Assembly (NCBI GenBank): GCA_965203325.1
Contig: OZ241875.1
Span: 2,752,001 to 2,816,000 of the forward strand
From: a bacterium
GTDB taxonomy: Bacteria; UBA8248
Length of the DNA stretch: 64,000 nt
Direction of reading: 5' to 3'
Made by a program: the position numbers and the translations under genes. The notes under the pieces are model-generated. The model was given only the letters and a program-made list of their open reading frames with translations. It did no database searches and was not told where the DNA came from. Shown here piece by piece: positions 1-64,000 of the stretch. Each line of letters starts with the position of its first letter. The stretch's first letter is position 1.

Positions 1-44
1 TGATCGGCTGGATCGAGCGCGAACTCCTCTTCGTGGGGGCCTGA
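1..44 (+). CDS. ureG: 3' end of probable urease accessory GTPase UreG (partial)
   Basis: Frame reads ...IGWIERELLFVGA* and its stop overlaps the ureD start (TGATG); resembles UreG C-termini; only 13 codons visible. Confidence 0.5.
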   Translation, partial: IGWIERELLFVGA

Positions 45-901
45 TGCCGCTCGCAAGCGCCACCGCGCCCTCCCGGGTGGGACGCCACGGCGTCGCGCTC
101 GCGCGTTTCGCACGCGCGAATGGGCGGACGTATCTCGCGGATTCATTCTTCCGCGTGCCGCTTCAAGTGATGCGCCCCCTCTACCCCGAGGGGGAGGCGC
201 CTGCCCACATGACGCTCATCAACCCCACGGGTGGGCACGTGGGCGGCGATCTGCTCGAACTCGAAATCGCGCTCGATGAGGGGGCGCGCGTCTTGTGGAC
301 GACGCAGGGAGCGACCAAGGTCTACAAGAGTCTGGGCGAGCCGGTGGTATCGACGACCAGGATCGAGATGGGCGCAGCGAGCGGCCTGGAACTCCTGCCC
401 GACCCCGTCATCCCCTATGCCGATTCCATCTACATCCAGGAGACGCGAATCTCCATGGCCGAGGGCGCGAAACTCCTCTACGGGGAATCGATCTATCATG
501 GCCGGGTCGCTTCGGGCGAGCATTTTGATTATTCAACTCTGGGGTTGAAACTGCATATCGACTACGGGGGCGCGCCCCTCTTGCGCGACGTGATGGAGGT
601 GCGGCCGGAAGATTCGAATCCCGAGCGCCTGGGTCTGTTCGAGCCGTATCCTTATCTCGGTTCTTTTTACGTCGCCGGCGGCGCGGATGAAGAACTGAAC
701 CTCATCGCCGAGCGGGTCGATTCCCTGCTGGCGGGAGCTTCCGGTCTGGCGGGCGGCTGCTCAAGGCTCAACGGCCCCGGCGCGCTCGTCCGCTGGCTGG
801 CGGATTCGCCCGAAGTCTTGAGGAAGACCCACTTCGAAATCTGGAACGTCGCCAGATGCGCGCTTTTCGGCCGGGAGGCGACGCCGCTCAGGAAGTTCTA
901 G
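44..901 (+). CDS. ureD: Urease accessory protein UreD/UreH
   Basis: PLQVMRP, NPTGGHVGGD, TTQGATKVYKS, PDPVIPY and GRVASGE motifs typical of UreD; 285 aa. Confidence 0.9.
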   Translation: MPLASATAPSRVGRHGVALARFARANGRTYLADSFFRVPLQVMRPLYPEGEAPAHMTLINPTGGHVGGDLLELEIALDEGARVLWTTQGATKVYKSLGEPVVSTTRIEMGAASGLELLPDPVIPYADSIYIQETRISMAEGAKLLYGESIYHGRVASGEHFDYSTLGLKLHIDYGGAPLLRDVMEVRPEDSNPERLGLFEPYPYLGSFYVAGGADEELNLIAERVDSLLAGASGLAGGCSRLNGPGALVRWLADSPEVLRKTHFEIWNVARCALFGREATPLRKF

Positions 902-977
902 GGGCGCGCCTGGATGTGTGCGTTCTCGACGAAGCGGATTCGTGAAATCTCCTGGCGAGTCAAAACGCGATGGTTCT

Positions 978-1118
978 GTAGGGGTCAGACATATATGTCT
1001 GACTGTGTGTCCTCCCCCGGCACGTCGTTTTGATTGTGAGCCGTATGTAGGGGCCGCATACATGCGGCCCATGATCGGACGGCGAAAAATCTTGGGTCGC
1101 ATATATGCGACCCCTACA
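978..1118. repeat. GTAG-type REP palindromes: a single REP (978-1003) plus an inverted REP pair (1046-1118)
   Basis: GTAGGGGTCAGACATATATGTCTGAC; TGTAGGGGCCGCATACATGCGGCCC...GGGTCGCATATATGCGACCCCTACA; near-identical pair at 19152-19223. Confidence 0.8.
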
Positions 1119-1137
1119 GACCAAACCCGGCCGAGAA

Positions 1138-1395
1138 GGGGTTGTTAAAAAAGTTCCGTGGAGCGATTTTGGGAATTCAGGTAACCGACGAGAGAGAAGA
1201 AATCAACTCCCCCCTTGAGGGGGAGTCGAAGAGGCCGAGTGGTTTGTGCGAAGGCCGATTCGGTGGGGGGAGCTTTTTCTGTGGCATGTCCCCCCACCGA
1301 TTCGCTTGCGGGCTTGCGCCCTTAGCTCATCGACTCCCCCTCAAGGGGGGAGTGAAATTCAACACGCCTCCTCAGTGGACTTTTTCAACAGCCCC
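1138..1395. mobile_element. MITE-like element with GGGG(C/T)TGTT(G/A)AAAAA terminal inverted repeats, containing a CTCCCCCCTTGAGGGGGAG palindromic repeat (1203-1355)
   Basis: GGGGTTGTTAAAAAAGT at 1138 and ACTTTTTCAACAGCCCC ending 1395; same ends recur at 17690/19263. Confidence 0.6.
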
Positions 1396-1413
1396 CTAAA
1401 GTCCGGCGCGCTG

Positions 1414-2436
1414 CTACTCCGCCGTGCGCTGGAAATGGGGGAGGACTTCTTCACCTAACAGGCGGATCGCGTTCATGATCTTGGCGTGATCAAGCCCCGG
1501 GAACTGCATGCGGAAGTGCATCGAGGTCGTTCCGAGTTCATCCCGGTATCGTTCGATCTGGCGGATGCAGTCATCCGGCGAGCCCAGGATGAAGCGCTGC
1601 CTAAGATTTTCCGTGGCCTCGGCGCCCCGCTCCACCGGCCGGCCCTCGTCGTCCACGAGATGCCCCCAATCGAGATACTCCTGGTAGTTGTAGAGGATGG
1701 GTTCGCGCGCCTCCTCCCAGGCTTGCTCGCTCTCTTCGGCCACGTAGGCTTCTCGCCTTAAGGGAAACTCCACGCCGGACGCGTCCTTGCCCGCCTCGGC
1801 CAGGGCGTCGAGATAGACCTGTTTCCGCTCCTTGAGCAGCTTGAGCGGCGTGACCGGATCGGCGAGCCATGCGTCTCCCATGCGCGCGGCGCGGCGGACG
1901 GCGGCGGGCAGCTTGGCCCCCACCCAGATGGGCGGGCAGGGCTTCTGTTCCGGGCGGGGCATGAGGGTGACGTCCTCCATCGGGAAGCAGGGGCCCGGGT
2001 GCGTCACGCCCCGCTCCGTCAATAACCGGCGAAGGAGCCCTAAAGCTTCTTCGAAGCGCGCGGCGCGGTCCTCGAAAGGAACATTGAACGCCGCGAATTC
2101 CTCCCGCCTGTAGCCAAGTCCCACCCCCAGCACGAAACGGCCCCGGGACATGATGTCCAGCACCGCGGCGTCCTCGGCCACCGACAGCGGGTGATAGAAG
2201 GGCAGGAGGAGGACGCAGGTGCCGACGCGCATCTTCTCCGTGCGGGTGGCGATGCCGGCGGCGGTCACCATGTTGGAGGGGAAATAGCCGTTGTCCTCCA
2301 CCATGTGGTGCTCGCTCGTCGTCACCATGTCGAAGCCGTACTGCTCCGCCAGTTCGATCTGCTCCAGCGAATTGTGATAGGCGTCCACCCAGTGCCCGGT
2401 GCGGGACTGGTAGCTGTAGTGCAACGCGAACTTCAT
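1414..2436 (-). CDS. LLM-class (luciferase-like) flavin-dependent oxidoreductase
   Basis: SEHH, AEDAAVLDIMSRGRFVLGVGLGYRREEF, PPIWVG; start taken at MKFALHY behind a GGAGG RBS. Confidence 0.9.
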   Translation of the reverse strand: MKFALHYSYQSRTGHWVDAYHNSLEQIELAEQYGFDMVTTSEHHMVEDNGYFPSNMVTAAGIATRTEKMRVGTCVLLLPFYHPLSVAEDAAVLDIMSRGRFVLGVGLGYRREEFAAFNVPFEDRAARFEEALGLLRRLLTERGVTHPGPCFPMEDVTLMPRPEQKPCPPIWVGAKLPAAVRRAARMGDAWLADPVTPLKLLKERKQVYLDALAEAGKDASGVEFPLRREAYVAEESEQAWEEAREPILYNYQEYLDWGHLVDDEGRPVERGAEATENLRQRFILGSPDDCIRQIERYRDELGTTSMHFRMQFPGLDHAKIMNAIRLLGEEVLPHFQRTAE

Positions 2437-2613
2437 GTTTCGTCCTCCAGAACGCATGCGGTTTCATCGAAAATGGCCGCGTTCCCGCCAGGTGACGCGA
2501 AGCCCGGGGGCGGCGATTTCAAAGGCGAACTTCGCTCCGCGCCCCCGGCCCGCCTCAGGCGCCGGGGCCGGCCGGGGGCCGTTATTCGGCCTCGCGCAAC
2601 TGCCGCGAGGCGG

Positions 2614-3576
2614 TTATTTCTTCTTCACGAGCTTGTCCACGAGCGCCTTCATGTTCTTGTTTTCCTCCACCATGAAGGATTCGAAGTCCTTTCCGCTCAT
2701 GTAGATCACCCGCTCGCCCATGCGCTTCACCATGGACTGGAAGGATTTGTCCTTCACCCCCTTGTCGAAGGCCGCCCGGAGCTGGGCCAGGATGTCCGCG
2801 GGCGTCTTCCTGGACGCGAAGACCGTCCGGAACATGGCGAACTGCACGTCGAAGCCCTGCTCCTTCATGGTGGGCAGGTCGGGAAGCTGGGGCAGCCGGT
2901 CCGGCGCCGTGATGGCGAGAACGCGGACATTTCCCTTGGAGAGTTGCGGCATTACCGTGGAGGCGAAGGCGGGGGCGATATCGATGTGCCCGCCGAGGAA
3001 GGCCTTCCAGGTGGGGCCGCCGCCCTGGAACGGGACGAACTTCAGCTTGATGCCCGCCTTGAGCGAGAGAAGCTCCATGGGAATCTGGTCCACCCCCAGG
3101 CCGGGGACGCCCCCGAAGGAGATCTTGCCCGGCCTGCGCTTGGCGTCCTCGATCAGATCGCGCAGGTTCTTCCAGGGGGCGTCTTTCTTCACGGTGATGA
3201 GAAGCGGGCTGTAGTTGATCCGCCCCACCGGCACGAAGGACGCCGAGGTATAGGGAAGGCTCTCGATGAGAGGCTTCACCAGGATGCTCTGCTGGTCGCC
3301 CAGGATCAGGGTGTGGCCGTCCGCCCGGGCGCGGGCCACGAAGCTCGCTCCGATGGAGCCGCCGCCGCCCGCCCGGATGACCGCGAGCATGGGCTGGCCC
3401 AGATAGGGTTCCATGACGCTCGCGAAGGCGCGCGCGTGCGCGTCGTGCGAGCCGCCCGGCGAATAGGGAATGACCAGCCGGACGGGCTTGTTCGGGAACT
3501 TCGCTGCCTCCGCCTGGGTCGGCGCCAGCCACAGCGCCATGGCCGCGATGAGCAAAACTGCCGAGAGTCGTTTCAT
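2614..3576 (-). CDS. tctC: Tripartite tricarboxylate transporter substrate-binding protein (TctC/Bug family)
   Basis: Signal peptide, FPNKPVRLVIPYSPGGSHD, ADGHTL, VPFQGGG, LPDLPTMKEQG. Confidence 0.9.
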   Translation of the reverse strand: MKRLSAVLLIAAMALWLAPTQAEAAKFPNKPVRLVIPYSPGGSHDAHARAFASVMEPYLGQPMLAVIRAGGGGSIGASFVARARADGHTLILGDQQSILVKPLIESLPYTSASFVPVGRINYSPLLITVKKDAPWKNLRDLIEDAKRRPGKISFGGVPGLGVDQIPMELLSLKAGIKLKFVPFQGGGPTWKAFLGGHIDIAPAFASTVMPQLSKGNVRVLAITAPDRLPQLPDLPTMKEQGFDVQFAMFRTVFASRKTPADILAQLRAAFDKGVKDKSFQSMVKRMGERVIYMSGKDFESFMVEENKNMKALVDKLVKKK

Positions 3577-3645
3577 GGTGAGTCCCTCCTATGGGTTATG
3601 GTTGCCTTCTCTGAAATCGTGCGCCCAGATTCAGTGAAACCCTCC

Positions 3646-5151
3646 TCATTCATCGCTGCCCAGCGGGGTTCGGCGGCGGGCGCCCCAGACGACGAACCCC
3701 GCGGCCAGCAAGAGGAAAACGAGCGAAATAGGCCGGCGGACGAACAGGGAGAGGTCGCCGTCTCCCAGAATGAGCGATTGTCCGAGAGAGGACTCGAACG
3801 CCTGCCCCAGAATGAAGGTGATGATGAGGGGCGCGACCGGGAAATCGAATTTTCTGAGAAAATAGCCCACCGCACCGAATACCAGCATCACCTTCACGTC
3901 GAAGAAGCTGTTGTTCAGCGCGTATGTCCCCACCACGCAGAACGCCGCCACCACGGGGAAGACCGCCCGTTTCGGGAACCGCGCGATCATGGCCACGTAA
4001 CGCAGGCTGAAGTGCCCGAGGACGAGCATGAGGGCGTTGCAAAGCAGCATGGCGATCAGGATGCTGTAGACGATTGCGCCGTGCTCCTCGAAGAGGCGCG
4101 GCCCCGGCCGGAGCCCCTGCACCATGAAGGCGGCGAAGAGCACCGCGGTCACGATGTCGCCCGGAATGCCGAAGCTGAGCAGGGGGATGAGGCTCGAACC
4201 GTTCACCGCGTTGTTGCCGGTCTCGGCGGCGGCCACGCCCTCCAGCGATCCCTTCCCGAACCGTTCGGGCTCCTTCGACCTCCGGTGGGCCAGGCCGTAG
4301 GAGACGAACGCGGACACCACCTGGCCCAGGCCCGGTATCGCGCCGATGATCGTGCCGACCACCGCCGAGCGCGAGATCGTCCGGCCGCAGCTCTTGAACT
4401 CCTCCAGGGTCAGGGGTTCGTTGCCCTCGGCATGCCATGCGGTCACGCGCTTCTCGTCCTCGGCTTTGCGCTCCTCCCGGGTCCTCTCTCCGTAGAGGAA
4501 TATCTCGGAGAGCGCGAAGATTCCGATCAGCATCGCGATGAACGAGATTCCCCCGGTCAGGTCCACCGAGCCGAAGGTGAAGCGCCGCACCCCGATCAGG
4601 GGGTCGAGGCCGACCGAGCTCAGGAACAGCCCGAGGGCGGCGGCCATCAGCCCCCGGATCACCGAGCGGCCCGTGACGCAGCTGATGATGGCGAAGCTGA
4701 ACACGAAGATGGCGAAATATTCAGGCGGCCCCACCAGGAGGGCGACCGCCGCGATGGCGCCCGCGATGAAGATGGTGACGATATCGCTGAAGGTGTCCCC
4801 GATGACAGAGGAATAGAGCGCCATCTCGAGGGCCTTCCTCGCCTTGCCCTGCTGGGCGAGGGGGTAGCCGTCCAGGACGGTGGCCGCGGCCGCGCCCGTC
4901 CCCGGCGTGTTGATGAGAATCGCGGGTATCGATCCGCCGAATATCGCTCCCTTGGTGATGGCCAGGAGGAAGGGAATCCCCAGAACGGGTTCGACGAAGA
5001 ACGAGATCGGCAGCAGAACCGCCACCGCCATGGCGGCCGTGAGGCCGGGGAGGCCGCCCACCACGATCCCCAGCAGCATCCCGATCACCAGGACGGCCAG
5101 CACGTCGAAGCGCAGGCTCAGGAGCAGACCTTCTCCCAGCTGGGCCCACAC
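3646..5151 (-). CDS. tctA: Tripartite tricarboxylate transporter large membrane subunit TctA
   Basis: GGLPGL, FGGSIPAILINTPGT, LDGYP, EGVAAAETGNNA, GIPG; 501 aa, hydrophobic. Confidence 0.92.
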   Translation of the reverse strand: MWAQLGEGLLLSLRFDVLAVLVIGMLLGIVVGGLPGLTAAMAVAVLLPISFFVEPVLGIPFLLAITKGAIFGGSIPAILINTPGTGAAAATVLDGYPLAQQGKARKALEMALYSSVIGDTFSDIVTIFIAGAIAAVALLVGPPEYFAIFVFSFAIISCVTGRSVIRGLMAAALGLFLSSVGLDPLIGVRRFTFGSVDLTGGISFIAMLIGIFALSEIFLYGERTREERKAEDEKRVTAWHAEGNEPLTLEEFKSCGRTISRSAVVGTIIGAIPGLGQVVSAFVSYGLAHRRSKEPERFGKGSLEGVAAAETGNNAVNGSSLIPLLSFGIPGDIVTAVLFAAFMVQGLRPGPRLFEEHGAIVYSILIAMLLCNALMLVLGHFSLRYVAMIARFPKRAVFPVVAAFCVVGTYALNNSFFDVKVMLVFGAVGYFLRKFDFPVAPLIITFILGQAFESSLGQSLILGDGDLSLFVRRPISLVFLLLAAGFVVWGARRRTPLGSDE

Positions 5152-5152
5152 C

Positions 5153-5635
5153 CTAGAATACCCCGCCGAAAAGCCTGCCTTCCGGCAGTACGACGCCCAG
5201 AAAATGTCCGAAGAAGACCCAGATGAAGAGCGGGGTGAGCAGAACGATCAGCGCGAGGGTCCGCCATTCGCGCATCCCGAGTTGACAGGCGAACAGGGCG
5301 ACCGCGACCGGGGTGGCGGGAAGCATCCCGAACCACTCGACGAGGAAGATGTAGAGGACGAAGGTGGCGAACGGCGCCAGGGCGCGGGCCCGAAGCGGCC
5401 CGCCGGGAGGAGGCTCGCGCCCGGCGGAGGGTGCGAACCAGGCTCGCGCGGTCATCAGGGCGGCCATGAGCGCCAGCAGGGAGAGGGCCAGAGCGGGGAA
5501 GGCGCCGGGCGGAAACGGGATGGTCCGCTCCCCCAGCTTCCGGAGCAGCACCTGGCTGGGTATCAGCGCAAGCCCTGTCAGGCTGAAGGCGAGAACGAAA
5601 AGCCCGACCCACGTTTCCCAGTGAAATCGCTTCAT
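5153..5635 (-). CDS. tctB: Tripartite tricarboxylate transporter small membrane subunit TctB
   Basis: About 4 TM segments, PGAFP, C-terminal FGHFLGVVLPEG; directly upstream of tctA. Confidence 0.85.
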   Translation of the reverse strand: MKRFHWETWVGLFVLAFSLTGLALIPSQVLLRKLGERTIPFPPGAFPALALSLLALMAALMTARAWFAPSAGREPPPGGPLRARALAPFATFVLYIFLVEWFGMLPATPVAVALFACQLGMREWRTLALIVLLTPLFIWVFFGHFLGVVLPEGRLFGGVF

Positions 5636-6012
5636 GGTGCTCTGCCTCCAGCCGGGCGCTCATGACTGCAAGGCCGGCTCTCCGAGCAAAGCGCAGCGAT
5701 GATCGACCTGACGCTCCTCCGCGGAAAACGGCCCGGCGAAGGATCACGCTTCCGGCGGCCTTTTTGGGGGCCGAGGGAGCCGTCATTTCGATTTCTGCTA
5801 TGCGCACAGACTACGGGAGCGCGTCTTTCGGGTCAAACGGAATTGTTTCCCGACCCGCTCCGCGGCCGCTTTTTCACCGGGTGAGCATGGGGAAATCTCC
5901 TGTATGTTTTCCCTTTGCGATTTCGCCTCGGTTGCCACCTGAAAACCCCTTGTGTAGTGTTGATCGAACCGAAAAGACAGATTCTCTAAATTCCTGCACG
6001 AGGGAGGGTGCC

Positions 6013-7401
6013 ATGGCTACAAAGACCAAGGTAGATGTCCTGATCGAGAACGGAACCGTCGTCACCGTGGACCCTGAGCGGCGGGTCATCCGAAACGGCG
6101 CGGTCGCCATAACGAGGAACCGGATCAAGGACGTCGGGAAGGCTTCGGCGCTCCGGAAAAAATACGAGGCCAAGCGGACCTACGACGCCACCATGAAGCT
6201 CGTCACCCCCGGCCTCATCAACGCGCACATCCATTTCTACCACCACATGCACCGGGGTCTCTCGCCCGAGACCCTGGCGGGGATGATGTGGTCCGACTTC
6301 GTTCACCGCAAGGTCGCCACCATCGTGAGTGCGGAGGACGAGATATGGGGCGGACTCGGGATTCTGGTCGAAACCCTGAAGACCGGCGTTACGACCTTCC
6401 TCGAGGCGGGCTCCTACAACATCGGCCCCGTCATCGAGGGCGTCTCCCGCATCGGAATGCGGGGTCTGATGGGCCGCAGGTCCTTCGATATGGTGAGCCA
6501 GGGCCACGACATGCTGGTCGATAGCACCCGGAAGTGCCTGAACGAAAACGAGAAGTTCATGAAGGACTATCGGGGCGGGGTGGGGCTCGTGAAACCCTGC
6601 GTCGTCGTCGTGGGGATGGGGCGCTGTTCGGACAGGCTCTACGTCAAGTCCAAGGAGATGGCGGATGAGTACAAGACCATCCTCCACATGCACCAGGCCA
6701 ACATGATCGAGAACGTCCAGGAGAGCCTGAGCTTGAACGGCGCCCGCCCCATCGAGCACCTCTACAATATCGGCGCCCTCGGAAAGAACGTGGCCCTCAC
6801 TCACATGATCCACGTGAGCACGAAGGAGATCGGGCTTCTCGCCGAGACGCGGGCGAACGTCCTGCATTGCCCGAGCACCGCCATGAAGATCAGCTACGGC
6901 CTCTCCGCCTTCGGGAAGTTCCCGGAGATGATGGAGGCGGGCGTCAACGTCGCCATCGGGACAGACGCGTCCGACTGCTCGAACTTCAACGACATGGTGC
7001 GACTCATGTTCCTGGCGGCGGCGACGCCCAAGGACTACCGCTACGACCCGGCTGCGGGGAGCGCCGAGAAGGCCATCGAGATGGCGACCATCAACGGCGC
7101 AAAGGCGATGAACATGGAGCGGGAGATCGGCTCCCTGGAACCCGGCAAGAAGGCCGACGTCGCCATCTTCGACATGAATCGGCCGGACTGGGTTCCCCTC
7201 TACAACGAACTCCAGAATTTCGTCTATTCGGCCCAGGGCAACAGCTGCGAGAGCGTCATGATCGACGGGAAGTTCGTGATGGAAAACCGCGAGGTCAAGA
7301 CGATAGACGAGATGGAGATCGTGGCGCAGGTCGGGCGCCTGGCGAAAGGGGTCATGAAGCGGAGCAAGGTGCCGCTCTACAGCCCGTGGAAGTTCATCTA
7401 G
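6013..7401 (+). CDS. Metal-dependent amidohydrolase (MtaD/AtzA/TrzA-like deaminase family)
   Basis: PGLINAHIH, HMH, HCPS, GTD, GSLEPGKKADV; RBS GGAGG before ATG 6013. Confidence 0.88.
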   Translation: MATKTKVDVLIENGTVVTVDPERRVIRNGAVAITRNRIKDVGKASALRKKYEAKRTYDATMKLVTPGLINAHIHFYHHMHRGLSPETLAGMMWSDFVHRKVATIVSAEDEIWGGLGILVETLKTGVTTFLEAGSYNIGPVIEGVSRIGMRGLMGRRSFDMVSQGHDMLVDSTRKCLNENEKFMKDYRGGVGLVKPCVVVVGMGRCSDRLYVKSKEMADEYKTILHMHQANMIENVQESLSLNGARPIEHLYNIGALGKNVALTHMIHVSTKEIGLLAETRANVLHCPSTAMKISYGLSAFGKFPEMMEAGVNVAIGTDASDCSNFNDMVRLMFLAAATPKDYRYDPAAGSAEKAIEMATINGAKAMNMEREIGSLEPGKKADVAIFDMNRPDWVPLYNELQNFVYSAQGNSCESVMIDGKFVMENREVKTIDEMEIVAQVGRLAKGVMKRSKVPLYSPWKFI

Positions 7402-7428
7402 GCCCGGCTACCCGGACGAGGAACCCTC

Positions 7429-8562
7429 ATGACGCGCATCGCCACCACCCACGTCGGGTCGCTTCCCAGAAGCAAGCGGGCGCTGGATTTTCTCTTCGCC
7501 CGCGACCGCGAGGAGCCCTACGACGCGGAAGAGTTCGCCGCCTGCATGGCGGAAGAATGCGCGGAGACGGTCCGCAAACAGGTCGAAGCCGGGGTCGACA
7601 TCGTCTCGGACGGCGAGACGTCCAAGATTTCCTACACCACCTACGTCAAGAACCGCTACACCGGCTTCTCGGGCAACAGCGCGCGAGCCGTACCGGGGGA
7701 CCTCAAGCTCTTCCCGCGCTATCTCGAACGCCTCGCGAGCCAGGGCGGGACGCCCAAGCTCGTCCGCCCGCAATGCACCGGGCCGGTCGCGCCCAAGGAC
7801 GACTTGGAGCTTCGGGCCGACATCGCCAACATGAAGAACGCGATGGCGGCGCACGGTGCGGAGCGCGGATTCCTGAACGCGGCGTCGCCCGGTGTGGTCG
7901 CGCTGTTCATGCCGAACGCCTACTACCCCTCCCGCGAGGCCTACATGGAGGCCCTCGCCGACGCGATGAAGGCGGAATACGACGCGATACTCGCGGCGGG
8001 CTTCGACCTCCAGCTCGACTGTCCGGACTTGGGCCTTGCGCGCCACGTGCTGTATGAGGATCGCACAGACGCCGAGTTCGGCGAGATCGCGAAGGCCAAT
8101 GTCGAGGTACTGAACCACGCCCTGCGAGACGCCGACCCGGCGCGCGTGCGGGTCCACATCTGCTGGGGCAATTACGAGGGGCCGCACGTGTGCGACGTGG
8201 GGCTGGACCACGTGTTCTCCGCCCTGATGTCGGCCCGCGCGCGCTACGTCCTGTTCGAGAACGCCAACCCGAGGCATGAGCACGAGTGGACCGTATTCCG
8301 CGACCGGCTGGCCGAGATACCCGAGGAGACGATACTCGTGCCGGGCGTCATCGACACGACGAGCAACTTCGTGGAGCATCCGGAACTCATCGCGCAGCGG
8401 ATCGGGCGCTTCGTGGATATCTTTGGTCCGGAGCGGGTGATCGCCGGAACGGACTGCGGGTTCGGGACGTTCGCCGGTTTCGGTTCGGTCGATCCCGACA
8501 TCGTCTACGTCAAGCTCGCGGCCCTGGCCGAGGGCGCCGCCATCGCGTCCGGGAGAATCTGA
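7429..8562 (+). CDS. Cobalamin-independent methionine synthase II family protein (single MetE catalytic barrel)
   Basis: TTHVGSLPR, SDGE, Zn ligands HICWGNY and DCGFG, PGVID. Confidence 0.88.
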   Translation: MTRIATTHVGSLPRSKRALDFLFARDREEPYDAEEFAACMAEECAETVRKQVEAGVDIVSDGETSKISYTTYVKNRYTGFSGNSARAVPGDLKLFPRYLERLASQGGTPKLVRPQCTGPVAPKDDLELRADIANMKNAMAAHGAERGFLNAASPGVVALFMPNAYYPSREAYMEALADAMKAEYDAILAAGFDLQLDCPDLGLARHVLYEDRTDAEFGEIAKANVEVLNHALRDADPARVRVHICWGNYEGPHVCDVGLDHVFSALMSARARYVLFENANPRHEHEWTVFRDRLAEIPEETILVPGVIDTTSNFVEHPELIAQRIGRFVDIFGPERVIAGTDCGFGTFAGFGSVDPDIVYVKLAALAEGAAIASGRI

Positions 8563-8630
8563 GGCGCGCCGGTTCCCTCGCGCCCGGCCGGGTGACGCCA
8601 AGCCGGGGGCGGCGATTTCGTAGGCGAGCT

Positions 8631-10025
8631 TTACTCCGAACTTTTGGACGCGGCGCGCGGGACGAACCGGCCGTAGCCCGGCTCCTGCACGAGCTCCCCG
8701 TCCCGGAGGAGCGGCTTGCCGCGCAGGAGGCTGTGCTCCAGTTTCCCTTTGAGCTCCCATCCCTCGAATAGCGAGTAGTCGGAATTCGTGTGCTGGCCCG
8801 ACGCCGTCACGGTTGAGCGCCCTTCGGGGTCGATCACGACGAGGTCGGCGTCCGAGCCGACGAGGAGCGCGCCTTTCTGCGGGTAGCAGCCCAGGGTGCG
8901 CGCGGGGTTCTCGCTCGTGATCTGCACGAGGCGCTCGGCGGAAATCCGCCCGCGGGCGACTCCCTCGCTGTAGAGAACGGGCAGGAGCGTCTCGATGCCG
9001 GGCGCGCCGAAGGGCGACTGGGTGAAGGGCGGGTCGTTCTTCTGCGCCTGCGTGTAGGGGGCGTGATCGCTCCCGATGAGGCTGATCCATCCCTCCTCGA
9101 TGCCCTTCCACAGCGCGGCGATGTCCGCCTCCGCCCGCAGCGGAGGCGCCACCTTGGCCGGTGCGCCCATCTCCCGGATGGCATCCCCCGTCAAGGTCAG
9201 GTACTGCGGGCAGGTTTCCACGACGATGTCCTTTCCGGCCGTCAGCCCGCGCCGCGCCTCATCCAGGGCCAGTTCCGCCGTCAAGTGAACGATGTAAAGC
9301 GGGCAGCCCGCGAGATCGGCCAGGCGGATCGATTTCGCGACCGACTCGGCTTCCAGCTCCGGCGGGCGCGAGTATTCCTGAAAGTCGGCGCCGTCCATTC
9401 CGGCGTCGAAGGCCTTGTTCTCCAGGTAGTCGATGACGGGGCCGTTTTCGGCGTGGACGAGCACGGTGCCCCCGTGACGCCCAACGATATCGAGCGCCGC
9501 GTAGAAGTATTCGTCCGGGATGCAGCGCCCGCGGCCCCGCTTCTTGTAGCCCATCATGACCTTGAACGTCGTGACGCCGCCCTCGATGGCCCTGGGTATC
9601 TCGGCGAGGTAGTCGAAGTCCTCGAATATCCAGGCGTGCAGCGAGAAATCGACCACGCTCCCCGCCTCGCCCTCCTCGCGGATGCGGTCCAGCGTGGTGA
9701 GCATGGTCTCGTTCTCCTCGCCGGTGGCGAAGACGATCATGGTGGTGACGCCCCCGTGGGCGGCGCTTCGGGCCACGTCGGCTAAGGAATCGATGTGGTT
9801 CGAGTACGCCCTGCAGTGGACGTGGGGGTCGATGACGCCGGGCATGACGAGCTTGCCCGTCACGTCCAGCACCTCTTCGGCTGCCGGCATATTTTCCGGC
9901 GCGCCGATACAGGCGACCTTCCCGTCCCGGACGCCGAGAGCGGCCTCCTGGCGGCCCTGGCCGGATACGAGCGTGCCGCCCCTCACGAGCAGGTCGAGCG
10001 GTTTCTGGTGGGTACTGTCTGACAT
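8631..10025 (-). CDS. Cyclic amidohydrolase (dihydropyrimidinase/allantoinase family)
   Basis: PGVIDPHVH, GGVTT, FK, HAEN, ETCPQYL, PPLR, SDHAP. Confidence 0.88.
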   Translation of the reverse strand: MSDSTHQKPLDLLVRGGTLVSGQGRQEAALGVRDGKVACIGAPENMPAAEEVLDVTGKLVMPGVIDPHVHCRAYSNHIDSLADVARSAAHGGVTTMIVFATGEENETMLTTLDRIREEGEAGSVVDFSLHAWIFEDFDYLAEIPRAIEGGVTTFKVMMGYKKRGRGRCIPDEYFYAALDIVGRHGGTVLVHAENGPVIDYLENKAFDAGMDGADFQEYSRPPELEAESVAKSIRLADLAGCPLYIVHLTAELALDEARRGLTAGKDIVVETCPQYLTLTGDAIREMGAPAKVAPPLRAEADIAALWKGIEEGWISLIGSDHAPYTQAQKNDPPFTQSPFGAPGIETLLPVLYSEGVARGRISAERLVQITSENPARTLGCYPQKGALLVGSDADLVVIDPEGRSTVTASGQHTNSDYSLFEGWELKGKLEHSLLRGKPLLRDGELVQEPGYGRFVPRAASKSSE

Positions 10026-10218
10026 GGAAAACCTCCCTTGCGGACGGCCGCCGGCGCCGGAACAGGCCCTTCACGCCCGCCCCTCTTATGGCGAAATGAC
10101 CCGTCGACGAAGCGGCAATCGAATTGTAATGCTTTCGCTGATGAAGGAGGAGCATACCATAAAATCCGCCCGGGTCGCCTGTGAATGGGGGATCGCAGCG
10201 GCGGGTCGTATAGAGGAT

Positions 10219-10623
10219 AAAGGCAACCCCCCCTACCCCCCCTTGTCAGGGGGGTCTTTTTTTATTCCCCCCTGTCGGGGGGACCTTCTTCTACCGAGAA
10301 GAATTTTACATTCACTCCCCCCTTGAGGGTCGGTCTTTCCCCTCGGGAAGACCGACGGCAAGACGAGGGCGAAGCCCGAAGTCGCGCCGGTGGGGGGAGC
10401 TTTTATTTGTGGCATGTCCCCCCACCGAATCGGCCTTCGCACAAACCGCTCGGCCTCTTCGTCTGGCTTTCCCCTCGGGAAGCCAGACCCTCAAGGGGGG
10501 AGTTGATCCTTTTTTGCGGGGGTTGCCTTTTCATACCCCCCTGTCAAGGGGGGGTAGGGGGGGTTGGTTTTGTAGTGACAGCCCCTCCTCGGGGCTGTCC
10601 CACAAGTCGCGACCTGTCCCTAC
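10219..10623. repeat. Composite cluster of palindromic intergenic repeats
   Basis: CCCCCCTTGTCAGGGGGG and CCCCCTGTCAAGGGGGG units, CACTCCCCCCTTGAGGG...CCCTCAAGGGGGGAGTTGA (10312-10506), GACAGCCCCTCCTCGGGGCTGTC and a REP ...GACCTGTCCCTAC; parts recur at 1203-1355, 17591-17690 and 19310-19557. Confidence 0.8.
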
Positions 10624-10663
10624 GGCTATCCCGGACGCGCCGCCCCAACACCCCTGCCTGCCC

Positions 10664-12976
10664 CTACAGGGGCCCAAAATCGGGCGGGGGGATCCGGCGT
10701 TTCGAGGCCGCCTCATACGTCGAGGCGATACGCAGCAGGACGTCCTCCCGGCCGGGTTCGGCGCGGAAGACGAGGGAAAACGGCAGGCCCGGCTCCGGGA
10801 TGCTGGTGGCCTGATCGTTGTGGGCGGAGACGAACCGCGTCCCGTCCTCGCTCAGCTCGAATACCGGGTCGTAGGTCGTGCGCACGTAGCCCGCGGGCAC
10901 GAGCATTTCGGTGAGCCCTGCGTTCGGTCCGCTTTGCGATTCGGGCCTTGAGTTCAGCAGGAGGCCGGGCTGGACAGCTCCCCCGATGATGGCGGGCGGG
11001 AACGGCGTGTGCAGCCTTACCAGGGCGTCGAGGTTGTTCTCCAGGATCACCATCATGTCCACGCGGCGCAAAAGCTCGCGCAGCATGATGCGCTCGTTCA
11101 CCCCCTGCCTGTCCCCGTGCGGATTGCGCGGGTCCGTGACTTCCTCCCAGTTCTTGAAGGCGGCGCGGTGGTCGTCGCCCCAGAACTTCGAGCGCGCGTT
11201 CAGCTCGGGAAAGCCCGTGATGGTCTCGGTGAAGCCGCGCGCCTCCCAGTCCTCCGCCCGGCGCGAGAGGTACTGGTGGATGTGGTAGCGGAACGTCATG
11301 GCGAGTTCCTGCTGCTGCACGGTGGCGAGGTCCAGGTTTATCGGCTGCTCGATTCGGCCCTCGCCCATGGCGAGCATGTAGTCGATGGGCTGCATGGTTC
11401 CGGAGCCTAAGACGACGCCCGGCGCGAACTCGGTGGGGACGATGGCCTCGGCGAACTCTTTGAAGAGCGGCCCGCCCTCGGGCGTGAGCCGGAACATGAT
11501 GTCCGGCATGAAGACGGGGATGAGCCTCGCGAGCGCGCGGCGGAAATCCGTCTTCATCGTCTCGACTTCGGGGTCGCCCGCCCAGAGCGGATCGGTCGAT
11601 TCCAGGAGCTTCGCGCCGAGCTTTTGCCCCAGGACTTCCTTTATCTCCCGGCCCGCCGCGTTCACGATGGGCTCTTCCGATTTCGAACCCCTCGGATAGA
11701 CCATCGACTCGCGGATGACGCCGATACGCACGCCTTCCAGCGCGCCCGCCTCGCCGTTCCTGCTCACGTGCGAAGCGTAAGGCGTATCCAGGACGGAGGA
11801 GCGCGGCACCGTCGTGAACGGGTCGCGCGGGTCGTAGTAGCCGTTCACCGGGTCCTTGAGGGCGTCGAGCACCCTGGCGCAATCGGCGAGTGATTTCGTG
11901 ATGATGCCGCTCCTGTCGCAATAGATGTCCGCCCCGATGGCGCCGCCGTCGAAGCCGAGCATCGCCTTGTGCGGCAGGATGAGCGCGACGGCGTTGTGGT
12001 TCGACGGCCCCCGGCAGGAGGCCCGCGTCTCCTCGCCCAGGCTCGCCATCACCATGTTGGTGCTCACCGAGAGGGCGGAGCCCGAACTCGACCCCAGGGA
12101 GGCCGCCCGCGTGGTGTCGTAGGGGTTCGAGGGGTTCCCGCCCCACGTGCTGCGCTGGTAGCCCAGGACGGAGGGCAGCACCTTCTCGGGTTCATGCCGC
12201 CCGCCCGGGTCGCCCGCGCGCCCGTTGTATTCGGTGCTCACGGCCTTGGCGAAGATGACGGCGCCCTTGTTCCTGAGCTGCTCGACGAGGATGTGGTCGC
12301 GCGCGGGGAAATCGATGTCATAGGCCGCGTCGCCACCGCCGGTGGAGCGCATGTCCTTCGTGTCGAAGGGGTCCTTGAAGGAGAAGGTGACGCCGTACAT
12401 CGGCATTTTCTCGAGGTCGGGGTCGGCGCCGTACTCGGCGTCCAGTTCCGCCGCGCGCTCGAGCGCGTCGGGGTAGTGGCGGAAGACCTCGCACATGGGC
12501 GGCGCGCCGGGCGGCAGGGGGCCTTCCGCGGGATGCCGGTCGTATTCGCCCTTGCACGTCACGGAGCGCTCGCCGCGGATGTTCAGGGTGGCGAGGGCGT
12601 TCACCTGACCCGCGTTCGGGACCCCGACGATCATGCCGTATTGCTGCTGGACGTCTGGATCGGACGCCGTATCCTCCATGCGGCCGAACTCGAGCGGCTT
12701 TCCAACGTATTTATCCAGATCGGGCAGGTGGTCGGCCGCCTTCACGGTCTCGGTCGGGAAGCGCAGCGGGGAGCCGCCGCGCACGACGCCCCTGGCTTCG
12801 GGGACCGGCGCGCCGTCTTCGGTGACGAGCATGCTGGCGACGCCGTTGTACGCGCGGACGCGCTCCAGATACCCCTCGACGACTTCGACGCACGTCGTGC
12901 GGCCGGCGCGAATCGCCGCGTGCAGATCCTCGATGGACGCTTCTTCGAGTAGAAACGCCCCGCTCTTATCCTCCAT
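10664..12976 (-). CDS. Amidase signature family protein (long form, ~770 aa)
   Basis: KDPFDT (Lys), GSSSG, EETRASCRGP (nucleophile Ser); start taken at MEDKSG. Confidence 0.85.
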   Translation of the reverse strand: MEDKSGAFLLEEASIEDLHAAIRAGRTTCVEVVEGYLERVRAYNGVASMLVTEDGAPVPEARGVVRGGSPLRFPTETVKAADHLPDLDKYVGKPLEFGRMEDTASDPDVQQQYGMIVGVPNAGQVNALATLNIRGERSVTCKGEYDRHPAEGPLPPGAPPMCEVFRHYPDALERAAELDAEYGADPDLEKMPMYGVTFSFKDPFDTKDMRSTGGGDAAYDIDFPARDHILVEQLRNKGAVIFAKAVSTEYNGRAGDPGGRHEPEKVLPSVLGYQRSTWGGNPSNPYDTTRAASLGSSSGSALSVSTNMVMASLGEETRASCRGPSNHNAVALILPHKAMLGFDGGAIGADIYCDRSGIITKSLADCARVLDALKDPVNGYYDPRDPFTTVPRSSVLDTPYASHVSRNGEAGALEGVRIGVIRESMVYPRGSKSEEPIVNAAGREIKEVLGQKLGAKLLESTDPLWAGDPEVETMKTDFRRALARLIPVFMPDIMFRLTPEGGPLFKEFAEAIVPTEFAPGVVLGSGTMQPIDYMLAMGEGRIEQPINLDLATVQQQELAMTFRYHIHQYLSRRAEDWEARGFTETITGFPELNARSKFWGDDHRAAFKNWEEVTDPRNPHGDRQGVNERIMLRELLRRVDMMVILENNLDALVRLHTPFPPAIIGGAVQPGLLLNSRPESQSGPNAGLTEMLVPAGYVRTTYDPVFELSEDGTRFVSAHNDQATSIPEPGLPFSLVFRAEPGREDVLLRIASTYEAASKRRIPPPDFGPL

Positions 12977-13227
12977 GACGCATCCTTTCGTGTTATGCCG
13001 CGTTCCCCCCCCCTCGGCGGGGGGAGCGGTCTCCGGTCTCAAGCGATGCGGGAATACTATGGGCGGCGTCCGGTTTTGGCAACGGCGGGAGGAAAAGATA
13101 CCCGCCGAATCCGGGCGGGGAGGCGGATGCCTTGCCGAATGCGCAGAGGCCCCGGACAGGCACGGATGCCTTGGACAGGTCGCGACCTGTCCCTACGCCC
13201 CTTTGCCGTCCATGGTTCGCCTTTGGC

Positions 13228-13442
13228 CGTCATTCCGGCGAAAGCCGGAATCCATTTTCGCCTTTGCCTTTTCGCCTCCTCGTTCGGACGTCTTTACTCC
13301 CGAGTGGGGAGGATCGGAATCGAACATAAAAACGAAAGGCGAATCCTCTGCATTCCGTATCCGGACGCCACGCGACAACAAGGTCGTGGCCGCCCTGCCC
13401 GGTGAAAAGTCAAAATGGATTCCGGCTTTCGCCGGAATGACG
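13228..13442. repeat. Element bounded by a perfect 31-bp inverted repeat (GTCATTCCGGCGAAAGCCGGAATCCA type)
   Basis: CGTCATTCCGGCGAAAGCCGGAATCCATTTT at 13228-13258 and its exact reverse complement at 13412-13442; a REP (GGACAGGTCGCGACCTGTCCCTAC) lies just upstream at ~13173-13196. Confidence 0.85.
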
Positions 13443-14001
13443 AACGAAAATCTATCGGCAAACGAGAGATTGCCCTATAGGGGTCGCATACGGAGGATGG
13501 TTTCGAGGCACCGACAGGGAATTCCCGGAAAAAAAGCCGTTCTGGGGCATGGACCCGGCAAAACGTCGGCTTGCTGGGATCCGATAATTGCTATTATCAG
13601 AAAGTACAACACCTCTCACGGCCATGTCAAGCGCAATTCCGGCGTCTCCGGAAGGGTTTCGGAGGCCGTTTTGCGCCTTTTTTCGCTCATTTTTCGCTCA
13701 CTTTCGGCCCGAATGCGCCCCGAATCGGGTTTTTCGGCGGAAAACGGGGTTTCTGGTGTCCGGTAATAGCAATTAACGGCGGCCAGACCGGGAAAGATGG
13801 GCGCATACCGAAGGAATCTGCCTCTCGCGGAACTGCCGGCCCGGACCATGCGTGGGCCAAGCCTACCATATTTCGGGCTGCCGAAAATACGAATCATCAG
13901 TTTGTGAATGCCCGTATATCGAAAGTGAAAGGAGGTTAAACGGAGAAAGCCGGAAATTCACGGAAAATCCCTTTTTCTATGTATCCAGGAGGACTCACTA
14001 A

Positions 14002-17000
14002 ATGATGTTCAAAGACAAGCATATTCACAAGCTCTACGCTTTCGCGCTGGCGGCGGTCTTTGCGCTCGTGCTGGCGGGCTGTGGCGGGGGAGGCGGCGGC
14101 AGTGCGGCGGCACCGCCCGACGAACCGCCCCCGATGCCGACCCCGGAGGAGAGGTGCACGGCGGATGGCGGCCGGTATAACGCGGACGGGTCATGCACCT
14201 CGGCCGCTGATCTTGAGGCTGAAAGGGTGGCGGCTGAAGCGGCTGCCCTCACAGCTGCGAAGAATGCTGCGGCAGCAGCTGCCATGGCTGCGAATACAGC
14301 GCTGGATGCAGCGAAAGCAACCCTTACAGGCATCGCGGATATTCAGGATTCAGATCCCTTGCACTACAGCTTGGCCGAAGGCGCGCTGGACGACGCCAGG
14401 AGAGCGAAACAGGCTGCGGATGCCGCGAACGCCAAAGCGCAAGCCGCAGACAATTCAGGCGATGCCGAGATGTATCAGGCTCAGGCCGAGGCCGAGCAGG
14501 CAAAAGCGGAAGCTGCGATGACATTGGCTGCAGGTTTCGCCCAAGAGGTGAAGGACGCCAAGGCGGAGGCCGACAGGCTTGTACAGGAAGAACTCGATCG
14601 CCAGGAGCAAGAACGCATCGCGCAGGAAAACGCCATGAAGATTTCCGATGCGCAGGAAGCGGCCAGGCTGGCGAGTGTAGCGGCGAGTGAGGCGGCGAGT
14701 GCGGCTGCGACTGCTCTCGAGACGCTGCAGGGCGATGCCGACGCCACGGCGCATCAGCTCGTAACCGCCACGACGGCGAAGATAGCGGCGGATGCCGCGG
14801 CGCAAGACGCAGCCGATGCCTATGCCGCGGCCATGGGTGCGGATACGGTGGAAGCGGCCGAGTCGGCCCGTGACGATGCGCAGATGGCGCAGATGGTGGC
14901 AGAGGCGCAGCAGGGCATCATCGACGGATTCAACATGGCCAATCAGGACGATCGTGATGACGACGAAGTTGAAAACCAGCGCATGGCCGATGTCGCTGCG
15001 GCAAGAAGTGCCGCGATGCAATCCTATATGGATGCCGACGCCGATGCGACGAAGGCCGATGAGGTCGCTACCGCTGCCGAGACGGCCGCTCCCGGTTCTC
15101 CGGGTGCGATGGCCGCGAGAGAGGCCGCCACGGCGGCTCGCAATGCCGCGGACGCCGCGAAAGCAGCGCATGACGCCATCATGGACGACATGACCAAGGA
15201 CCAGGCTGAAGCAGAGAGAGATAAAGCGGCGACTGCGGCGGGTAACGCCAATGACAGCTACATGACGGCCAAGAGAAATAATGACGCGGTTCAAACGGCG
15301 AAGCTCGCCGGCGAGGAACAACAGAGAGTTCGCGACATCGCGGATGCGAAAGACGCTGCGGAAGATGCCATGGATGCCGCCAAGACTGCTTCCGATGCGG
15401 CTGGTGATGCGGCCGATGACGCCGAGACCGCCATGGACAACGCCAAGGCGGCTCTCGACAGAGCCAGGGCGGCGCGTACGGACTCTACGACAGCAGAAGC
15501 AGAATACGAGAAAGCCAAGGACGCGGCGACGGCTGCCAGGAACGCTGCAGACGAGGCGGACACTGCGTACATGGCGGCTAAGGCGGCGCATGACGGCATT
15601 GACGACGATGGTGAAGCTTCAGACGCCGAGGATGCCCAGGAAACGGCTGAAACGAAGCAGCGTGAAGCCGAGACTGCGCAGGGCACTGCCGACACGCAGA
15701 AGACGGCTGCGGAAACGGCCGAGTATGCTGCTGAAACCGCGGCCGGCACGCACGTCTTGGGTCTGCTCAAGGGGGCGAACGCGGTCGGTGTGATGGACAA
15801 TCCGGCTACGGACGCCAACGAGCAGGCCGCTGCGGTGATGGCCGTCGCGACGGCGATCGGCAATGCGGCGGGAGCACCTAGCGGAACAACTCCCGAAGAC
15901 GCCGACAACAACAGCGCCACGACCGGCGCCACCGTCAGTGATTCCGGGGTGACGGCAACTTGGCCTGCGGACGGATTTAACCCAGACGGTTCGGTAAACA
16001 ACGACGCCGAGGACAATCCTATTCCCGGCATGTTGTCGATCACCGTTACCCGCACCAGTGGCTCTAACCTCGTGTTCAGGACGGAAGCGGCGGAAGAGGA
16101 TGATGCCACCACGACAGATGTCGATGAGACCGTCGTGACGGCGACCGATATCGGCGGGCTGGGCGACTTCATGCACGGCTACTCGATCTCGGATCGCGGA
16201 ACGCACGCGATCGTCTTCACTGACAAGCAGCAGGGTACGCCGGCTGTGGCAGAGGTGGTGGCGATAACGGCGCAGACTCTCGTCAACAACAGCGGCGGTA
16301 CCGTTACCGATTTGGGCACCCGGTCGGGAACCGGGTTCACTGGCGTCACGTACTACGCCAGTGGGGTTACGGTTGGTGACGACACCGACATGGCCCTGGC
16401 GTTCACGGGTACTCTGACCTGTCCTGCCAGCGCAACAACTGGGTGTACGGCCACGGAGAATGCCGACGGAACCATCACCATCGAGGGTTACACGTTCACC
16501 GGTAGTCGGGCAGCCAGGGCGGCTGTCACAGCAGTTTCTGCGGCCGAGAATAACGACTATCTGGCGTTCGGCGTCTGGCTCCAGGAAGACAGCGATGCGG
16601 GCACCGAAGGCAACCAGCCCGCATTCGCCGCCTTCTTTGGCGGTGGCAGCCCGACCGCGGCCGCTTCCTTCAATGTGGCAATTACAGGTACGGCGACGTA
16701 TGAAGGCTCCGCTACGGGCGTATACACCGAAGGAACCAAGGTGGATTACTTCGAGGGCGACGCCACCCTGACAGCCAACTTCGGCACGGCGCCTGAAGAT
16801 GGTTCTGCCGACACCGTGACTGGAACCATCACCGGTATGATCGACAACATCGTCGCGGGCGGCGTGTCCATGAGCGACGTCATCCATCTGAACGATGGGG
16901 CTGGGGGCAACAACATTTCCGCGGAGGGTGGCTTTAGCGGCGACGCTCGCATGGGAGAAAGGACAGTCGAAATTGTGGATAGTGTTGCAACAGTGACTTA

Positions 17001-17208
17001 CCCCTACAACGGCTTGTGGCGCGGGTCGTTCTACAATGGGAACACGGATGATACCGCCACGGCGGATGTCGATGAAAGCCTGGTGGCGCCGGGTTCCGTC
17101 GCCGGAAGCTTCGGCGTGACCGGCACCGACGACATGGGTACAGCGGATGACGACACTGACGACGTCACCCGGAGCTACGTGGGCGCGTTCGGCGCTCACA
17201 AGCAGTAA
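14002..17208 (+). CDS. Large surface lipoprotein: Ala-rich helical stalk plus C-terminal TbpB-like beta-barrel domain
   Basis: AGGAGG RBS; lipobox LAGC followed by poly-Gly; ~520 aa Ala/Asp/Glu-rich region; C-terminal TGTATYEGSATG...ATLTANF...WRGSFY...SVAGSF...YVGAFGA pattern. Confidence 0.75.
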   Translation: MMFKDKHIHKLYAFALAAVFALVLAGCGGGGGGSAAAPPDEPPPMPTPEERCTADGGRYNADGSCTSAADLEAERVAAEAAALTAAKNAAAAAAMAANTALDAAKATLTGIADIQDSDPLHYSLAEGALDDARRAKQAADAANAKAQAADNSGDAEMYQAQAEAEQAKAEAAMTLAAGFAQEVKDAKAEADRLVQEELDRQEQERIAQENAMKISDAQEAARLASVAASEAASAAATALETLQGDADATAHQLVTATTAKIAADAAAQDAADAYAAAMGADTVEAAESARDDAQMAQMVAEAQQGIIDGFNMANQDDRDDDEVENQRMADVAAARSAAMQSYMDADADATKADEVATAAETAAPGSPGAMAAREAATAARNAADAAKAAHDAIMDDMTKDQAEAERDKAATAAGNANDSYMTAKRNNDAVQTAKLAGEEQQRVRDIADAKDAAEDAMDAAKTASDAAGDAADDAETAMDNAKAALDRARAARTDSTTAEAEYEKAKDAATAARNAADEADTAYMAAKAAHDGIDDDGEASDAEDAQETAETKQREAETAQGTADTQKTAAETAEYAAETAAGTHVLGLLKGANAVGVMDNPATDANEQAAAVMAVATAIGNAAGAPSGTTPEDADNNSATTGATVSDSGVTATWPADGFNPDGSVNNDAEDNPIPGMLSITVTRTSGSNLVFRTEAAEEDDATTTDVDETVVTATDIGGLGDFMHGYSISDRGTHAIVFTDKQQGTPAVAEVVAITAQTLVNNSGGTVTDLGTRSGTGFTGVTYYASGVTVGDDTDMALAFTGTLTCPASATTGCTATENADGTITIEGYTFTGSRAARAAVTAVSAAENNDYLAFGVWLQEDSDAGTEGNQPAFAAFFGGGSPTAAASFNVAITGTATYEGSATGVYTEGTKVDYFEGDATLTANFGTAPEDGSADTVTGTITGMIDNIVAGGVSMSDVIHLNDGAGGNNISAEGGFSGDARMGERTVEIVDSVATVTYPYNGLWRGSFYNGNTDDTATADVDESLVAPGSVAGSFGVTGTDDMGTADDDTDDVTRSYVGAFGAHKQ

Positions 17209-17705
17209 GAAAGAGCAGGACGCCTTTGGCTTCGGGGCTTCACGGCCCCGGGGCCGGGGCGATGAAGGAGAGCGAAAAGGGGGTTGCCCGTTGGTTGCTT
17301 CTCTCGTGATGAAGCAAATTGTACCGCTCCCAGCTGTGAGTTTGAGTCCTCGAGCCGGGAGGGGGAACAACGGGCGGCCCCCACTTCGCGTTTCATGAAC
17401 GTAGCCGACACCCCGACTCGGCCTGCACCTCGGGGATCGTGTCGCAGCAATTCCCATCTTCAGGGGTTTTTCAACCCCTTAAAGCAGCCCTTTGAGGGGT
17501 GTCGGCCCTTTCTCCTTGAGCGGACGGTTGACTTCAAAAGCCGCAATCGCTCCCTCTTCGGTCACGATTGCCCCCTTGACAGGGGATAAAGGACAGCCCC
17601 TCCTCGGGGCTGTCCTGCCCCCCCTACACCCCCCCTGTCAGGGGGGTAAAAAGCAACCCCCGCAAAAAAGGATCAACTCCCCCCTTGAGGGGGCTGTTGA
17701 AAAAG

Positions 17706-19092
17706 GAGTTACTGTCAAATGTTGTGTATGGCCGTCTTGAGTTCAGCGGCCTCCCTGCCGGTTTGTTTTTCGTTCATCCCATCGATGAACCTCACGTCGG
17801 TGATCACGTCGGCCAGCTGGCGCAAGCCGCCCAGCCGCCCCCATCGCTTCTCGGCGCTCATGGCGAGTTGGTGAATCAGGCTCAGCGCCGTCTTCTCGCT
17901 CAGGCAGTTCCTCGTCTTCGCCGTTCGCAGCCGGATCGTGGCGAAGGTCGACTCGATCGGGTTCGTCGTCCGAATGCTCCGCCAGTGCGCCGCCGGGAAG
18001 TCGTAGAAGGCGAACAACTCCTCGCGGTCCCTCGACAGGCACGCGGCGGCCTTGGGATACTTCGCCTCCCAGGTGGCGAGAAAGCGTTCGAACGCCTTCT
18101 CCGCATGCGCGCGGGTCTCCGCCCTCCACATCTCATACAGCATCGGCCTCGCTTCGACCTGAGCGCTCTTGGGCAGCTTGTCGAGAACGTTCGCCGTCTT
18201 GTGCACCCAGCAGCGCTGCGCCCGGGTCCCGGGGTACACCTCGGCCAGCGCCGACCACAACCCCAGCCCCCCGTCGCCCACGGCGAGCTTCGCCGCCTTC
18301 ACGCCCCGCTCCCGCAGGCGCAACAAAACCGCCTTCCAGCTCTCCTTCGATTCACGGAACCCCGCCTCCAGGGCCAGGAAGCGCTTGCGGCCTCGCGCGT
18401 CGCAGCCCACGACCACCAGAAGGCAGCGCCGCTCCCCGCTGCGAACGTTCACGTAGATGCCGTCCGCCCACAGATACGCGAACTCCTCCCCGTGCCACGC
18501 CCGCTCGCGCCACTGCGCGTACTCGCGCTCCCAGCCCTCCTTGAGCCGCGAGACGCTCGCCGGGGACAAGCCCCCCACCGACTCGCCGAACAGCGCCGTG
18601 AGCGCCTCGCCGAAGTCGTTCGTCGATACCCCCTTCAGGTACAGCCACGGTATCACCGCTTCCACGCGCCGCGTCTTGCGCAGATACGGCGGCAGCAACT
18701 CCGAGCGGAAACGCCGCCCCGACCCCGACCTGTCCCGCGTCCGGGGCACCTGGACACGCACCGGACCCACTCCCGTCAACACCTCCCGCGACGGCAGATA
18801 CCCGTTGCGAACCACCGCGCGGCGGCCCTGCGCGTCACGATCGCCCGCATATTCTTCGAGAAACGCCGCCAACTCCGCTTCCACCGCCTGGCGGATGATT
18901 CGTCGCGCGCCCGCGCGCAACAGTTCGCTCAACTCGTCCCGTAGGGCTGGATTCTTCATGGGAATCGTCGTATCTTCTCTCATGGTGGCGCATCTCCTTG
19001 TGCTGAATGACCGGGCTATTTGGCAAACCCTATTTCAGCAGGATGCGCCGCCTTCTTCAATTCAGCCCATACACAAGTTTTGAGCGTAACTC
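17706..19092 (-). mobile_element. IS256-family insertion sequence, apparently intact (1387 bp)
   Basis: Imperfect 26-bp IRs GAGTTACTGTCAAATGTTGTGTATGG / CCATACACAAGTTTTGAGCGTAACTC; perfect 9-bp flanking duplication TTGAAAAAG (17697-17705 and 19093-19101). Confidence 0.93.
17715..18983 (-). CDS. IS256-family DDE transposase
   Basis: RNGY, VPRTRDR, LYLKGVST, WADG, GDGGLG, QRCWVHK, RTTNPIES motifs. Confidence 0.95.
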   Translation of the reverse strand: MREDTTIPMKNPALRDELSELLRAGARRIIRQAVEAELAAFLEEYAGDRDAQGRRAVVRNGYLPSREVLTGVGPVRVQVPRTRDRSGSGRRFRSELLPPYLRKTRRVEAVIPWLYLKGVSTNDFGEALTALFGESVGGLSPASVSRLKEGWEREYAQWRERAWHGEEFAYLWADGIYVNVRSGERRCLLVVVGCDARGRKRFLALEAGFRESKESWKAVLLRLRERGVKAAKLAVGDGGLGLWSALAEVYPGTRAQRCWVHKTANVLDKLPKSAQVEARPMLYEMWRAETRAHAEKAFERFLATWEAKYPKAAACLSRDREELFAFYDFPAAHWRSIRTTNPIESTFATIRLRTAKTRNCLSEKTALSLIHQLAMSAEKRWGRLGGLRQLADVITDVRFIDGMNEKQTGREAAELKTAIHNI

Positions 19093-19151
19093 TTGAAAAA
19101 GTCCTGCAATGCCGGAATGATGGCAATGGGATTCCGCCTTGGCGAAGGGAG

Positions 19152-19557
19152 TGTAGGGGCCGCATATATGCGGCCCGTCGTTGGAAGGCAAAAAGGCCGG
19201 GTCGCATATATGCGACCCCTACACACAAGAGATCCGCCTGATGAAGGGTTTTTCAACAACCCCTTGATGCGGTGGGGGGTGAAATGCGTTTTATCGCCAT
19301 TCCGAATTACACCCCCCACCGAATCGCTTGCGGGCTTCGCCCTTAGCTCTTCGACTCCCCCTCAAGGGGGGAGTTGATTGCATATCTTGCGCGTGGAGGG
19401 ATGACCCTCAAGAGGGGAGTGTATCTTGCTTGTTCATCGAGGCTTTTTCATACCCCCCTTGACAGCGAACAAAGGCAACCCCCCAACCCCCCTTATCAGG
19501 GGGGCCTTTTTCTCTTTCATGCCCCCCTGTCAAGGGGGGGTAGGGGGGGTTGGTTTT
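19152..19557. repeat. REP pair (19152-19223), MITE end (to 19263) and further CCCCCC/GGGGGG palindromic repeats
   Basis: Near-identical to repeats at 1046-1118, 1290-1355, 10219-10257 and 10536-10571. Confidence 0.8.
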
Positions 19558-20111
19558 CGAGTCAGGGAGAGCAGGCGGGTTGGTTTTCAAGCCGGGGGCG
19601 CATTTGCCCGCATTTGCCGTGCTCGGTGAAAACCGGCGCTGCGCTATCGTGCGCGCGACGCGGGGAAGGGGTTTTTCCCCGGCGGATTGAGGCGCAGGCG
19701 GAGGAGGCTTTCTCATGGGATGGGGTGATGGAGCGGGGAAGCGTAACGGGAATGGATTCAGGGACGGCATGAAAATAAAAATAATGATATTTTCGATAAA
19801 ATCAGATAAATTCAAGGGGTTTTTCGATAAATTCCTGAAAATTTCTGACTATTCAAATGATTGTAATAAAAGGAGTTACCATATAAACCTGAGCGTCCCG
19901 CACTCAGATATGGCGCAAAAAAAAGTTTTTCGCCGCCCCCCGCATTTGCCCGCAACAGCCCGCATTTCCTCCCGCACCGCATCACGCCGGCAAAGCCTCA
20001 TTCATCAATCGGCTTTGACCCCCGCAATTGCGCGCATTCGCGCACTCGCCCGGGGCGTCCGCCCGGCCCGGCACAAGGCATTGATGATACGGGCGTTCGG
20101 GTAGCGAGCGG

Positions 20112-20498
20112 CTAGCCGGGGCGCAGGACGCTCCTGGCCTTCTCCCCTTCGGGCGTCACGGCGAGCACCTCGAGACTCGGCCGCGCGGGAGACCTCGTGA
20201 GCAGAAGCTCCACGGGCTCATCCAGCGCCATGATCTCGTGCACCTCGCCGGGGCGGAACTGCACCAGATCGCCGGGCGCGGCTTCCAGTATCTCCCCCTC
20301 CACGGCCAACCGCAGCCCGCCCTTCAAGAGATAGAGGAACTGCTCGTCATGGTGGTAATGAGGGTTGGAATGGCCCCCCGCCTCCATGCGGAAATAACCG
20401 ATGGTGGTATGGGCGCCGTCGACCCAGGCGGCGTCTGCGGTCACGTAGTCGGCGGCTTTCCCCTGGTTCTGCGCGGCGAGATTTCTGTAGATCGGCAT
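20112..20498 (-). CDS. Cupin domain protein
   Basis: PHYHHDEQFLYLLKG and GDLVQFRPGEVH cupin motifs; AGGAG RBS. Confidence 0.85.
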   Translation of the reverse strand: MPIYRNLAAQNQGKAADYVTADAAWVDGAHTTIGYFRMEAGGHSNPHYHHDEQFLYLLKGGLRLAVEGEILEAAPGDLVQFRPGEVHEIMALDEPVELLLTRSPARPSLEVLAVTPEGEKARSVLRPG

Positions 20499-20649
20499 GG
20501 AATAAACTCCTGTAGTTGAGGCGTTTACGGAAGATGGAGCGTCAGACGCATTCTAACGACACCGACTCGCAATCTGTCCAGCGCCCATGTATATTTGAGC
20601 GGCATGAGGAGTGCATCCCTCACTTCACAAAGTAATTCGGAGGCATTTC

Positions 20650-21684
20650 GTGAGCACTTCTCCCGCGGATGAGTTCGAGTATTTCTTCGACAAGCCCTGG
20701 TCGGACGGTCTTCCGGTCATCCCCCCGACGGAGGAGCGCCTGGGCCTCATGCTGGCGGGCACGAGCCGCGACCCGGACGAAGTGCTGGGCGACGTGCCCC
20801 CGTTATTGGCGCAGGCGGACGTTCGGACCATCGCCGCTCATGCCGTCATGGCCGGGTGCAAGCCGGCGTATATGCCCGTCCTCATCGGCGCCGTGGAGGC
20901 GATTCTGGAGGAAAAGTTCAACGTGGGCGGCGTGCAGGCGACGCTCTCCTGCGCGGCCCCTCTTTTGATCGTGAACGGCCCATACGCGGGGGAAATCGGC
21001 CTGCACGGCGGGCTCGGCTGTTTCGGCCCCGGGAATCGCGCCAACGCGACGATCGGGCGCGCCATCAGGCTTTTGCTCCTGAACATCGGCGGCGGAATAC
21101 CGGGCATCACCTCGATGAGCACGTTCTCTCAGCCGGGCAGGTTCACGTACTGCATCGCAGAGAATGAAGCGGAAAGCCCCTGGGAGTCTTTCGCGCAGAC
21201 GCAGGGTTTCGATGCGGGGGAGGATGTCGTCACCGCCGTGCACGTGGAAGGCCCCGTCATGTCCTGGGACGACGTGAGCGACGACCCAGAGCGCATGTTG
21301 CCCTCCATTGCGGACACCATGTCGCATCTGGGTTCGTGGAACTGCTGGGCCAACACGGATCTCGTGGTGGCGATGAGCCCGCAGCAGGCCGCGATTTGCG
21401 CCAAAAAGGGGTATTCAAAGGCGGATGTTCATGGGCGCCTTTGCGAAATCGCGGGCCGCACGGTGGGCGAACTCAAGACGGGGGGTCATTACCGGGAGAA
21501 CCGCATCAGGGACTTCCCGTTCCCCGTCGATCTGGATGATGACGATGCGTTCGTTCCGACGATCAAAGAGGCCGGGAGGCTGCTCCTGATCGTGGCGGGC
21601 GGGGTTCCGGGGCCGATTACGGCCGTCATGCACGGCTGGAACGGCAGCAGCCGCTCCGTCTCCCGCGCATTTGAGTCGTCGTGA
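20650..21684 (+). CDS. Uncharacterised WSDGLPVxPPT-family protein, paralogue 1 of 4
   Basis: GGAGG RBS before GTG 20650; shares WSDGLPV, AVMAGC, VNGPY, GPGNRANATIGRA with the next three ORFs. Confidence 0.85.
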   Translation: MSTSPADEFEYFFDKPWSDGLPVIPPTEERLGLMLAGTSRDPDEVLGDVPPLLAQADVRTIAAHAVMAGCKPAYMPVLIGAVEAILEEKFNVGGVQATLSCAAPLLIVNGPYAGEIGLHGGLGCFGPGNRANATIGRAIRLLLLNIGGGIPGITSMSTFSQPGRFTYCIAENEAESPWESFAQTQGFDAGEDVVTAVHVEGPVMSWDDVSDDPERMLPSIADTMSHLGSWNCWANTDLVVAMSPQQAAICAKKGYSKADVHGRLCEIAGRTVGELKTGGHYRENRIRDFPFPVDLDDDDAFVPTIKEAGRLLLIVAGGVPGPITAVMHGWNGSSRSVSRAFESS

Positions 21685-21707
21685 TACCCATATATATCAA
21701 GGGGTGA

Positions 21708-22742
21708 ATGGTTTTGAACGATCCTCAAGATGAATTCGAGTTTTTCCTGGAAAAACCCTGGTCGGACGGCCTGCCCGTCGTCACCCCGACCGAAGAGCGC
21801 ATCGAGCGCATGCTCTCGGGCACGAAGAGAAGCCCTGCCGAGGTCATCGGTCAGGTTCCCCCCGCCATGGGGGAGGCCACGGTCCACAGCGTGGCGGTGC
21901 ATGCCGTGATGGCGGGCTGCAAACCCGAATACCTGCCGGTCGTTCTCGGCGCCGCCTCCCTCATGCTTCGCGATGAATTCAACATGAACGGCGTGCAGGG
22001 CACGATGCACGGCGTGGCGCCCCTGATGATCGTGAACGGCCCGTATTCCGGGGAAATCGGCATTCACGGGGGCAATGGCTGTTTCGGCCCCGGCTTCAGG
22101 GCCAACGCCTCCATCGGCCGCGCGATACGCCTGATTTTGATGAACCTGGGCGGGGGCATCCCGGGCGTTTCTTCCATGACGATTTTCGGCACGCCGCTGC
22201 GCTATACCGCGTGCGTCACGGAGAACCTCCAGTTTCACCCCTGGGAGACGCTTGCCGAATCGAGGGGATACGGGGCGGAGGAGAACGTGATCACCATGGC
22301 CATGGTGGAAAGCCCGCGCCTGACCTTCGATGACGTCAGCGAGGAGCCCGGGAGGCTGCTCCGGGGAATCGCCGATGCGATGACGGGTCTGGGCTCCTGG
22401 AACATGCACGCGCCCAGAACCGACATGGTCGTCGCCATGAATCCCCAGCATGCGAAGATTTGCTCCGGTGGCGGCCTCACGCGCGCGGACGTGCACCGGC
22501 GGCTGTGTGAGCTGGCCGGCCACAAGGTGAAGGACCTGAAACAAGGCGGAAACTGGCGGCGTGAGCGCGCGCTGGCGATGTATATCCACACGGACCCCGA
22601 TGATGATGAGTTTTTCGTTCCCGTCATCAAGGACCCCCGTGACCTCCATTTGATCGTAGCGGGCGGCTGGGGATCGGGCAGTGCGGTCTGTCACGGGTGG
22701 AGCGGCGGCAGCCGCGCCGTTCATGGCGTGTATGAAGTGTAA
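21708..22742 (+). CDS. Uncharacterised WSDGLPVxPPT-family protein, paralogue 2 of 4
   Basis: Same motifs; colinear with paralogue 1 over the full length. Confidence 0.85.
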   Translation: MVLNDPQDEFEFFLEKPWSDGLPVVTPTEERIERMLSGTKRSPAEVIGQVPPAMGEATVHSVAVHAVMAGCKPEYLPVVLGAASLMLRDEFNMNGVQGTMHGVAPLMIVNGPYSGEIGIHGGNGCFGPGFRANASIGRAIRLILMNLGGGIPGVSSMTIFGTPLRYTACVTENLQFHPWETLAESRGYGAEENVITMAMVESPRLTFDDVSEEPGRLLRGIADAMTGLGSWNMHAPRTDMVVAMNPQHAKICSGGGLTRADVHRRLCELAGHKVKDLKQGGNWRRERALAMYIHTDPDDDEFFVPVIKDPRDLHLIVAGGWGSGSAVCHGWSGGSRAVHGVYEV

Positions 22743-22783
22743 TGCCGGATTTCCCGCATTCCGTCTGGTAAAGTCATTTTCCA

Positions 22784-23800
22784 ATGGATGAATTCGAGTT
22801 TTTCTTTCAAAAACCCTGGTCGGACGGCCTGCCGGTAATCCCACCTACCCAAGAGCGAATAACCGCCATGTTTTCGGGTAGCAGGCTTGAAACCTCGGAA
22901 ATTATCGGTTTGGTGCCGCCCCTCATGGGAGAGGCGAGCGCCGAGGCGGTTGCCGCGCACGCCGTGATGGCGGGGTGTGAGCCTTCGTATTTGCCCCTTG
23001 TTATTGCAGGGCTTAGAGCGCTCCTTGCGCCGAAACTCAACTTGAACGGCGTACAGGGCACCATGCACAGCGCGGCCCCCCTGATCATCGTGAACGGACC
23101 CTATGCGAAAAAAATCGGCCTGCACGGCGGCACAGGGTGCTTCGGGCCGGGTTTTCGGGCGAATGCGACGATTGGACGCGCCATCAGGTTAATACTCATG
23201 AACCTGGGCGGCGGTGTGCCGGTTTCCGCCTCGATGAGCACGTTCGGCTCGCCTGCCAGATATACGTTTTGCATCGCCGAGAACGAAGCGGAAAGCCCCT
23301 GGGAGCCGTTGTCCGTCACGAGGGGATTTCAGCAGGATGAAGATGTCGTTACCGCCGTGATGACGGAAGCGCCGCAAGGCTATATCGACGATTATTCAAA
23401 AGAGCCGGAATCTTTTTTCGTGGGTCTGGCGGATAAAATATCCACACTGGGTTCCCTGAATATATGGCTGAAAACCCAGGTGGTCGTTGCTTTGGGTCCG
23501 GATCATGCGCGCATGTGCGCGGACGCGGGTCTGGATAAAAAAGATGTTCATCGCCGAATCATGGAACTCGCGCGCAGACCCCTGGGAGAGCTGAAAAAAT
23601 CGGGCTATTGGCGTGAGGAGATGGCAGCCAAGTGGCCATTTGACGTGGATCTGCAGGATAATTCGTATCTGGTACCGGCGATCAAGGATGAAGACGATCT
23701 GATTCTTCTCGTCGCAGGGGGTACGCCCGGCCCGGTGACTGCCGTCATGCCCGGCTGGGTGGATGGCAGCGAGGCGGTCTCGACGGATTATCAACCATAA
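22784..23800 (+). CDS. Uncharacterised WSDGLPVxPPT-family protein, paralogue 3 of 4
   Basis: Starts MDEFEFFFQKPWSDGLPV; same motifs. Confidence 0.85.
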   Translation: MDEFEFFFQKPWSDGLPVIPPTQERITAMFSGSRLETSEIIGLVPPLMGEASAEAVAAHAVMAGCEPSYLPLVIAGLRALLAPKLNLNGVQGTMHSAAPLIIVNGPYAKKIGLHGGTGCFGPGFRANATIGRAIRLILMNLGGGVPVSASMSTFGSPARYTFCIAENEAESPWEPLSVTRGFQQDEDVVTAVMTEAPQGYIDDYSKEPESFFVGLADKISTLGSLNIWLKTQVVVALGPDHARMCADAGLDKKDVHRRIMELARRPLGELKKSGYWREEMAAKWPFDVDLQDNSYLVPAIKDEDDLILLVAGGTPGPVTAVMPGWVDGSEAVSTDYQP

Positions 23801-23835
23801 GTCTTTCTGTCAGCTTTGCTTGTGAGGATGAACGT

Positions 23836-24855
23836 ATGGATGAGTTTGAGTTTTTCTTTGATAAAGAATGGTCGGACGGCCTGCCTGTCGTGACGCCCAC
23901 GGAAGAGAGAATCGGTTTGATGCTCTCGGGAACGACGAGGGAGCCGGGCGAAGCGCTCGGCCACGTAGCTCCGGCAGGAGGTGAACTCAGCATTCAAAGC
24001 GTGGCGGCCCATGCCGTGATGGCGGGTTGCAAGCCCGAATACATGCCGGTGTTGATTGCCGGGTTGGAAGCGCTTCTCGATGAGCGTTTCAACGTGAACC
24101 TGATTCAGGCCACAACGAGCGCGGGCGCTCCTTTTTTGTTGGTCAATGGCCCCTACGCCAGTGAAATCGGGCTACACGGCGGTGTGGGCTGTATGGGACC
24201 CGGTTTTCGCGCGAATTTGACCATTGGCCGCGCCGTGAGGCTCATTATGATGAACGTGGGAGGAGGTATTCCCGGGGTCACCTGTCTCGGCGGTTTTGGC
24301 GGCCCCTGGCGAAACACGTATTGCATCATGGAGAACGAGGAGGAATCTCCCTGGGAGTCATATGCGGAGTCCAAAGGGTTTTCTAAAAGCGATAACGTGG
24401 TGACCATGATTCCTCTCGAAGGGCCCGTGCAGGTATGGGACGATGCGAGCCTGACGCCCGACCGGCTTCTCACGACGGTTGCCGATATGATGTCCGCCTT
24501 GGGTGGGCCCAATATGTATCGCCAAGCGGATATGGCGGTTGTCCTGGGTGCGCAGCATGCGCATCTTTGCGCTGACGCCGGAATGACTCGCAGTGATGTC
24601 CATCAAAGACTATTGGAAATGGGTGGGCGCACCATCGGGGATATCAAGCGCGGCGGCATATGGCGAGGCGAAAAAGGCGCGGATCGCTGGCCGTTTCCCG
24701 TGGATGTAAATGATGACGATTTTTTCGTGCCAGCGGTTGGCGATCCCGACGATCTTCATTTAATCGTCGCGGGAAGCAGGGGTTCGCCCTCCAGTATGGT
24801 CATGCACGGAATCACCGTGGCGTGTCGGGCCGTGAAAAAAAAATTCAACTTGTAA
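23836..24855 (+). CDS. Uncharacterised WSDGLPVxPPT-family protein, paralogue 4 of 4
   Basis: Starts MDEFEFFFDKEWSDGLPV; same motifs. Confidence 0.85.
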   Translation: MDEFEFFFDKEWSDGLPVVTPTEERIGLMLSGTTREPGEALGHVAPAGGELSIQSVAAHAVMAGCKPEYMPVLIAGLEALLDERFNVNLIQATTSAGAPFLLVNGPYASEIGLHGGVGCMGPGFRANLTIGRAVRLIMMNVGGGIPGVTCLGGFGGPWRNTYCIMENEEESPWESYAESKGFSKSDNVVTMIPLEGPVQVWDDASLTPDRLLTTVADMMSALGGPNMYRQADMAVVLGAQHAHLCADAGMTRSDVHQRLLEMGGRTIGDIKRGGIWRGEKGADRWPFPVDVNDDDFFVPAVGDPDDLHLIVAGSRGSPSSMVMHGITVACRAVKKKFNL

Positions 24856-24964
24856 ATTTGTGTAGATATGCGGGCTGTAATGCCAGGATGGCGTGGCCGA
24901 AATAGCTGTGCTCCTTGCTAAATAAATCTTTGTGAAGCCAGAAATGTTTTGGTGTTTTCTATAG

Positions 24965-24996
24965 AAAAAGCCCCGGCAAAATGCCGGGGCTTTTTT
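24965..24996. terminator. Bidirectional intrinsic terminator
   Basis: AAAAAGCCCCGGCA-AAA-TGCCGGGGCTTTTTT between convergent genes. Confidence 0.85.
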
Positions 24997-25013
24997 GTGT
25001 GATTGGTGTTTAG

Positions 25014-27275
25014 CTAATGGCCGTTGCTTTTTCCATTTTTCTTCATGACCGCCCAGCAGACGCGCTCGGGCGTGATGGGCAGGTCGTAGACTTCCGTGCC
25101 TATCGCATCGTTGATGGCGAGGGCAACGGCGGCCGGCGCATTGTTGCACGGCGGCTCGCCGACGCCGCGTGCGCCGTATGGGCCTGCGCCTTCTCCACAT
25201 TCGAGAACAACAGACTCAAACTCGCCGATATCCGATGAAGTGGGAATCAGATACTCATGAAAGCTCTGTGATCGGCAGTCCCCTTCCACCATGGTGATTT
25301 CTTCGTGGAGCGCATAGCCAATTCCCATTACCGCGCCGCCTTCGAATTGCCCTTCCACGCTTTGAGGGTTCAACGCTCGTCCGACGTCATGGGAAGCGAC
25401 GTGCTTCAAGAGATTCACTTCGCCGGTTTCGATGTCGACTTCCACTTCGCTTGCGTGAACGCCAAAGGTGTAGTCCGACCATCCGCCCATGCCGTTCATG
25501 TATCGCTCCGGATTTTCATATTCATGTCCGGGCATGTTGTAACCATGCGTGCAATGCAGTGCCTCACCCATTTTTTTGGCTTCGCCAGCCGCAGCACCGA
25601 TGCCAACTCTTCTCTCGGGAGCGGAGGCTACCCATGCCTCCCCGCTTCCTACGCGAATATCCTCTTCAGCAGCCTCGAGCAACGAAGCGGCGCCTTTGGT
25701 CACGGCTTTCCGAACCTCATCTGCGGCAAGTCGAACGGCGTGCCCCGCCATGAGTGTTTGACGGGAGCCTGCCGTGATTCCCGAGAGCGGTGTTGTGGCG
25801 GAATCTGATAGACGAGTGGATACCTGATCGAGCCTGAGCCCCAGGGTTTCAGCCGTGATGCTTTGAAGCGTAGCGCCCTGGCCGGCGCCTATGTCCGGCG
25901 CGCTCACGCGAACTACTGCGCTGCCGTCCGGCTCGAGGTGGACCGCCGCATTCGCGTCGTCATTCGGCCTTCCGTAGCCGGTGATGTTCGCCGCCGCCGC
26001 ACGCCCAATGCGTTTCCCTGGGCCTGGTTCTGTGGGTTCGCCCAAGGCCTGAAGCGCACTGTCGAGGCATCCTTCCAGATTCGGTTCGTATGGTATTTTC
26101 TGTCCGGTCGGCAGTTCCTGGTTTTTCTGGATGAAATTTTTGCGCCTGAATTCGTATTTATCCATCCCGATGGCGTCTGCAACCAGGTTCATTTGGGTCT
26201 CATATGCGAAGCAAACCTGGTTCGACCCCACACCACGCATCGCGTTGGTGATGGGATTGTTGGTGAGATAGCCGTGCGCGCGTATTTTAGCGTTGGGCAC
26301 ATCGTAGGGGCCTGCAGCGATGCACATGGCGCCCAGGAGGAATAGATTGGATTTGTACGGATAGGCTCCAGCGTCACCCACGATATCCGCTTCTACGGCA
26401 AGAATTTTCCCGTCCTTGGTCGCTCCTGTTTTGTACCTCATATAGAAAGGATGTTTTTTCGAGGTGTTTCGGATGCCGTGCTCGCGGCCCAACACCATTA
26501 TGGCCGGTCTTTGCGTATGCCAGGTGAGTAATGCCAGGTAAGGTTCCACGGTCAGCATGCCCTTGGCGCCGAATCCGCCGCCGACATATGTGCCGAGGTG
26601 GCGGACGCGGCTATGCGAGATTCCTAAAATCGCCGCAATGGCGCGATAGTATTCAATTAGCTGTGTGCCGACGCGGATGGTGATGACGCCGTCTTCCTCC
26701 ATCCATGAAGTACCGGAAGCGGGTTCCAGGAAGGCGTGTTCAGCGAGTTGCGTGGTATATGTTTTCTCAATCACCACGTCGGCTTCGTCAAACGCTCTTT
26801 TTATGTCTCCACGTGTAGCTTCAAAGTCACACGCTTGTCGCTTCTCGGCGTTAGTTTCATCGTGACGCGTTGTCCACACGCCCTCTTCCGACTCGATTTC
26901 CAATTCGATCGCAGCTATCGCGGCATCAAGCGCTTCTCTGTTTTCGGCACCTACGATGGCGAGGGCATCTCCAGTAAATTCGATCTTATCTTCCACCAGC
27001 ACCGGCTGATGGGGCAGGCCCGGCGTCCCGGAGCCGAATCGCGCGTTTGTGCCTGGAATGTCCTTTGCGGTCAGAATGGCGGCTACGCCTGGAATTTTTT
27101 CGGCTTTAGAAGTGTCGAGTTTTTTGAGGCGGCCTACGGGGACGGGCGTAAACAATACGCCGCACTGCAAAGCGCCTGCGGGGATCGCGTCTTCTCCGTA
27201 GGGCATAGAGCCATCTGCTTTCGGAATGGCGTCGTATCGAACATTCGACTTGCCGATGATATCGTAATCGGCCAT
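25014..27275 (-). CDS. Xanthine dehydrogenase/aldehyde oxidase family molybdopterin-binding subunit
   Basis: HAFLEP, GGGFGAK, AMRGVG, DIGAGQG, GQFEGG, RGVGEPP; AAGGAG RBS before MADYDII. Confidence 0.92.
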   Translation of the reverse strand: MADYDIIGKSNVRYDAIPKADGSMPYGEDAIPAGALQCGVLFTPVPVGRLKKLDTSKAEKIPGVAAILTAKDIPGTNARFGSGTPGLPHQPVLVEDKIEFTGDALAIVGAENREALDAAIAAIELEIESEEGVWTTRHDETNAEKRQACDFEATRGDIKRAFDEADVVIEKTYTTQLAEHAFLEPASGTSWMEEDGVITIRVGTQLIEYYRAIAAILGISHSRVRHLGTYVGGGFGAKGMLTVEPYLALLTWHTQRPAIMVLGREHGIRNTSKKHPFYMRYKTGATKDGKILAVEADIVGDAGAYPYKSNLFLLGAMCIAAGPYDVPNAKIRAHGYLTNNPITNAMRGVGSNQVCFAYETQMNLVADAIGMDKYEFRRKNFIQKNQELPTGQKIPYEPNLEGCLDSALQALGEPTEPGPGKRIGRAAAANITGYGRPNDDANAAVHLEPDGSAVVRVSAPDIGAGQGATLQSITAETLGLRLDQVSTRLSDSATTPLSGITAGSRQTLMAGHAVRLAADEVRKAVTKGAASLLEAAEEDIRVGSGEAWVASAPERRVGIGAAAGEAKKMGEALHCTHGYNMPGHEYENPERYMNGMGGWSDYTFGVHASEVEVDIETGEVNLLKHVASHDVGRALNPQSVEGQFEGGAVMGIGYALHEEITMVEGDCRSQSFHEYLIPTSSDIGEFESVVLECGEGAGPYGARGVGEPPCNNAPAAVALAINDAIGTEVYDLPITPERVCWAVMKKNGKSNGH

Positions 27276-27469
27276 TTGTCTGCTCCTTAAGGTAAGAGGT
27301 TTTCCGTAAATTAGGCTTGATTTTGCCAAAATTCGGCGAATCTGAGAAGCGGAAAAAACATCATTCGCATTTTCATCGGGAAATCGAATGGGCTGATATC
27401 GTAGACAATGAATGAATTGCGGGATATGATTTAGTCTCGGTTGAGTTCACATATCATTTGGAGAAAACC

Positions 27470-28000
27470 ATGGCGAACGGAATGGGATTCATCGATCCGA
27501 CGGCGGGAGGATCGGCCGCGCGAATCGAGCTTGCGCAACGGCCCGGCGATCTTTCGGGAAAGGTGGTGGGGCTCCTCGATAACACCAAGGAACAAGCGGA
27601 TATCATTTTGGAAACCTTGGGCAATGCACTTCGTGAGCAATACGACGTGGCCAGAGTCATTTCGAGGCGAAAAGAGCATTACTCGAAGCCTGCTACGGAT
27701 GAAATGATCGAAGAAATGGCCCAGGAGGTGGATGTGGCGATAGCCGCATTGGGAGGCTGAGGCTCCTGCACGTTGTGCAGTGTGCACGACACGGTTGAAT
27801 TTGAAAAACGGGGCATTCCTTCAACGACCATTATTACTGAGGCCTTCAAGAACGCGGCGGACTTTCAATTCCGCGGCAAGGGCATGGAAGGGCACCCTTA
27901 TATTGAGTTGCCTCACCCGGTCAGCAATCTACAGCCTGATGAAATGAGAGACACGACGCTCAAGTTTGTTGAAGAAGTGGCCAGCCATCTGAAAAGCTGA
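27470..28000 (+). CDS. UGSC-family selenoprotein (Sec at codon 97, TGA 27758-27760)
   Basis: ORFs 27458-27760 and 27773-28000 are in the same frame; readthrough gives VDVAIAALGG-U-GSCTLCSVHDTVEFEKRGIP; SECIS-like hairpin downstream. Confidence 0.85.
27761..27790 (+). promoter_or_regulatory. Putative bacterial SECIS element
   Basis: Stem GUUGUGCA/UGCACGAC with a G-initiated loop (GUG) beginning 19 nt after the UGA. Confidence 0.6.
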
Positions 28001-28039
28001 TTCGAATTGAGTTGAAAAGATATTTCCCAGGAGGGGCAC

Positions 28040-28822
28040 GTGCGCGAATTTGAAACATTATCCTATACGGAAGAAGATGGATTGGCGGTAGTGAAGTTCA
28101 ACCGTCCGGAGAGTCTGAACGCAATCAGCTTCAAGATGGCGGAAGAATTCGTGGAATTAACGCGAACTTTGGCCGACGCGCAAAATGTTCGCGTTGTGAT
28201 ACTCACCGGCGAGGGACGTGGTTTCAGCACGGGCCGAGACCTGAAAGAAAGCACTACGCATACGAAGGAGATGGCCGATCAATATCAGCGCTATGTGATG
28301 TCGGCGACATCGTTATGGGAACGCTTGCCCATGCCCACCATCGCCGCCATCAACGGTCATACGTTCGGCTGGGGTGTGGAAATTACCCTGGTATGCGATA
28401 TCAGACTCGCCGCGGAAGAAGCCACTCTTTGTTTTCCGGAATGCAGTTTGGGTATTTTCCCCGGAGCTGGTGGCGTGGTCTGGCTTCAAAGGGTCATGCC
28501 GGCCGGTCAGGCGAAAGAGTTGGTTTTCACGAGCAAGCGAATCGATGGCAAGGAGGCCGAGCGCATCGGTTTGGTGAACAAAGCGCATCCGCTGGATGTG
28601 TTGATGGATGAAGCCACTTCCATCGCGGAGAGGATCAGAGACAATGGCCCATTGGGTGTTCGTGGCGCGAAAAAAGTGATTGATCAGACACTCGATATGC
28701 CGCTCAGTCAGGCTATCGAGTTTTCCAACGCCCACAGGTTGCCATTGAATCACACCAAGGATTTCGCCGAGGCGCTGCAAGCGTTCAAAGAGAAGAGGAA
28801 ACCTGTTTTTACCGGAGAATAA
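28040..28822 (+). CDS. Enoyl-CoA hydratase/isomerase (crotonase) family
   Basis: NRPESLNA, FSTGRDL, PTIAAINGHTFGWGVE, CDIR, PECSLGIFPG. Confidence 0.9.
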   Translation: MREFETLSYTEEDGLAVVKFNRPESLNAISFKMAEEFVELTRTLADAQNVRVVILTGEGRGFSTGRDLKESTTHTKEMADQYQRYVMSATSLWERLPMPTIAAINGHTFGWGVEITLVCDIRLAAEEATLCFPECSLGIFPGAGGVVWLQRVMPAGQAKELVFTSKRIDGKEAERIGLVNKAHPLDVLMDEATSIAERIRDNGPLGVRGAKKVIDQTLDMPLSQAIEFSNAHRLPLNHTKDFAEALQAFKEKRKPVFTGE

Positions 28823-28850
28823 AAAGACGCCTAATCTTACTTGTAGTATC

Positions 28851-28879
28851 AAGCCTGTCCCTTAGGGGACAGGCTTTTT
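28851..28879 (+). terminator. Intrinsic terminator-like hairpin
   Basis: AAGCCTGTCCC-TTAG-GGGACAGGCTTTTT. Confidence 0.75.
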
Positions 28880-28896
28880 GTTCATTGTGACTAAAT

Positions 28897-29598
28897 ATGA
28901 ATAGTGACCTCCTTCACATGCATAGCGAATCTCATATCGCGATCATCACCGTGAATCGGCCGGAAGCGCGAAATGCGTTCAACACATCATTGATGGAAGC
29001 CATGTGTAGGGAGATGGATGAAATTCAAAAGATGTCAGATATTAGAGTGCTTATCGTTACGGGAGCGGGAAGTTCTTTTTCTGCAGGACGCGATCTTAAG
29101 GAAAGCGCCACCCATACGGAAGAACAGGCAAAGCGCTTCATGTTATTGGGCGAGAGATGGAGCACAGCCCTTCGTGAGCTGCCCATCCCGACCATAGCAG
29201 CGGTAAACGGACCCGCTTTCGGATGGGGGATGGTGTTGATGCTCTCATGTGATATTCGTGTTGTGGTGGACGACGCTGTTTTGGGATATCCGGAGACTGC
29301 GCTGGGAGTATTTCCTGGAGGAGACGCCACAGTTCGCCTGACGCGGCAGATTTTTGTTCCTTCTGCAAAAGACTTGGTGCTCACTGGCAGAAGATTTGAT
29401 GCACAAGAGGGCCATTGCTTAGGATTGGTGAATCGCGTCACATTGAAAAGAGACTTGATGGCACAAGTCCAAAAGCTGGCCGATGAAATAGCCCAACATC
29501 CGCTGGAAAGACTAAAGGCGATGAAATCAACTTTTTTGAAAGTTGAAGCGATGCCGCGCTTTGGGCATTTGTCGATAGCCGAGAAAATCGACCGATGA
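28897..29598 (+). CDS. Second enoyl-CoA hydratase family protein (paralogue of 28040, shorter C-terminus)
   Basis: NRPEARNA, FSAGRDLKESATHT, PTIAAVNGPAFGWG, PETALGVFPG. Confidence 0.85.
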   Translation: MNSDLLHMHSESHIAIITVNRPEARNAFNTSLMEAMCREMDEIQKMSDIRVLIVTGAGSSFSAGRDLKESATHTEEQAKRFMLLGERWSTALRELPIPTIAAVNGPAFGWGMVLMLSCDIRVVVDDAVLGYPETALGVFPGGDATVRLTRQIFVPSAKDLVLTGRRFDAQEGHCLGLVNRVTLKRDLMAQVQKLADEIAQHPLERLKAMKSTFLKVEAMPRFGHLSIAEKIDR

Positions 29599-29978
29599 AA
29601 GTCAGGGAGTGTTTTTTGCAAGCGGTAGCGATTGTTGACTCATATGAAGACGCCAGAGATACCTGGGCGGCCATGAACAGGCTTAACGCGCCCTGGGCGG
29701 CGGTTTTTGATGGTACGCACCTGGTTGGCATAGTAAACAAACAAGACCTTGATGCGTTTGTTCGTGTGCCCGAAGTTTTTCAGAACGTTGGTGAGGTGGC
29801 CCAAACGGACATACCTGCCAGGCGAGGGATATCACTATCCCCGAACGCGGATTTGAACGAGGCTGTTCTTCAGCTTGAGATGGTTGGCGCGGATGCCGCT
29901 TTTGTCGAGGGCATTGGCAGGCCGCCTGGCGTCATGGAAATGGAAGCGGCCAATCGCGTATTGTCTTGTTCTTCATGA
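29595..29978 (+). CDS. CBS-domain-like protein
   Basis: MKVRE start, VFDGTHLVGIVNKQDL CBS-like motif; ATGA overlap with upstream gene. Confidence 0.6.
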   Translation: MKVRECFLQAVAIVDSYEDARDTWAAMNRLNAPWAAVFDGTHLVGIVNKQDLDAFVRVPEVFQNVGEVAQTDIPARRGISLSPNADLNEAVLQLEMVGADAAFVEGIGRPPGVMEMEAANRVLSCSS

Positions 29979-30051
29979 TACGCTTTTGTTTTCCTTAAAG
30001 TGATCGATCATTTGCCTCACTTTCAAGGGGCAATTGACGGGAGGAACGTCC

Positions 30052-31248
30052 ATGGAATTCACGTTGAATGAAGAGCAAATACGGATTCAGCAGATAGCCA
30101 GAAAATTTTCCGATGAAGAATTGGCCCCGGTGGCTCCAGAGCGCGATCGTATTCAGAACTGGGAAGAGCGCATGCCGTGGGATCTCACGGAAAAAGCAAG
30201 CGCTTTGGGTTTAAGGCAGCTCCCTTATCCCAAAGAATACGGTGGTATGGGAGCTGATGTGCTTTCGTGCTGTCTGGCGGGGGAGGAGCTTGCAGCGGGA
30301 GATCTGGGTTTTGCGGTGAACTTGGATCAGACATGGAAACTGTCCCATATATTCGAAAAAGTAGAACCTGAAGTCAGAGATCCATGGATAAAACGCTTAT
30401 GTGAAGAACCAAGATTCCTGGCTGCGATTTCCATGACGGAAGAAGGAGCGGGAACCGACCATCAGGGATATTATGACGATCCCTCCATTGCGCTGTTTAC
30501 GCGCGCAGAGAAAGAAGGCGGCAAATGGATCCTCAACGGGAAAAAACGCTATGTCAGCAATGGCCCTGTTGCGTCGTTGTACGTTTTGGCGGCAAGAACC
30601 GATCTCAGCAAAAACTTGAGGGAAGGCTTAACGGGCTTTCTGGTTCCAAGAGAGACCCCCGGCATATCGATAGGCGAAGTGCATGAAAAAATTGGCCAGC
30701 GTCTTTCGATGAATTCTGAAATTTTCTATGAAGACGTCGAGATTCCCGAGAACCACATCATCCTGGGTGAGGGAAACATGTTCGAAATCAGGGGTAATCT
30801 TCTGGCGATGGGAAAACCGGAAGCAGCCGCAACGGCCCTGGGTGTCGGGCGCGCTGCATTCGAGAAATCACTTGTCTACAGCCGAGAACGCGTCCAGGGC
30901 GGCAAGCCCATTGGTCAACACCAGGCGATTGAAACCATGCTCGCCGATATGGCGATGAATCTTGACATTGCGCGCACGTACATTTGGCGCACCGCTTGGG
31001 CGGTGGATCATCAAAAACCTTATGATTTCACGCAAGGATGGAAATGCAAAGTTTTCGCATCTGAAGTCGCTTTTGATTGTGCGAGACTGGGCATGGAGGT
31101 ATTCGGCGGTGCGGGCATCATGCACGATGCTCCTATGGAGAAATACCTTCGCGATGCCAGTACGTTCTTGCACTCAGACGGCACGAATCAAATTCTGCGG
31201 TTAAGAACCGGGCAAGCTTATGTGAAAGGAGTGGCCACGGCGTTTTAG
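30052..31248 (+). CDS. Acyl-CoA dehydrogenase family protein
   Basis: YPKEYGG, MTEEGAGTD, LNGKKRYVSNG, RVQGGKPI, FGGAG, EKYLRDA, DGTNQI. Confidence 0.92.
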   Translation: MEFTLNEEQIRIQQIARKFSDEELAPVAPERDRIQNWEERMPWDLTEKASALGLRQLPYPKEYGGMGADVLSCCLAGEELAAGDLGFAVNLDQTWKLSHIFEKVEPEVRDPWIKRLCEEPRFLAAISMTEEGAGTDHQGYYDDPSIALFTRAEKEGGKWILNGKKRYVSNGPVASLYVLAARTDLSKNLREGLTGFLVPRETPGISIGEVHEKIGQRLSMNSEIFYEDVEIPENHIILGEGNMFEIRGNLLAMGKPEAAATALGVGRAAFEKSLVYSRERVQGGKPIGQHQAIETMLADMAMNLDIARTYIWRTAWAVDHQKPYDFTQGWKCKVFASEVAFDCARLGMEVFGGAGIMHDAPMEKYLRDASTFLHSDGTNQILRLRTGQAYVKGVATAF

Positions 31249-31271
31249 TGGCATGAAAAGGAGAATTTCAG

Positions 31272-31823
31272 ATGGCGCGCCTGGCAGATAAGTGGCGACA
31301 GGTTGAATTGTTCCAGCAAGACGGGGAATCGCTGGAACATCATGTTGCCGAGTGGCTCCAGAAGGTGCGTGCGGAATTCTCCGTGTTTGTATCGGATGAA
31401 GGTATTGCGGAAATAAGAATGCTGAATGGCGTAGAAAAACCTCTCGTGGCAAATCATGCGAGGGAGCAATCAACACCGTTGAGTCGTCGAGCTTCAAAAG
31501 AGATAGAAGAATATCTAAGCGGCGCGCGAAAAAGCTTCAAACTGAAAACGGACCTCTCTGCACTCACGCCTTTTATGGAAAAAGTGCTGAGGAAGACGGA
31601 AGAAATTTCTTATGGTGAGACGCGCTCCTATGGCTGGGTCGCGAAGGAAATCGGAAACCCGAAAGGATCACGCGCCGTCGGCCAGGCGCTTCATAGAAAT
31701 CCCGTTCCGCTTATTATACCATGACATAGAGTCATCGCGGGCTCGGGCGAGCTCGGTGGATTCGCAAGCAGCGTATCTTTGAAGTTGGCGCTGTTGGTCC
31801 ATGAGATGAATCATAAAGATTAG
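31272..31823 (+). CDS. ogt: Methylated-DNA--protein-cysteine methyltransferase (Ogt/AGT) with probable selenocysteine at the active site (TGA 31722-31724)
   Basis: YGETRSYG...SRAVGQALHRNPVPLIIP-TGA-HRVIAGSGELGGF...KLALLVHE: the canonical PCHRV Cys codon is TGA and the homologous frame continues to TAG at 31821-31823. Confidence 0.8.
31733..31758 (+). promoter_or_regulatory. Putative bacterial SECIS element
   Basis: CAUC-GC-GGGCUC [GGGC] GAGCUC-GGUG hairpin; G-initiated loop begins 20 nt after the UGA. Confidence 0.6.
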
Positions 31824-31871
31824 GGTATCTGGATTTCGCTTGGAGGCATCCAAATTCATGGGGGAGTAAAG

Positions 31872-32447
31872 ATGTCTAAGAAGATGAATGATTTCATCGA
31901 CCAGGTACGCGAAATTGTAAAAACAGGCGGTACCGAAGAAGAAGTAACGGTTCGCGTCGTGATGGCCCTTGAACCAATTTTGGATGAGCCGAACCTGTTG
32001 AATGCCGATCAGCTGTTAGTGAAAAAAGAGGGTTTTACGCTCAACCGGATTCATGTCGAACCGGATGAGAGCTTTTCCATAGGCGCCGGTATATGGGATG
32101 TGGGACAGACCACCCCGATTCATGATCACGGCACCTGGGGAGTGATAGGCATTTACCGAGGAATGGAAAACGAAGAGAGTTTCTTGCGTGAAGGTCCCCG
32201 CGAGAGCGGCGCTCGCGTAAAACTCACGCCCCTAGGCGAACGCCTGGCCGGACCCGGAGATGTCTTCGTCTGCTGTACGAAGGATAAAGATGTGCACCGC
32301 GTAAGCTGTGCTTCGACGGAGCCTGTGGTGGGCATTCATGTCTATGGTGATGATCTCGCCAAGTTAACGCGCTATAAATATGAGGAATCAACCGGCGAGG
32401 TGAAATTGTTTGTCACGGGATGGGATTATGCAAAAACATCGGCTTGA
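31872..32447 (+). CDS. Cysteine/thiol dioxygenase family (cupin) protein
   Basis: WDVGQTTPIHDHGTWG, DVHRV, IHVYG motifs. Confidence 0.8.
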   Translation: MSKKMNDFIDQVREIVKTGGTEEEVTVRVVMALEPILDEPNLLNADQLLVKKEGFTLNRIHVEPDESFSIGAGIWDVGQTTPIHDHGTWGVIGIYRGMENEESFLREGPRESGARVKLTPLGERLAGPGDVFVCCTKDKDVHRVSCASTEPVVGIHVYGDDLAKLTRYKYEESTGEVKLFVTGWDYAKTSA

Positions 32448-32561
32448 TTTATAAAAGCCGACTAAATCGATAATTAACGCCGCTCAACACTTTTTCCATC
32501 GAAGCAATCACTAGACACCTGCCTACCGAACACCAGCTACGTGATGAAATAAACACGCTTT

Positions 32562-33266
32562 CTACCAGGGCATGGGTTTTCTGTCCTGGAAGTATCCACC
32601 GGTAGGCCCGTCCTTCGGCAACAAGGCGAGCCATACGGGCGTATCTGCTCCTTCGTCTATTGATTTTGAGGCGCCCCGACCGCCCATGTCGGTTCTCACC
32701 CACCCTGGATGGCAACAATTCACTAATACGCCAGTTCCTCGGAATTCACTCGCCAGTACTTTCGTCATCGCATTCAATGCGGTTTTGGTAATTCTGTATG
32801 CGGGAGAGCCTCCTCCCATGCTGGCGAGAGAACCCATGCCGCTTGAGACGTTCACGATTCTACCGGCTGAACTTTTTTTCAGTAGTGGTGCCAAGGCTTG
32901 GCAAATCATCAGAGGGCCATAGAGGTTGGTTTCCATCATTTCGCGGACGACCTCGACTGGAACGTCCAACCCCATCATGCCGGCGTCTTTTCTGATGGCC
33001 GCGTTGTTGATTAATATGTCTAGTTTTCCAAATTCTTTGGCCAAAAAGCTGGCCAGAGAATTGATGCTATTCTCGTCGGTGACATCCAGGGGATGGAATA
33101 TGATTTCCAGCCCCTCTTGTTTTAGCTGCTTTTTAGCGACTTCACCCTTGGAAACGTCTCGCGCCGTGAGGATGGTTCGAATTCCTTGGCTTGCAAGCGA
33201 TCGGCAGATCCCGAAGCCAATGCCTTTGTTCCCGCCCGTTACGACGGCGATTTTCTCATCTGGCAA
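32562..33266 (-). CDS. SDR oxidoreductase (carbonyl reductase-like)
   Basis: TGGNKGIG, NNA, YRITK, HPGWVRTDMGG. Confidence 0.92.
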   Translation of the reverse strand: MPDEKIAVVTGGNKGIGFGICRSLASQGIRTILTARDVSKGEVAKKQLKQEGLEIIFHPLDVTDENSINSLASFLAKEFGKLDILINNAAIRKDAGMMGLDVPVEVVREMMETNLYGPLMICQALAPLLKKSSAGRIVNVSSGMGSLASMGGGSPAYRITKTALNAMTKVLASEFRGTGVLVNCCHPGWVRTDMGGRGASKSIDEGADTPVWLALLPKDGPTGGYFQDRKPMPW

Positions 33267-33435
33267 CTTTCATCTCCTTTTTCTGTGTGCCTCGCTGGAT
33301 AATTTTCACTGAATTCATGTGTTTCACCAGCACGATCAGGAATGATTCTGGAATCAATTCGGCACCCTGTTATATCATAGAGGGGAATCATCTCTCGCTC
33401 AGGGTGTTTCCAAGCATATACATTGGAAGAAACAA

Positions 33436-34140
33436 TTGAATTTAACTCATCTGATCCTGTTCGACGTGGATGGAACGCTGCTTTTGAGCGGAGGAGCAGG
33501 GGCGAGAGCGTTGAATATCGCTTTTGAGCGTATATACGGGATTCCAAACGCTATGCGTCATGTTCATCCGCACGGCAAGACGGATGAACTCATTGTTCAA
33601 GAGATGTTTCGTTCTCATCTTGAGCGTTGCGGGAGCGAGCCTGAGGTAAAGGCTCTATTGGAGAGATATTTGGAAATCCTGCCCATCACGGTTAGGGATT
33701 CTAAGAATTTTCATCTGATGCCGGGAATCCCAGGTTTGCTTTCGTATCTCAGGAGCCGAAAGGACGTGTTCATGGGATTGGGAACGGGCAATATCGAAGA
33801 GGGTGCGCGGATCAAACTCTCGCGTGGCGGGCTGAACCGGTTTTTCTCATTCGGAGGTTTCGGGTCTGATTCTGGAGACAGGACGGAGTTGCTGGAAGCA
33901 GGATTTCAGCGGGGCGAGGAAATCATTCAAAAGGAATACACGCGCAAATCCATCGTTCGATGGGTGATAGGTGATACATGGCGTGACGTAGCAGCGGGTC
34001 GCGCGTGCGGAGCAAAGACGATAGCCGTGGCTACAGGAGGGGATTCGCTTTACGAGTTGGCGAGTGCTTCTCCGGATTTTCTTTTCGCCACATTGCAGGA
34101 TACGAAGAGGTTTTGCGGGATCTTGGATACAGGCGAATAA
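33436..34140 (+). CDS. HAD-family hydrolase
   Basis: FDVDGTL, TGN, GGFGSD, IGDTWRD. Confidence 0.88.
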   Translation: MNLTHLILFDVDGTLLLSGGAGARALNIAFERIYGIPNAMRHVHPHGKTDELIVQEMFRSHLERCGSEPEVKALLERYLEILPITVRDSKNFHLMPGIPGLLSYLRSRKDVFMGLGTGNIEEGARIKLSRGGLNRFFSFGGFGSDSGDRTELLEAGFQRGEEIIQKEYTRKSIVRWVIGDTWRDVAAGRACGAKTIAVATGGDSLYELASASPDFLFATLQDTKRFCGILDTGE

Positions 34141-34143
34141 GGG

Positions 34144-34827
34144 ATGAGTGAATCTTTGTATCCGCTTACTCCGAGGGAAATCGCGCATGTCTACCGGCAA
34201 ATCCCCGTGTGGACCATAGGGGAGCTCGCCGATTTATCCGAAGCGCAGTTGGATAGAACGGGGACGGAAGAATGGGCGCGTTGGTCTCCGAGAAGGCAGC
34301 TCAGTCATATGGCCTACATTACGACAAGATGGTTCATGGTTCTCTACGGCGCCACTCGCCTGCCCTGGCCGGTTGTGGATATGAGTCAGTTCGGCACTTT
34401 CATCAATACACGAGATGATGACCGTCGATTTTCTTCTAAGCGGTATGCGGATCCAAAATGGCTTCATTTACGTTTTTCCGAAGCATGCGAAGCTGCAGCG
34501 ACAGAAGTTGAAAAGTGGGAGCAAGAGAACTCGACCAAGAACGGGCTTTTGTTTGTTTTTACAGACACCTCGGTTGTGGGCGTGAGTCAGGAGCGCTCGG
34601 TAGATTTATGGAATCGTTGCATGAAGTGCCACCCAGATGGATTTACGGTTGACCCTGAACACGAGCACGGGTTTCGAATTACACCTTTAGCGACATTGCG
34701 CCATGTGCTTTGGGACGATTTGATTCACTTGCGCTCCATCAGGCTTCATCGCAAAGCCTTGGGTTTGTCTCCCGTTTATCCTGATGCCCCTGTCGGCGGC
34801 TACGCTTCGGCCTATCCGGTTTCTTGA
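34144..34827 (+). CDS. DinB/YfiT-like superfamily protein
   Basis: WSPRRQLSHMA and LRHVLWDDLIHL His motifs; paralogous to 36380-37051. Confidence 0.6.
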   Translation: MSESLYPLTPREIAHVYRQIPVWTIGELADLSEAQLDRTGTEEWARWSPRRQLSHMAYITTRWFMVLYGATRLPWPVVDMSQFGTFINTRDDDRRFSSKRYADPKWLHLRFSEACEAAATEVEKWEQENSTKNGLLFVFTDTSVVGVSQERSVDLWNRCMKCHPDGFTVDPEHEHGFRITPLATLRHVLWDDLIHLRSIRLHRKALGLSPVYPDAPVGGYASAYPVS

Positions 34828-35330
34828 TGAAAATTGCTGGTTCACCTCGGGCAAATTTCCTTTTTTGGTTGTTGTTCATCTCATTTGCATCAATCGCAGG
34901 CTTACTTTTGTTCTTTTCGAAACCACTATTTCTTTCCAAAGCAGGCGTCAAAGCGTCCTTGGCAGCAGAAGCAAAGAAGTTGAGAGGAATGCCTCCAGAG
35001 GCCATAACAAAAAACGTAGGTCATATTCTCAAGAAATACCTGGATTCTTCAAAGCATACCAGTCGTGCCGATGTTCGCGTCTCCGAGATAGCCCCTGAGA
35101 GATTGTCTGTTGACATTCTGTTGCCATGGGCGGAGGTGAGCGCAAAAAAAAGAAGACAAAGAGCAGAGTTGGTCTGCCGTTTGGGCGGCGGCATGCTTGA
35201 GAATGCGGGAGCAAAAGATACAATTTTTTCGGTTAATATCCTTCGCATGACGAGAGACGCGACTGCCAGCGAGCGTGCAGGTGCGATGGTGTATTCTCCA
35301 AAAGATAAAAAATGTACTTGGAAAGAATAG
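34824..35330 (+). CDS. Hypothetical protein with N-terminal membrane anchor
   Basis: Hydrophobic N-terminal segment; start overlaps the upstream stop. Confidence 0.6.
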   Translation: MMKIAGSPRANFLFWLLFISFASIAGLLLFFSKPLFLSKAGVKASLAAEAKKLRGMPPEAITKNVGHILKKYLDSSKHTSRADVRVSEIAPERLSVDILLPWAEVSAKKRRQRAELVCRLGGGMLENAGAKDTIFSVNILRMTRDATASERAGAMVYSPKDKKCTWKE

Positions 35331-35462
35331 TTAATTCGGAAAGCCAGTCACATCTGAAGCCAAATACATCAAATGCCGACGGCTTTTCTCTGAAAAGCCC
35401 CATTTCTGCTAGACTCTGTTTATTTTGGTTATTTCATTTTTCGGGCGAGAGGAGGTGTTCAC

Positions 35463-36362
35463 ATGTCCCTTACAACCGTTGCCATCATCAGCCCGGGAGA
35501 TATGGGACATGCTGTGGGGCGAATGCTGGGTTTGCATGGGCTTGAGGTAATAACTTGTCTTGCAAACAGAAGCGAGCGGACGAAGCAATTGGCCGCGAAA
35601 GGGGGTATTCGGGATTATCCGACAAAGGCTGAAATGCTGGAGCGCGCGGATATTGTTTTGTCCATCGTGCCTCCGGGTTTAGCCGCTCAGGCGGCGGACG
35701 AAGTGGCGGAATCTATGTCGAACTCTGGTTTTTGTCCCCCGTATGCGGACTGCAATGCTGTATCACCCGAAACGGCAAAAGCAATGGCAAAGAGGATTTC
35801 AGATGCCGGAGCGGATTTCATCGATGGGGGGATACTGGGTCCCCCGCCGAATGAGACACGGAACAACACAAGGTTTTACTTCAGCGGTGCGCAGGCGGGA
35901 TTGCTCTCGGAATTGGACGGAAAAGGAATCATCGTTCGTCAGCTTGGGCCAGAGATTGGCCACGCTTCTGGAATCAAGATGTGTTACGCCGCTCTTACGA
36001 AAGGAACCCATGCTCTTCAAACCGCGGTCATTACTCTGGCAGAGGCGCTTGGTCTCTCCGAGGAAGTGAATCGTGAGTTTCAAACAAGCCAGGACGCTTC
36101 TTATAAACAAATAACCTCGAGTGCCCCCCGTCTTCCCGTCGTGGCGTGGCGGTATATCGACGAGATGAAACAAATCGCACAGACCTTTGAGGCCGCCGGC
36201 GTCACTCCGAAGTTTCATGAAGGAGCTGCGGCCGTCTATTCCCATCTCGCGACAACGCCTTTAGCGGAGCAAACCGTAGAGACGATTGACAAGAGCTTAT
36301 CTCCACAGCAAGCGGCGGCGGTGTATGCTGAACACTTGCCGATGAAAATGGACGACATTTGA
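35463..36362 (+). CDS. NAD(P)-dependent oxidoreductase, beta-hydroxyacid dehydrogenase-like (DUF1932-type C-terminus)
   Basis: ISPGDMG, DCNAVSP, DGGILGPPP, ASGIKMCYAALTKG, AWRYIDEM. Confidence 0.82.
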   Translation: MSLTTVAIISPGDMGHAVGRMLGLHGLEVITCLANRSERTKQLAAKGGIRDYPTKAEMLERADIVLSIVPPGLAAQAADEVAESMSNSGFCPPYADCNAVSPETAKAMAKRISDAGADFIDGGILGPPPNETRNNTRFYFSGAQAGLLSELDGKGIIVRQLGPEIGHASGIKMCYAALTKGTHALQTAVITLAEALGLSEEVNREFQTSQDASYKQITSSAPRLPVVAWRYIDEMKQIAQTFEAAGVTPKFHEGAAAVYSHLATTPLAEQTVETIDKSLSPQQAAAVYAEHLPMKMDDI

Positions 36363-36379
36363 TTTTTTGAGGGAGCGAT

Positions 36380-37051
36380 ATGCCAGAAGACCTATCCACT
36401 CCAGGGTTGGACGTTTTCCCGGAATATAGAAATTTAGCGGATTTGTTTCGGGAAGAAACGAAAGGGCTTCCTCAGGAATTATGGGAATGGAAGCTGCCAG
36501 AGAAGAGTTGGGGAGCTTGGTCCATCAAAGAACAAATCAGCCATACGGCATGGATACCGTATCTTTTTTTCCTGGAATTTTGGCCGCCCGTTTTGTATCC
36601 GGATTCTTTGCCGCGAGATAAGTCTCTGGCGGATCAAGGTGGGGCAGACAGAATGTTGGATCCACTGCGGTTTCCAGATGTGTCCGATGTTCTGGCAGCG
36701 CTTGATGACGCGTGCGTTTTGTGTCGGGAGGTTTTATCAAAGGAAACGCTAGCCACGTTAAGGAATAAAGAATTGCCCAGAAAGTACTCTCCGGACAGAA
36801 CTTGGGCGAACGGTGAGCGAGTAATTGATTATTTTCTAAATCTCGTTTTGCCTGCTCACGAGAGGGGTTTTCGCAAAGACGAGAACGATCCTTTTCTTTA
36901 TTACCAGACGCTCGAGTGCACGTTCCGCCACATATTGTGGGAATCGAATGTGCACCTGATTACCATTCAGGAATTTAAGCGAATCAAAGGCTTGCCAATT
37001 CATTCGACTGTCCCGAGAGACGGGTATGCTGCAATGCTCACCTGGGAATAA
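36380..37051 (+). CDS. DinB/YfiT-like superfamily protein
   Basis: WSIKEQISHTA and FRHILWESNVHL; paralogous to 34144-34827. Confidence 0.6.
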   Translation: MPEDLSTPGLDVFPEYRNLADLFREETKGLPQELWEWKLPEKSWGAWSIKEQISHTAWIPYLFFLEFWPPVLYPDSLPRDKSLADQGGADRMLDPLRFPDVSDVLAALDDACVLCREVLSKETLATLRNKELPRKYSPDRTWANGERVIDYFLNLVLPAHERGFRKDENDPFLYYQTLECTFRHILWESNVHLITIQEFKRIKGLPIHSTVPRDGYAAMLTWE

Positions 37052-37129
37052 ATGCGCTTATGCCTTGGGATTTATTCGTTTTGTGATCCTGAATTCTGAA
37101 TCTTTCTTTATCTGAAAAGGAGGGCATTC

Positions 37130-38995
37130 ATGACAACCCCTCAACGGGGGATTGGTGCGCTGCGAGAATATTTTTACGGTGAAGATATTGGGCAGGCAGA
37201 GATTGAGCCTGAAGGCCCAATCGTAGCGGGCAGGATGGGGAAATGGCGCGTTACCTACGAAGTTGGCCCGCGTGGAATCAGTCAAGGCGGGGGTCTTCGC
37301 TTCACGCCGCCTAACGGGTTCACTACGCCCCAATTTGAAGATATGACGGCTCCGGGATATTGCACGTTCCGATGTTCGAATGAAGATGTTTCTTTGGTTC
37401 CCTTATTGATTGAGCCCGTACTCGGCTATACTTTCCTGCCTGCCAGCCTTGATTTGAAGGTTCAAAACGCTTCTTTGGCGCAAGGGGATTTCATAGAAAT
37501 CGAGTACGGCTGGACGCCATCCGGCGTTCCCGGTGTGCAAGCGCAGTTTTTGGCCATGCCTGTGGAGTTTACCTTGTCCGTAGATACTGAAGGTAAGGAT
37601 GATTGGGAGCTTCTTCCGGATCCCCTAACCTTTGATGTGCTCCCGGAGGAGCCATCTTTCCTTTGGGTGACGGCGCCGGCGCAGGTAGTCACTGGACAAA
37701 CTTTTTCCGTTCGGGCTGTGGCGCGCGATTGTTTTCATAATGTAGCGACAACAGCATCATTCATTCCAAATCTTGAATTACCTGATGAAAGTACGGTCTC
37801 TTTTCGCCAGGAGTCGCCCGGAATTTTTGTTTGTGAAAATGTCGTGTTGGGAGCGCCTGAAGTTCATCGGTTAAAGGTTTTGGCTGATGGATTGTCGACA
37901 GCTCATACACCACCGATTCAGATATTGGACGAAGTCCCGAAGCGCACACTTCTTTTTGGAGACCCGCACTGCATGAGCGGGTTGTGCGTGGGCGAGTATC
38001 CGAGGCCATCGACTGCGTGTGAAATCGTGGAATATGTCCACAGCTATGCCCGAGATTGCGCAGGGGTGGATTTCGCCGCCTGCACCTCCTTGGCCATGCG
38101 AATGGATGAGGCGCAATGGGAAGAAGTTGCTGATGTGGCGAATCGTTTTTCTGAAGCGGGAAGATACATTGCCCTTCCTGCGTATGAATGGTTTGGCATG
38201 CTTGAGCAAGATGGGAATAAAAATGTCTATTTTCTGGACTGTGAAGACATCCCGAAACTGGATTCCCGCAGCCCTGATTCAAATGATCCGAAAAAATTAT
38301 GGGAACAACTCGAGAAGTTTGAAGGTCGCGTGATGACGATTCCCCATCATTCGGTAAGTGCTGTGATTGGCACGCGCTGGCGGTGGCACGACCCGAGGTT
38401 TCAGCGCCTCGTTGAAATATATTCTTGTTGGGGGAACTCCGAAGCCAGTCATTGCGATAGACCTTTGGTCAACCCGGCGCGCTATGAAGGACAAAGTGTG
38501 CAGGATGCGCTTGAGAAAGGATATCGTTTGGGCATTATCGCCGGCTCGGATACGCATACGTCTCAACCTGGATTTTCGAATCGGTTGCGGCTCAAGAATG
38601 CCTGGAGAGGCGGCTTGGCCTGTGTATGGGCGAAGACCTTCGATCGGGAAGGGATATTCAAGGCCCTTTGGGAACGGCGTTGCTATGGCACGACAGGAGC
38701 GCGCATTATTCTTGATTTTTCCTTGAACGACGCCCCGATGGGTTCAGAGATCAGGTTAAATGAATCGGCTGGAAGAAAGCTCAAGGTTCAGGCAGAAGCC
38801 TGCTCGCTTGTTCATAAGGTCGTCATCATCAAAAATGCGAGAGAAATTCATATGGATGAACCAGGGCGGGAGTCAGTTTCTTTTGAGTGGCTCGATTCGA
38901 GCGGCAGGGAACGAGAATCAGATTATTATTATGTCCGCCTGATACAGGACGATGGAGAAATGGCCTGGTCGAGTCCCATTTGGGTGGATTCCTAA
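37130..38995 (+). CDS. DUF3604/PHP-like metallohydrolase domain protein
   Basis: FGDPH, YEW, IPHH, EIYSCWG, GSDTH, YGTTGARI, YYYVRL..DGEMAWSSPIW. Confidence 0.75.
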   Translation: MTTPQRGIGALREYFYGEDIGQAEIEPEGPIVAGRMGKWRVTYEVGPRGISQGGGLRFTPPNGFTTPQFEDMTAPGYCTFRCSNEDVSLVPLLIEPVLGYTFLPASLDLKVQNASLAQGDFIEIEYGWTPSGVPGVQAQFLAMPVEFTLSVDTEGKDDWELLPDPLTFDVLPEEPSFLWVTAPAQVVTGQTFSVRAVARDCFHNVATTASFIPNLELPDESTVSFRQESPGIFVCENVVLGAPEVHRLKVLADGLSTAHTPPIQILDEVPKRTLLFGDPHCMSGLCVGEYPRPSTACEIVEYVHSYARDCAGVDFAACTSLAMRMDEAQWEEVADVANRFSEAGRYIALPAYEWFGMLEQDGNKNVYFLDCEDIPKLDSRSPDSNDPKKLWEQLEKFEGRVMTIPHHSVSAVIGTRWRWHDPRFQRLVEIYSCWGNSEASHCDRPLVNPARYEGQSVQDALEKGYRLGIIAGSDTHTSQPGFSNRLRLKNAWRGGLACVWAKTFDREGIFKALWERRCYGTTGARIILDFSLNDAPMGSEIRLNESAGRKLKVQAEACSLVHKVVIIKNAREIHMDEPGRESVSFEWLDSSGRERESDYYYVRLIQDDGEMAWSSPIWVDS

Positions 38996-39004
38996 GGAGC
39001 GGTT

Positions 39005-39092
39005 GTGGCGCATGTAACGGCGGATGCCGTCGTCATAGGTGGTGGTGTGAAGGGAAGTTCCATCAGCCTATCAGTTGGCGAAACGAGGATGA
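39005..39092 (+). pseudogene. Remnant N-terminus of an FAD-dependent oxidoreductase (DAO/sarcosine oxidase-like)
   Basis: TAAGGAG RBS then GTG...ADAVVIGGGVKGSSI, one extra base at 39065, then AYQLAKRG-stop. Confidence 0.65.
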
Positions 39093-39144
39093 TGAATGGG
39101 ATTTGATGCAAAGTGTTTTCGGAACAGGATTTCAGGGCTGAAAA

Positions 39145-39924
39145 CTAGGACTTGGGCCTAGGGTACACTTCAATTAGAGGAAATATTTTTTCAGCATTTT
39201 CTTTTAAGCCAAAGAATACAGGCCCTTCGGCTTTTTCGCCATTCGCGAGGTTCTGAAGATCGAGAGAATGGCCATCTGGATGATATGCGCCTCCCCTCAC
39301 CTCCTGCAATACGGCAAGAGGACCCAGGATATCCCAAATTTGGGGCCTATCGACCAAAGCGGCGATGACGCCCCCGGTAGCCGCATACGCTACATGTGCG
39401 GAAGCGCTTCCATAAGCGACGGATTTTCCTGGATAATCCAGCTTGTAAAAACGTTTTCGAGACGAAGGACCGAGCATGACGGTTTGATTGGTGATTTCCA
39501 TATCCTTCAGATTTGGAAGTATCTTTCCGTTTCTTGTGGCGCCTTCTCCTGCGAGGGCAAGAAACATTTCATCTACGATGGGCATGTAGAATCCTCCGGC
39601 GATGGGTTTCCCGTTTTCCATGACACCGATGGATACGCCCCAGGTGGGCAGACCGTTCAGAAATGGATTGGTGCCATCAATAGGGTCAACCGCCCAAAGA
39701 CGATGGTTCTTCGGGTATTGCATTTCCCCGCTTCCAAGTTCTTCTCCAATCACATTGTCATTCGGGTATGATATTTTCAGACAGGAGAGGATGAATCTTT
39801 CTACTTCAAAGTCGGCCTCGCTCACCAGGCTCCTATCTTGTTTTTGAATGCCTTTGGCATTGTTTGTGAACGACAATGCCAGTTCGCCCGCATCTATGAG
39901 GGTTTTTTTAATAAATTCAATCAT
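39145..39924 (-). CDS. Inositol monophosphatase family protein
   Basis: VSEAD, GEE, VDPIDGTNPF, WD motif. Confidence 0.88.
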   Translation of the reverse strand: MIEFIKKTLIDAGELALSFTNNAKGIQKQDRSLVSEADFEVERFILSCLKISYPNDNVIGEELGSGEMQYPKNHRLWAVDPIDGTNPFLNGLPTWGVSIGVMENGKPIAGGFYMPIVDEMFLALAGEGATRNGKILPNLKDMEITNQTVMLGPSSRKRFYKLDYPGKSVAYGSASAHVAYAATGGVIAALVDRPQIWDILGPLAVLQEVRGGAYHPDGHSLDLQNLANGEKAEGPVFFGLKENAEKIFPLIEVYPRPKS

Positions 39925-40077
39925 GGAAACACCAAACCCTCCGCCTGTATTGAACTTGAAACCATCGCTTTGGGGAGCAACCTATCTTGTGGAGTGGAAA
40001 CTTTCCAGCCCACCTGAGAGATCTCGCCAATCTGTAAACACGGCACCCATTTTGTTTTTTTAGGATAATATTTGCGC

Positions 40078-41499
40078 ATGGTTCGCTTTCGGTCGAAGAC
40101 AAAAAAGTATGATTACACCAGCGGCCCAATCGGGCGAGGCCTGGTTGTTTTGTCTCTGCCGATTTTCGCAGAACTCATGTCTTGGAACATCGATACCATT
40201 GTTGAAATTTACTGGGTGGGCCACTTGGGAGCAGATGCTCTCGGAGCGATGTCTCTGGGATTTATCATCCCCATGATGGTGAGAGCGGTGGGCATGGGAG
40301 TTAGGGTAGCGGGACAAGCTCTGGTTGCACAAAGAGTTGGCGCGAATGACGTAGAGGGAGCCGCTCTTATTGCTGGCCAGTGTATTTTTCTTCAAACGCT
40401 TTTCTTCATTCCCTTATGCGTAGCAGGGTATGCGTATTCACCTGATTTAGTGGGATGGATGACGTCTGATTCGAGACTTTTGTATTTATCGACGATTTAT
40501 CTCCGATCCGGTTTTGTAATGCTTTTGTTCATTGACGGGATATTCACACTTGCAAATATATTCCGGGGCGCCGGAGAGCCAAAGTATTCTCTTTTCGGCA
40601 TGATTGTGAATTCAGTCGTTACTTTCATTGCTATGCCAGCTCTTATCTTCGGTTTCGGACCGATTCCTTCATTGCACTTGGCCGGCGCGAATTACGGTTT
40701 AGGAGTGGGCAGACTGGCGGGTTGCATCGTGATGATAATCTTTCTCTTCAAGGGAAATGCCAGAATACACTTGAGATGGCGTCATCTTGTTCCACAATCT
40801 CTTGAGATGAAACGCATATTAATACTGGGTTGGCCTGCTTGGGGACAAATGTTTTTTGAAAGAGGCGCTAATTTGGTATTGGTCTGGATGCTTGCTCCTT
40901 TTGGCTCACTGGCCCTTGCGGCATGGGGTCTTGGTAGTCGTGTCAACAATATGGGGAGAATGCCCGGGTTTTCTCTTCAGGGAGCAGTGCGGACTATGGT
41001 GGGACAAAACATTGGCGCAAGAAAGCCTGAGCGGGTCATCCGCAGTGCTTGGGTGACGGTTGGGGCGGTCGTTTCCATCATGGTTGTCGTTGTTACAGGC
41101 TTTAGTGTTTGGGCCGAAGAAGTCGTGTCTTTTTTTGGAGTGAAAGGTGCCGCGTTACCCCACGCGGTACTTTGTCTGCAAATATTGTGTGTAGGCCTTG
41201 GTTTTGAGGCTACGAGACGTGTAATAGCGGGAATATTCGAAGGCGCCTCATCCACCAGACCTCCAATGATCGTTGAAGCAATCGTTCGCTGGATCGTGCA
41301 GTTGCCGGGCGCTTATATATTGGCGGTTTGGTTGGGATTGCAGGAGTTGGGCATTTGGTGGGCGGTAGCGTCGAGTCAGCTCATCGGTGGCTTGGCGTTG
41401 TTCTTGTGGTTTGCGATTGGTTGGCGGCGGCGTATGGAAAGTATGGCAACAAAGGCCAAGGCATCTGCACGGTCAAATTTTGAGTTTCATTCCTCATGA
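40078..41499 (+). CDS. MATE-family efflux transporter
   Basis: About 12 TM; VAQRVGA, FRGAGE, LIFGFGPIP, MVGQNIGA. Confidence 0.9.
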   Translation: MVRFRSKTKKYDYTSGPIGRGLVVLSLPIFAELMSWNIDTIVEIYWVGHLGADALGAMSLGFIIPMMVRAVGMGVRVAGQALVAQRVGANDVEGAALIAGQCIFLQTLFFIPLCVAGYAYSPDLVGWMTSDSRLLYLSTIYLRSGFVMLLFIDGIFTLANIFRGAGEPKYSLFGMIVNSVVTFIAMPALIFGFGPIPSLHLAGANYGLGVGRLAGCIVMIIFLFKGNARIHLRWRHLVPQSLEMKRILILGWPAWGQMFFERGANLVLVWMLAPFGSLALAAWGLGSRVNNMGRMPGFSLQGAVRTMVGQNIGARKPERVIRSAWVTVGAVVSIMVVVVTGFSVWAEEVVSFFGVKGAALPHAVLCLQILCVGLGFEATRRVIAGIFEGASSTRPPMIVEAIVRWIVQLPGAYILAVWLGLQELGIWWAVASSQLIGGLALFLWFAIGWRRRMESMATKAKASARSNFEFHSS

Positions 41500-42872
41500 G
41501 ACCCGAGAAGCGCTATGACTACACAAAAGGCTCAATTAGCCGTGGGCTGTTTCGCTTGGCTGTTCCCTCATGCCTGGAACCGATAGCCTGGAACGCCGAC
41601 ACACTCGTCGAAATCTTTTGGGTGGGGCGCTTAGGGCCCGAATATCTGGCAGCAGTGTCTTTGAGTTTTATGATTATTTTCTTCTTTCGTGCGATTGGTT
41701 TCGGCATCAGAATTGCGGGCAGCGCTTTGGTGGCCCAGAGAATCGGAGCGAAAGAACCTGAACAAGCAAGCCACGCGGCAGGCCAAGCGTTTTTGCTTGC
41801 AGGCATCTACTACGTTGCCATCAGCATTCTGGGGTATATGCTGTCCTCGCATCTGCTTGGCCTTTTAACCTCTGACGCCAATGTGATGCGAGTTGGCGTT
41901 GGGTATTTGCAGGCGTCGTTTCTTACCATCGCGTTCGTTGACGGTATTTTCACCGTTTCGCATATGTTGAAATCTTCCGGCGAACCTGGAAAATCCTTGA
42001 TTGGCCTTGGAATTTCTACGCTCATGTCCATCACGTTCATTCCCCTCCTGATTTTTGGTCTGGGGCCGTTTACGGGGTTTGGACTTCCGGGTTCCGCCAT
42101 TGGCATTGGAATAGGTCGCATCATTGGCATTTTTGTTGTTCTGTGGATTTTGACATCAGGACATTCTCGCCTCCGTATCAGGTGGATTCATCTCAAGCCC
42201 CATGCGCAAACCATGCGGCGCATCATTCATTTGGGATGGCCTGCAGCGGCACAAAATTTGCTTGAGCGCGGCGCACTTCTCATATTACTGAAGATTTTGG
42301 CGTTGTTTGGTCCAGTGGTGTTAGCCGCATGGTCGATTGGGAATCGGCTAGGGACATTTTCACGATTGCCCGGTTTTGGGATTCAGTCCGCCGTCCGGAC
42401 GATGGTGGGTCAAAACGTAGGCGCCAACCGGCCGGATCGGGCGCTAAAAAGCGTCTATCTCGCTATGGCTGGCTTGTTTGCCATTATGTGTGGCGTGACG
42501 TTTCTTTTGTATTTTTATGCAAGGGAAATTGTCTTGATCTTTGGAATGAAAAACGAGGGAATCGATGTTGGTGTCATGTGTGTCCGTATACTCACCATCG
42601 GCACTTTGTTTGAAGCTATCCGGCGAATGTTGGCGGGTGCTTTTCAAGGAGCGGCGAACACGAAGCCGCCTATGGTAGTGGAAGCCTTCATCCGATGGGG
42701 TTTTCAGATCCCTCTTGCATATTTTGCCGCTTTGCCTTTGGGATTCGAAGCCTCTGGCGTATGGGGCGCGATGACGGTAAGTCATTTTATGGGTGGCGTA
42801 TGCCTACTGGTTTGGTTCCTGGTTTGGAGCCGACGGAGAGGAATAGGCTCACATGCAGAAGCAAGATATTGA
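41496..42872 (+). CDS. MATE-family efflux transporter (tandem paralogue)
   Basis: Same motifs; ATGA overlap with upstream MATE. Confidence 0.9.
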   Translation: MRPEKRYDYTKGSISRGLFRLAVPSCLEPIAWNADTLVEIFWVGRLGPEYLAAVSLSFMIIFFFRAIGFGIRIAGSALVAQRIGAKEPEQASHAAGQAFLLAGIYYVAISILGYMLSSHLLGLLTSDANVMRVGVGYLQASFLTIAFVDGIFTVSHMLKSSGEPGKSLIGLGISTLMSITFIPLLIFGLGPFTGFGLPGSAIGIGIGRIIGIFVVLWILTSGHSRLRIRWIHLKPHAQTMRRIIHLGWPAAAQNLLERGALLILLKILALFGPVVLAAWSIGNRLGTFSRLPGFGIQSAVRTMVGQNVGANRPDRALKSVYLAMAGLFAIMCGVTFLLYFYAREIVLIFGMKNEGIDVGVMCVRILTIGTLFEAIRRMLAGAFQGAANTKPPMVVEAFIRWGFQIPLAYFAALPLGFEASGVWGAMTVSHFMGGVCLLVWFLVWSRRRGIGSHAEARY

Positions 42873-43087
42873 TGTTAAGCAAAATGGGTTTCGCATGGGA
42901 TGCTGGGTCAACGACAACCGATGGCGGGTGCACCAATGAGGTTGTGGCAACTCCTCACTCGCGCACGGCTGAAAATCGGTAGTATATGTGTGTGGTAGAT
43001 ATGAATATATGGTGAGACAATTTGACATTGGATTTATTCTTCACCTTGAAACTAGCTGACATAAAAGATGTTGAAAGCGAGAGACTC

Positions 43088-45457
43088 ATGAGCCGCAAAA
43101 AGGTTTGTCTTTATTCCATCTTAGTGATTTTGTTTTTTCTCTCATCTCTAGCATATGCGGCGGATGTTGGTTCAAGCGAAACAACAGAATCAAATGATTG
43201 GGCGATCATTTTGCAAGATGCGACCCGATATCTTCAAGGTGAAGGGAAAACACCAACTCTCACTCAGGGATATTTGTCCTTGGTGCGGCAAGTCCGCTCA
43301 CGGGCATATGATGTTAAAACAAGATCCCAACAAGTCCTCCTCCAGTCTGAAAAGTTACTCAATGCGATTGGCCCTCCTCCCGGAAAGGATAGCCCGCCAG
43401 AGGCGAGTGAAATAGCCGACAAAAGAGAGCGATACAAACGTCAAGTTACAACTGCCCGCGCGCGCATCGCTGAGGCTGATTTGGCCATTGTTCGTGCTGC
43501 GGATTTGGAAGAATCTTTCTCCCGAGAGAGGTTCGAGCGGTTTTTGGGAGAGATTTACCGTCGTACGCCGATACCTATCGCACCGGGCGTGCTCGTAAAG
43601 GGCTTTTCAGAAATTACGGTTGAAGTTCGACGTATTCTTCGCTCTCCAGGGTATTGGTTCGTAAAACTACCTCCTGGAATTGGTGGCACCGCCGTATTTC
43701 TGCCCGGGATAGTGGTTTTGATTGTAGGCGTGGTTTTTGGGTGGGCAATACGGCGGAGCATTTTGAGCATGTTCGGCCGCGACACCGGAATATTGGAGCC
43801 CTCGTATGCTCGTAGGTTTAGCTCCGCCATCGCAGATGGCGTTGGCAACAGCATTTTGCCAGGAGCTATTTTAGTGGCTCTTTATATATGGGTGACCCGA
43901 CCGGGCGCTTTGGTGAGCGGTCTCTTTGAAGAAGCGCTCATGTCTTCTCTGATTTCCATGTTGTTCTTTTGTGTGTTTGTTGCGTTTGCGAAGTCTTTTC
44001 TCTCCCCAGAGCAGCCGAATTGGCGTTTCACGGGACAATCTTCCGAAAATGCGCAGAGCGCATATCGTTTGATTGTCGCTTTGGCGGCTGTTTTTTCGGT
44101 CGACATGTTTTTCTCGAATCTTGAAGGTGAAGGGGTTAGGTCTGCAGAGGCGATGTCCATCTACGCTGCAGTGTTCGGTACTTTGGAAGGTTGTTTTTTT
44201 GTCAAGCTCGGTCGGGGGGAACTCTGGCGAGCCGGAGCGGCCCAAGAAGGTGCAACCCAGCAGGGTGGACACGCGTGGAGATTGATCCGTCGTATTGCAA
44301 GAGTGCTCGCGGTAATCGGTGTTGCAGCGTTGTATGTTGGATATGGCGCTTTTGGCAAGCGCCTTCTCACCAACCTGATTTGGACCGGCCTGTTGCTGTG
44401 GATAGTGATTCTGTTGCGTGGTTTCATTCACGAACTGGTATCCTGGTCGACTAAATCCAAGTCTTTACAAGACAAGCTCCACGTTCCGTCCCACGTAATC
44501 GAGAGGTTCAGTTCCTGGGGACGAGTCGTTGTCGACCCTGTGGTTTTCCTTTGCGGCCTCCTCATTATCGTACCTGTTTGGGGGGTGCCGCCGGATGATT
44601 TGATGCGCTGGACGCTTCAAATCCTATCCGGTTTCCAGGTGGGCAGTTTTCGCATCTCTATTATCGACATTTTTCTGGCCATTGCCGTTTTCTTAATCGC
44701 CATGGCCGGAACAAGATTTTTACAAAGACAGTTGTCCGAACGTTTTTTCGATCGGACGAATTTGCCTTCAGGCATACGTCACTCCCTGAACGCAGGGTTT
44801 GGTTATGCAGGTGTGATCATTGCGACGTTGTTGAGTATTTCGGTGACGGGAGTCGATCTCTCGAACCTTGCTTTGGTTGTCAGCGCGCTCTCCGTGGGGG
44901 TCGGTTTCGGTCTGCAAAATGTAGTCAACAACTTTATTTCCGGGCTTATACTCCTTGTAGAAAGACCTATAAAAGTTGGCGATTGGGTGCGCGTGGGCAG
45001 TGATGAAGGAATTGTGAAAAGGATACAGTTTCGCGCAACGGAGCTGGAAACATGGCAACGCGCCTCGGTGATTATTCCGAACGCGGAGATTATTTCGACA
45101 TCGGTCACCAACCTGACGCATCGGGATCGGTATGGCCGCGTGGAGGTCGGAGTGGGCGTGGCGTACGGATCCGATGTGAAGAAGGTTCGGGAGATTCTTC
45201 TGGATATCGCCGAGAAGAACAATAGGGTGAGCGATGACCCCGCTCCAGCGGTCGTATTTCGAGATTTTGGCGCGAGCAGTCTGGATTTCGAACTGCGGTG
45301 TTTTACTTCGGACGTGATGAGACGTCTGGGGGTCGCGAGTGATTTGAGATTTGAGATTGAACGCCGCCTTCGAGAGGAAGGCATCGAGATACCCTTCCCG
45401 CAAAGAGTCGTTCACCTCATGAACCCACGGCAAAATGATACGGAAACCGAGGCTTAA
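43088..45457 (+). CDS. Mechanosensitive channel, MscS/MscK family with N-terminal extension
   Basis: ALSVGVGFGLQNVVNNFISGLILLVERPIKVGD, IIPN, VGVAYGSD, IEIPFPQR. Confidence 0.92.
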   Translation: MSRKKVCLYSILVILFFLSSLAYAADVGSSETTESNDWAIILQDATRYLQGEGKTPTLTQGYLSLVRQVRSRAYDVKTRSQQVLLQSEKLLNAIGPPPGKDSPPEASEIADKRERYKRQVTTARARIAEADLAIVRAADLEESFSRERFERFLGEIYRRTPIPIAPGVLVKGFSEITVEVRRILRSPGYWFVKLPPGIGGTAVFLPGIVVLIVGVVFGWAIRRSILSMFGRDTGILEPSYARRFSSAIADGVGNSILPGAILVALYIWVTRPGALVSGLFEEALMSSLISMLFFCVFVAFAKSFLSPEQPNWRFTGQSSENAQSAYRLIVALAAVFSVDMFFSNLEGEGVRSAEAMSIYAAVFGTLEGCFFVKLGRGELWRAGAAQEGATQQGGHAWRLIRRIARVLAVIGVAALYVGYGAFGKRLLTNLIWTGLLLWIVILLRGFIHELVSWSTKSKSLQDKLHVPSHVIERFSSWGRVVVDPVVFLCGLLIIVPVWGVPPDDLMRWTLQILSGFQVGSFRISIIDIFLAIAVFLIAMAGTRFLQRQLSERFFDRTNLPSGIRHSLNAGFGYAGVIIATLLSISVTGVDLSNLALVVSALSVGVGFGLQNVVNNFISGLILLVERPIKVGDWVRVGSDEGIVKRIQFRATELETWQRASVIIPNAEIISTSVTNLTHRDRYGRVEVGVGVAYGSDVKKVREILLDIAEKNNRVSDDPAPAVVFRDFGASSLDFELRCFTSDVMRRLGVASDLRFEIERRLREEGIEIPFPQRVVHLMNPRQNDTETEA

Positions 45458-45459
45458 GA

Positions 45460-46476
45460 TTACCTGTACGTGTAGGGTTTGGGCTCTGGCTTTTGACCGA
45501 CCTTGTTTCTCATGACTCCCAATGGCCCCATATCAATTTCCACGATATCCCCTGGTTGAATCCAGCGATCCATTTCCATGCCGCATCCTCCGGGGACGGT
45601 GCCTGAGCCCATCAAGTCTCCCGTGAGGAGATTCTCGTCCCTGGCGGTATAGGCGATGATTTGAGAGAAAGTCCAATACATCTCTCCGGGCGTGGTTGCG
45701 ACCCACGTTTCTCCGTTGACCCTGGCGGCCATGGGAATGTTTTTGGGGTCGCCGACCTCATCGGGTGTGGCAATCCACGGCCCTAAGCTCCAGCACCAGT
45801 CTTTGCTTTTATATGGCCCGGTTCCCATGGCCATTTCACCCCCTTGGGCGTCCCTCGCGCTCCAGTCGTTCAAAATTGCATAACCGAAAATGTGCTCATG
45901 CGCATTGTCTTCCGAAATATCCCGTCCCGGAACGCCGATCACGCAGCAGAATTCGAGTTCGAAATCCATTTTGTCGGTGAAGCTGGGCCAGGGGACTTCT
46001 TCTTCAGGGCCGGCCATGTGGGCGCAACTCGCTTTGAAGGCGAGGGGACGCTCGTACCAGATTTTGGGGATTTCGAGATTCATCACCTCAAATGTTTTTT
46101 TGAGATGGCGTTCGAATCCCGCAAAACCGCGAATGAGCGGAGGCTGCTTTATCGGTGCAAGAAGCTGAGCTTCATTCGACGCATAGATAATTTGCTCCCC
46201 GCGGGGGCCTGAAGCGTCTTCATGTTCAAGTGCATATTCAAGGGCTTCTTCAGCTGCTTCGATGCCGCCTTTTCCCGATGCCGCGATGGCCAGCATGTCG
46301 GAAGGAATGAGGGCGTCCGCCATGGCTTGGGGTCGTGAGGAGCCACGCTGTTTGAACTTGGCCGCCGCTGCGAAATTGAGGTCGACGTATCGGAGGTCAT
46401 CGCCTTCGGATACAACGGCGCCCAGACGCTCGAATGGGCCTACAGGTGTTCGCACTTCAAAGGTGCAGAATTTCAT
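45460..46476 (-). CDS. Fumarylacetoacetate hydrolase family protein
   Basis: DFELE, NDWSARD, KSKD, GPWIATPDE, GSGTV. Confidence 0.9.
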   Translation of the reverse strand: MKFCTFEVRTPVGPFERLGAVVSEGDDLRYVDLNFAAAAKFKQRGSSRPQAMADALIPSDMLAIAASGKGGIEAAEEALEYALEHEDASGPRGEQIIYASNEAQLLAPIKQPPLIRGFAGFERHLKKTFEVMNLEIPKIWYERPLAFKASCAHMAGPEEEVPWPSFTDKMDFELEFCCVIGVPGRDISEDNAHEHIFGYAILNDWSARDAQGGEMAMGTGPYKSKDWCWSLGPWIATPDEVGDPKNIPMAARVNGETWVATTPGEMYWTFSQIIAYTARDENLLTGDLMGSGTVPGGCGMEMDRWIQPGDIVEIDMGPLGVMRNKVGQKPEPKPYTYR

Positions 46477-46522
46477 GGCTTCTCTCCGGGTTGATTTAGT
46501 AAATAGTGTCCATTTCTACTTA

Positions 46523-47044
46523 TTACAAATCGACTTTGTCTCGCTCATCTGTTTCCGGGAAAGGGCCTTCCTTGATTTCGATGACCTTTGAATCATCTTC
46601 CAAGAATTCAACTTCATGACCCTCGTACATCAGTATGAGGTCGTCACGGTGTAGAATCGCATCGCCTAGATTTTCCCCTTCTTTGGTAAATACGCCGACT
46701 CGAACCTTCCCGCGTTGACACAAGAGAATTTGGTGTCGTGTGGTATTCGCGGTCCTGTCTTCCACCACGTGATAATGCGCTTTGGTTATCGCGCCTTTGG
46801 GTCTGTTCAAGACGATGATTTGCAGGGGCACGTCATCATCTGTCATATGAGCTTTGGTGTTGCGTTCCGCTTCGATGTCCTGGCCGGCGTATGCAGTCCG
46901 GATGTGTTCTTTCGCTTCCTCGGTGTCCAGATAGGGAGGAAACTTGGCGTAATCGTTGAAATCTCCTTTGATGTGGATGGCAATGATGCGTCCATCTGAG
47001 GCCTTGTAATAATTCACGCTTTTAGAATCAACTTCTAAAGACAT
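46523..47044 (-). CDS. Cupin-fold hypothetical protein
   Basis: KAHYH, GHEVEFLED, EIKEGP; GAGG RBS. Confidence 0.55.
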   Translation of the reverse strand: MSLEVDSKSVNYYKASDGRIIAIHIKGDFNDYAKFPPYLDTEEAKEHIRTAYAGQDIEAERNTKAHMTDDDVPLQIIVLNRPKGAITKAHYHVVEDRTANTTRHQILLCQRGKVRVGVFTKEGENLGDAILHRDDLILMYEGHEVEFLEDDSKVIEIKEGPFPETDERDKVDL

Positions 47045-47117
47045 AATTTTCCTCGGAAGTGAGTAGAATCAAAGAAACGCCAACTGAGCATGAATAAAAA
47101 ATAGTCGCTCAAGGGTA

Positions 47118-48002
47118 TCACAAATTCAATTTTGTGATCTTCATATGAAAATCAAGCGGAGGGGCGGAGCGGACGAGCGAACTGGTGGAGATGTAGTCCA
47201 CTCCCGTCTCCGCAATGCTACGAATGTCGGTGTCGGCGATGCCGGAGGCCTCAAGTTCATAGGGTTTTTGCGTTTTGAAAGCGATGCCGACTTTCCTGGT
47301 GCGGGCAACGGCTTTTTGAAGCGTTTCTATGTTCATGTTATCGAGCAGAATCATGTGTACTCGTCCGTCTTCGATGACTTCTTCGAGTTGGGCCAGATTC
47401 TGTACTTCAATTTGAGTTTCCGTCATGTAGCGGTTACCGAATTGTCTGTCGATGGCGGCGGGGATGGAACCGGCGGCAACGATATCGTTGTCCTTTATCA
47501 TTTCCCCGTCGAAAAAACCCAAGCGGTGATTCCGCCCGCCGCCTGCCCGTACCGCGTATTTTTCAAAATAACGCAAGCCTGGTCGATTTTTCCTGGTATC
47601 GATGATGCCCTTGAGGGATTCGGGGAAGTTCCCGAAGCGGGCCAATGTATTCGCTGTGTGCGTGGCGATTTCAGAGATATGCGAAAGAAGATTGAGCGCG
47701 GTGCGTTCCGCCTTCAAAATGGTCTGGGTATGGCCGGAAACGTGCGCTAAAAGTTCGCCCCTGGAAATATTGGCGCCTTCGCTCTTGTTCCAGATGACTT
47801 CTGGTGGGTTGCTTTTCCCGAGTGCCAAAAGGTATTGGGTTTCTTCCAAGATAAGAAGGAAAAACGGAGAACCTGCGAGAATGGCATCGCTTTTCGAGCG
47901 TAACTCGGCCATACACAAGGGTTCTTTTTCGGGGTCGTACTGGAGGGGAGCGCTCCCGAAATCCTCCAGTAGCCATTCGCGGATTTTAGAGCGGATGTCC
48001 AT
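47118..48002 (-). CDS. nadC: Quinolinate phosphoribosyltransferase
   Basis: ERTALN, DTRK, EKYAVRAGGGRNHR, IKDN, EV, LLDNM, EASG. Confidence 0.92.
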   Translation of the reverse strand: MDIRSKIREWLLEDFGSAPLQYDPEKEPLCMAELRSKSDAILAGSPFFLLILEETQYLLALGKSNPPEVIWNKSEGANISRGELLAHVSGHTQTILKAERTALNLLSHISEIATHTANTLARFGNFPESLKGIIDTRKNRPGLRYFEKYAVRAGGGRNHRLGFFDGEMIKDNDIVAAGSIPAAIDRQFGNRYMTETQIEVQNLAQLEEVIEDGRVHMILLDNMNIETLQKAVARTRKVGIAFKTQKPYELEASGIADTDIRSIAETGVDYISTSSLVRSAPPLDFHMKITKLNL

Positions 48003-48020
48003 ATTTAGCGGTATTTGGTT

Positions 48021-49133
48021 TTATACGATTTCAAGCATGCGTTCGATGGGTATACGCGCGCGCCGAGCCAGTTCCGTATCCACGGTAATTTCGTGTTTTA
48101 GATCCCGCAGGCATTCATGCAAGTTTTGCAGCGTGTTTTGTTTCATGTAGGCGCAAAGCGCTTCACGGCTCGCGGGAATCAGGGTTTTGTCCGGAACCGC
48201 CTTTGACATGGGGTGGAGGTTTCCGACCTCGGTAGCCACGATGACTTCCGAGTGCGGGACTTCTTCAACTAACTTAATCATGCCCTGAGTCGATCGGAAC
48301 TGGAGCATGTCTTCAGGAACGATGCCATCGTTTACTTGCCGCATACAGGCGCTGGTGCATCCGCATTCGGGATGAACCACTGTAATAGCTTCGGGGTATT
48401 GTTGTTGCTGTTCCAGGACGTGATGCGGGCGAATCCTCTCATGTACATGGCACGCGCCCATCATGAGATGGAGTCGCTCCAGAGAATGTCCTTCACTCTC
48501 CAGTAGCTTGGCTGCGTAGAAACCCAAGAAGACGTCGGGTAAAAACAGAATGGGTTGTTCGGGCCTTGAGTTTTCAAGAATGTGGAGGGTGACTTTGCCT
48601 GCATTGGCGGACGCACAACAGTAATCGCTCTCGGCTTTTACCTCGAGATACGTGTTTACATAACTGATGACGATTCCGTCTGGATGCGCTTTTTTCCAGT
48701 CTCGAATTTTATTAACGTCAGCATGAGCGGCCAAAGAGCAGAGTGCATCGAGGCTGGGGGCCAAAACGGTTTGATGGGGTTTCTTTAGCGCGGCTAAAAT
48801 CTGATTCATGAATAACACGGAAGGTTCGACGAGATAGTCTGCGTCCGAGGCGGCACCCTGTTGGGCCAGGAACAAAGAATCACCGATGACATCGGATACG
48901 TCCTGAATATCTCTTGGCACGTAATTGTGTGCCAGGATGAGAGCGTTTCTCTCTTTCTTGAGGCGCCTGACCTCACCTTGCAGAAATTTTCTTTCCTCTT
49001 CCGTGATGTTCTCAGGATGAGCGTTTGCGGGGATTTCAGGAACATCAATGGAAGGTCCGAGGTCAGCTTGGTCCATCAAAGCGATGGCATCTTTTGCAGG
49101 AAGGATGTCACCAGCTTCAATATCAAAAATCAT
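48021..49133 (-). CDS. nadA: Quinolinate synthase
   Basis: LAHNY, GDS, CSLA, YVNT, CHVH, HPEC, CAYMK; start uncertain (MIFDIE chosen). Confidence 0.92.
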   Translation of the reverse strand: MIFDIEAGDILPAKDAIALMDQADLGPSIDVPEIPANAHPENITEEERKFLQGEVRRLKKERNALILAHNYVPRDIQDVSDVIGDSLFLAQQGAASDADYLVEPSVLFMNQILAALKKPHQTVLAPSLDALCSLAAHADVNKIRDWKKAHPDGIVISYVNTYLEVKAESDYCCASANAGKVTLHILENSRPEQPILFLPDVFLGFYAAKLLESEGHSLERLHLMMGACHVHERIRPHHVLEQQQQYPEAITVVHPECGCTSACMRQVNDGIVPEDMLQFRSTQGMIKLVEEVPHSEVIVATEVGNLHPMSKAVPDKTLIPASREALCAYMKQNTLQNLHECLRDLKHEITVDTELARRARIPIERMLEIV

Positions 49134-49596
49134 TTGAAACTCCACTAATTTGGATGTCGTAAAGATACGTTTATTGCTACTAGGTAAGTTGCTTGCTCGC
49201 TTGCGCAAAAAATCACAAGCCGAAGCAAAAAATAATAAACCTCATTAAATCAACAGTTCGACTCCTGATGAATAATACATGATACGGGACATGGAATCTC
49301 CTACCCCTTTCTGCTCTTATTATTCCAGTCTTGAGGAAATAAGTAAAATGGAAATATGGAAAAAGACGATTATTCCTTGCCGGGGAGTATAGTTTTTGTT
49401 AGGTTTCGTACCTGTAATTTCTGTTTTGGGTCATTGAAGAGGCAGGGCGTCGGAATCGTCTCCCTGTATAGTAGTTCGAATCGCGGGTCGCCGAGCGAGA
49501 CGACTCGTTTTTTATTTGTATGAGCCAAAATTCAACGCACCTCCTTCACCTGTAGTCATTTTGCTTGAGAAGCCGGGGTGATTTGAGGAATCCATC

Positions 49597-49791
49597 ATGA
49601 GCCGTGGTGTGATTTGGCTGTTGGGCACATTGCTTTTGTCTGGGCTTTTCATTTTTGCACTAAGTGGGATCTGCTCGAATGCGTCGATTTTTCCATCACT
49701 AACTGGATATTTTTGTCCGAAACCCCGGATGAAATTGATAACTGTTCCGCAGAATCCTGCGTCCAAAGGGGTGGAACAGAAAAACAATTGA
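49597..49791 (+). CDS. Small hypothetical membrane/secreted protein
   Basis: GAGG RBS, hydrophobic N-terminus, directly upstream of the MmgE/PrpD gene. Confidence 0.4.
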   Translation: MSRGVIWLLGTLLLSGLFIFALSGICSNASIFPSLTGYFCPKPRMKLITVPQNPASKGVEQKNN

Positions 49792-49825
49792 TCGATTGTC
49801 AAAGATTTTACAGAAAGGTGAGGTT

Positions 49826-51232
49826 ATGAACGATTCAGATTCTCTCATCACAGATGCCATCGTCGAATTTGTCTTGAATACGGAGTACGAAGACATTCCT
49901 GAAGACGTGAGAGTAATCATGCGTCGATGTTTCGTGGATGGAATCGGTCTGATGGTTGCGGGTTCCACGGAAGAAAGCGGCCATATCATCCAAAACTACC
50001 TCAAGGAAATCGGAGGAGAACCCGAGGCGCGCGTTATCGGAACTGAAATGACAGTGCCCGCGCATCTCGCTGCTTTGGCCAATGGCATCGCCGGCCACGC
50101 AATGGATTATGACGATACGCAGTTGAGCAGCTATCCGGATCGTGTGTATGGCCTGTTGACTCACCCCACATGTCCAGTGATGCCCGCAGCTCTGGCCCTT
50201 GCCGAGGCGCTGGGCGCAACAGGACAGGAACTGCTCACTGCATTTGCGCTGGGTTTTGAAGTGGAATGCAAGGTGGCGGAGGCGATTCGGCCGGATCATT
50301 ACATCAAAGGATTTCATTCAACGGGAACTATCGGCGCCATCGGGGCGGCGACTGCTGCAGCGAAATTGATGGGATTGAATGAACCCCAGTTGCGCATGTG
50401 TTACGGCATCGTTTGTTCGGAAAGCGCTGGCCTGCGTGCGAATTTTGGAACGATGACGAAGCCATACCACTGCGGCCGAGCGGCGGAGAATGGCGTCGTG
50501 GCGGCGAGGCTGGCATCGGGTGGCTACACTTCGGACCCCACGGTATTTGATGGGCAGTGGGGATTTTTCCAGATTATGGGTGGCGGCTGCGATAAAGATT
50601 ATATCGTCGGGAAACTCGGAAACGCATGGTCGGCTGTGGAGCCGGGCGTGTCTATTAAACCCTACCCTTGCGGTTCCCTTGCGCACCCCGCCATGGATGC
50701 CGCCAGGGATCTGATTTTGGAAAACGACATCAAACCCGACCAGGTGAAAGAGTTGCGTTTTGGCACCACCTCGCGCGTTCTGGAGCCCCTGCGCTACAAG
50801 GAACCACAAAACGAACTGGAGGCGAAATTTTCTTTGCAGTTCGGTTTCGGCATCTTGCTACTCGAGCGCGCGGCCGGCATCGCTCAATACAAAGACGAAG
50901 TCGTAAAACGCCCCGATGTCGTAGAGATGATGAAAAAGGTGAATCCCTTTATGGACGATGAAATCGAAGCCCAGGGTTACGCGCTCATTCGTGGCAAAGT
51001 GGCGATAGAGCTTGAAGACGGGACCGTTTACGAAAAAATGTCTGAAATCTCACGCGGCACTCCTCAGCGCCCCATGGACCGCGAGGAGCTTTATGAGAAA
51101 TTCACGGAATGCACCAGTTTGGTATACGAGGGCGATCAGATCGCCTTGATTGAGGCGATGCTCTACAAAATCGATACGCTCGAAAATATCCATGGCCTTA
51201 TCGATCTCTTGGGCGAAAAAGTGGAAGCCTAA
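49826..51232 (+). CDS. MmgE/PrpD family protein
   Basis: GHAMDYDD, HP, GFHSTG, GTMTKPYHCG, KPYPC, EAKFS. Confidence 0.92.
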   Translation: MNDSDSLITDAIVEFVLNTEYEDIPEDVRVIMRRCFVDGIGLMVAGSTEESGHIIQNYLKEIGGEPEARVIGTEMTVPAHLAALANGIAGHAMDYDDTQLSSYPDRVYGLLTHPTCPVMPAALALAEALGATGQELLTAFALGFEVECKVAEAIRPDHYIKGFHSTGTIGAIGAATAAAKLMGLNEPQLRMCYGIVCSESAGLRANFGTMTKPYHCGRAAENGVVAARLASGGYTSDPTVFDGQWGFFQIMGGGCDKDYIVGKLGNAWSAVEPGVSIKPYPCGSLAHPAMDAARDLILENDIKPDQVKELRFGTTSRVLEPLRYKEPQNELEAKFSLQFGFGILLLERAAGIAQYKDEVVKRPDVVEMMKKVNPFMDDEIEAQGYALIRGKVAIELEDGTVYEKMSEISRGTPQRPMDREELYEKFTECTSLVYEGDQIALIEAMLYKIDTLENIHGLIDLLGEKVEA

Positions 51233-51294
51233 CGATTTATCCCTCGAAGTTGTTCATCTATTGTTCGTGGGACTGACAGGCAAGGGGAAAGAAT

Positions 51295-51690
51295 TTGGGT
51301 TTTCATCGCTGGGAAGATATTCCGCAAACTCAAAACCTTCGCAAGGGGACCATGCGCCGCGCAGCCGCGTTGGATGGATTGACGATGCAGCGCGGCGAAA
51401 TAGCTCCCGATACGCTGTTCGACGAGAGCACGATTCATCGCCATCCCGAAGATCAGTTTATCGTCGTGCTTGAGGGTAAACTGAAAATGCACATCGATGG
51501 GGTCGAGGAGTGGATCGAGCCCGGTGGTTTCGCCTCCATTCCGGGCGGTGTGTTCCATAGCGCAACAGGCGTGGGATCAGAGGGTGCGAAGTACATTGAA
51601 GTATTGTCTTCGGGACGCATCGACTACTTGCCCGGCTATCTGGGTGAGCCCAAAAACGAATTTTTGCATGAGAAGAAAAGCGATTCATGA
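51295..51690 (+). CDS. Cupin domain protein
   Basis: HRHPEDQFIVVLEG, IPGGVFHS. Confidence 0.8.
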   Translation: MGFHRWEDIPQTQNLRKGTMRRAAALDGLTMQRGEIAPDTLFDESTIHRHPEDQFIVVLEGKLKMHIDGVEEWIEPGGFASIPGGVFHSATGVGSEGAKYIEVLSSGRIDYLPGYLGEPKNEFLHEKKSDS

Positions 51691-52091
51691 TGGCAGAAGA
51701 GGCCAATAGGGTTTTTGTTGTTTGCTCTGATTTGATGTTCTCCGCGGGCATTCGGGAAGCAGGGATATCCCGAGGCGTCAGATTGGAGTTCATCGATTCA
51801 GAGGAGAAATTTGACGAAGCTCTCGAAAAATATCGCGCCACATTATTCATGTCCGATTTGCATCACCACAAGCTAGGTGGTGAAAGAGCGGGCAAGCTCG
51901 TAAAAAAGCTAAAAGCCAGCCCCCAAAACCAAGACGCGTACACTATCGCTTGGGGCAAGCATACCGAGCCGGAATTGCTCAAATCAGCGATGCAAGAGGG
52001 TTTTGACAAGGTGGTGCCCCGATCTTTGTTTGTGAAAGAAATGCCAGAGTACATTCGGCAAGCAGCGAGTCGAATTCAAGTGAGTGAATGA
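51687..52091 (+). CDS. Atypical stand-alone receiver (CheY-like) protein
   Basis: VFVVCSDLMF, LFMSDL, A..EGFDKVVPRS receiver-like pattern with the conserved Lys replaced. Confidence 0.55.
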   Translation: MMAEEANRVFVVCSDLMFSAGIREAGISRGVRLEFIDSEEKFDEALEKYRATLFMSDLHHHKLGGERAGKLVKKLKASPQNQDAYTIAWGKHTEPELLKSAMQEGFDKVVPRSLFVKEMPEYIRQAASRIQVSE

Positions 52092-52411
52092 CCTTCCATA
52101 GCGAAGAAAAAAGACTCAACCCGGAAATATTTGATGGTTCCCTCATCTGGTGGTTGCATGTGCCAACATCTCGGCAAAATTACCTGCAAGCGGTATTGGA
52201 AGGTTATGACGATTTAGGGTACTACCAAACTTTTCATGCTTGCGCCGAGAAAAACGAACACGGCGAACCCATGTCTCTGGCACGGCTGACCTCAACCGTT
52301 GACGATGAAGTCGAGACAAAGACGCTTCTTGAGGCACTCTCTCGTGAAATCAATCTTAAAATCCTGGATTGTGCGCCTCCAATCAAACCCTCAGAACAAC
52401 CAAGAGTATAA
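52088..52411 (+). CDS. Hypothetical protein (DUF4911-like)
   Basis: YLQAVLEGYDDLG motif; overlaps the upstream stop. Confidence 0.5.
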   Translation: MTFHSEEKRLNPEIFDGSLIWWLHVPTSRQNYLQAVLEGYDDLGYYQTFHACAEKNEHGEPMSLARLTSTVDDEVETKTLLEALSREINLKILDCAPPIKPSEQPRV

Positions 52412-52421
52412 AGGCATCTCG

Positions 52422-53249
52422 GTGACGCGTTGTTTTCTTGCGCGGTTATTTCTGGCTCTTTTATTGGTTTTAGGATTTTGGACTCACTCTTCTGCGCTTG
52501 ATCGCCTGAAACTCGCTACTACGACGAGTACGGAGAATTCCGGTTTGCTCAAGCAATTACATCCGGTATTCGAGAAAAGATATGGCGTTTCCGTGCACAC
52601 CATATCTGTAGGTACGGGCAAGGCATTGCGCTTGGGGCAAAATGGCGATGTGGACGTTGTACTCGTCCATGCAAAGAAAGCGGAAGATTTGTTCATGGCC
52701 AAGGGATACGGTGCTCACAGAAGAGGCGTCATGTATAACGATTTCGTGATCGTGGGCCCGGCATGGGACCCTGCCGGGGTTTTCAAGACATTCGATGTGT
52801 CCACAGCATTGCTTCAAATTAAAAATTCGAGAAGCCTTTGGTTCAGCAGGGGTGATGATTCCGGCACACACAAGAAAGAGTTGGAACTTTGGAAAGGTGC
52901 TGGCGTTGGCATGTTTGGTTCCTGGTATCGTGCTTTGGGTCAAGGAATGGGCAGGACGCTGATGGCGGCAGATGAGAAAAGCGGATACACGCTTACAGAC
53001 AGGGGCACGTATATCGCTCTCGTTGCGAACGGAAAGATTTCTCTCAAGATTCAAGGTCCCAGAGGAGAACGTTTGCACAATCCCTATAGCGTGATTGCCG
53101 TGAACCCAAAGCGCCATCCGCATGTAAAATTTGATTTGGCATTGAAATATATCGGTTTTCTTACATCGGGAGAAAGTCAAGGCATCATTCGTGATTTTCG
53201 GCTCTTGGGAAAACAGCTATTTTATCCAAACGCGAAAAACCCCCGTTGA
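52422..53249 (+). CDS. tupA: Tungstate ABC transporter substrate-binding protein
   Basis: ATTTSTENSGLL, GTGKAL, MYNDF, SRGDDSGTH, DRGT. Confidence 0.92.
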   Translation: MTRCFLARLFLALLLVLGFWTHSSALDRLKLATTTSTENSGLLKQLHPVFEKRYGVSVHTISVGTGKALRLGQNGDVDVVLVHAKKAEDLFMAKGYGAHRRGVMYNDFVIVGPAWDPAGVFKTFDVSTALLQIKNSRSLWFSRGDDSGTHKKELELWKGAGVGMFGSWYRALGQGMGRTLMAADEKSGYTLTDRGTYIALVANGKISLKIQGPRGERLHNPYSVIAVNPKRHPHVKFDLALKYIGFLTSGESQGIIRDFRLLGKQLFYPNAKNPR

Positions 53250-53270
53250 TAGGATTGGAGGAGGAGCGTT

Positions 53271-53957
53271 TTGGAATACTTGCTTGATGGATTTGCCGAT
53301 GGATTGATGCGCGTGCTTCGGGCGGATCCTCAAGTCATGCTCGCCGCCTGGGTGACCATTAAGGTGGGTTTCTGGGCTACGATTCTGGCGTCTCTTATCG
53401 GTTTGCCTGTTGGGTTTTTGCTGGCTGTGGGCCGCTTTAGAGGGCGCGGGTTCGCTATCACACTGCTCCAGACTTCTTTGGGCTTGCCTACTGTCGTTAT
53501 CGGGTTGCTCTCATATGGTTTTCTCTCCAGGCGAGGTCCTTTGGGATTCGCCGACTTGTTGTTTACGCCCTCGGCCATTGTCGTTGGATTGGTAGTTCTA
53601 GCGGTTCCACTCGTAGCGGTATTCTCCATGACGTCTGTGGCATCCGTTGATGAAAGGGTACGGGAAACTGCTCTTACATTGGGTGCGCCGAACAGGCTTG
53701 TGGCATGGACGGTGCTTCGCGAAGCCCGCTTTGGAATGATGGCCGCAGTGTTGGCGGCGTTTGGCCGTGTATCCTCGGAAGTGGGAATCGCCATGATGCT
53801 CGGAGGGAATATAGAAGGATATACACGGACCTTGACCACAGCCATTGCGCTTGAAAGCATGAAAGGTGAATTCGGTTTCGGGATCGCGCTGGGCGTTGTG
53901 CTTTTGGGAATTATTTTCGTGACGAATTTGCTTTCTCGCTACATTCAAAGGTCATGA
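53271..53957 (+). CDS. tupB: Tungstate ABC transporter permease
   Basis: LPTVVIGL, RGPLG, FGRVSSEVG, GGNIEGYTRTLTTAI. Confidence 0.92.
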   Translation: MEYLLDGFADGLMRVLRADPQVMLAAWVTIKVGFWATILASLIGLPVGFLLAVGRFRGRGFAITLLQTSLGLPTVVIGLLSYGFLSRRGPLGFADLLFTPSAIVVGLVVLAVPLVAVFSMTSVASVDERVRETALTLGAPNRLVAWTVLREARFGMMAAVLAAFGRVSSEVGIAMMLGGNIEGYTRTLTTAIALESMKGEFGFGIALGVVLLGIIFVTNLLSRYIQRS

Positions 53958-53958
53958 G

Positions 53959-54603
53959 ATGGAAGTGTTCTTTCTGGAAAACGTAAAATTTCGTTTTGAG
54001 ACCGATTTGGTCCTGGACATCGAGAGGATGACGGTCTCGTCCGGCGAGGTGGTGCTGCTCACTGGCGCGAATGGTTCCGGGAAAACAACACTCTTGCGCG
54101 TGATGGCGGGTTTGCTTACGCCTGAAGATGGTGTGATCCAATATAAGAGCGAACCCGTCATTTTCGGCAAAACAGGACTTGAACACAGGAGAAGGGTCAC
54201 ACTCCTTGCCCAGGAGCCATATCTTTTTCGGGGAAACGTGTTGCTGAATGTTTCTTATGGACCTCGTGCACGCGGGATGAGCAATTCGCAAGCGAATAAA
54301 ATAGCTCAAGAAGCCATTCTCAAAACGAGATGCGAAGGTTTGATTCACCGGGACGCTGCAAAACTCTCTGGGGGGGAGAAAAAGCGCGTAGCCCTCGCCA
54401 GGGCGTTGGCGGCGGGAGCGGAAACCCTTCTCTTGGATGAGCCCATCTCTCATCTGGATGAGGAAAACAGCAAACTGATTGCCGAAATAATCAAAGAGTT
54501 GGCTGCCTCTGGAATCACTTTGGTCGTGAGTACTCACATACCGGAATGGGCAAGTGCTCTTTCGGTGAAGGATGTGCGGCTTGCTTATGGCAGGATAGTC
54601 TAA
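53959..54603 (+). CDS. tupC: ABC transporter ATP-binding protein (tungstate)
   Basis: GANGSGKTT, LSGGE, LLDEP; follows tupAB. Confidence 0.88.
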   Translation: MEVFFLENVKFRFETDLVLDIERMTVSSGEVVLLTGANGSGKTTLLRVMAGLLTPEDGVIQYKSEPVIFGKTGLEHRRRVTLLAQEPYLFRGNVLLNVSYGPRARGMSNSQANKIAQEAILKTRCEGLIHRDAAKLSGGEKKRVALARALAAGAETLLLDEPISHLDEENSKLIAEIIKELAASGITLVVSTHIPEWASALSVKDVRLAYGRIV

Positions 54604-54604
54604 C

Positions 54605-55357
54605 TCAGGGCAATCCAGTTTCATCGGCATGGTGCGAATCCCCGAACAGATCGGCCTCGAGTGGACCTCCGCGCCAAACGGGGTGCTGCCTGACATAATA
54701 ATCTACCAATCCCGCCTCAAACACTTTTGGTTGCGTGTAATCGGTAGCTTGTCTTTGGGAGCGGTGGCATGCGTGCGCTTTTCGTCTCGCGTGCGGAAAG
54801 TTTCTCCCATCAACAATGGTCGTGTAGTCATCCCGATAAACGAGGTCGGAGCGATTATATATTTCGCGCCTTTTCGCTGGCGATATTCGGTGGTACAGGC
54901 GTTTGGGAGCATCTCCCGGATTTTTCCTCACAAGCCGATGGAAAGCTTTTGTGGTCCAGCCACCGACGGCGATGTGGTCTGGGTGTCCCGTAACGCCGTC
55001 CTCTCCATAAGTCACGACCACGTCGGGAGAAAAGTTTCGGATAAATTCTTCGAGCCGAGGAAGAATTTCCGAATCTTCAATTGATTTCAATCCGCCATCC
55101 GGGTAGTTCCAGAGCGTCATATCTTTCACGCCCAGCACACGGCAGGCGTCTTTGAGTTCCGCATGCCGAACATCGCCCAACTCATCCGGTCTGCATACAC
55201 CGTTCGTGAGGCCTGCTTCTCCTCGGGTCAGGGTAAGGAGGCCCATTCGCACGCCCTGGTTTGCGTAGAGTGTGAACGTGGCCGGGTTTCCGAAGGATTC
55301 ATCATCCGGATGTGCGTAAACGTGGAGAATGGAACGCTGAGAGGTAGATTTATTCAT
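54605..55357 (-). CDS. PIG-L/LmbE family deacetylase
   Basis: AHPDDE, TRGEAG, GHPDH, HRSQ. Confidence 0.9.
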   Translation of the reverse strand: MNKSTSQRSILHVYAHPDDESFGNPATFTLYANQGVRMGLLTLTRGEAGLTNGVCRPDELGDVRHAELKDACRVLGVKDMTLWNYPDGGLKSIEDSEILPRLEEFIRNFSPDVVVTYGEDGVTGHPDHIAVGGWTTKAFHRLVRKNPGDAPKRLYHRISPAKRREIYNRSDLVYRDDYTTIVDGRNFPHARRKAHACHRSQRQATDYTQPKVFEAGLVDYYVRQHPVWRGGPLEADLFGDSHHADETGLP

Positions 55358-55736
55358 AACGAAGAAATGAGTTAGGAAGCCTCCAAAGAAACAAGACTTG
55401 CATATTACCATTTCAAATCCATGGTTCAAGAATTGCGTCCTTCGTTTTTCTTTTTGTGATTTGAATTGTGACGTTTCTGATCGCAACATTTTCTCTTCTT
55501 CTTGGATGTCCTCATGCGCAAAACTTCAGATTGCGCTCGCAACTCATGGAATCAAATTTGATCGAGCGACAAAAAGGTTTTTTCAAGAAATCCGTCCTCT
55601 TGCCCTGTATCCATCTTTGGTTTATATGAAACCTATGCCCAAGAGACCCTAAAATTTGTTATTATCAAGCCAATAACCAAGTTCGATGCCGATCAATGAT
55701 TCGGAAAGCCCTGTTCCATTACAAGGAGTCGGTACT

Positions 55737-56894
55737 GTGGAGTTAGCTATTTCAAGGGATACGTTGCTCAGAGCCCTGCAGACGATACAAGGTGTCGTCG
55801 AAAACAGAAGCAGCGCAATGCCAATACTACAAAATGTGCTTGTCGAGACCGAAGGTGATCAGAATATCCGTTTGTTGGGTACGAATCTTGATATCAGCAT
55901 GCGGGGTATGTTTGAGGCTGAAGTAGAAAAAGCGGGGAAAGTTACGCTCAATGCAAGGAAATTGTTCGACATTGTCCGAGAACTGCCTGAAGCGAAAGTT
56001 CGTTTCACGGAGGAAGACGGACAGTGGATTGAAATGCGCTGCGAGCGCTCGAAATTTCGTTTTCCGGGATTGCCGCCTGCAGAATTTCCCGCACTTCCAG
56101 AATCGAAAGAATCAGACGCACATACAATATCTGCTTCGGTTTTATCTGAAATGATTCGAAAAACGATGTTTGCGATATCGCAGGACGAGACGCGCTATAC
56201 TTACAATGGCGTTTTCATGGAAACCGAAGCCGACACCCTGCGCCTTGTCGCTACGGATGGCCATCGATTGGCGATGATCGAGCGACCGAGCGAAGGGTTG
56301 GTGCTTAATGAAGGAGTGATTGTCCACAAAAAAGCTTTGGGAGAACTCGTAAAGCTCTTGCAAGGCGTCGAGGGTGACGTATCCGTTGCTCTCACCCACG
56401 TCTCGAGCGGTCAGGGCTTGTCTCTTTCGGGAGATGAAGCTTCTGTCTCCCTCACTCCAAACCACATTATTTTTCAAATGGGGAATATTGCCTTATCGGC
56501 TCGGCTGATAGACGGTGAATTTCCAAAATACAGGCAAGTGATTCCAGATAATAATGAGCACTCCATTTTGATGAACCGGGAAAGTTTAACGCAAGCACTC
56601 AGGCGGGTTTCCCTTTTTACCAACGAAACGCGCATGGTGAAGTTCGCGTTTTCCCCGGGCCAGTTGAAGTTGACGACGAACGGTTCAGAGGTGGGGGAAG
56701 CTGAGGAAATCATAGAATCGAACGCGCAGACTGACATTACGATTGGATTTAACTCAAGGTATTGTCTGGATGCGCTCTCCATATTGGACGAAGAACAAGT
56801 TAGCATGGAGTTAAAGGATTCGCTGAGTCCCGGGGTACTCTCTCCCAAAGACTCGGACGGTTATACATATGTTGTAATGCCGATGCGTGTCTAA
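55737..56894 (+). CDS. dnaN: DNA polymerase III beta sliding clamp
   Basis: MPILQNV, ATDGHRL, RLIDGEFPKY, IGFNSRY, C-terminal VVMPMRV; AAGGAG RBS before GTG. Confidence 0.96.
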   Translation: MELAISRDTLLRALQTIQGVVENRSSAMPILQNVLVETEGDQNIRLLGTNLDISMRGMFEAEVEKAGKVTLNARKLFDIVRELPEAKVRFTEEDGQWIEMRCERSKFRFPGLPPAEFPALPESKESDAHTISASVLSEMIRKTMFAISQDETRYTYNGVFMETEADTLRLVATDGHRLAMIERPSEGLVLNEGVIVHKKALGELVKLLQGVEGDVSVALTHVSSGQGLSLSGDEASVSLTPNHIIFQMGNIALSARLIDGEFPKYRQVIPDNNEHSILMNRESLTQALRRVSLFTNETRMVKFAFSPGQLKLTTNGSEVGEAEEIIESNAQTDITIGFNSRYCLDALSILDEEQVSMELKDSLSPGVLSPKDSDGYTYVVMPMRV

Positions 56895-56975
56895 GCATCT
56901 TTTCGATTTGCGTAAAGGTTCCATTATGTGTAGCTAATTTCCCAAAATGGAAATGTTTTGGAATCGTCGTTTCTG

Positions 56976-57008
56976 AGGCGCCTCTTTGGTGGGGCGCCTG
57001 TATTTTTT
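56976..57008 (+). terminator. Intrinsic terminator-like hairpin after dnaN
   Basis: AGGCGCCTC...GGGGCGCCT followed by GTATTTTTT. Confidence 0.55.
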
Positions 57009-57027
57009 CTGTCGTGGATTCGGCTAG

Positions 57028-58263
57028 ATGAAGTTTTATTTTTCAGAGAAGACGAGTGAGAATTCAAGCCGCTATTATGGCTGGGTGATAGTGGGCCTCA
57101 CCTTTTTCACCATGGCTGTCGGTGGCTCCATCGTCGGTACTTTTCCTGTTTTCTACGTGGCTTTTCTCAATGAATTTGGGTGGTCTCGAGCAGACACCGC
57201 TCTGGCGTTTTCTTTTTCAATGGCCACGTTTGCGATTTCGGCCGGCTTTATAGGGGCAATGGTGGACCGATGGGGCCCGAGAGTGATCATCCCTACGGGC
57301 ATCACGATTCTATGCATCGGCCTTGCATTGATGTCACAGGTTTCCAGTTTACCCACCTTGTATTTTTTCTATGGAGGCGTTGTGGCACTAGGCATTACCA
57401 TGTTCGGGTTCATTCCTACGAGCACTGTTGTGAGTCAATGGTTTGTGCAACGCCGCTCTGTGGCGATGGGGATATCGTTATCGGGAAGGAGTTGTGGCGG
57501 TATCCTCATGGTTCCGTTTTCCGCCTACCTCATCGCGACTTTCGGGTGGCGTGCGGCGTATGTTTTGTTGGCGATTGGCATCATCGTCTTGTTGGTTCCC
57601 TTGAATCTGTTTTTACATCGTAGCCGCGTCGACATGACGGAAAGAAAAACAGGGGATGACCTCGGACCGAGTTGGACCTTGAAAGAGGCCCTGTCTGATT
57701 CGGTCTTTTGGTTGTTGTTTCTGGCAGGGATATTTAATGGCGTTGGTTTCAGCGTTGTTGGCGTGCACCAGGCGGCCCACATGGTTGATGTGGGAATGAG
57801 CACCATGAAAGCCGCTTCTTTGATAGGGGGTCTGGCTGTAGTCAGAGCCTTGGGAGGCATTTTGGGCGGATGGGTGGGGGATAGAATCGGGCGAACCCGA
57901 ACCTTTTATCTACTTAGCTTGGTTGCCATGTCGGGCGTTTTTTTGCTGATGAATCTATCTGAACGCCTTGCTTGGCTGGGATACGCTTATGTTCTGGTGT
58001 ATGGCATTGGCGCCGGTGCTCGAGGTGCAATTTTCGTATCGCTAAAGGCGGATATTTTCGCCGGCAAGAGTTTTGGCCGAATCCTGGGTTTTAGTCAAAC
58101 GGGAGGAGGATTGGCCTCAGCCGTCGGGCCTTGGATTGCGGGATATATTTTTGACTTATGGGAAAGCTATTACTGGGCGTTTATTCTCGTGTTGGCGGTT
58201 CAGGTTTTTTCGCTTATTGCAGTGGCGGCGGCGTCTTCTCAAGCAAAGAAAAGGAAAGGGTGA
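57028..58263 (+). CDS. MFS transporter
   Basis: YYGW, FGWSR, GAMVDRWGPR, GWVGDRIGR; about 12 TM. Confidence 0.9.
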   Translation: MKFYFSEKTSENSSRYYGWVIVGLTFFTMAVGGSIVGTFPVFYVAFLNEFGWSRADTALAFSFSMATFAISAGFIGAMVDRWGPRVIIPTGITILCIGLALMSQVSSLPTLYFFYGGVVALGITMFGFIPTSTVVSQWFVQRRSVAMGISLSGRSCGGILMVPFSAYLIATFGWRAAYVLLAIGIIVLLVPLNLFLHRSRVDMTERKTGDDLGPSWTLKEALSDSVFWLLFLAGIFNGVGFSVVGVHQAAHMVDVGMSTMKAASLIGGLAVVRALGGILGGWVGDRIGRTRTFYLLSLVAMSGVFLLMNLSERLAWLGYAYVLVYGIGAGARGAIFVSLKADIFAGKSFGRILGFSQTGGGLASAVGPWIAGYIFDLWESYYWAFILVLAVQVFSLIAVAAASSQAKKRKG

Positions 58264-58278
58264 TTTTCCTGACTGTAT

Positions 58279-58851
58279 TCAGGAAGCTGCTTTTTCTTTT
58301 TCTGCAATCATCGATTCGATGAAGGAAATCATACTTTCAGGTGATGTTTGTTCAATATTCAATGTGCTGTGATATAGAGTTGAATCGGCGAAATCGACAT
58401 TGAAGAAATATTGGGAAAACAAACCCTGATCCCGGTCTGACCTCTTGATGGTTTCCTCCGCCGCAGTTCTCGTTACGCCTGACGATTCCATGAAGTGTCG
58501 GATGCGGGCTTCCAGGCTGCCGACGATCCGAAGATGCAGGGCATCGGTTCGATCCTTGAGGAGTATCTGACCACCCCACCCGCCGATAACCACGTTCCCT
58601 TTGTCTGCCGCTTCGTTCATGCTTTCAGATAAAACGCTTCGTAAGCTGTCTCGTCCGACGCCAAAGGTGCGTTCCAGGATTGTTGGAGCACGGCCTTCTA
58701 TTTTCTCTAAATCCAGGGTCAAGCCTCGTTGTTTACAAATTTCGACGAGTTCGTCACGTCCCATAAACGCATAACCTAATTCGTTCGCGAGCTTGTGCGC
58801 AATGAAAATTCCACCGGTCCCGTATTGACGTGAAATGGTGATGACGGCCAT
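58279..58851 (-). CDS. Cytidylate kinase-like family protein
   Basis: VITISRQYGTGG P-loop, VVIGGWG. Confidence 0.85.
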   Translation of the reverse strand: MAVITISRQYGTGGIFIAHKLANELGYAFMGRDELVEICKQRGLTLDLEKIEGRAPTILERTFGVGRDSLRSVLSESMNEAADKGNVVIGGWGGQILLKDRTDALHLRIVGSLEARIRHFMESSGVTRTAAEETIKRSDRDQGLFSQYFFNVDFADSTLYHSTLNIEQTSPESMISFIESMIAEKEKAAS

Positions 58852-58982
58852 GTGAAATCTCCTATTTTATGAACTCTATTTTAATAATACTTGTTCCACC
58901 AATCTTATCAAAATTAATCATATCGCACGACCTTGATGAACAGCGCGTTTTTTGACCTCACTTGGTGAGATGGAGGTGAAAG

Positions 58983-59624
58983 ATGTCTTCGGGTATTCTG
59001 TAGCCGAGAGTTTCGGAGCAACCGGCACCGATGATCACCGATGGAGAGATAGGTTTCGTGAAAATTCCACCCGACGAACTTCTTGAATGCCTTGGTGTGC
59101 ATACTCCGCTGTATACCGCGGATGAAAAAGGAATTTTCGCTGTCCTGAATGATCAGGAAAAGGGCCATTTTTTCGCAGTGGATCGCGAAAGCGGCAATTT
59201 CCGCTGGCGAGTGGAGAACACGGCGGGTTGGGTGATAGCGCCTCCTCTCATCTGGGGAGATTTATACATCGTGGGTACAAGCAGCGCGGAAATGAGAAGA
59301 GAAGAAAAAGGAGAGCCGTTTGCGACGGTGGACTGGAAGCGTGGAGGTTCCGTTTATGTTTTCGGCGCAAGCGATGGCGCTGTGCGGTTTTGGGATGAAA
59401 AAACTGGCGTGGTAAGAGATAGCCCCAGAGTAGAGGATGCCGTCTTGATCGTGGAGGGAGAAATTCGGGTAGGTGGTTTTCGGGACGAAGAGCCGTGGTC
59501 TTCATCGTGCGAGGTGGAAAGTCGTTTCTCTTTAATATCAAAACGCTTGATCGCCCGACGTGTGCGAGGAGATGTTCCTTCCGGATATTTTGAGGGAGAA
59601 GCGCCGCCAACCGAATGGGTGTGA
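58983..59624 (+). pseudogene. PQQ-like beta-propeller repeat protein with an early in-frame TAG (59001-59003); intact ORF only from 59031
   Basis: GGAGGTG RBS before ATG 58983 in frame with ORF 59031; FFAVDRESGNFRW and FGASDGAVRF repeats. Confidence 0.5.
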
Positions 59625-59629
59625 GGCTC

Positions 59630-60508
59630 TCACCTTCTTTTTCTTAATTCCTTGGCCATTAGCGTCGCGTTTTGCGGAACCAGGTTTGAGCGAAACCAAT
59701 TCCGGTATTCTTCCATGTGAACGCTCGGAACCGTTTTTGCGAGAGTTCGATGTTTTTTCAGGGCTGCGGCGGTGCGCGAGCGCAATTTCGTCATATAGCC
59801 CCTGAATTCATCCCATACCTTTGAGGCGGGCTGAGTGGGAATGGGTCCATGACCGGGGATGAGGAACTTGGCGGGAAATTTCTTTAGTTTCGGGATCGCA
59901 TCTATCCAGTTGCCGAAATTCCCCAGTCTCGCCACGGGGTGGGTTCGATAATCGAGCAGGTCTCCCGTGAAGAGAATTTTCTCCTCCGGCATCCACACAA
60001 CGGTATCTCCCTTTGTATGACAGTGACCAATGTGGGCCATCTCGAATAATCGCCCGCCGTAGCGGATGGAAATTTCGCCTTCGAACGTCACCATGGGCGG
60101 TGCGACGTGAAGCTTGTCAATCAGGTGCTCCACTTTTTGCGGCCTTCCCGCCATTTGCTTCACCCAGATGCCCTCGTTCTCCTCTCGTTCCATCTCCAAA
60201 CGCACGTTTTGCTCACCGACGGAAACGGCCCCTCGCTTGTGGTAGTAACCGTTATCGGAGGTGTGGTCGAAATTGTGGTGGGTATTGAGCACTAGACCAG
60301 GCGATTTTCGGATGATTTCTTTCATTCCGGACACAAAAGCCTTTCGTATACGAATGTCGTTATCAACGATGACGGGTTTTTCGTTCGTAAGAACGAGGCC
60401 GAAATTCGTGCCTCCGTCTCCTCCAATGAAAATATGCACACCCTCTGCAATTTCGACGAACCCTTGGGTTTTTGCCGGACCTGGCAATGCCTTTACACTA
60501 CGTGCCAT
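59630..60508 (-). CDS. MBL-fold metallo-hydrolase (cyclase-like)
   Basis: NTHHNFDH, HTKGD, FTGDL, IPGHG. Confidence 0.9.
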   Translation of the reverse strand: MARSVKALPGPAKTQGFVEIAEGVHIFIGGDGGTNFGLVLTNEKPVIVDNDIRIRKAFVSGMKEIIRKSPGLVLNTHHNFDHTSDNGYYHKRGAVSVGEQNVRLEMEREENEGIWVKQMAGRPQKVEHLIDKLHVAPPMVTFEGEISIRYGGRLFEMAHIGHCHTKGDTVVWMPEEKILFTGDLLDYRTHPVARLGNFGNWIDAIPKLKKFPAKFLIPGHGPIPTQPASKVWDEFRGYMTKLRSRTAAALKKHRTLAKTVPSVHMEEYRNWFRSNLVPQNATLMAKELRKRR

Positions 60509-60630
60509 TGGTTTCTCCTTGCGGGGGCAGCGATGATGACGATATCGTTATGGAAATCTAAGCCAAGGTAGCAGAGTGCTTTTGAAGCAACAATATCGAG
60601 AATAAAATTTTCATAAATGAGACTCCTGAT

Positions 60631-61836
60631 ATGAATCCTTATTCTGCATTCATAGGACTTGAGTGTTCAAAAACCGGAGAACAATTCGAACCCGGCGGCC
60701 TGATGAATCTAAGCCCCTGCGGTGCTCCGTTGCTGGCGCAATATGACACCGAAGCCGCAGCGCTGACTTTGGACATCAAGAATATGGTGGGTCGCGCTCA
60801 TTCCATGTGGCGTTACCATGAAATGCTCCCGGCTCCCGATGAGGATGCCATCGTTACGCTCGGCGAAGGCATGACACCCTTGTTGAGGGCGCGTAGTTTT
60901 GAAAAAGTTTTGGGGCTTTCCTGCCTGTTCGTGAAAGATGAGGGTTTGAATCCGACGGGAAGTTTCAAGTCCAGGGGATTGTCCGTTGCGATCACGATGG
61001 CGCGGCATCTGGGCGCGAAAAAAATCGCCATACCAACGGCCGGCAACGCTGGCGGCGCGGCGGCAGCTTACGCTTCACGAGCGGGAATCGAAGCGTCTGT
61101 GTTTGTCCCCCAGGAAGCGCCGAGTGTGCATAAAGTAGAATGTGCGTTGGCGGGGGCCGATGTGACCGTTGTTCGTGGCTATATACATCATTGCGCTGAA
61201 ATCGTGGCGCAAAGAACACCGGCGGAAGGTTGGTTCGAATTGTCAACGTTCAAGGAGCCCTATCGAGCCGAAGGTAAAAAAACCATGGCTTATGAACTCG
61301 TCGAACAATTCGGCGGCGATGTCCCCGATGTGATTCTTTACCCCACAGGCGGCGGGACGGGATTGGTGGCGATGTGGCGCGCCTTTGGCGAACTCGAGGC
61401 GTTGGGCTGGATTGGCGAAAAAAGACCTCGCATGATTTGCGTTCAAGCCGAGGGCTGCGCACCGATCGTGCGGGCATATGAGAACGGCGATGAAGTTTCG
61501 TCCCTGTGGGATAATCCGACGACGGTGGTATCCGGCTTGCGCGCGCCGAAGGTGCTAGCGGATTTTCTGTGCCTTCGGACCATACGAGAAAGTGGAGGCA
61601 CGGCGATTGCTGTTTCGGATGAAATGATGTTCGAGGCGCAAAGAAAAGTGGGTGCTTCCGAGGGGATTCTTATCTGTCCGGAAGGCGGGGCATGTATTGC
61701 GGCCTTGGAAGTTTTGGTTGAGCAAGGTGACATCGGACGCGATGAACGTATCGTGACGTTTAATACAGCCACAGGCTTAAAATATGCAGATATGGTAGAA
61801 ACGGAGGTCTCTGTTATCGACCCGCTTTCAGCGTAG
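60631..61836 (+). CDS. thrC: Threonine synthase family PLP enzyme
   Basis: LGEGMTP, NPTGSFK, TAGNAG, EGKKT, PTGGG. Confidence 0.8.
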   Translation: MNPYSAFIGLECSKTGEQFEPGGLMNLSPCGAPLLAQYDTEAAALTLDIKNMVGRAHSMWRYHEMLPAPDEDAIVTLGEGMTPLLRARSFEKVLGLSCLFVKDEGLNPTGSFKSRGLSVAITMARHLGAKKIAIPTAGNAGGAAAAYASRAGIEASVFVPQEAPSVHKVECALAGADVTVVRGYIHHCAEIVAQRTPAEGWFELSTFKEPYRAEGKKTMAYELVEQFGGDVPDVILYPTGGGTGLVAMWRAFGELEALGWIGEKRPRMICVQAEGCAPIVRAYENGDEVSSLWDNPTTVVSGLRAPKVLADFLCLRTIRESGGTAIAVSDEMMFEAQRKVGASEGILICPEGGACIAALEVLVEQGDIGRDERIVTFNTATGLKYADMVETEVSVIDPLSA

Positions 61837-61848
61837 GATGAACGGCAA

Positions 61849-62277
61849 ATGATTGAGATAACAAGGCGAGAGGAATTCTCCGCGGCGCACCGGTTGTTTC
61901 GTTCCGATTGGAGCGATGAGCGGAATGAGGCCATGTATGGAAAATGCGCGAATCCGCACTATCATGGCCACAATTATGTTTTTGAAGTAACCCTGCGATG
62001 CCGTGTAAACCCAGAAACGGGGATGGCGTATAATCTGGCCGATTTGAAAGAGCTCATGAGGCGGGAAGTCGTAGAAGCGCTCGATCACAAGAATTTGAAC
62101 GAAGATGCTGCGGATTTCATGAAAAACAGGATCCCCACGGCGGAGAACATAGCGATTTCGATTTGGGAGTGTTTGGCGGAATATATAGATACAGAAATTC
62201 TTTTTCGCGTTCGCTTGTATGAAAACGAGAGAAATTTCGTGGATTATTATGGAGAAAACCCCGATGGCGTTCGGTGA
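61849..62277 (+). CDS. 6-pyruvoyl-tetrahydropterin synthase family (C-X5-HGH motif)
   Basis: FSAAHRL, GKCANPHYHGHNY, LDHKNLN, PTAEN, LYE. Confidence 0.9.
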   Translation: MIEITRREEFSAAHRLFRSDWSDERNEAMYGKCANPHYHGHNYVFEVTLRCRVNPETGMAYNLADLKELMRREVVEALDHKNLNEDAADFMKNRIPTAENIAISIWECLAEYIDTEILFRVRLYENERNFVDYYGENPDGVR

Positions 62278-62995
62278 ACCGAGAAATCTTGAGAAAAGAA
62301 GAATCGTTCTCACCGGGGCTTCACGGGGAATTGGCCGTGTGAGCGCGCTTCGTCTCGCAAAGGCAGGCGCGAGGGTTCTTGCCGTCTCGAGGGATGCCGA
62401 TGCCCTGGCGAGATTGGCTTTTGATTCAAAAGGGTACGTGGGGCAAATTTTGCCGCACAGTTGCGACGTGACGAAAGCCGATGAGGTGGAAGCACTCGGC
62501 GAAATGGCTGAAAAACGACTGGAGGGCGTGGATGCCCTGATAAACAATGCGGGTTCGGGCATTTTCAAGGATATCGAAAGCCTCTCGGTGGGTGAATTTA
62601 ACGCTACGGTTTCAGTGTGTCTCACCGCCCCTTTCATGTTGACGCGGGCGCTATGTCCCATGTTGGAATCGGCGAATGGTGAGATCATAAATATATCTTC
62701 TATTAGCGCTGTATCGGGATTTCCGGGAGCGTCGGCATATTGCGCCGCAAAAGCCGGTCTTGAGGGGCTCTCCAGAGCATTGGTCGAAGAATTGAGGCCC
62801 AAGGGGATACGCCTTACCATCCTCCGGCCCGGAGCCTGCGCAACGGACATGTGGAAATCCATTCCGGGGGAGTTCGATTTTGAGGCGATGATCCCTCCCG
62901 ATTTGGTGGCGGAAGCCATAGAGTTTTTGCTCTCTCAGTCCCGTAGGGCCTGGACGGAATCGATGGTGGTTCTTCCCCCAAAAGGCACGATTTAG
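62264..62995 (+). CDS. SDR oxidoreductase (possible sepiapterin reductase-like)
   Basis: TGASRGIG, NNAG, YCAAK; overlaps the PTPS gene. Confidence 0.85.
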   Translation: MAFGEPRNLEKRRIVLTGASRGIGRVSALRLAKAGARVLAVSRDADALARLAFDSKGYVGQILPHSCDVTKADEVEALGEMAEKRLEGVDALINNAGSGIFKDIESLSVGEFNATVSVCLTAPFMLTRALCPMLESANGEIINISSISAVSGFPGASAYCAAKAGLEGLSRALVEELRPKGIRLTILRPGACATDMWKSIPGEFDFEAMIPPDLVAEAIEFLLSQSRRAWTESMVVLPPKGTI

Positions 62996-63201
62996 CCAAT
63001 TCCCTCTTTTTCCCGGGAATCTGTTAGTCTGCGACGGGCATCGTCCAAGATGCAACACAAAGAGTGTCGAAGGCGCTTGTTCAACGGGGTGAAAAAGGGT
63101 AATAAATTTGACGCTGCCGCTTGGCGAATGGGAGTTCGCAGCATTTCCTGTGAGTGTGCGATCTCGAAATTTTTTTCATCATTTCTTCAGGAGGTTGGTC
63201 G

Positions 63202-63501
63202 TTGAGCATTATTCGATATGAAAATCTCGATGTCGAATATGAAACAGAGACTGGAGGTTCCATTCTTGATGCCGATTTGGATAACGGCATCGATCATACT
63301 TGCGATTGCGGCGGCAATTGCGCCTGTTCAACTTGTAAGGTGATCGTGATTTCCGGGGCCGAGTTGCTCTCTTCGCAACAGGAAGACGAAAAAGATACGC
63401 TGGATGCCTATGGATGGAATCCGGATGAATATCGTCTGGCTTGTCAATGTGTCGTCGAAGGAGAGGGCCGTATCGTATTAAATATGCCTGAACCCGAATA
63501 A
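63202..63501 (+). CDS. 2Fe-2S ferredoxin (adrenodoxin type)
   Basis: CGGNCACSTC and RLACQ; AGGAGG RBS before TTG. Confidence 0.9.
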   Translation: MSIIRYENLDVEYETETGGSILDADLDNGIDHTCDCGGNCACSTCKVIVISGAELLSSQQEDEKDTLDAYGWNPDEYRLACQCVVEGEGRIVLNMPEPE

Positions 63502-63519
63502 AATTTAGCGCGGCGGTTT

Positions 63520-63999
63520 TCAAGTTTTGTTCCATGCGCGAACCACCGAATCGAAATCAACCATACCCTCACGCAAGAGTTTTGGCTTCTCCCCTCTCGC
63601 GTCCACGATGGTGGAAGGCCGTGTGTTTTCAAGTCTTCCGCCGTCCAGAACCAGCTCTACTTCGTTTTGAAATCGGGATAGAATTTCCTGTGCGCTTTGG
63701 AGAGGAGGCTCGCCGGATATGTTCGCGCTCGTCGCCACGAACGGACCGAAGGACATGGCCAGAATGCGGCATAGCGCTTGTTCGGGCATGCGAACGGCGA
63801 CGGACGAACCCTCTCCGGTCAGCAGGGTGGACAGAAAGGGGGATGCCGGCAGCACCAGGGTCAAACCCGAAGGCCAAAGAGAATCCATCAGGGCCAAGGC
63901 GCGTCGCGGGATGTCGCAGGCGACTCTTTTCAGCTGATAGAGGCCCCCGATGAGAATGGGCGCGCCTTTCTCGTCTTTTCTCCCCTTGGTTTCATAGAG
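63520..63999 (-). CDS. tsaC: Threonylcarbamoyl-AMP synthase TsaC/Sua5 (5'-truncated by the window)
   Basis: KGR, WPSGLTLVL, VAVRMP, TSANISG, STIVD, LREG; frame open to the window edge. Confidence 0.9.
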   Translation of the reverse strand, partial: LYETKGRKDEKGAPILIGGLYQLKRVACDIPRRALALMDSLWPSGLTLVLPASPFLSTLLTGEGSSVAVRMPEQALCRILAMSFGPFVATSANISGEPPLQSAQEILSRFQNEVELVLDGGRLENTRPSTIVDARGEKPKLLREGMVDFDSVVRAWNKT

Positions 64000-64000
64000 T

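Follow-up and report, generated by a model that had tools for sequence, protein, structure and literature searches.

The glycine, sarcosine and betaine reductase (Grd) and D-proline reductase (Prd) systems leave the choice of substrate to the subunits GrdE and PrdA, and a Grd system has its own selenocysteine (Sec) subunit for each substrate. Ribonucleotide reductase and MsrA, thioredoxin-dependent reductases with shuttle cysteines, follow another logic. Then there is UGSC, a selenoprotein family that has been in print for years. Figure S1A of Zhang and Gladyshev (2008; PMC2398784) shows it fused, in GOS reads, to a domain called "Unknown_1", and the accessible part of that paper proposes only a redox role for UGSC, with a Trx-like fold as likely. 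That part gives no family size for the fused domain, no paralogue expansion, no one-to-many ratio, no fold and no function. The literature that could be found, including the available text of PMC1976440, assigns no function to UGSC or to its partner, most subscription journals lying outside the coverage.

The window considered here is a stretch of 64,000 nucleotides of bacterial DNA, and the features of interest within it are collected in Table 1. Four colinear paralogues (par1 to par4) lie on one strand, separated by 23, 41 and 35 bp, and end at a single terminator-like hairpin, just as the initial annotation had described them. The motifs that it listed as common to the four, and the spots at which they differ, are also all present. 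The paralogues are 51-56% identical to one another, all four reading frames are intact, each with the full invariant core of the family, and their dN/dS ratios against orthologues at four related loci (0.05-0.12) indicate purifying selection. No internal duplication was seen within them. The hairpin after par4 is not among the sites listed by a terminator scan of the window, and a promoter scan found 7 sites where 7.0 were expected.

Table 1. Features of the paralogue/UGSC locus (positions within the window)
Feature	Position	Strand	Basis or remark
Cupin_2 protein, divergent from the paralogue operon	20112..20498	-	neighbour conserved in Nitrospinota-type relatives only
par1, UGSC-partner ("Unknown_1") paralogue, 344 aa	20650..21684	+	signature QATLSCA / MHGW
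par2 paralogue, 344 aa, widespread type	21708..22742	+	QGTMHGVA, GSWNMH, CHGW
par3 paralogue, 338 aa	22784..23800	+	QGTMHSA / MPGW
par4 paralogue, 339 aa	23836..24855	+	QATTSAG / GFGGPWR / MHGITVA
Terminator-like hairpin, bidirectional, A and T tails, between par4 and the convergent Mo gene	24964..24996	.	-25.6 kcal/mol
Xanthine-dehydrogenase-family molybdenum hydroxylase large subunit, divergent from UGSC	25014..27275	-	profile matches
UGSC selenoprotein, 176 aa, Sec97, motif U-G-S-C-T-L-C-S-V-H-D	27470..28000	+	in-frame TGA 27758-27760
Bacterial SECIS-like hairpin, 8-bp stem, GUG loop 19 nt after UGA	27772..27790	+	local fold and conservation
Enoyl-CoA hydratase-family gene, directly 3' of UGSC	28040..28822	+	then terminator at 28851-28876

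The UGSC reading frame starts 2.6 kb past par4, and only the gene for the molybdenum (Mo) hydroxylase large subunit stands between, unaccompanied by adjoining genes for FAD or Fe-S subunits. With a terminator and a gene on the other strand in between, UGSC is not co-transcribed with the paralogues, and its separate transcription unit at this locus is an observation against its being their shared Sec subunit. UGSC is likely to be co-transcribed with the enoyl-CoA hydratase-family gene that follows it. One RNA-library contig, from a related strain, covers 27489-28824, which alone is no proof of a single transcript; the RNA runs contain small shares only, in the form of contigs from related strains. 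The order par1-4, Mo gene, UGSC is complete in 19 of the 69 loci fetched.

The selenoprotein is a real member of the UGSC family. Taken whole, it matches PF24696 at 175.3 bits (cut-off 25) over model positions 3-171 of 172, and its two halves, scanned separately against NCBIfam NF041046, score 55.2 and 65.6 bits (the cut-off of 125 applies to the full-length model). A search of PDB sequences with it gave nothing significant. It too is under purifying selection, with dN/dS of 0.02-0.06 against orthologues at the four related loci. Gene callers cut the gene in two at its Sec codon, and 119 of its 120 nearest homologues in the database cover only the N-half, up to the Sec position. The initial annotation placed a single UxxCxxC selenoprotein about 2.6 kb away beyond a Mo gene, and both the position and the intervening gene are right, but the protein is single only at this locus, for the window's genome has eight UGSC genes. 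In the window's copy the motif is U97-C100-C103; the third cysteine is kept in only three of the eight.

Sec machinery is present in the genome, in the form of tRNA-Sec, selA and selB. A 111-nt fold around the UGA is no better than shuffled sequence (z 0.09), and the case for a SECIS element is made from the local hairpin and from how well this is conserved. The hairpin satisfies the bacterial SECIS criteria as quoted in PMC13188914. In a set of 19 UGSC orthologues, made up of the window's own and others less than 92% identical, the mean frequency of the commonest codon is 0.95 at codons 100-107, compared with 0.61 at 57 other conserved codons, so that synonymous sites within the hairpin are frozen across phyla. 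The genome's remaining seven UGSC genes all form the same hairpin, with compensatory changes in the stem.

What of the paralogues? None of the four matches a Pfam or NCBIfam model; they belong to a family of 5,786 clusters at 50% identity (E<=0.001). They carry the motif AVMAGC.P...VNGP of "Unknown_1", as compared by eye with Figure S1A of PMC2398784. Judged by that motif they are the "Unknown_1" domain, and their pairing with UGSC is already in print, so that the system which the initial annotation proposed as a candidate undescribed one is not wholly undescribed; the literature found gives the pairing no function. Across 108 diverse rows, the conserved polar residues (par2 numbering) include D20, C71, Q97, T99, N133, R138, C169, E172 and W179. 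Of its cysteines, the family as a whole conserves just C71 (98%) and C169 (94%).

An AlphaFold2 model of par2 built from 146 sequences has a pLDDT of 95.6 and a pTM of 0.93 (four sequences had given a pLDDT of 36.8). Foldseek returned no match to it at E<=0.001, and in the VIA wide fold search none of 48,161 chains reached Z>=5, the best scoring 4.8, or 4.5 at a second look. The predicted structure thus appears to match no solved fold above background, though a missing match is no proof of a new fold. PDB sequence searches with the partner gave nothing significant (best E 0.14-0.63), and the ESM Atlas yielded hypothetical clusters only, plus one with 16% UGSC; with UGSC excluded there was no named match. 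The libraries and literature searched assign the family no function, as the initial annotation had said.

The link between the two families, likewise stated by that annotation, is real, and it is seen in three ways. UGSC sequence is carried by 40 of the best 150 partner-family representatives: in 13 the fusion is full and N-terminal, three have at the C terminus an N-half that ends at the Sec position, and 24 have a C-half, cut where Sec reads as a stop. A Sec-containing fusion of UGSC and partner is found in the window's genome as well (C1:2370457-2372046), followed by a second partner gene. As to adjacency, a partner adjoins seven of the eight UGSC genes in the window's genome, and in five further genomes, selected because they contain partner loci, 62 of 69 UGSC matches lie no more than 300 bp from a partner on the same strand. 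The families also occur together: of 51 genomes of the phylum, 43 have both and eight have neither. In a sample of Chloroflexota centred on a known positive, UGSC is present in 14 of 151 genomes, all within the 17 that have a partner, leaving three with partner matches and no UGSC. As most of these genomes are closely related and do not make independent samples, the counts are given without a P value.

UGSC is not the only module found attached to the partner. Thioredoxin or redoxin domains are fused to it in six of the 150 representatives, with a linker cysteine in the context PGC-G/Q-S/A, and there are other fusions with thioredoxin reductase, with the beta chain of ferredoxin-thioredoxin reductase and with a NifU-like CxxC domain. 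A few members end in tails of the CxxxxC type (e.g. CVDGTC). The chief reason for seeing the partner as the half of the pair that does the work, and as one in need of reducing power, is that UGSC is interchangeable in fusions with thiol modules of other kinds. Such fusions and tails recall ribonucleotide reductase and MsrA, but the likeness is one of logic only: PDB searches found no match in sequence or fold between the partner and enzymes of these types.

The window's genome contains 8 UGSC genes and 15 genes of the partner family. The four paralogues form one clade with three solo paralogues elsewhere in the genome (SH-aLRT 100, from a quick tree of 101 rows), while the remaining eight partner genes are neighbours of, or fusions with, the seven further UGSC genes. 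This leaves the window's UGSC as the genome's one UGSC gene that no partner adjoins. The same subtype of UGSC occurs in 39 of the 51 genomes of the phylum, in one copy in 39 of 39 (at a cut-off of E<=1e-22), and the cognate partner clade also occurs in 39 of the 51, in 1-7 copies (at E<=1e-90, which picks up the seven clade members in the window's genome). The two are found together in 38 genomes, at least two partners being present in 34 of these. Discordance at the level of the subfamily is confined to G044 and G049, both of them fragmented genomes. Single copy is not universal, for a betaproteobacterial genome (G052) has two UGSC genes of the window's subtype for four partners. It is this subfamily-level evidence, a single-copy UGSC set against one to seven cognate partners, that is new at the locus, and it lends direct genomic support to the architecture that the initial annotation had proposed, one Sec subunit serving several partners.

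More distant relatives tell where the subtype stands when it does have a neighbour. Among 18 loci from Betaproteobacteria and Chloroflexota, an orthologue of the window's UGSC (68-73%) is directly beside a par2-type gene in nine, four of which (L035, L036, L045 and L076) have the order partner-partner-UGSC. UGSC is 3.4 kb off in one locus, and the stretches fetched for the other eight contain none; some of these contigs are short, but L038 and L068 have 17 kb. These eight absences, together with the three Chloroflexota genomes that have a partner and no UGSC, speak against a shared Sec subunit. Orthologues of par4 are present in Betaproteobacteria too. For par2 and par4, the spots that vary among the paralogues are conserved inside orthologue groups across phyla, as would be expected of specificity residues, and they may line a pocket.

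How close does this come to the Grd systems? A UGSC profile (20 rows) aligned with six GrdB-like sequences by hhalign at a probability of 83% (E 9e-6, 85 columns) with Sec in register, compared with 0.1% for the reversed control. PF07355 does not match UGSC, and the four PF07355 matches in the window's genome all lie off the UGSC positions. The motif UxxCxxC is the one named for GrdB in PMC13188914. The partner is a different matter. It was ruled out as a pyruvoyl proprotein of the GrdE/PrdA type (PF09338), with 0.2% in hhalign against eight GrdE-like sequences and no Pfam match, and hhalign likewise rejected homology to GrdB. The UGSC profile itself matched part of GrdE at 61%. The scan of locus neighbours turned up no genes of the GrdA or GrdC type, and a separate GrdB/GrdE-like pair is located elsewhere in the genome (C1:522903-525306). 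The analogy with glycine, betaine and sarcosine reductases drawn by the initial annotation therefore holds for the Sec subunit and fails for the partner. It is likely, from the motif, from profile similarity around Sec and from the pairing of a Sec subunit with one that would specify the substrate, that UGSC works like GrdB and PrdB, though the system lies outside that family. It differs also in having one UGSC gene with up to seven partners.

I propose, at what I would call even odds, that the paralogues are substrate-binding subunits of a two-component, selenol- or thiol-dependent reductase and that the nearby UGSC is their shared Sec subunit. The partner would bind a small organic substrate in a predicted pocket. 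The core of the pocket would be invariant (D20, C71, Q97-T99, N133, R138, C169, E172 and W179 in par2 numbering), and segments specific to each paralogue (residues 100-103, 154-162, 198-204, 229-234 and 321-334) would complete it. The selenolate of Sec97 would then attack the bound substrate, or else re-reduce an oxidised cysteine of the partner, the adduct would be resolved by Cys100 or Cys103 of UGSC, and reductants of the thioredoxin type would recycle the protein. That the two proteins bind each other, by what chemistry they act and on what class of substrate are all matters on which I infer from genomes. Small carboxylic, CoA-linked or organosulfur compounds, such as are met in heterotrophic catabolism, are the probable substrates. 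Partner loci have as neighbours CoA-transferases, crotonases, acyl-CoA dehydrogenases, TctC receptors, amidases and flavin monooxygenases, judging from hand-picked sets of 59 and 40 neighbour proteins. TctC receptors, which are common in Betaproteobacteria, were seen in 6 of the 14 loci of one set. The neighbour genes vary, and they fix no substrate.

The same two components could be put together otherwise. They might form a fixed hetero-oligomer with one activity, for example a partner dimer and one UGSC, or par2 might be the sole true partner, the other paralogues using thioredoxin or acting alone. Tandem double partner domains, found in 7 of the 150 representatives, count against a shared Sec subunit in that they raise the idea that paralogues form hetero-oligomers, and the four operons with two partners and one UGSC point the same way, as does the second partner that follows the fusion in the window's genome. 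Moreover, the genes found directly beside the window's subtype of UGSC are all of the par2 type but for a single one of the par1 type. Against such an arrangement, however, stands a partner copy number that runs from one to seven, in tandem sets that differ between genera, with three members of the clade standing alone elsewhere in the genome; and all four paralogues have kept the full invariant core under purifying selection. I regard it as unlikely, though well worth keeping in mind. A less probable view takes the partner for an enzyme without redox chemistry (lyase, hydratase or isomerase), which might depend on a metal or on Fe-S, and UGSC for a maintaining or activating redoxin by which the partner's cysteines stay reduced. 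CoA enzymes as neighbours, and thioredoxin-type modules that can stand for UGSC in fusions, are what one would expect of it, and the top Foldseek row for the partner is the alpha part of a class I Fe-S fumarate hydratase (7xky; E 7e-3, TM 0.28, rmsd 15.9), which VIA aligns with it across 177 residues (Z 3.6, rmsd 5.1). But fold similarity of this degree is within background, and a fumarase alpha profile (PF05681, 15 sequences) aligns with the partner at 0.4% in hhalign, so homology was rejected. Class I Fe-S hydro-lyases have three conserved cluster cysteines, and the partner has its family-wide two. The strict retention of Sec among the closest homologues would also fit catalysis better than housekeeping.

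The molybdenum hydroxylase next door offers quite another role, in which this subfamily works with neighbouring enzymes of that kind, sharing a heterocycle pathway with them or supplying sulfur or selenium to their cofactor. The Mo gene keeps its place in the full set in those 19 of 69 loci; two of four loci of the clade in the window's genome have one of its 10 Mo large subunits no more than 10 kb away, compared with none of seven other loci (the chance of a locus falling within 5 kb of one is about 3% per locus); and in L046 and L050 the solo paralogue is faced by a different Mo gene, as is a par2-type gene in L074. Yet the Mo gene runs on the other strand, and of the 18 loci from Betaproteobacteria and Chloroflexota just one has a Mo gene, which makes the connection improbable in my estimation. 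Hardest to credit is that the system serves detoxification or repair, of peroxides, metalloids or oxidised thiols, and not catabolism. Most prokaryotic selenoproteins are thiol oxidoreductases, to be sure, and a redox role with a likely Trx-like fold is all that PMC2398784, in its accessible part, proposed for UGSC; but an expansion to 10-22 copies in a genome, with transporters and catabolic enzymes as neighbours, suits a diversification of substrates better.

If the reductase reading is true, it would give a first handle on the role of UGSC, which is among the commonest aquatic selenoproteins, and on a partner family of thousands of clusters that has no database model and no solved fold. The further step, to a new class of selenoenzyme with a fold not in the PDB, whose substrate-specific paralogues would be interchangeable on one GrdB-related Sec subunit, or on thioredoxin modules where selenium is unused, I take only tentatively, as possible but short of probable. 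For testing such ideas the locus is clean: a single Sec subunit stands with its four to seven cognate partners, whose pocket-like signatures are conserved and differ from one to the next. Should the idea prove true, it would mean a widespread reductive route for cleaving bonds in small organic compounds among uncultured heterotrophs of the sea, of sponges and of the subsurface.

Then there is the composition of the DNA itself. Within positions 20000-30000 of the window, GC content drops from some 63% to about 50% over the region of the four tandem partner paralogues, the Mo-hydroxylase gene and the UGSC gene, and it remains near 50% to the end of the window. The mean of the whole genome (G000) is 60%. 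The Ala/Asp-rich protein encoded in the window has no Pfam match, and a gene near a solo paralogue (relative locus L079:5605-7596) has a similar N-terminus.

Other members of the partner clade are convergent to or near a second Mo-hydroxylase large subunit, unrelated to the first (29-40%).

Feature locations (L, loci of relatives; C1, positions in G000)
Feature	Location	Strand	Remark
Second Mo-hydroxylase large subunit	L046:9084-11327; L050:9126-11369; L074:2719-4922; C1:3263553-3265820
GrdB/GrdE-like pair	C1:522903-525306
Three small PrdB-like genes	C1:3076038-3076430, 2665631-2666032, 2498551-2498862
UGSC-partner fusion	C1:2370457-2373084 (L008, L086)		followed by second partner gene, FAD oxidoreductase, sugar-type ABC binding protein
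Ala/Asp-rich protein, 1068 aa	window 14002-17208	+	lipoprotein-like N-terminus
Mutator-family (IS256-like) transposase, intact	window 17715-18983	-	upstream of cupin

G000 also has GrdB/GrdE-like and PrdB-like genes, and in their relatives L103-L105 and L112 the motif U-P-L-C occurs with an in-frame TGA. The UGSC-partner fusion of G000 contains Sec, in the motif U-G-G-C. In Betaproteobacteria and Chloroflexota, Sec-containing UGSC-partner fusions of a second class, with about 450-480 aa downstream of the Sec stop, are common (L045:4440-6146; genomes G051-G056). One record, L073, is titled Bordetella parapertussis and clusters with environmental Betaproteobacteria sequences; its organism label may be doubtful.

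At least two cysteines fall within the last 30 residues of 11 of the 150 partner representatives, several of them probably spurious; such tails are found in few. The partner at C1:3100550-3101643 (L083) and protein P0200 both end in CVDGTC, a tail that resembles the shuttle-cysteine tails of ribonucleotide reductases.
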